This document shows, one piece after another, positions 1 to 33,382 of a stretch of 33,382 bases of DNA (positions within the stretch are counted from its first letter, which is position 1; each line of letters starts with the position of its first letter). Origin of the DNA: Thermoplasmata archaeon (GTDB lineage: Archaea; Thermoplasmatota; Thermoplasmata; GCA-020350865). The translations under genes were made by a program, and so were the position numbers. The notes beneath the pieces are model-generated. The model worked only from the letters and a program-made list of their open reading frames with translations. It searched no databases and was not told the DNA's origin. The DNA is taken from the NCBI GenBank assembly GCA_020348445.1, contig CP070751.1:3282700-3316081 (forward strand). Reading direction: 5' to 3'.

Positions 1-25
1 ATACCTTTCCCATACAATACCCTTC

Positions 26-75
26 TGACTAGCTTTCTCCATTGTGCATCCCACATAATGGGGAATGGCTAGTCA
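26..75. other. long imperfect hairpin / palindromic element
   Basis: tgactagc (26-33) pairs with gctagtca (68-75); ttctccatt (35-43) pairs with aatggggaa (57-65, one G-U); gtg/cac closes a 5-nt loop. Confidence 0.6.
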
Positions 76-135
76 CCTAAATTATTTTTACACAAAGCAG
101 TAAAACTCCCAAAGAAGAAATAGGAGGAAGAAAAT

Positions 136-3100
136 ATGAAGGAAATAGGAAAAATATTGAGTGTGTTGTTTTTTATGGCAATGATAGCTGTTGTTTTAAC
201 AACAATATCAATGAACGTGAGCGCCCAGGTAATAGTAACTGAGGAATGGGTGAAAAGAGATAATGGTCCAGATAATGGCGAAGATTGTGCAAATGCAATG
301 GTTGTTGACTCCTCTGGGAATGTACATGTTGCTGGTTATGGCTATAGAGGAGGGACAAGGGATTATCGTATTATCAAGTACGATACAGATGGCAATCTGA
401 TATGGGCGGATTATTATAACGGCCCTGGTAATAGTTATGATATTGCAACCGACATCGCCATTGACTCATCAGGGAATGTTCATGTAACCGGCTATAGCGT
501 TGGAAGCGGTGGGAATGCGGATTGGTACACAATTAAACGTACGCCAAATGGTTACGCTATCTGGGAAGCGAGGTACGATAATGGGAATTGGGAACAAGCT
601 TGGGCCTTAACCTTAGATTCTTCAGGAAACGTATATGTAGCTGGAAATGTAAAAGGTAGTAATTACGCTTGTTATGGGATAATAAAATATGATTCTTCAG
701 GGAACCTGCAATGGATTGCAACATATGATCCCCCAGAGAATACTGGTGGTGGAAGCCCCGAAGATATTGTTGTAGATTCATCTGGAAATGTTTATGTAAC
801 TGGTGATATGTGGTTCGGCCCTTGGGGCTCTCCAGATTGGAGTCCAGATTGGGTCACTATAAAATATGATTCGTCTGGTAATCAACAATGGGTGAAAATG
901 CATGGTGAGCTAGGTGAAGATGATTATGCCAAACGAATTGCTGTAGATTCTTCAGGAAATGTATATGTTTCGGGTGGGGAAGGTGGAGGTTTTGAGGATG
1001 ATTTTTGTACAATAAAATACGACCAAAATGGAAATCAGCTAAAAATTGCTACATACAATGGGCCAGCAGATGAGTGGGATTTCATAATTGACATGGTTTT
1101 GGATTCTTCTGCGAATGTTTATGTGACTGGGGGTAGTGATGGTATTGGAACTTCTAGTGACTATTGCACAATAAAATATGACTCAAACCTCAATGAACAA
1201 TGGAAAGTTAGATACGATGGCCCGGCAAGTGATTATGATAATCCTTTTGCATTAACCCTCGATTCGTCTGGAAATGTTTATGTGACAGGTTATTGTGAAG
1301 TCAGCTCCCCGGACTATGATTATACGACGATTGCTTATGATTCCTCAGGTAACCAACTGTGGATTATGACATACGATGGTCCAGGAAATGATCAGGATAG
1401 GCCATATGACATAGCGACTGACCCATCAGGAAATGTTTATATAACCGGGAGAAGCAAAGGAAGTGGAACAGATTTTGACATTTGTACGATAAAGTATTCC
1501 CAAAACCACCCCCCAACTGCGGAATTCACATGGTTGCCTACAACTCCAGATGAGGGTGAAATAGTCCAATTCACTGATTTGTCAACAGACTCCGATGGAA
1601 CTGTCGTTTCATGGTCTTGGGACTTTGGTGGGGTAGGAACCTCGTCGGACCAAAACCCTCAATTCACTTTCATGGATGATGGAGTTTATACTGTTACATT
1701 AACGGTTACAGATGATGATGGTGCCACAGATTCTGTTTCTCATACTGTAACTATTCTCGACTTAGCACCCACTGCTGAGTTTACATGGTCGCCTGATCCA
1801 CAGTATGAAGGGTCACCTGTCTCTTTCACCGACCTTTCAACCTCTTACCCGGATGATATCGTTAGCTGGAGTTGGGATTTCGGTGGGCTTGGCTCAAGCT
1901 CTCAACAGAGTCCACAATTCACATTTATGGATGAGGGTGTTTATACTGTTACATTAATTGTAACAGATGAAGATGGATCTACAGATTCCGTTTCTCATAC
2001 TGTAACTATTCTCGACCTAGGACCCACCGCAGAGTTTTCATGGTCGCCTGATCCACAGTATGAAGGATTACCTGTCTCTTTCAATGACCTTTCATCCTCT
2101 TACCCAGATAATATTGTTAGCTGGAGTTGGGATTTCGCTGGTCTAGGCTCAAGCTCTCAACAGAGTCCACAATTTACGTTTATGGACGACGGAATCTATA
2201 CTGTGACATTAATAGTAACAGATGATGATGGGTCTACAGACAGTATCTCACACGATATTACAATTGTAGACTTAGGTCCAGCAGCCGAGTTCTCATGGTC
2301 CCCTGAGCCTCAAGATGAGGGCTCACCTGTGCAGTTCAATGATCTTTCGACCTCTTATCCCGATGTCATTGTAAGCTGGGAATGGAATTTTGGGGATGGA
2401 GGGACAAGCTCCCTTCAAAATCCAAGTCATACATATGGAGATAACAGCGTTTATACCGTTACTTTAACCGTGACAGATGATGATGGCTCTACAGACGCAA
2501 TTTCACATGATATTACAATACTCAACGTAATCCCAACTGTTGATGCAGGCCCAGATCAAACAGTCAATGAAGGAGAAATAGTTACTTTCAGTGGAAGTTA
2601 CTCAGATCCTGGCTGGTTGGATACCCATACAATAGAATGGGATTTTGGAGATGGCGGTACTGCCAGTGGAACATTAACACCCTCTCATGCCTATGGAGAT
2701 AATGGTGTTTACACAGTTACATTGACGGTGACGGACGACGATGGCGGAATCGGAGTTGATACAATGACAGTTACAGTAAATAATGTCGATCCAATAGTAA
2801 ATGCAGGCCCAGATCAATCAGTCGATGAAGGAGAAACAGTTACTTTCAGCGGAAGTTTCACAGATCCTGGTTGGTTAGATACCCATACTATAGAATGGGA
2901 TTTTGGTGATGGCGGTTCTGACTCCGGTACATTAACGCCAACATATGTATATGGTGATAATGGATTATATGCCGTGACCTTAATAGTTACTGATGACGAT
3001 GGTGGAGTTGGGATTGATACTCTTTATGTAACAGTGCTCAATGTTATACCGACAATAGAGTCCTTTGGACCATTCACAATAAATGAAGGCTCACCAATAG

Positions 3101-4353
3101 CTATTACAGCGACCGCTAATGATCCTGGAAGTGATGATTTGACATTCACTTGGGAATTTGAACTAGGGCCGACTCTCATAAATATATATTTTAATGATGG
3201 AGTTGGACCAGATCCTTGGCAGAGCCCATGGGGAACATACCCATTTTCAGCTACAGACACTGTTCAACATACATATGGAGACGATGGAGTCTATGAGATC
3301 TCGTTGACTGTAGAAGACGATGATGGTGGTTTAATAACTTACATGACAACCATTACAGTAAATAATGTTCCAGCTACAATTGATCCATTTGGGCCGTTCA
3401 CAATAGATGAAGGTTCACCAATAACTCTTACAGCGATATCCACTGATCCAGGCAGCGATGACCTGACATTCATATGGGAATTTGAGCTTGGACCCACAAT
3501 AACGAATGTATATTACAACGATGGTATAGGACCAGACCCTTACCCAAGTCCAGAGGGAATATATCCATTTACAGTATCAGACATGATAGAACATATCTAT
3601 GGGGACAATGGAGTCTATTATGTCACCTTAACAGTGGAAGATGACGATGGGGGTGTATCCTTTTATCCAACAACAATAACAGTAAACAATGTCGCTCCAA
3701 CTGTAGAAGTCGAGGCCTATATGTTAGTAGATTTTACCCTTCGTGTTGCCGGTGAAAAATGGCATGATGTCCGTATGTATATTTACGCAGATGGTGTGGA
3801 AATCGGTTATGTCGCGATCATCCGAGAACCTGGAGACCCAGATGATCAGAGTAAGACTATATATGATGTTAAATGCGATGTTACAAAAACAATAACTGTT
3901 ACTGTTGAATATACGCCATGGGATGATCCACCAAATGGGCAATGGACAGGTGCTGATCCTTGTTGGGTAACTTTTACGTTTGAAGATGGAAGTGAAATAA
4001 CGCTACATCACAATTTCAATGTGAACCACCCGGGAACATATATATGGAACATAGACGTAAACCAATATTTTGTAGGTAAAGAAATAACATTTAAAGCCAC
4101 CGCAACAGACCCAGGTAGTGATGATTTGATATTCACATGGGAATTCGAACCTGGAGTAATTGTGGAGAACGTATATTTCAACGATGGCATAGGCCCAGAC
4201 CCATTTCAAAGTCCATGGGGAACCTACCCATTTCAAGTAATAGATATTGTAGAGTACACATTTCCATTTGCGAGCGATTATACAGTAACTCTAACCGTAG
4301 AAGATGATGATGGTAATGTGACGATATGTGTAATACAAGTGAAATTATCATAA
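136..4353 (+). CDS. secreted surface protein: 8 SBBP-type beta-propeller repeats followed by multiple PKD/Ig-like domains
   Basis: RBS aggagg at 122-127; N-terminal signal peptide; eight (I/V/L)xxD(S/P)SGNV(Y/H)V(T/A/S)G repeats; repeated PKD signatures W(S/E)W(D/N)FG(D/G)G...YTVTLTVTDDDG; no C-terminal anchor. Confidence 0.9.
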   Translation: MKEIGKILSVLFFMAMIAVVLTTISMNVSAQVIVTEEWVKRDNGPDNGEDCANAMVVDSSGNVHVAGYGYRGGTRDYRIIKYDTDGNLIWADYYNGPGNSYDIATDIAIDSSGNVHVTGYSVGSGGNADWYTIKRTPNGYAIWEARYDNGNWEQAWALTLDSSGNVYVAGNVKGSNYACYGIIKYDSSGNLQWIATYDPPENTGGGSPEDIVVDSSGNVYVTGDMWFGPWGSPDWSPDWVTIKYDSSGNQQWVKMHGELGEDDYAKRIAVDSSGNVYVSGGEGGGFEDDFCTIKYDQNGNQLKIATYNGPADEWDFIIDMVLDSSANVYVTGGSDGIGTSSDYCTIKYDSNLNEQWKVRYDGPASDYDNPFALTLDSSGNVYVTGYCEVSSPDYDYTTIAYDSSGNQLWIMTYDGPGNDQDRPYDIATDPSGNVYITGRSKGSGTDFDICTIKYSQNHPPTAEFTWLPTTPDEGEIVQFTDLSTDSDGTVVSWSWDFGGVGTSSDQNPQFTFMDDGVYTVTLTVTDDDGATDSVSHTVTILDLAPTAEFTWSPDPQYEGSPVSFTDLSTSYPDDIVSWSWDFGGLGSSSQQSPQFTFMDEGVYTVTLIVTDEDGSTDSVSHTVTILDLGPTAEFSWSPDPQYEGLPVSFNDLSSSYPDNIVSWSWDFAGLGSSSQQSPQFTFMDDGIYTVTLIVTDDDGSTDSISHDITIVDLGPAAEFSWSPEPQDEGSPVQFNDLSTSYPDVIVSWEWNFGDGGTSSLQNPSHTYGDNSVYTVTLTVTDDDGSTDAISHDITILNVIPTVDAGPDQTVNEGEIVTFSGSYSDPGWLDTHTIEWDFGDGGTASGTLTPSHAYGDNGVYTVTLTVTDDDGGIGVDTMTVTVNNVDPIVNAGPDQSVDEGETVTFSGSFTDPGWLDTHTIEWDFGDGGSDSGTLTPTYVYGDNGLYAVTLIVTDDDGGVGIDTLYVTVLNVIPTIESFGPFTINEGSPIAITATANDPGSDDLTFTWEFELGPTLINIYFNDGVGPDPWQSPWGTYPFSATDTVQHTYGDDGVYEISLTVEDDDGGLITYMTTITVNNVPATIDPFGPFTIDEGSPITLTAISTDPGSDDLTFIWEFELGPTITNVYYNDGIGPDPYPSPEGIYPFTVSDMIEHIYGDNGVYYVTLTVEDDDGGVSFYPTTITVNNVAPTVEVEAYMLVDFTLRVAGEKWHDVRMYIYADGVEIGYVAIIREPGDPDDQSKTIYDVKCDVTKTITVTVEYTPWDDPPNGQWTGADPCWVTFTFEDGSEITLHHNFNVNHPGTYIWNIDVNQYFVGKEITFKATATDPGSDDLIFTWEFEPGVIVENVYFNDGIGPDPFQSPWGTYPFQVIDIVEYTFPFASDYTVTLTVEDDDGNVTICVIQVKLS
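1501..2520 (+). repeat. intragenic tandem repeat, four ~255-nt PKD-coding units
   Basis: Units starting at 1741 and 1996 (catactgtaactattctcgac...) share long identical nucleotide runs; period 255 nt (85 aa). Confidence 0.85.
2543..3700 (+). repeat. two further intragenic repeat pairs (258-nt and 324-nt period)
   Basis: atgcaggcccagatcaa occurs at 2543 and 2801; GPFTI(N/D)EGSPI...DPGSDDLTF.WEFELGPT is encoded at 3067 and 3391. Confidence 0.8.
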
Positions 4354-4368
4354 TCGAATAGAAATATA

Positions 4369-4570
4369 GAACTTTTTAAAAGTTCAGTACATTGAAAGTT
4401 CATCGGAGATTTCAGCGATGGTTTTGTATATTGAATATTCTTTCTTCATATTTAGCAATTGAAGTGTAATTACGCGATGACCTCTCATAATTCATGATAA
4501 ACGATTAATAATTCGCGTTTATGACAGAATTAAATTTAGAAATATTAAATGATAGCTATTGTATCATTTA
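4369..4570. terminator. two inverted repeats between convergent genes (possible terminators or protein-binding sites)
   Basis: gaactttt-t-aaaagttc (4369-4385) and taaatgata-N7-tatcattta (4546-4570), each just downstream of one of the two convergent stop codons. Confidence 0.4.
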
Positions 4571-4593
4571 TCAAAAATAGATATTTATAATAT

Positions 4594-5997
4594 CTACATT
4601 TCATCAGAGTCATCCATGTCCGTTTCCTCTTCTTCCCTTTCTTCCTCCTCTTCCTCTTCTTCTTCTATTCCTTCGAACTCTGCCCCGCATGCTGGGCAAA
4701 CCGAAACCATCTCAGTGAATTCTTTACCACATGCTGGACACTCGAATTCTACTTCAGCTTCCTCTTCTGCTTCCTCCTCATCCATAGCCCCGCTGATATC
4801 GAACTTTATTTCGCCTTCTTCAGGTGCTGCTTCTTCCGCCTCTGCTGGTTTCTCCTCCTTTGGAGAATATTTGAAATCTAGTAAAAGTGCAATGAGAAGG
4901 AGAGCTCCGGCTAATATCGGGAGCATAAGTCCCAGAACATTCCATGTGATCCATTCGGGTTTTATGAATTCCACAAGGCTGATGAGGGTGTTGGCCCCCA
5001 CAACGAAGAATACTACACCCATTAAGTTGATTATTGATCCTGCTAAAAGTAAATGTCTTCTTTTTCTGTGCTGCAATAACACCAGCACTGTCGCGAGTCC
5101 GGTGACGATGATTCCGATTATTGTGACAGGAAAAGCAAGGACCATCAATACGATAGAAAAGGTCTGGCCTTGGGTTATGGGTATGATATTAACCATTATC
5201 TGCGGATGCTTTGTGGATGGGAAAGGTAGTCTTGGCCTGCTGGTGGTATCACCATATATATCAGTGAAGGTTATATTCACCTTGGCAATGATGCCTATCC
5301 TATCTCCCCAATCCCTTTCCACTGTGACAGAATGTTTGTACTCCACTGTTTCGTTGAGATCGGACAGGGTAGCTCCAGGTCTTGTGCTCCAGACCCTGTT
5401 AGGTGTGCTGGTGTACTCCCTTTTATCCTCGTCCCAGTCCTTGAATACCTCTATCCAGACCTCGTTTATTTTTATATTATCTACACCGTCCACCTCGATG
5501 AGCTTGATTGTAATTGTAATTTCCTGACCAATGCCCTCGGGCCACCAGGGGATAACGTCTGTGTGGGTATTTACATTCAACCTTGTATCATTGGTTCTGT
5601 CTGTTTGGGGATTTACCCAGTAATCGGCATCCTTTGTTGTGCCGTATAAAAAACCCACCAAATTCTGGAATCTTCCCAATCCCTCATAATAATATACGCT
5701 CTCTGATGGTATCGTGACATTTCTTCCGCCTGCTGTAATCCCGCCTATATCCACCAGGCCCCCAATAATGCCGCCGAAACCGCCAAGATCCTCCTCCACA
5801 GATGCCTTTGCCTCGTATTCTACTCTGGCCTCGTAGAATTCAGCATCCAGTTCGATATCGGCTATTCCACCTATTCCGGTCTTTGCGTTGAATTTAACCC
5901 AATAAACAGCCTGGGAAAGAATTGCTAATAGAATACTTAAAACGCAAAGAATAAGCAAAATGAGTTTAAGCTTCTTCTTTATAAAGGATTCAGCCAT
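4594..5997 (-). CDS. membrane protein with extracellular domain, several C-terminal TM helices, zinc ribbon and acidic tail
   Basis: N-terminal hydrophobic anchor; about 3 hydrophobic segments in the C-terminal third; CPACG-x9-CPACG; Glu/Asp-rich linker and tail. Confidence 0.85.
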   Translation of the reverse strand: MAESFIKKKLKLILLILCVLSILLAILSQAVYWVKFNAKTGIGGIADIELDAEFYEARVEYEAKASVEEDLGGFGGIIGGLVDIGGITAGGRNVTIPSESVYYYEGLGRFQNLVGFLYGTTKDADYWVNPQTDRTNDTRLNVNTHTDVIPWWPEGIGQEITITIKLIEVDGVDNIKINEVWIEVFKDWDEDKREYTSTPNRVWSTRPGATLSDLNETVEYKHSVTVERDWGDRIGIIAKVNITFTDIYGDTTSRPRLPFPSTKHPQIMVNIIPITQGQTFSIVLMVLAFPVTIIGIIVTGLATVLVLLQHRKRRHLLLAGSIINLMGVVFFVVGANTLISLVEFIKPEWITWNVLGLMLPILAGALLLIALLLDFKYSPKEEKPAEAEEAAPEEGEIKFDISGAMDEEEAEEEAEVEFECPACGKEFTEMVSVCPACGAEFEGIEEEEEEEEEREEEETDMDDSDEM

Positions 5998-6031
5998 ATC
6001 GATAACCTCTGTCCAGGTAACTACATAAATG

Positions 6032-6053
6032 TTATATAATAATTATTATATAA
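6032..6053. promoter_or_regulatory. perfect 22-bp palindrome with two TATA-like boxes; probable bidirectional promoter
   Basis: ttatataataattattatataa is its own reverse complement and lies ~30-35 nt from both divergent start codons. Confidence 0.65.
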
Positions 6054-6082
6054 GCCCTCTTATTAAAGGGAGAGATGCATAT

Positions 6083-6748
6083 TTGATAATTGATATCGTG
6101 CTTGTGATTTTCATTGCCATTATCGCCCTTGTTGCGGCGCGGTTTATCCCAACCGACGAGGATATCAAGAATAACGAAGCTGGTCTGTACAAATCGAAGA
6201 TAAAAATAATCTACATCGCCGGGGCAAGCTCCATTATCGTTGGTATTCTACTTCTTGTGTTCTATGCAATCTATGAGGACTACCAGCTGCTGATAAATCT
6301 GGGTAAAGTCGTGTTTCTTATGATAATCGGCATAGCCCTCATAAATATAAACTTCAAGAAAGCCAAGGCTGTGGCGGCTTTTGAAGGCACAGCACCCGCA
6401 GCTTCGGCACCTATCGAGGGTACCGCAGAGGCAGGTGTCGTCACTGCTACAAATGTAGCAACTGCAGCTCCTACCGCCCAGCCCCAAACAGTAACAGCCC
6501 AAGTCACCACTGCACAAGTGGCTCAGGCTCAGCCGGTGGTTCAGGCTCAGCCGCAAACCGCAATCCAGCGCCAGGTCCCAGCCCGCGCAGTCAAAACTCC
6601 CGTAGTCAAAACCCAACCAAAACAAATCCAACCCAAGATCATAAACATAAATTGTCCCAAATGCAAGGGGGCCATGCAGATAAACACTGCCATGTTGGGT
6701 CAGAAGATAAAATGCCCACACTGCGGTGTTGAGGGCAGGATAGGATAA
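6083..6748 (+). CDS. membrane protein with 3 TM helices, Ala/Gln/Pro/Thr-rich linker and C-terminal zinc ribbon
   Basis: Three hydrophobic segments; low-complexity linker; CPKC...CPHC at the C-terminus. Start moved to TTG 6083 (ggag at 6069-6072) because the track start 6029 lies in the promoter. Confidence 0.8.
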   Translation: MIIDIVLVIFIAIIALVAARFIPTDEDIKNNEAGLYKSKIKIIYIAGASSIIVGILLLVFYAIYEDYQLLINLGKVVFLMIIGIALININFKKAKAVAAFEGTAPAASAPIEGTAEAGVVTATNVATAAPTAQPQTVTAQVTTAQVAQAQPVVQAQPQTAIQRQVPARAVKTPVVKTQPKQIQPKIININCPKCKGAMQINTAMLGQKIKCPHCGVEGRIG

Positions 6749-6757
6749 ATACCAGAT

Positions 6758-8554
6758 CTAATCCTCTGAGAATGCACCCTGCAGTGCCGTTCCTTTTAGA
6801 TACAAAATACTGATGAGTCGACCGGTCTGGGCGTCAACACTTGCGCTTGCCATCGTGCCCCCCTCCAGCAAATCCTCTTTTGATAGTGTCCAGTAGTATT
6901 CAGAGGTTGTCTGGGTTTCGATCCCAGTGAGCGTTGCTATCATGTCCATGCCGAATGCGCTCCAACTGCTCACCTCAAGTGTGAAACCTGTTCCCTCCAC
7001 CTCTCCCCAGCTCAATTCATCATCTTCTATACCCGAAGGTCTCGTGTAGAAAAATTCAATGACCTTATCATCGGTCTTCATTATATTCTCACAGGAGGTC
7101 ATTGTTAAGGCGACAGAGTTTAATTCCCGGTTCATGAATGGAGACGTGCCGTTAATTATGCCATAATCCTCCTCTACTTCCCATTCATCATCATAATGCG
7201 GTTCGGGTACGAGAACAGATGTTGATGTCTGTTTGACCAGTAGCTGGTACCTGTAGGGGAGGTTCCTGCTGCTGGTTCCCCTGTCATCGTCAGTTCTCTT
7301 ATGCCCGAAAGTCAGATTCCACCAATACTCGCCCTGCTTCTTCTCAGGTTGGGGATCACCGGCTGTATCCTTTTCTGCACTGTACTCTGCACGGGTCACT
7401 ATAATATCGTCGTACGAGTCTAGGAAAGTTTTTAGGCCCGGGGAGGGGTATTCATTTGTGGCTGAATCTTTTGTCGTTAGGTATGCCATGGCGTCTTCAG
7501 GCTTGAAGTCGAAGCTCGATTCATCGAAACCGGAGCCTGACATCGGCATATAATTGCTGTACCATGATTCGAATTCACTAGTGGGATGCTGACTGTACCA
7601 GTGCGAACCGCCACATGTGTCCCATAGGATCTCTTTGTCTCCTGGGGTGAATCCATTGGCCTGAAGTGTGAAGTCATTTTCGATTATGAAATAGAATAAT
7701 ACTTCATCGTCTTCGTAATATGTCGATGTGACAATGTACTGCCTTACAGGCACAGAGACATCATTGGTATACCAGAGAGCCTCCTGGAAGGGAAGAGAGA
7801 AGTTCTCATCACCAAAATCGGTTGTGACGTTGATGAAGATCGTTTCATAGCCGGATATTATCTCACCCTGCTGGGCTTCCCACTGGTACTCTATGGACCA
7901 AAACTCTCCCATTGCGTAGTCGTAGGTGCCGTTATCCCCCAACTCAATGTATCTGTCATCCCCTAGGACTGATTCCTCCAGTGTCTCCTTATCCTCCTCT
8001 TCCGGATCAAAATAGCTGCGCATGTACCCATCAAATTCAAGGGGGATGTTGGTGTTTGGTAGTTCCTCCACCTTCAACCATGCATCGGCCTCGGTAAACA
8101 CTATCCTATCTTCACTCAGATCAGTATATTCATCTCTTTTGATATCGTACTCCCCATTTGCCGTTATGGGCTCGTCATCGCTACTGTCGGCATTTACAGT
8201 GAACTGAGCCCCTAGCTGCCTTTTGAGATACATCACATCGTGCTGCTCGCCAAAACCATCCTTCATTGTGGTGGTACCCACTATCTCGATATCCTGTGTA
8301 CCGCCCACATCCAGAGCCCAAAATGAATAATCCCCACTGGTTTTATTCTCATACCTGTATTCGATAAGAATCTCGTGATCATAATATATTTCGTCCCCTA
8401 ATCTAGGTTCTGGGACAGTAACAGACTTAATAGAGCTCATCTTACTATCCTCATTACCTCCTCCAAGAATATTTCCGCCTGTTAGCCTGTCATAGCCATC
8501 GACTGCCGTCATGGCCAAAACGACGACGCATAAAACTACAATTACCTTGTCCAT
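6758..8554 (-). CDS. exported acidic protein of unknown function
   Basis: 598-aa ORF with a signal-like N-terminus (MDKVIVVLCVVVLAMTAV); no recognisable family motif. Confidence 0.8.
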   Translation of the reverse strand: MDKVIVVLCVVVLAMTAVDGYDRLTGGNILGGGNEDSKMSSIKSVTVPEPRLGDEIYYDHEILIEYRYENKTSGDYSFWALDVGGTQDIEIVGTTTMKDGFGEQHDVMYLKRQLGAQFTVNADSSDDEPITANGEYDIKRDEYTDLSEDRIVFTEADAWLKVEELPNTNIPLEFDGYMRSYFDPEEEDKETLEESVLGDDRYIELGDNGTYDYAMGEFWSIEYQWEAQQGEIISGYETIFINVTTDFGDENFSLPFQEALWYTNDVSVPVRQYIVTSTYYEDDEVLFYFIIENDFTLQANGFTPGDKEILWDTCGGSHWYSQHPTSEFESWYSNYMPMSGSGFDESSFDFKPEDAMAYLTTKDSATNEYPSPGLKTFLDSYDDIIVTRAEYSAEKDTAGDPQPEKKQGEYWWNLTFGHKRTDDDRGTSSRNLPYRYQLLVKQTSTSVLVPEPHYDDEWEVEEDYGIINGTSPFMNRELNSVALTMTSCENIMKTDDKVIEFFYTRPSGIEDDELSWGEVEGTGFTLEVSSWSAFGMDMIATLTGIETQTTSEYYWTLSKEDLLEGGTMASASVDAQTGRLISILYLKGTALQGAFSED

Positions 8555-8711
8555 GTAAGCACCTCTGTTATGATAATGAACTGTATGACATTAGCAATAA
8601 TGGGCTTACCAGTATAAAAGAGTTTATATTACATGTATAAAAATTCACTGCTTCAGCAAAAAGTTTTATGAATTATACTTCATTGATGATATCTATAAGG
8701 AAAGTGTACAA

Positions 8712-9299
8712 ATGCAGGTTGCGGTAATCAAACCCGGAATCCTTGTTCGAAACAACGTAGGAATGATATTGCAGGCAAGCTCCACAGTGACTTTGATTTC
8801 TGGGGACGGACACAACATTATCGTGGATACAGGTGTTCCGGGAGAGGGAGACAATATACTTTCGGGTCTAGCTAATCACGGTCTTTCTCAGGAGGACATT
8901 GACATCGTAATAAACACACATCTTCACGGGGATCACATGGGAAACAATGCTTTATTTTTGAAGGCGAGGTTCATTGCTCACATTGATGAATTCCCGGCCC
9001 GACTCACAAATGTGATCGTTATTGAGGGGGATTATCAGGTAAGCGCGAACATAAAATTAATAGAAACACCGGGGCACACAAAAGGCAGTATTTCTGTGGT
9101 AGTAAATATCCCCGACGAATCCAAAACCTACGTAATCGCAGGTGACGCATTACCAATCAAGGACAATTATCTAAAATGGGTTCCTCCAGGTATCAACTTC
9201 AATCCAAAAATCGCGCTTGCGAGCATGAGAAAAATCATCCAACTTGCAGATTACGTGATTCCAGGTCATGAGGACATTTTTTCCGTCGCAAAAAGTTAA
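8712..9299 (+). CDS. metallo-beta-lactamase-fold hydrolase
   Basis: DTG, THLHGDH (HxHxDH), TPGHT, AGDA and PGH motifs in canonical order. Confidence 0.92.
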   Translation: MQVAVIKPGILVRNNVGMILQASSTVTLISGDGHNIIVDTGVPGEGDNILSGLANHGLSQEDIDIVINTHLHGDHMGNNALFLKARFIAHIDEFPARLTNVIVIEGDYQVSANIKLIETPGHTKGSISVVVNIPDESKTYVIAGDALPIKDNYLKWVPPGINFNPKIALASMRKIIQLADYVIPGHEDIFSVAKS

Positions 9300-9437
9300 A
9301 CAAAATTTTTACAATCGTAAAACGCCTAAGAAAAACTTTAGTACTTATTTTGCGATACACCTTCTCACACCAAATACTTGATGCACTCTTAGTTAAGTGG
9401 GCTCTAGGAAATGCATTGGTTTTGGGGGGAGGATGTA

Positions 9438-10688
9438 ATGGAAGAATCTGTCTTCCAGAACTATTTAAAGTCAGATACTCTGTTTAAAAAAAACAGGGAT
9501 ATTCTCAGACCTTCTTATATTCCAGAGAACCTTCCTCACAGGGATTATCAGATCGATCAATTGGCCTCGATATTGGCCACGGCATTGAGGGGGGATAGAC
9601 CATCGAACGTCTTGGTCTTTGGAAAGACAGGAACAGGAAAAACAGCAGTGGTGAAGTTCCTGGGAAAGGAAATCAAAAAGTCCAGCGATGAGATGGGCAC
9701 AATCGATTACATTTACCTCAACTGCGAAGTCGTGGATACGCAGTACGGTGTTTTGGCAAATATAGGAAACAGGTTCATTTCAGATTGGGAAGAGCAAATC
9801 CCTTTTACAGGATGGCCCACAGAAAAGGTCTACAACATGCTCAAGGAGAAGATGGACAGCAAGATGCGGGTCGCTGTTATAATCCTTGACGAGATAGATA
9901 AACTGGTTTACAAAAGTGGGGATGACGTTCTTTATCACCTCTCTAAGATAAACGACGATCTTACCCAGGCAAAGGTGAGCATCATAGGAATTTCCAATGA
10001 ACTCAAGTTCACCGAATTTCTAGACCCTAGAATTAAAAGCAGACTCGGGGAGGAGAAGATGGTTTTCCCGCCCTATAATGCAGAACAACTGAGGGACATA
10101 CTGATGCAGAGAGCCGAGCTGGCGTTCAGGGAAGGCGTTGTGGAGCCCTCGGTAATTTCACTTTGCGCAGCACTTGCGGCCCAAGAGCATGGTGATGCAA
10201 GAAGGGCCTTGGAACTTCTTAGGGTGGCAGGGGAATTGGCTGAGAGAAACCACGAGGATAAGGTAACTGAGACTTATGTATACAAGGCCAAGAATAAAAT
10301 AGAGCTGGACTGCGTGGCTGAAGTGATCAGAACCCTTCCTACGCAATCGAAATTACTACTTTTTGGAATGATACTAAATGAGGAAGGCGGAAGAGAGAAA
10401 CTGAACACAGGCGATGTCTTCAGCACCTACAAGGAACTATGCAAAAAGACTGGTGTGAGTGTTTTAACCCAGAGAAGAATCACAGACCTCATTTCGGAAT
10501 TGGACATGCTGGGAATAATTCATGCCAGGGTGATTTCCAAGGGAAGATACGGGAGGACTAGGGAGATTACGCTTTCAGTCCCGATTATGGAGGCAAAAAA
10601 GGTTCTTGAAGAGGATGACATAATCAAGGAGTTGTACGGCCAGAAGATCAAGATTCAGGCCACATTGGATTACATGCCAAGAACCTGA
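9438..10688 (+). CDS. cdc6: ORC1/Cdc6 replication initiator
   Basis: LPHR...I, Walker A GKTGTGKT, Walker B IILDEID, HGDARRAL, winged-helix SKGRYGRT. ATG 9438 follows ggagg. Confidence 0.97.
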   Translation: MEESVFQNYLKSDTLFKKNRDILRPSYIPENLPHRDYQIDQLASILATALRGDRPSNVLVFGKTGTGKTAVVKFLGKEIKKSSDEMGTIDYIYLNCEVVDTQYGVLANIGNRFISDWEEQIPFTGWPTEKVYNMLKEKMDSKMRVAVIILDEIDKLVYKSGDDVLYHLSKINDDLTQAKVSIIGISNELKFTEFLDPRIKSRLGEEKMVFPPYNAEQLRDILMQRAELAFREGVVEPSVISLCAALAAQEHGDARRALELLRVAGELAERNHEDKVTETYVYKAKNKIELDCVAEVIRTLPTQSKLLLFGMILNEEGGREKLNTGDVFSTYKELCKKTGVSVLTQRRITDLISELDMLGIIHARVISKGRYGRTREITLSVPIMEAKKVLEEDDIIKELYGQKIKIQATLDYMPRT

Positions 10689-10703
10689 ATCCTAAGATTA
10701 CGA

Positions 10704-10808
10704 TTACGCATGTGGTTCTTCTTCTTTTAAAACACCAGGAAGTGACAGGTCCTCTTTTATTAAACACCCTAGAAGTTTTCGCTCTTCTTCAAAGTCATCA
10801 CGAGACAA
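10704..10808 (-). CDS. possible 34-aa small ORF (LSRDDFEEERKLLGCLIKEDLSLPGVLKEEEPHA), in frame with the upstream signal peptidase
   Basis: TTG start preceded by aaaagga; purine-rich, coding-like composition; fills the cdc6/sec11 gap. No homology evidence. Confidence 0.25.
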   Translation of the reverse strand: MSRDDFEEERKLLGCLIKEDLSLPGVLKEEEPHA

Positions 10809-10826
10809 TGATCCTTTTGTCTCTAC

Positions 10827-12131
10827 CTAATCCTCAGGAGGCGGTAGCTCTTCTTCCCAGTCATCAGGAGGTGGTAGCTCTTCTTCCCAGTCATCCGGGG
10901 GAGGTGGCTTTTCCTCTTCTTCTTTAATTTCTTCTTTGGGCTCTACTTTCTCTTCAGCTTCTTCCTCCTCACCAATATCCTCCTCGATTTCTTCTTCCTC
11001 CTCGAGCTTTTCTTCTTCGGGTTCCTCCTCTATTTTTTCCTCTTCCTCCCCTCTCATCTCCCTTCTTTTCTCGATAATAATCAGTATAATATCAATGGAA
11101 ATAGGAACTGCAAAAATCAGAATTAGTGTTATCCATAGCAAGGTCCAGCTGTTTTCGGGTGCGCGTTCGGTAATGGTTTCGTCCTGGAAGTACAACTTTA
11201 TAAGGCCAAACCACGGCAGTTCTCCCCTTGCCTTGCCAACGATCCATTCTGGGATAATTGGCTCAACTACCTTGCCGTGCCCATCATTGAGCATGTTCTG
11301 ATCGTAGTTGGCACCGTTGTGGTCTCCTAAGGTGATGAATCCGCTGTGGGGTTGAACGTCCGGTTTGGCGTAGTTATCATAAATGCGATCGAGGTCGATA
11401 CTCACGTCTATATGATCATAACCTATGTCCCTCAAAACAAGTGTCTCTCTTTGGAGGTTGTACCACCTGTTCTCACCACCCACAATGTACCATTCACCTT
11501 CTTCACCTGGTTCATGATTCTTTAACTCTGGAAAATCGAAGCTATTGTAGGTTTCATTGTAATCAAGCCATATAAGGGTCCGGTGGATAACGGGCGTGAT
11601 ATCTTTCCAACCGTTCTTCCTATAAATTAGGACATCACCGTACTCACCATATGTCTCATGTCCAATCCTCTTCCCTTTCATGTAGGAGATTACATCGTTT
11701 TCGTCCTCTATGCTTTTCACAAGCACCAAATCCCCTGTATCGATTACACCTAGGAAGCTCTCATCATCGCTATGCTGCATGCTGTCAGATTCAACTACGA
11801 CAACGGGAGGCCAGTTACCTGTATATAGGTAAATACTACCAATTATGATGATAACTATAATAAATGCTATAACAACATCTTTTGCTATATCTATGGCTGC
11901 TGAGCGAAGCGGTTTCTCTTCTTCCTCATCTTCTTTTTCATCCTCTTCCTTTTCGAAATCCTCCTCAGCTTCTTCACCTTCCCCTATATCCTCATCGTCG
12001 AGGTCTTCCTCATCCCCTATATCATCTTCTGATAATTCATCAAGGTCCTTTTCTTTTTCAATATCATCAGAGAGCTCTTCTTCTGGTTTTTGAGCCTCTT
12101 CTTCAGAATCCTCGATTTTTTTCTCTACCAA
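10827..12131 (-). CDS. sec11: signal peptidase I (S26, archaeal/ER Sec11 type) with long acidic N- and C-terminal extensions
   Basis: VVVVESDSMQH (catalytic Ser), IDTGDLVLV, PVIHR (catalytic His), ITLGDHN, WIVGKARGELPWFG; two TM helices; TTG start with ggggag RBS. Confidence 0.92.
   Translation of the reverse strand: MVEKKIEDSEEEAQKPEEELSDDIEKEKDLDELSEDDIGDEEDLDDEDIGEGEEAEEDFEKEEDEKEDEEEEKPLRSAAIDIAKDVVIAFIIVIIIIGSIYLYTGNWPPVVVVESDSMQHSDDESFLGVIDTGDLVLVKSIEDENDVISYMKGKRIGHETYGEYGDVLIYRKNGWKDITPVIHRTLIWLDYNETYNSFDFPELKNHEPGEEGEWYIVGGENRWYNLQRETLVLRDIGYDHIDVSIDLDRIYDNYAKPDVQPHSGFITLGDHNGANYDQNMLNDGHGKVVEPIIPEWIVGKARGELPWFGLIKLYFQDETITERAPENSWTLLWITLILIFAVPISIDIILIIIEKRREMRGEEEEKIEEEPEEEKLEEEEEIEEDIGEEEEAEEKVEPKEEIKEEEEKPPPPDDWEEELPPPDDWEEELPPPED
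10834..10893 (-). repeat. 30-nt tandem repeat (2 copies plus a partial) encoding PPPDDWEEEL
   Basis: tcaggagg(c/t)ggtagctcttcttcccagtca at 10834-10863 and 10864-10893, one mismatch. Confidence 0.9.
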
Positions 12132-12345
12132 TTATTCTCCCCCATCTTTTTACATCACTGATAACATGGAATCACATTGGAATGGTGAATTACGGTATTG
12201 GTATTAAAGGTTAGGGTTTTATTATGCTATTTGGATTGCTCCTCGCATTTCAAAGATAATATAATAAATTCATATGGATTTTGTAATTCTTAGTACATTA
12301 AAGAAAGTTTTATTCCCCAAAGTTATTCATCTTTTGGGGCTTAAC

Positions 12346-12936
12346 ATGCCATGTCAAGTTTGCGGAAATAAATCGGGTTTTTATCCACTATGTAATGAAT
12401 GCTTCGACCTGCGAGATAAAGGGGATGTAGCAAAATGTAACAACTGCGGTATCTGGTTTAAAAAGGAGAAAAGCGAACACACTTTCTGTTACGACTGTTG
12501 GTTGAAGGGGCAGATAACACAAAAAGCTATATCCGCCAAAGGCCCCCCTGGGAAATATCCAATGGCTCAAAAAGAGTTTAGAGAACGATTTCCCACCCTT
12601 ATCGTGACTGAAGACGGTCATAGGGTCAGATCAAGAGGAGAACTCATAATAGACAATTGGCTTTATCACCAAAGTATTGTTCACGCCTATGAACGCAGGG
12701 TACCAATAGAGGAAGAACTGTACTGCGATTTTTTTATCCCCATGGGACAATGTTACATAGAATACTGGGGATTGGAGGAGGACGCTTACAAAGAACGAAA
12801 GAAGGTCAAAAAAGACCTTTATAGTCGTCATTCAAAAAAGCTCATCGAACTTTACGATAAGGATATCAATAAAATCGATGATGTTATGCCAAAAAAGCTT
12901 TTAAAATTCATACCCCGACATTTTTCATTTGAGTAG
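12346..12936 (+). CDS. Cys-rich zinc-finger protein with a PD-(D/E)XK-like nuclease domain
   Basis: Four CxxC pairs at the N-terminus; TEDGHRVRS.GE..IDNWL...YE...CDFFIP...YIEYWG resembles endonuclease-like domains. Start moved to ATG 12346. Confidence 0.7.
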   Translation: MPCQVCGNKSGFYPLCNECFDLRDKGDVAKCNNCGIWFKKEKSEHTFCYDCWLKGQITQKAISAKGPPGKYPMAQKEFRERFPTLIVTEDGHRVRSRGELIIDNWLYHQSIVHAYERRVPIEEELYCDFFIPMGQCYIEYWGLEEDAYKERKKVKKDLYSRHSKKLIELYDKDINKIDDVMPKKLLKFIPRHFSFE

Positions 12937-12998
12937 TAACAATTTTATCCTATAATAAAGGCTAAAGTAGACATCTCCTTGGGAAGATATACCTGATC

Positions 12999-13370
12999 TT
13001 AAGTGCCCCCCGAAGCCTCCCTTCCCGCAGATATGGCGGCAGAAAGTTCCTTTTGGAGGGTCTGATATTTCTCCATTATCTGTTTTTCCTGTCTGTCCAA
13101 TGCCTTTATACGGATATCGATGGTTTCTTTCTTTTCTGTGAGTTCTTTTAAGACACTATCCTTGTCCTCTGCGCGAACAAGGAGACTTCCGACATTTTTA
13201 TAGATGGGCGAATCGTCCGATATCTTATCCAGCTCTGTAATCGCTCTCTCAGTATCCCGAAGCTGCGCCTCCAGCTGAAACTTCTGAGAGGATATCACCT
13301 GAACCTGCTGCTGCATATGCTGAAACTGTGCAAGTTTATTCTGCAATTGCGGAGATATTTCTTCAGCCAT
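12999..13370 (-). CDS. pfdB: prefoldin subunit beta
   Basis: PQLQNKLAQFQHMQQQ, IYKNVGSLLV hairpin, coiled-coil termini; adjacent to pcc1. Confidence 0.95.
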   Translation of the reverse strand: MAEEISPQLQNKLAQFQHMQQQVQVISSQKFQLEAQLRDTERAITELDKISDDSPIYKNVGSLLVRAEDKDSVLKELTEKKETIDIRIKALDRQEKQIMEKYQTLQKELSAAISAGREASGGT

Positions 13371-13451
13371 ACTATCACATCATGTTGATACTTTGCCTCT
13401 TTTTACCTATTGTGGTGGATTTTCCCCAGATCATACCCTTAAAAAGAGCTC

Positions 13452-13691
13452 CTAACCATGGGTTTCTTCGTATGTGTTCATTGAGACCTTAATCCATCTC
13501 AGATACGAGTTTATCGCTGCCCGAAGGGCACTTGTATCCTGGGCTTGAATCTCAAGTTGTATGCCATCGTTTACCTCTTTTATATTCACCTGGGTTCTTG
13601 GTATCTTCCTGTCCGTTTCAGGAAGCAGGGAAGATGCCACTACGGAAGCGATTCTACCGTTTTCTGAAAGGATTATTGTGGCCTTTTTCAC
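13452..13691 (-). CDS. pcc1: KEOPS complex subunit Pcc1
   Basis: LLPET, RTQV, IQAQDTSALRAAINSYLRWIKV signature; likely GTG start at 13691. Confidence 0.88.
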   Translation of the reverse strand: MKKATIILSENGRIASVVASSLLPETDRKIPRTQVNIKEVNDGIQLEIQAQDTSALRAAINSYLRWIKVSMNTYEETHG

Positions 13692-13914
13692 ATGACCGAA
13701 AGGGGATTTGGTTATTAAAAGATTGTTACAAGATAAACAGCTAAAAAGGCCCAAATCGGCATGTTTTTTATAGGTTTTTCATTTTTTTAGGCAATATCTC
13801 CAATATTTTTAATAATGTTTCCATAAAGTAGAAAATATTTTATCAAAACATGAATTTCAATGAAAAGATTTAAATTATAGTAAACCTATATCCTGATTTA
13901 AGAGGTGCATTATA

Positions 13915-14364
13915 ATGAAGAGCATCGATGATTTGGACCAAAAGATCCTAAGAATGTTGTTAAAAGATGCATCTGTCAATTACGAAACAATAGCAAACGA
14001 GGTGGGCACATCCTTGGGCACGGTCCACAACAGGATCAAGCGCATGAAAGAGGAGAAGATCATCGCCAGGATAATTCCAGAGCTTGATGCAAAGAATCTC
14101 GGATTCGACATCTGCGCTTTAATCGATGTCAGGATAAAAGGAGGCCATTTGGAAGAACTTCAAAAGAAGTTCCTTAATTACGACAATGTCTGCTCCATCT
14201 ATGACATCACAGGGGAGTACGATACCACATTCGTTGCTAAATTCAAAACCACAGAAGACCTCAACAAATTTGTAAAAGAGCTTGCAGGTCAAAAGTATGT
14301 TCTTAGGACCTCCACAAAATTGGTGCTTAACGTGATTAAAGAAGGATTCGTTCCCAAGATATGA
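13915..14364 (+). CDS. Lrp/AsnC-family transcriptional regulator
   Basis: IDDLDQKILRML..DAS...IANEVGTS.GTVHNRIKRM HTH; C-terminal YDITGEYD RAM domain; RBS gaggtg. Confidence 0.95.
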   Translation: MKSIDDLDQKILRMLLKDASVNYETIANEVGTSLGTVHNRIKRMKEEKIIARIIPELDAKNLGFDICALIDVRIKGGHLEELQKKFLNYDNVCSIYDITGEYDTTFVAKFKTTEDLNKFVKELAGQKYVLRTSTKLVLNVIKEGFVPKI

Positions 14365-14408
14365 TGTCACCTCCTTAAATACCCTATCTGATAATAAAGG
14401 GGGATTTC

Positions 14409-15782
14409 ATGAAGAAAAAAGATACTAGGAAATATTCATTGTTTGCAGGTTGTTTGATTCCAAGCAAATTTCCATTCATAGAAAAGGCCTCACGATCTGT
14501 CCTTCAGAATCTTGGACTGGAATTGGATGATATAGAGGAGGCAAGCTGCTGCCCAAATCAGATGGCAATAAAGAGTTCAGATGAGGCGCTATGGTTTGCT
14601 TTAGCCGCAAGAAATCTATGTCTAGCCGAAAGGAAAGGACATGACATACTGACACTGTGCAATGGATGTTACGATACACTAAAAACCGTGAACTCCAGGC
14701 TGAAGTCCGACGATAAATTCAGGGAAAAAATCAACAAAATGCTGGCAGGATTCGGTCTTGAATTTGCAGGGTCTATCGATGTAAAGCATATCGTACAGGT
14801 TCTACATGATGATGTAGGCCCAAACGCAATCGAAAAAAAGGTGATATTTCCGTTAAAAGGGATAAAATGCGCTTCCTTTATGGGGTGCCACGTAAGAAGA
14901 CCCATGGACCATATGGGCTTTGACGATCCAAATGAACCAGCATACCTGGATGATCTGATAAGGGTGATGGGCGGAGAGACATTAAAATATTCTGAGAAAA
15001 ATTCCTGCTGTGCAGGAGGTCTTTCAATTGGAAGAAAGGATGACGTGGTTCCCGCGGCAAGAAGGGTGCTTCACTCTGCAAGGGAGGAAGGAGCCTTAGC
15101 AATTGTCGTTTCCTGTCCCTTCTGTTTTGCCCAGTTCTTTAGAAGTGAAAAAGAGATTCAAGATATCTATTCTGAGAATATCAGATTCCCTGTGTTCTAT
15201 CTAACAGAGTTATTAGGCCTGACATTTGGGATATCCCCAGGAGAACTGGGTTTACCCATGCACATCGAGATGAGTACAGGTGGAGAAAAGGAATTTATCA
15301 ACACATTACTTGGAGAAGGAGTAGATGAATCGTTTTTCTCTGATAAAGTGACAAAGGAACAGTTGGTTCTGTGCGCAAAATGTAAAGCCTGCGTCGACGA
15401 CTGCCCAACTGCGATGACGACATCTGATTACAAACCCGAAGAGATACTAAAACTTGTTATTGAGGGTAGGGCAGACGAAGCTTGCACAAGAGAGGACATA
15501 TGGTTCTGCATGAACTGCCATGAATGCTCCCAGGAGTGTCCCCAGGGTTTTGGCATGGTGAAGTTGATAATTAAGTTGAAGAACCTGGCGGCAGCGAAAG
15601 GAATCTACCCAGAAGCTGTGGGCCACCGGATATCGGAGCTTCACGAATCAGGTTATTCCTTCAAGATGGATGAAAAAATAAGGGAAGAGATGGAGCTTCC
15701 CAAGATAAACTTGCCAGATGTGGCAAAACTTAGAAAACTCATGGAAGAGGTAGAAGAAGATTCAGAAAAAGGAGGCAAGTGA
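14409..15782 (+). CDS. hdrB-hdrC: fused heterodisulfide-reductase-like protein: HdrB (two CCG domains) + HdrC (2x[4Fe-4S])
   Basis: CCG1: GC...SCCP...LCNGC; CCG2: GCH...SCCAG...SCPFC; then CAKCKACVDDCP and WFCMNCHECSQECP, all in one frame. Confidence 0.9.
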   Translation: MKKKDTRKYSLFAGCLIPSKFPFIEKASRSVLQNLGLELDDIEEASCCPNQMAIKSSDEALWFALAARNLCLAERKGHDILTLCNGCYDTLKTVNSRLKSDDKFREKINKMLAGFGLEFAGSIDVKHIVQVLHDDVGPNAIEKKVIFPLKGIKCASFMGCHVRRPMDHMGFDDPNEPAYLDDLIRVMGGETLKYSEKNSCCAGGLSIGRKDDVVPAARRVLHSAREEGALAIVVSCPFCFAQFFRSEKEIQDIYSENIRFPVFYLTELLGLTFGISPGELGLPMHIEMSTGGEKEFINTLLGEGVDESFFSDKVTKEQLVLCAKCKACVDDCPTAMTTSDYKPEEILKLVIEGRADEACTREDIWFCMNCHECSQECPQGFGMVKLIIKLKNLAAAKGIYPEAVGHRISELHESGYSFKMDEKIREEMELPKINLPDVAKLRKLMEEVEEDSEKGGK

Positions 15783-15783
15783 C

Positions 15784-17070
15784 ATGGATTTGGATGAGAT
15801 AAGGGACCCTAAATCACGCTTAAGTCATTCTGAATTTGGTAGACTTGGTAGAATTGGATCAATGGGCGAGGTCAATGGAAAGTGGGGGAAAATTGGCGTT
15901 ACTCTACCTCCCAATGGATTTACCAAGGACATAGAAGCCTGCGGTATAGCAGGCCTGATCAATACAAATGGCAAGACAGAGAACGGAAAAAGGGTAATTG
16001 ACATGATAACCACCATGACGGACAGGGAAAACGGTCTTGGTGCAGGATATGCATGCTACGGATTATTTCCTGATTTGGCAGACTCGTTCTGTATACAACT
16101 TCTTTTGGATGATGAAGAGGCAAAGGAAAACGTAGAGGAATTTTTCAAAAGAAAGGCAAATATCGTTAAGGACGAAGAGGTCTTTAAAAAACCAGTTCGG
16201 GGTATGAAAGGCCCGTATCCTCTTATCTGGCGCTTCTTCTTGGATGTACCAGAGGAGGTCATTTCTGCAAGCCCGCATATTGAATCAGAGGACGATTACA
16301 TTGTTGATTGTGTCATGAATATCAACGAGAAAATCAATGGGGCGTTCTGCATGTCCTCGGGAAAGAACATGGCCGTTTTCAAGGGAAACGGCTGGAGCCA
16401 CGAGATAGCAGAATTCTATGACCTGGCAGAAAGGTACAACGGTTACATGTGGCTTGCCCATTCTAGATTCCCAACAAACACACCTGGGTGGTGGGGCGGG
16501 GCACACCCCTTCAACATCCTTGACTGGTCCTTGTGCCACAATGGGGAGATCACATCCTACGGGACAAATAAAAGATATGTTGAGATGTGGGGCTACAAGT
16601 GCACTTTGCTTACAGACTCCGAGGTTGTAACGTACTTGTGGGATTTACTCTGTAGAAGGCACGGCCTTCCAAAGCTCATTGCAACAATGGCCTTGGCACC
16701 AAGGTACTTCGACGATATCGCATTGCTACCCGAGGATCAGAAGAAGATCGCAACAGAACTTAGGATGACATACGGAAGAGCCATGGTGAATGGACCCTTT
16801 TCAATCCTTGTTGGGACCAACAGGCCCAATCCCTCAATGATAGCCCTCACAGACAGAAAGAAATTAAGGCCCATGATAGCTGCAATATCAGAGGATGAAA
16901 ACACAGTTTATGCATCAAGTGAGGAATGTGCAATAAGACGCGTTGGGGACGCAAAAGAGGTATGGGCTCCTGTTACTGGAAATCCTGTTATCGCGCAGCT
17001 CTACAGGGGCCTTGTCTGGCGGGGCACAGAGAAGCAGTTTGAAGGTAAGAAAATCAAATTGGAGGTGTGA
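15784..17070 (+). CDS. gltB1: glutamate synthase, class II glutamine amidotransferase subunit (archaeal GltB domain 1)
   Basis: KDIEACGIAG (Ntn Cys), DRENGLGAGYA, AHSRFPTNTPGWWGGAHPF, HNGEITSYG, TDSEV, DRKKLRP. Confidence 0.92.
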   Translation: MDLDEIRDPKSRLSHSEFGRLGRIGSMGEVNGKWGKIGVTLPPNGFTKDIEACGIAGLINTNGKTENGKRVIDMITTMTDRENGLGAGYACYGLFPDLADSFCIQLLLDDEEAKENVEEFFKRKANIVKDEEVFKKPVRGMKGPYPLIWRFFLDVPEEVISASPHIESEDDYIVDCVMNINEKINGAFCMSSGKNMAVFKGNGWSHEIAEFYDLAERYNGYMWLAHSRFPTNTPGWWGGAHPFNILDWSLCHNGEITSYGTNKRYVEMWGYKCTLLTDSEVVTYLWDLLCRRHGLPKLIATMALAPRYFDDIALLPEDQKKIATELRMTYGRAMVNGPFSILVGTNRPNPSMIALTDRKKLRPMIAAISEDENTVYASSEECAIRRVGDAKEVWAPVTGNPVIAQLYRGLVWRGTEKQFEGKKIKLEV

Positions 17071-17072
17071 GC

Positions 17073-26500: not shown

Positions 26501-29500
26501 AAATTTAAAGAATCAAAATCCCCGTTACCATCATAGAGCGTAACGTTCACCCAAATGCTGCCCACATCTGCTACCTGGGGAATACCCGAAAGAACACCTG
26601 TTACGGGATCAATAGAAATCCAAGAGGCATTTGTTTCATATGTCCAATGGGAATTTCCTTCTCCTTCATCATCCCCTTCAAAATCGAATATGTATTGCTG
26701 GTTCTCATATGCCCATTGAATTGGTGATGTTGAAATTATCTGCGGCGGTGAATTGGCAACTGTAAGTATGAAATAAGACCAATCAAGACCACCATCATTG
26801 TCACTTACTGAGACATTTACCCAAAACCAGCCAACATCTCCGTTGTCAGGTGTGCCGTTGAGATATCCGCTGTTTTTATCAAGGGTAAGCCAGGATGCAT
26901 TGGTATCCAATACCCAAACGCAGTTGTCGCCATCTGCATCTGAGTGTAAGTATTGTATTGAGTACAACAAATCCTCATCAGCATTTGTAACATCAGATGT
27001 CAATATCTGCGGCGCTAGATTCGAAACCTGTGGAAGGAAAAACTCGCCGGTCTCTCCCCAATCCCCGTCTATATCACTTGCTGCAAAATGATGGGTATAG
27101 TATCCTTTTGTCAGGCCTGAAATAATAAAATAGTACAGTTTTCCATCAGAGTAAATTGTATCACTTGGATCAAGCTCCATCATTATATGTGGGCCTGGAT
27201 TTGAAGGGCCTGTAAGGTTCATTGTGACCTGATTTGGCATGTCATCATCCAAATCAATGTAATTTACTGTGAAGTTGAAGGAGGTGGTGATATTTCCGAA
27301 AGTGGGGGTGACTTGAGCCATTGTTAGCTCGGGTGGGTTGTTGGCGACATTTAAGGTTTGCGGGACAGTGGAGATCCAATCCTCCCCGTCAAATACTGTA
27401 AAGAAATAGGTGTAGGAGCCCTTTCCCAGGATCAGGTTTAGGTAATAATCCTTTCCATCCCAATACGTTGTGTCTGAGGTGTCAAGCTCCAATAACGATT
27501 GATTGTCGGATACCGGTCCTGTGACTGTAAGGCCTATCCATGCTGGGAAATCCCCATCTTTGTCAAGGTAGTCCACAGTGAAGTTAAATGAAGTTTCACC
27601 CTTGCCAGTTGAGGGAGAGACAGAGGGGTATCTGAGTTCTGGGGGATTGTTATTCACTATAAACCCTACAAAGGATGTTGAATTCCAGATTATACCGTCG
27701 TATGCAACAAAGCGGTATTGGTACAGGCCTTTGGGCAATGTAAGGTTGAGGAAAAACCACTTTCCGTCGGTCATATCAAAATCACTGGGATCGAGTTCGT
27801 TCATTGTGAGGTTGTAATCTCCAGCTCCTCTAATGGTGATCTTTAATGGTGCAGGATAATCGTCGTCCGAATCAAGATACATGACAGAGAAATTGAACCA
27901 TCCTCCGCCAAAACTCCCTGCCTCGTTTGTGTAACCTGGGGAGATAAATTGCGGTGGGTTATTTGTGTAATAGATCAAAGAAAATCCCAAAAGCGTGGGT
28001 GTCACTGATGTGTCTGCTGTTAAGAATTCGGCTTTGAATCTTATAGTTCCTGAGGAGGTGTCAACAGATCTCATATCACCACCGGGATCAACAGGAGACC
28101 AACTTCCACCCGAGTTCAAGGAGTACCAGAATACTATGGTCTGTAAATTCAGGATGCTGTCAATGTACAACTGGCCCCAACTCGCCACTGCGGCTGGAAC
28201 AAAATCGTTCTTCATGTATAGGGTGCCGTTTTTTGAATAGTAACTGTACAATATGTTTACATCTGAAAGTACAGGAGTGTTGCTTGAGTTGGTTGTTATC
28301 AATATTGCTCGATATTGAATATACTGATTGCTTGCCGATGTAATGGCTTCTCCTGTAGAAACGGTATATGCGCTTGACCAAGGGCCCCATGAGGAGTTGT
28401 CATGCGAAGTCCTTGTTTGAATGATTATTCTTGTTCCTGGATCTAAAGTTGAGCTCCAGCTTATTTCTTCCCAGTTAGCTTTGGTCCCTGCATCAAAACC
28501 AATTGAAATGTATTCCCCCCTGCTCTCATTTCCCAGGCCTCCAACTGAAAAGTTGTCATAACCCACACTAAGTTCCACACCAAATTCGGTTTCAATGATC
28601 AATCGAAGTCTAAGAGAGATATTGTAGAAACCTCTTTTTAATATCCATTCACTGATGTCCACGGTCTCAGGGGTCCAGGATGATGAGGTGTCCGCGTCTA
28701 AACTCCATATCACAGTATCGTTGATGGCTATGCTCATCTCGGCATTTGAAACGTTTTTTGCGATCTCCACAACTCTATCGAACGTGAGATTTGTTCTTTC
28801 GAAGATAATGGTCACATCGTATAACGTTGGGGTTATAGCGGGGGAGGGGGTCTGCAGGTGGGCGCGGTATTGAATGTATCTGCCGGGTCCCGAAATTATT
28901 GCATCTCCAGGCTGCGAGTAGTTACCGCTCCAACCTCCCCACGTAATATTATCCAAGGAGGTTCTTGTCTCGATGGCAATGGTGCCGCCTGGCGGTGTTT
29001 CACCGTTCCAGTTTATGTTCCCCCAGGAGTTCATAACTTTTTCTGCATCAAAGACCTGGGATGTGAAATTGCCGTAGATTTCGTAATTGGGAAGCTTCCA
29101 TTGGATCTTAAGTTCCGGCCTCTGACCTTCGGCGCCGTTATCACTTGTGAATTCCAACCACCTGCTTGCACTCTCATCTGTATCATTTAAAAGCAAACCA
29201 TAATTCGGTTCACCGTCCACCCATTCCTGAACAAGGGTTGTGATGTTAAAACTATGAAATACATTTGATTCAGTTAGGTATACAGTTGATAAATTATATG
29301 GTGTGGGATCATATTCTCCACCCTTATCCCAAGGTATGGTGGGATCGGTATCTGCATTATCCCAGGTTGCACCATCAGTGGCTAACTCACTATTCTGTAT
29401 ACCTTCATCCCACTCTTTGGTTACCTTATAAACAGCCACTGGTACATCATCTGTATTCACCTGCTGCACCCACAAATCCAACACAGCGCTGCTGATAATC

Positions 29501-30822
29501 GCGCCATTGGGTATTTTACTTATGTTGAAGCGTAATAGACTTCTGGTGATGCTGGTTAGATCTGTCCCTCCAACCCAGAGTTCCGGTGAGATACCATAAT
29601 TGTTTTCATTAAAAAAGGAATATATCCAGGTTCCATTTCCCCCTGTCTCATTTGCATACAACGTTGTTTGTCCAGTCACAAAAGAACCTGCATAATCCAA
29701 AACCACACTGTCAGGTTGTAAAGTGAAGTTCACTTTGTTACTCCCCATATTCTTTAGGAAGTCTTCATACAATGTATCGTTAAAACCTGTGGTGTTTAGT
29801 ACCTCGAAGGTCTGGTTTATATATGCAGTCTCGTCAAATATTTCAGTTGTCACCTCAAGCCATATCTGATCCCATTCCACATATCCATCAGGCCCTGAAT
29901 CATCAGGATTAATAAATCTCACTCTGAGATTCTGAACATCTGACCACGTCCAAGAAGAGAAGGCGCTGGTGATATCATGAGATTGATTATCCCAACCTGT
30001 ATTATCAAGGGGAATTATCGATGTGTTGATAAAGGTGTTTGACTCATCCTCGTATTGGAGTGACGAGTTTCCACTTGATCCATCACCTCCATCGTATTGA
30101 CCCCCTTCAACCCTGTGAGTTCCCCACAGCACAACACTAACAATATTACCAGTTCTGCCCGTGATGTCAAATCCTGTAATCTCCAGGTATTGATCCCTTT
30201 CAACCTGCCACCACTTGAGGTCATTAAAGCCCAAAAGAGCATCAACTAAATCAATTGCGGAACTGCCTCCATTGTTACCATTTGAAACACCACTAGATAC
30301 ATTCTGCCTTCCAAAAATCCGCGGATTGGAAATGGAGTAATGAGACAGTTTACCATATTCGCTGCCTAAAATCCATTCTGAGGTGATGTCATTGCTGCTG
30401 TCGAAGCTCCAGTTTGCACTTGTGATAAATTCTCCATTTTTTATCAGGTTTGCCCCCGGTCCAGGTGATGTAGATATCAGCATTAGATCCCCCGGAGAAG
30501 TTGTCGTGTCAATATTGAAAATGGTGGACCCTGTTTCAAACTCGGATTGTGTGGTTTGATTCCACCAAAAGGAATGAATTGTGAGATTGCACTCCCCGTT
30601 TTCCATGGTCAGATTATAAAGATCATAAAAATCCGAATTATTTAAGGGCCAATCTGCGGTAAAAGTACCATTAAGGTTATCGGTGACTATTGGCTCAGAA
30701 TTCGCAGGATAAGAATTAATCAAGCAACCAATAATAAATACAAATACAATTAATATATTTATTATGATTGAAGTAGAAGGAGGTTCCCTTTTAATTCCAA
30801 CATTTTTTCCTTTCGTTCTCAT
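23563..30822 (-). CDS. giant (~2420 aa) single-pass cell-surface protein: DNRLRE-like, Ig/cadherin-like and PKD domains, TM helix, cytoplasmic roadblock/longin-like domain
   Basis: Signal-like N-terminus; RSLLRFNISKIPNGAIISSAVLDL (DNRLRE-like); repeated NNPPEL..FNFTV.Y.D.D.D units; WLTLDKNSGYLNGTP putative-Ig repeats; YTWYFGDG PKD; TM FIWLWVFLAFILGVLGVFVY; then EEAFLVNNAG..ISAMLTAVQEFVKDSF. ATG 30822 after ggtg (track uses TTG 30840). Confidence 0.88.
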   Translation of the reverse strand: MRTKGKNVGIKREPPSTSIIINILIVFVFIIGCLINSYPANSEPIVTDNLNGTFTADWPLNNSDFYDLYNLTMENGECNLTIHSFWWNQTTQSEFETGSTIFNIDTTTSPGDLMLISTSPGPGANLIKNGEFITSANWSFDSSNDITSEWILGSEYGKLSHYSISNPRIFGRQNVSSGVSNGNNGGSSAIDLVDALLGFNDLKWWQVERDQYLEITGFDITGRTGNIVSVVLWGTHRVEGGQYDGGDGSSGNSSLQYEDESNTFINTSIIPLDNTGWDNQSHDITSAFSSWTWSDVQNLRVRFINPDDSGPDGYVEWDQIWLEVTTEIFDETAYINQTFEVLNTTGFNDTLYEDFLKNMGSNKVNFTLQPDSVVLDYAGSFVTGQTTLYANETGGNGTWIYSFFNENNYGISPELWVGGTDLTSITRSLLRFNISKIPNGAIISSAVLDLWVQQVNTDDVPVAVYKVTKEWDEGIQNSELATDGATWDNADTDPTIPWDKGGEYDPTPYNLSTVYLTESNVFHSFNITTLVQEWVDGEPNYGLLLNDTDESASRWLEFTSDNGAEGQRPELKIQWKLPNYEIYGNFTSQVFDAEKVMNSWGNINWNGETPPGGTIAIETRTSLDNITWGGWSGNYSQPGDAIISGPGRYIQYRAHLQTPSPAITPTLYDVTIIFERTNLTFDRVVEIAKNVSNAEMSIAINDTVIWSLDADTSSSWTPETVDISEWILKRGFYNISLRLRLIIETEFGVELSVGYDNFSVGGLGNESRGEYISIGFDAGTKANWEEISWSSTLDPGTRIIIQTRTSHDNSSWGPWSSAYTVSTGEAITSASNQYIQYRAILITTNSSNTPVLSDVNILYSYYSKNGTLYMKNDFVPAAVASWGQLYIDSILNLQTIVFWYSLNSGGSWSPVDPGGDMRSVDTSSGTIRFKAEFLTADTSVTPTLLGFSLIYYTNNPPQFISPGYTNEAGSFGGGWFNFSVMYLDSDDDYPAPLKITIRGAGDYNLTMNELDPSDFDMTDGKWFFLNLTLPKGLYQYRFVAYDGIIWNSTSFVGFIVNNNPPELRYPSVSPSTGKGETSFNFTVDYLDKDGDFPAWIGLTVTGPVSDNQSLLELDTSDTTYWDGKDYYLNLILGKGSYTYFFTVFDGEDWISTVPQTLNVANNPPELTMAQVTPTFGNITTSFNFTVNYIDLDDDMPNQVTMNLTGPSNPGPHIMMELDPSDTIYSDGKLYYFIISGLTKGYYTHHFAASDIDGDWGETGEFFLPQVSNLAPQILTSDVTNADEDLLYSIQYLHSDADGDNCVWVLDTNASWLTLDKNSGYLNGTPDNGDVGWFWVNVSVSDNDGGLDWSYFILTVANSPPQIISTSPIQWAYENQQYIFDFEGDDEGEGNSHWTYETNASWISIDPVTGVLSGIPQVADVGSIWVNVTLYDGNGDFDSLNFSITVNDTSAPIADAGADDTIDEDTTYIFDGSGSQDNSGQITNYTWYFGDGEVGYGPTPQHIYTNMGTYMVVLVVRDPSGNEGYDAMELTVNNPSPVADAGSDLAANEGETVFFDASGSSDTPSDAPNLVYLWDFDNDTQFDDGVGVQTSYIWMDEGIFQVNLKVVDDNGDFGIATINVTVTNLPPSVDLNGPYSGLEGEKIYFFATASDSGNDVLWIRWDWDNDGQNDTDWTTQPYTNHTWALFGTYTVRVQVWDGDDGFNEDTASVQVIRPNQPPMILGVGGRYVHFDYPYLLDLTPYVYDPDTPINDLIVTTDSPYIEVNGLILTLNYPEGMVGKTDVVIITVSDGKSQDNDTFTVSITDNYPPESTGSIPPVNFDEGETLEDAVDLDNYFTDKDNDPLSYHFIGNVHVRPVLNSSTGFVSFSADPNWYGIENIIVRAYDPNGAFTEQVVNVTVNSVNFEPTIEGIQDVYVRLNSPWELLVLNPIYVWDDENILDLNLYTNSSFVTLSPTREGVLVFYYFDSLIETEIVKISVNDGEFTASIDVTVHISSDNWPPYIKDYSYPSTVRFDEDTELLNHFNLNDYFADNVTDTLTFTQIVESSYVFVTINTEGLVSFSSSQNWFGITSVDFRAQDTSGAWASFSIEVIVDSVNDVPEIRQVITYLQINENETWIIDLDDYFFDVEDGTNLTFSCNMPEIIIDPVTHEARWERDEKTLLSGVVFTASDGEANISMDPIDISVIKPVVKPESVKEPEPFIWLWVFLAFILGVLGVFVYREIRYRFRVEEAFLVNNAGILMTHLSRGESKMALDVELISAMLTAVQEFVKDSFSKGETDSDVIVDKKKSLEKLEFGEFHLVLEQGKYSFLCTVISGYVNKRLRKRMRIVLEEFETEYGDILHDWDGVMETFEKAQSILAKVFKKGTKVEEMTTSIGRMREGDEGVTQITYGETEDDEQVLDYDDFMAEDESPSDENPPPSA

Positions 30823-30991
30823 TTCACACCACTGACTCAAGTAAACGAAAAGAGTTTTGGGTATAAATTATTAACTAAAGAAAATCATGAAATATCAAAA
30901 AAAAATTAATGAAGCATATGCTACGCTCAATTTACATATGACTGGATTATTTGTAGTATTTACCTGTAGACTCGCCCTTAATCCGATATAT

Positions 30992-31099
30992 TTACGGATG
31001 CCAATTTTTGTTTTTGACTATTACTGTTTCTAATGCGTGCTTTGTTCTCTCTTGTGCAATTGGACTTTTTGTCGTATTGTATAGTCCTGGTGGAAACAT
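30992..31099 (-). CDS. possible 35-aa small ORF (MFPPGLYNTTKSPIAQERTKHALETVIVKNKNWHP)
   Basis: ATG preceded by gggag within a 540-bp intergenic region; no homology evidence. Confidence 0.2.
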   Translation of the reverse strand: MFPPGLYNTTKSPIAQERTKHALETVIVKNKNWHP

Positions 31100-31383
31100 C
31101 TTCTCTCCCCATTTTCTTCCTAAACTCCCTGAATTAGCTAATAATCGCTAATTACACTCAGGGCCCATATAGAATATCGAGTTATGGCTATTTAAACTTT
31201 TGTTTACAATTTTTTTAAAATGAACTAACACCAGATCCAATTAAATCACTTTAATCAAATTGAAGTTTTATTATTAACATTTACTAAAATAATAGGTCTG
31301 GAACAATAGAAGCCTAAAGTAAATATGTGCGAAAACCAAGATAAACAATTAAATATCCAGAAATTCATATTGCCACCGATCAA

Positions 31384-32376
31384 ATGGCGGAAGGGAAATC
31401 CATCGTGCACAATTGTCCATTATGCGGGAATTCACTGGACTTTATCGAGAAGGATAATGCCTGGTACTGTAAATTCTGCAAGGATTATAGGGATGTAGAA
31501 AACAAAGCCGACGCCAAGGAAGTGCAACCTTCAGTTGTTCCATCCTCTACCGAGGCAACACAAAGAAGATGCTTTATCTGCCTGGGTTTAATTACAGATG
31601 AAAACGAATCCTTTGAATGCGAATGCGGGAGCATATCGCACGATGATTGCATAAAGGAAGTGGGGAATTGCTCGGTATGTAAAATAAAATATACTCCAGA
31701 AGATTTTCTGAAACTAAAGGATTTTGTTTATTTGATAAAAAAGGGAAAATCCATGCTTAACAAGAATAGATACAAGAATGCTCAGCTTTGGTTTAGTAGG
31801 GCATTGAAGATCAGAGGTAACAGTACATATGCGTGGAATTGTAAGGGGATGGCTTATGCAGAGAATTGCCAATTCGAGGAAGCCCTACAATGTTATGACA
31901 AGGCAATAGAACTGAAAAAGAACCATGAGGCATATTATAACAAGGCTATAACCCTGCTGAAAATGAAATCATTTAAAGAGAGCCTTGAATGTGTAAATAC
32001 AGCCATCTCATTAAATCGAGATGATGCCAATTCTTGGTATGTAAAGGGTTTGGCACTTTCAAAGATGAGGATGCCGAGAATAGCAATAAAATGTTATGAT
32101 AAGGCCCTTGATCTGGTTCCTGAAAACGGTCTTTTTTGGTACGCCAAGGGTAAAGCCTTAATTGAAATCGATAGATCCGATCCCGCCCTTGATTGTTTTG
32201 AATCTGCCTTGGAAATAGATCCCAAGGATATTAATGCATTGTTCGAGAAGGGAAGACTGCTTGCAAGAATAAATAGGATTGATGAGGCAAAGGCAACCTT
32301 CGACGAAGTTCTTAAATGGGAGCCTGAGCATACAGGTGCAATAAGAGAAAAGGAAAAGGCACTTGCGCGAGGGTAG
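31384..32376 (+). CDS. TPR-repeat protein with two N-terminal zinc-binding modules
   Basis: CPLC...CKFC ribbon; CFIC...CEC...H..C...C..C module; about 6 TPRs (AWNCKG.AY, ALQCYDKAIEL, WYVKGLAL, AL.CF..ALEIDP). Confidence 0.9.
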   Translation: MAEGKSIVHNCPLCGNSLDFIEKDNAWYCKFCKDYRDVENKADAKEVQPSVVPSSTEATQRRCFICLGLITDENESFECECGSISHDDCIKEVGNCSVCKIKYTPEDFLKLKDFVYLIKKGKSMLNKNRYKNAQLWFSRALKIRGNSTYAWNCKGMAYAENCQFEEALQCYDKAIELKKNHEAYYNKAITLLKMKSFKESLECVNTAISLNRDDANSWYVKGLALSKMRMPRIAIKCYDKALDLVPENGLFWYAKGKALIEIDRSDPALDCFESALEIDPKDINALFEKGRLLARINRIDEAKATFDEVLKWEPEHTGAIREKEKALARG

Positions 32377-32458
32377 CCACATTTGTAGTGAGCTTTGGTC
32401 AACTCTAGACCTTGACAAACCTGCGGTTTGTCTTCGGAGCAAACTTGGCTACCCTCTC
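32367..32458. repeat. palindromic element whose ends copy the 5' end of the adjacent tRNA-Leu
   Basis: gcgagggtagcca (32367-32379) equals tRNA nt 1-13; cttggctaccctc (32444-32456) is the reverse complement of tRNA nt 3-15; internal hairpin gacaaacc-tgc-ggtttgtc (32414-32432). Confidence 0.75.
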
Positions 32459-32477
32459 AGCTTACAATCGCTTTAAT

Positions 32478-32562
32478 GCGAGGGTAGCCAAGCCTGGTCA
32501 ACGGCGCAGGATTCAGGGTCCTGTCTCGAAGGAGTTCTTGGGTTCGAATCCCATCCCTCGCA
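32478..32562 (+). tRNA. tRNA-Leu (anticodon CAG)
   Basis: Acceptor GCGAGGG/CCCTCGC + discriminator A; D-arm GCC/GGC; anticodon stem CAGGA/TCCTG with loop TTCAGGG; variable arm CTC-GAAG-GAG; T-loop TTCGAAT; no intron; CCA not encoded. Confidence 0.95.
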
Positions 32563-32591
32563 CTTTTAATTTTATATTAATTTGATACAGT

Positions 32592-32819
32592 GCGAGGGCT
32601 TTGTGTCAGAGTTATACTGGGATAACAATTACTTCTTAAGCTCGGACACCCATCCCTCGCCCTAAGCTTTAGAATTCTTGAAATCGGGAATGCTATATAT
32701 TAGAATATTTTGCATCCAAGTTATCCTGGGTTATCGAATATGAACAGATGGAATTTAAGATGCCCTATTTATTGTCCACTTTATTATAAAAGAGTGGTTG
32801 GACACACCCATCCCTCGCA
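32592..32819 (+). repeat. direct repeats of the tRNA-Leu 3' end (att-like scars or tRNA-mimic hairpins)
   Basis: cccatccctcgc(a) at 32649-32660 and 32807-32819 equals tRNA 32550-32562, each preceded by ggacac; gcgaggg at 32592-32598; shared internal motif gttat(a/c)ctggg at 32611 and ~32720. Confidence 0.8.
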
Positions 32820-32857
32820 TCAGAACTTTTAAAAATTTAAAATGAATTACACCGAGC

Positions 32858-33382
32858 ATGAAAGTCATAAGAAGCGTTTCCTTTGATACATCCTTTCTTT
32901 TAAAGGACGATCCCGAAGTTGATAAGATCATCAAGGGATTGAAGCGTGATGGAATCGATTGCTTTGTAACATCCACTGTGATTTCTGAGCTGGAGCAGCT
33001 CAAAACCTGGGGTAGAATAGATGAACATGCATATAAAAAAGCCATGTCCAGGTTAAAACGTGTAGACGCGAAGATCATCGATTTTAAAAACAGATTCTTA
33101 TCCTCAGAGATAGGCAGTCAATGTATCGCCTCCATGAAGACCCATCTCGGTGCCGAGCCAAAGGATATCAAAAACGACTGCAGTATCCTAATTACGGGCC
33201 TTAAAAATGGAGTTGATCTCTTTCTTTCCGAGGATTTCCACTTTACCTCGAGTTTAACAGAAGAGGTCTTAGAGGAAGTAACCAATAAAGCATGTTTGGA
33301 ATATCATCAAATGTGTGGTGAGGAATTATATTCGGTCAATACTGAAAACTTTTTGAAGGTGTACAAGGAGGGAAAGATCGAT
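32858..33382 (+). CDS. PIN-domain (VapC-like) protein, truncated by the window end; missing from the ORF track
   Basis: Frame open for 175 codons to the edge: MKVIRSVSFDTSFLL...FVTSTVISELE...KNDCSILITG...LFLSEDFHF, with the four PIN-type acidic positions. Confidence 0.8.
   Translation, partial: MKVIRSVSFDTSFLLKDDPEVDKIIKGLKRDGIDCFVTSTVISELEQLKTWGRIDEHAYKKAMSRLKRVDAKIIDFKNRFLSSEIGSQCIASMKTHLGAEPKDIKNDCSILITGLKNGVDLFLSEDFHFTSSLTEEVLEEVTNKACLEYHQMCGEELYSVNTENFLKVYKEGKID

Follow-up and report, generated by a model that had tools for sequence, protein, structure and literature searches.

What are the fragments of tRNA sequence that lie on both sides of the tRNA-Leu(CAG) gene in an uncultured Thermoplasmata archaeon from sediment, and how did they come to be there? 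Repeats downstream of tRNA genes, known since 1978, are still unexplained. The phenomenon described here is an extreme and regular one, in that both ends of most tRNA genes carry direct and inverted copies of the gene end around shared cores. The nearest named relatives of the host carry the label Methanomassiliicoccales, and the window, by which we mean the whole stretch of 33,382 nucleotides that was analyzed, contains tRNA-Leu(CAG) as the only tRNA gene reported by ARAGORN (32478-32563). A sequence-only reading of this DNA had described three elements around the gene, A upstream and B and C downstream, as an array of tRNA mimics, and had offered two explanations for them: noncoding RNAs derived from the tRNA that RNase P and RNase Z could excise, or a tRNA-targeting family resembling MITEs (miniature transposable elements with inverted repeats).

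Copies of both tRNA ends surround tRNA-Leu(CAG)

The gene matches the Rfam model RF00005 with 45 bits over 32478-32562. In the interval 32200-33000 the tRNA is the single Rfam family match, even at E<=1, and at the gathering threshold Rfam returns no match in the full window, the tRNA itself included. The observation that the interiors of the elements are not tRNA cloverleaves is upheld, as ARAGORN and Rfam (E<=1) recognize only the real tRNA.

What the flanks do contain are copies of the two gene ends. The 13-mer formed by tRNA positions 1-13 is found at 32367-32379 as well as at 32478-32490, and its reverse complement, with one mismatch, at 32446-32458. Three matches compare with 0.01 expected, and 0 of 100 shuffles reached three. 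A 12-mer from the tRNA's 3' end is similarly found at 32550, 32649 and 32807 (three matches versus 0.11 expected; 0 of 100 shuffles), and the copies of tRNA positions 61-72 occupy 32649-32660 and 32807-32818. The coordinates of the resulting features are collected in Table 1. Local mis-assembly, which the earlier reading had named as a way in which it might fail, is not indicated. Logan contigs that were assembled independently from the two source runs cover 31900-32504 and 32533-33382 and, to the left as well as to the right of the tRNA, are identical to the window.

Table 1. Features around tRNA-Leu(CAG), in window coordinates
Feature	Position	Strand	Remark
Element A (5' module), Y copy: direct copy of tRNA positions 1-13	32367..32379	+	
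Element A interior: degenerate inner hairpin P1, then conserved hairpin P2 (32414-32432) and conserved 3' flank	32380..32444	+	
Element A, Y': inverted copy of tRNA positions 3-13	32445..32456	+	
21-nt spacer from module to tRNA +1; TCGC-containing motif common to other tRNA-Leu loci	32457..32477	+	
tRNA-Leu(CAG), including the base after the discriminator	32478..32563	+	
3' module spacer S: 25 nt, AT-rich, nearly palindromic, TATA-like	32564..32588	+	Conserved behind many tRNAs of the genome
Element B (3' module), X': inverted copy covering the 3' strand of the acceptor, the discriminator and the two gene bases that follow	32589..32598	+	
Element B core hairpin: conserved stem of the family, loop ends GTTAT and CTTAAG	32603..32649	+	
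Element B, X: direct copy of tRNA positions 61-72	32649..32661	+	
Tail behind B, common to the four tRNA-Leu loci of the genome; further unit	32662..32694	+	
Element C: right half of core stem and third direct copy of the tRNA 3' end	32796..32819	+	

Element A belongs to a family of 5' modules

Element A (32367-32458) folds with -42 kcal/mol, and with a z of -5.2 it is a strong hairpin. Its first 13 nucleotides (32367-32379) are an exact copy of tRNA positions 1-13 and it closes with an 11-bp stem, as was noticed from the letters alone. In this outer stem Y' pairs with 32369-32379, and the alternative partner of Y' is the tRNA's own 5' end. A further observation, that A contains a D-loop word, is correct only as far as the word goes. 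Although TGGTCAAC is present both in A (at 32396) and in the D-loop of the tRNA (at 32495), it is absent from 11 homologous units of relatives, in which its place is occupied by the 3' strand of the inner hairpin. The word in A is therefore not a copied D-loop.

In units of this family tRNA positions 1 to 13-19 are copied directly at the start; one or two inner hairpins follow, then the inverted copy and a spacer of 17-21 nt that leads to the tRNA. We aligned twelve Leu-type units from loci of the genomes G000, G001, G002, G003 and G004. They have in common two conserved inner helices and an outer stem that fits the respective tRNA, and the element A of the window is a short member among them whose first hairpin has decayed. 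Across the alignment 93% of the cells are paired, versus 83% in shuffles and 39-57% with slid partners. The sequence-only reading had proposed a covariation analysis in relatives and had allowed that the elements might prove absent or unstructured there; folded 5' units are present in G001-G004, and the covariation score of the 5' units is 0.36 versus 0.17. The antisense strand of the 5' units folds slightly better than the sense strand (-48.4 versus -44.7 kcal/mol, p 0.005). However, G:U and A:C are about equally frequent at consensus pairs (12 and 13, respectively), and the antisense advantage is therefore probably an effect of composition.

Elements B and C belong to a family of 3' modules

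Element B (32589-32661), which folds with -27.6 kcal/mol (z -3.9), is a strong hairpin whose arms are copies of the tRNA 3' end, one direct and one inverted, and the observation made on it from the letters is upheld. Element C was only partly described correctly. The third copy of the 3' end is present at 32807, but C folds no better than shuffles (z -1.1) and therefore counts as a half-stem stub rather than as a hairpin. A tail motif that follows B is confined to tRNA-Leu loci.

Members of the 3' family start with a spacer of 24-25 nt that is AT-rich, almost palindromic and contains a TATA-like word, and they continue with an inverted copy, a core and a direct copy. The inverted copy X' begins 24-25 nt past the gene end and complements the last 8-10 bases of the gene plus 0-3 bases beyond it. 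The core is a hairpin of 42-43 nt that has a bulged G and in which the ends of the loop are conserved; the direct copy covers about tRNA positions 61-74. This layout (X, S, X', core, X, at 24- to 25-nt spacing) is found at about 15 tRNA loci, and the layout of the 5' modules is its mirror image. Where 3' units are arranged in tandem, the period is ~99 nt. In the case of tRNA-Ala it is the 3' strand to which the inverted arm is complementary at G3:U70, indicating that the arm is an inverted 3' end and not a copy of the 5' strand. In three cores the loop is flipped relative to the tRNA, and in a set of 48 cores the two strands fold alike (-22.6 versus -22.9 kcal/mol; G:U pairs 115 versus 93; p 0.83).

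The design recurs at most dispersed tRNA genes

When element A was compared with the genome by BLAST, a second site was detected directly upstream of another tRNA-Leu. Extending the search to other tRNA loci, as had been suggested, revealed the same design at three further tRNA-Leu loci, so that the full design is present at four of the six tRNA-Leu loci of the genome, with arms that follow the acceptor sequence of each tRNA. Exact 9-mer copies of a gene's own ends are found in the flanks of 33 of 46 dispersed tRNA genes, of all kinds, versus 1 of 65 for an internal 9-mer control. The elements are thus not Leu-specific tRNA mimics. In the dense tRNA array at 4.64 Mb, none of the 19 tRNAs has end copies.

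Cores behind unrelated tRNAs are 88-93% identical, and their arms are unrelated. The direct copies that flank units measure about 12-14 nt on the 3' side and up to 25 nt on the 5' side, and at one locus 12 nt of leader are part of the 25-nt direct repeat flanking the 5' module. Because the arms include bases beyond the gene end and leader sequence, and because the arm at tRNA-Ala matches the 3' strand, the template of the arms is the DNA of the gene and not the mature tRNA. Read outward from the gene, both families start with the target and a linker of 20-25 nt; the target then recurs in inverted orientation, a conserved hairpin core follows, and the target appears once more as a direct copy. 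At the 3' end the strand to be read outward is the top one and at the 5' end the bottom one, and the order of parts is the same for both families. We conclude with high confidence that elements A, B and C represent, at this locus, two families of small palindromic DNA modules that are lineage-specific, carry no gene and are situated just outside tRNA gene ends. A published description of such modules was not found in a literature search, nor was a prior description of the rebuilding of arms from the end of the module's own tRNA gene.

Modules are gained, lost and truncated between relatives

Orthologous tRNA-Leu(CAG) loci were recognized by the same upstream TPR gene. The number of upstream and downstream modules is one and one plus a stub in the window, two and one in G001, one and one in G004, and one and zero in G002. 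At tRNA-Leu(GAG) a 5' module is present in G000 and G004 and absent from G001 and G002. Whether or not a module is present, 13-15 nt separate the conserved promoter region from the first copy of the tRNA start, and this constancy fits an insertion placed precisely where the gene begins. Both arms follow a single T/C difference at tRNA position 12. In a contig of a relative, obtained in another study, position 32339 is joined to 32476, so that A is absent or replaced there, which we regard as a weak hint. Among 3' sites we did not find a clean pair, one empty and one filled. The one candidate for an empty site, the downstream flank of G002 compared with window positions 32661-32860, gave a local score of 25, which is not significant relative to shuffles (18 +/- 2.3, maximum 26).

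The 3' core family is present in the genus and, in diverged form, in a sister family (G005), and a similar spacer is found in G024. Modules of the 5' type are present in at least four additional families of the class, also outside the order. Other small and unrelated cassette types that are bounded by copies of tRNA 3' ends were seen in this genus, in G012 and in G024.

Comparison with known systems

The closest precedent in location is provided by the TLRs (tRNA-linked repeats) known from Escherichia coli (Egan and Landy 1978; Rudd 1999), for which PMC8144298 gives 22 copies at ten loci, mostly without known function. As portrayed there, TLRs are short non-coding units that lie directly behind tRNA genes (and, for TLRs, also rRNA genes), often serially, and each unit ends in a copy of the 3' end of the upstream gene, 18-19 bp in E. 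coli compared with 12-14 bp here. The modules additionally have counterparts on the 5' side, hairpin cores in common and the gene end in inverted copy, none of which figures in that portrayal of TLRs (PMC8144298). TLRs occupy ten loci, whereas the modules are found at most tRNA genes, and the likeness is one of design only, the present genome being archaeal.

A second resemblance is with the ends of IS200/IS605 elements. In these, a guide at the foot of a subterminal hairpin pairs with the cleavage site, which lies outside the element at the left end and inside it at the right end (PMC5934647, PMC3201880). IS608 chooses its target through DNA-DNA pairing between the target and a guide beside a hairpin, and IS608 engineered for longer pairing has been directed to 12- or 17-nt targets (PMC5934647). 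The modules likewise combine a guide-like arm with a hairpin, the order of parts being target, linker, complement, hairpin and target copy. However, the natural guides of IS200/IS605 are 4 nt long and identical in all copies, and two different end hairpins flank the cargo, whereas the modules have a single hairpin and arms of 9-13 nt that differ from locus to locus.

REP, BIME and REPIN sequences (PMC3333891, PMC3479197, PMC8266576) are high-copy, extragenic, gene-less hairpins, as the modules are, and the proposed mobilizer of REPs is a domesticated, vertically inherited Y1 gene, RAYT (TnpA-REP). A syntenic intact Y1 gene in the present genomes parallels RAYT, but REPs flank RAYT, whereas the modules do not flank the Y1 gene. 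REPs also have one sequence genome-wide and are not known to be tied to tRNA ends, whereas the arms of the modules are locus-specific. Given the locus-specific arms and a syntenic Y1 gene that has no adjoining modules, identity with REP/RAYT was rejected.

Integron attC sites are imperfect palindromes of 60-130 nt with bulged bases that are thought to act as folded single strands and that occur in arrays. The modules are also arrayed, imperfect palindromes of this size with bulged bases, but their outer arms are specific to the tRNA, conserved outer boxes are missing, the units of ~99 nt contain no ORF and no integron-type integrase was found, so that an assignment to attC was rejected.

Family 2 casposons insert in the 3'-distal part of Methanosarcina tRNA-Leu genes with a 14-bp target duplication, and tandem insertion is possible (PMC4779613). 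The direct copy described here is of similar extent, spanning tRNA positions 61-74 (~14 nt). Unlike casposons, the modules contain no genes and have no terminal inverted repeats, the two ends of a unit not being inverted repeats of each other. A casposon or mini-casposon was rejected because PF01867 (Cas1) is present in none of six module-bearing genomes (G000-G005) versus 8 of 25 others. An IS110-type element with a bridge RNA was likewise rejected, PF01548 not having been found in G001-G005.

The suggestion of a tRNA-targeting MITE-like family was right in that this is a repeat family with shared cores at tRNA gene ends. The modules do not, however, have the uniform terminal inverted repeats of MITEs, as their arms differ per tRNA although their cores are up to 93% alike, and BLAST of the elements against the genome found no parent IS element. 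With arms that change from tRNA to tRNA and no known parent, the modules are not classical MITEs. Taken as a family, they fit none of the known systems TLRs, IS200/IS605, REP/RAYT, attC and casposons.

Alternative explanations for the modules

We considered three rival explanations. One is that the modules are functional RNAs. The 5' modules would lie in the leader of the pre-tRNA and the 3' modules in its trailer or in small transcripts of their own that start from the TATA-like spacer, and the complement of the tRNA end together with its decoy copy would form a three-segment switch that gates folding of the tRNA or its processing by RNase P and tRNase Z, or the modules would be a source of small RNAs. 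The 5' module indeed lies between the conserved promoter region and the tRNA, in the presumed leader, its three helices covary and its design recurs across several families of the class, all of which makes an RNA role possible. Moreover, Y' can pair with either the Y copy or the tRNA's own 5' end, a TATA-like word is present in spacer S ~27 nt before the end of X', and the genome has an RNase P RNA. Yet the covariation is equally expected of DNA palindromes that are kept perfect by template switching, and several features are not those of a selected RNA: the presence, number and integrity of modules differ between orthologous loci of sister species, stubs and flipped loops exist, G:U is not in excess over A:C at consensus pairs, the 3' cores favor neither strand, and the arms copy bases outside the mature tRNA. 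We therefore consider a functional RNA unlikely, although it is the strongest of the three. The more specific proposal that RNase P and RNase Z excise tRNA-derived noncoding RNAs finds no support in interiors that are not derived from tRNA, in an inverted arm that passes the mature 3' end, in strands that fold alike or in copies that are gained, lost, truncated or flipped between close relatives.

The modules could instead be cis-acting DNA signals selected at tRNA genes, such as terminator or promoter units, protein-binding palindromes or barriers that shield neighbors from tRNA transcription. T-runs and a TATA-like palindrome in spacer S directly behind the tRNA are compatible with such a role, as is the confinement of modules to dispersed tRNA genes and their absence from the dense array. 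But signals of this kind offer no reason to copy each tRNA's end in both orientations, some orthologous genes have no modules, and the arrays and stubs resemble turnover rather than design, making the explanation improbable. Still less probable is that the copies are att scars, the leftover sites of repeated integration and excision of integrative elements that target tRNA genes. tRNA 3' ends are the classical att sites (PMC4779613), and direct copies of them bound several unrelated small cassette types in the genus, G012 and G024. Integration nevertheless leaves the inverted copies and the 5'-side modules unexplained, the units are 65-150 nt long and carry no genes, one conserved core recurs behind dozens of different tRNAs at a fixed spacing of 24-25 nt, and Phage_integrase has two matches in the whole genome, both weak. 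Scars of a tyrosine integrase were rejected on the same grounds, there being no gene between the repeats and inverted copies as well as 5' modules being present.

A mobile-DNA explanation and its candidate enzyme

Strand symmetry, stubs, flips, changes in copy number and arms that extend beyond the mature tRNA point to DNA palindromes rather than selected RNA structures. Our preferred reading, toward which we lean without firm commitment, is that the modules are gene-less insertion modules acting at the DNA level, with arms templated by the target, and not tRNA-derived RNAs. A DNA-level mobile origin thus appears somewhat favored, and the modules are most likely selfish or neutral. Under this explanation cores would spread among tRNA genes as DNA, leaving behind their arms, which would be set by the local gene. 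The arms might be set through base-pair-guided choice of the insertion site, as at the single-strand transposon ends of IS200/IS605. Alternatively or additionally, templated copying might set them, through target duplication and correction of imperfect palindromes, the arms being rewritten by template switching during that correction. Every insertion would recreate the target at its outer end, so that tandem arrays could form and the tRNA gene would be left intact. As the acceptor stem makes the two gene ends read alike on opposite strands, a guide scheme would lead to the targeting of both ends, and it would account for the fixed position and the perfect complementarity.

A Y1 (HUH) transposase is the leading candidate for the enzyme. 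Y1_Tnp genes are present in all six genomes that have the 3' family (G000-G005). An intact Y1 gene (G000 4215048-4215458), with the HUH motif and the catalytic Tyr, forms a pair with a decayed paralogue, and the synteny of this pair is conserved among G000, G001 and G003. Orthologues of the intact gene have 59-90% identity in the genus, 63% in G005 and 50% in G024. The phyletic link between Y1 and modules holds for the 3' family (G000-G005, G024) but fails for modules of the 5' type, which are present in G016, G020, G025 and G027, where no Y1_Tnp was found. No modules lie beside the syntenic Y1 pair. A resident IS200 is an unlikely parent, as the ends of IS200-type elements of the genome do not resemble the modules and BLAST of these ends matches no module. 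Two features that are usual for Y1 elements, a pair of unlike end hairpins and a strand bias, were not seen in the modules. A Y1 guide mechanism in particular is possible but doubtful.

A more far-reaching version, which we consider rather unlikely, is that the modules constitute a natural DNA-guided insertion system. A 9- to 13-nt guide complementary to the end of the module's own tRNA gene would direct re-insertion there. The acceptor stem, by its inverted symmetry, would permit this on one strand as well as on the other, and at a new tRNA the guide would be rewritten from the target. If so, the modules would be a self-retargeting counterpart of the engineered long-guide IS608 and would represent a new way for mobile DNA to colonize essential genes without breaking them. 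More generally, if the arms are DNA guides or are written by the target, they would embody a new and simple principle of programmable, non-destructive insertion and offer a natural model for the targeting of single-strand transposons. If they are instead RNA switches, they would add a new layer of control over tRNA maturation in archaea.

For the annotation of these Thermoplasmata, fragments of tRNA ends and arrays of hairpins are to be expected around tRNA genes. In the window, the final codons and the stop codon of the TPR ORF (Pfam) upstream of tRNA-Leu(CAG) come from the copy of the tRNA 5' end.

Module cores and arms away from called tRNA genes

The modules, gene-less hairpins outside tRNA gene ends whose arms copy the local gene end, share cores. 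G000, the genome containing the window, also has six "free" copies of a related core, whose flanks are constant and which has another hairpin upstream of it. None of these six copies has a tRNA gene at its site; one is located 250 nt upstream of tRNA-Leu(GAG). Two further G000 loci, 1269500-1270400 and 3594600-3595400, carry 3' modules with arms that are an end copy of a short sequence common to both. Neither a tRNA call nor an Rfam match was obtained for this short sequence, which may be a new small RNA gene or a piece of a tRNA.

About 19-25 tRNA genes are packed into 3 kb at G000 4640570-4643566, outside the window. In contrast to the dispersed tRNA genes, no gene of this dense array has an end-copy module, and the array may differ from the dispersed genes in its origin or mode of transcription.

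Coordinates of core copies, transposase-related features and protein genes
Feature	Location	Strand	Remarks
"Free" core copies	G000 395428, 2621044, 3219244, 3473529, 3486798, 4029788
Y1 transposase-like gene pair	G000 4214531-4215461	divergent	one intact (HUH + Tyr), one decayed
IS200-type element, copy 1	G000 2860309-2860969		661 bp; tnpA only
IS200-type element, copy 2	G000 3338969-3339629		identical to copy 1
TPR-repeat ORF	window 31384-32376
Giant ORF, 2425 aa	window 23563-30840	minus	directly upstream of TPR gene

The tRNA-Leu(CAG) gene and its upstream neighbors

The T-stem of tRNA-Leu(CAG) (window 32526-32562) has U at both positions 49 and 65, a U-U mismatch that is kept in all four of four species, and the T of position 65 is also found in B and C, the 3' module and stub of this gene. 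A search of the full window at the Rfam gathering threshold returned no matches, although a search limited to a shorter stretch gives the tRNA a score of 45 bits; the blank obtained over the full window with fast filters is therefore unreliable.

Upstream, the TPR-repeat ORF ends in element A, the 5' module, within its copy of the tRNA 5' end, as it also does in the related G001. The stop of the ORF lies 14-17 nt ahead of the 5'-end copy in G002 and G004. No obvious promoter remains for tRNA-Leu(CAG).

Transposase genes and interrupted tRNA genes

Y1 transposases of the HUH type are a candidate enzyme family for the modules. Synteny of the divergent Y1 pair is kept in three species, beside AbrB/PIN-like toxin-antitoxin genes, and the G002 orthologue contains an in-frame TAG. 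The second copy of the IS200-type element lies ~23 kb past the window's end.

At two loci in G012, another compared genome, tRNA-Leu genes for which ARAGORN makes no call are split in the T-loop by insertions of ~130 nt, behind which the 3' part of the tRNA is present once or twice.
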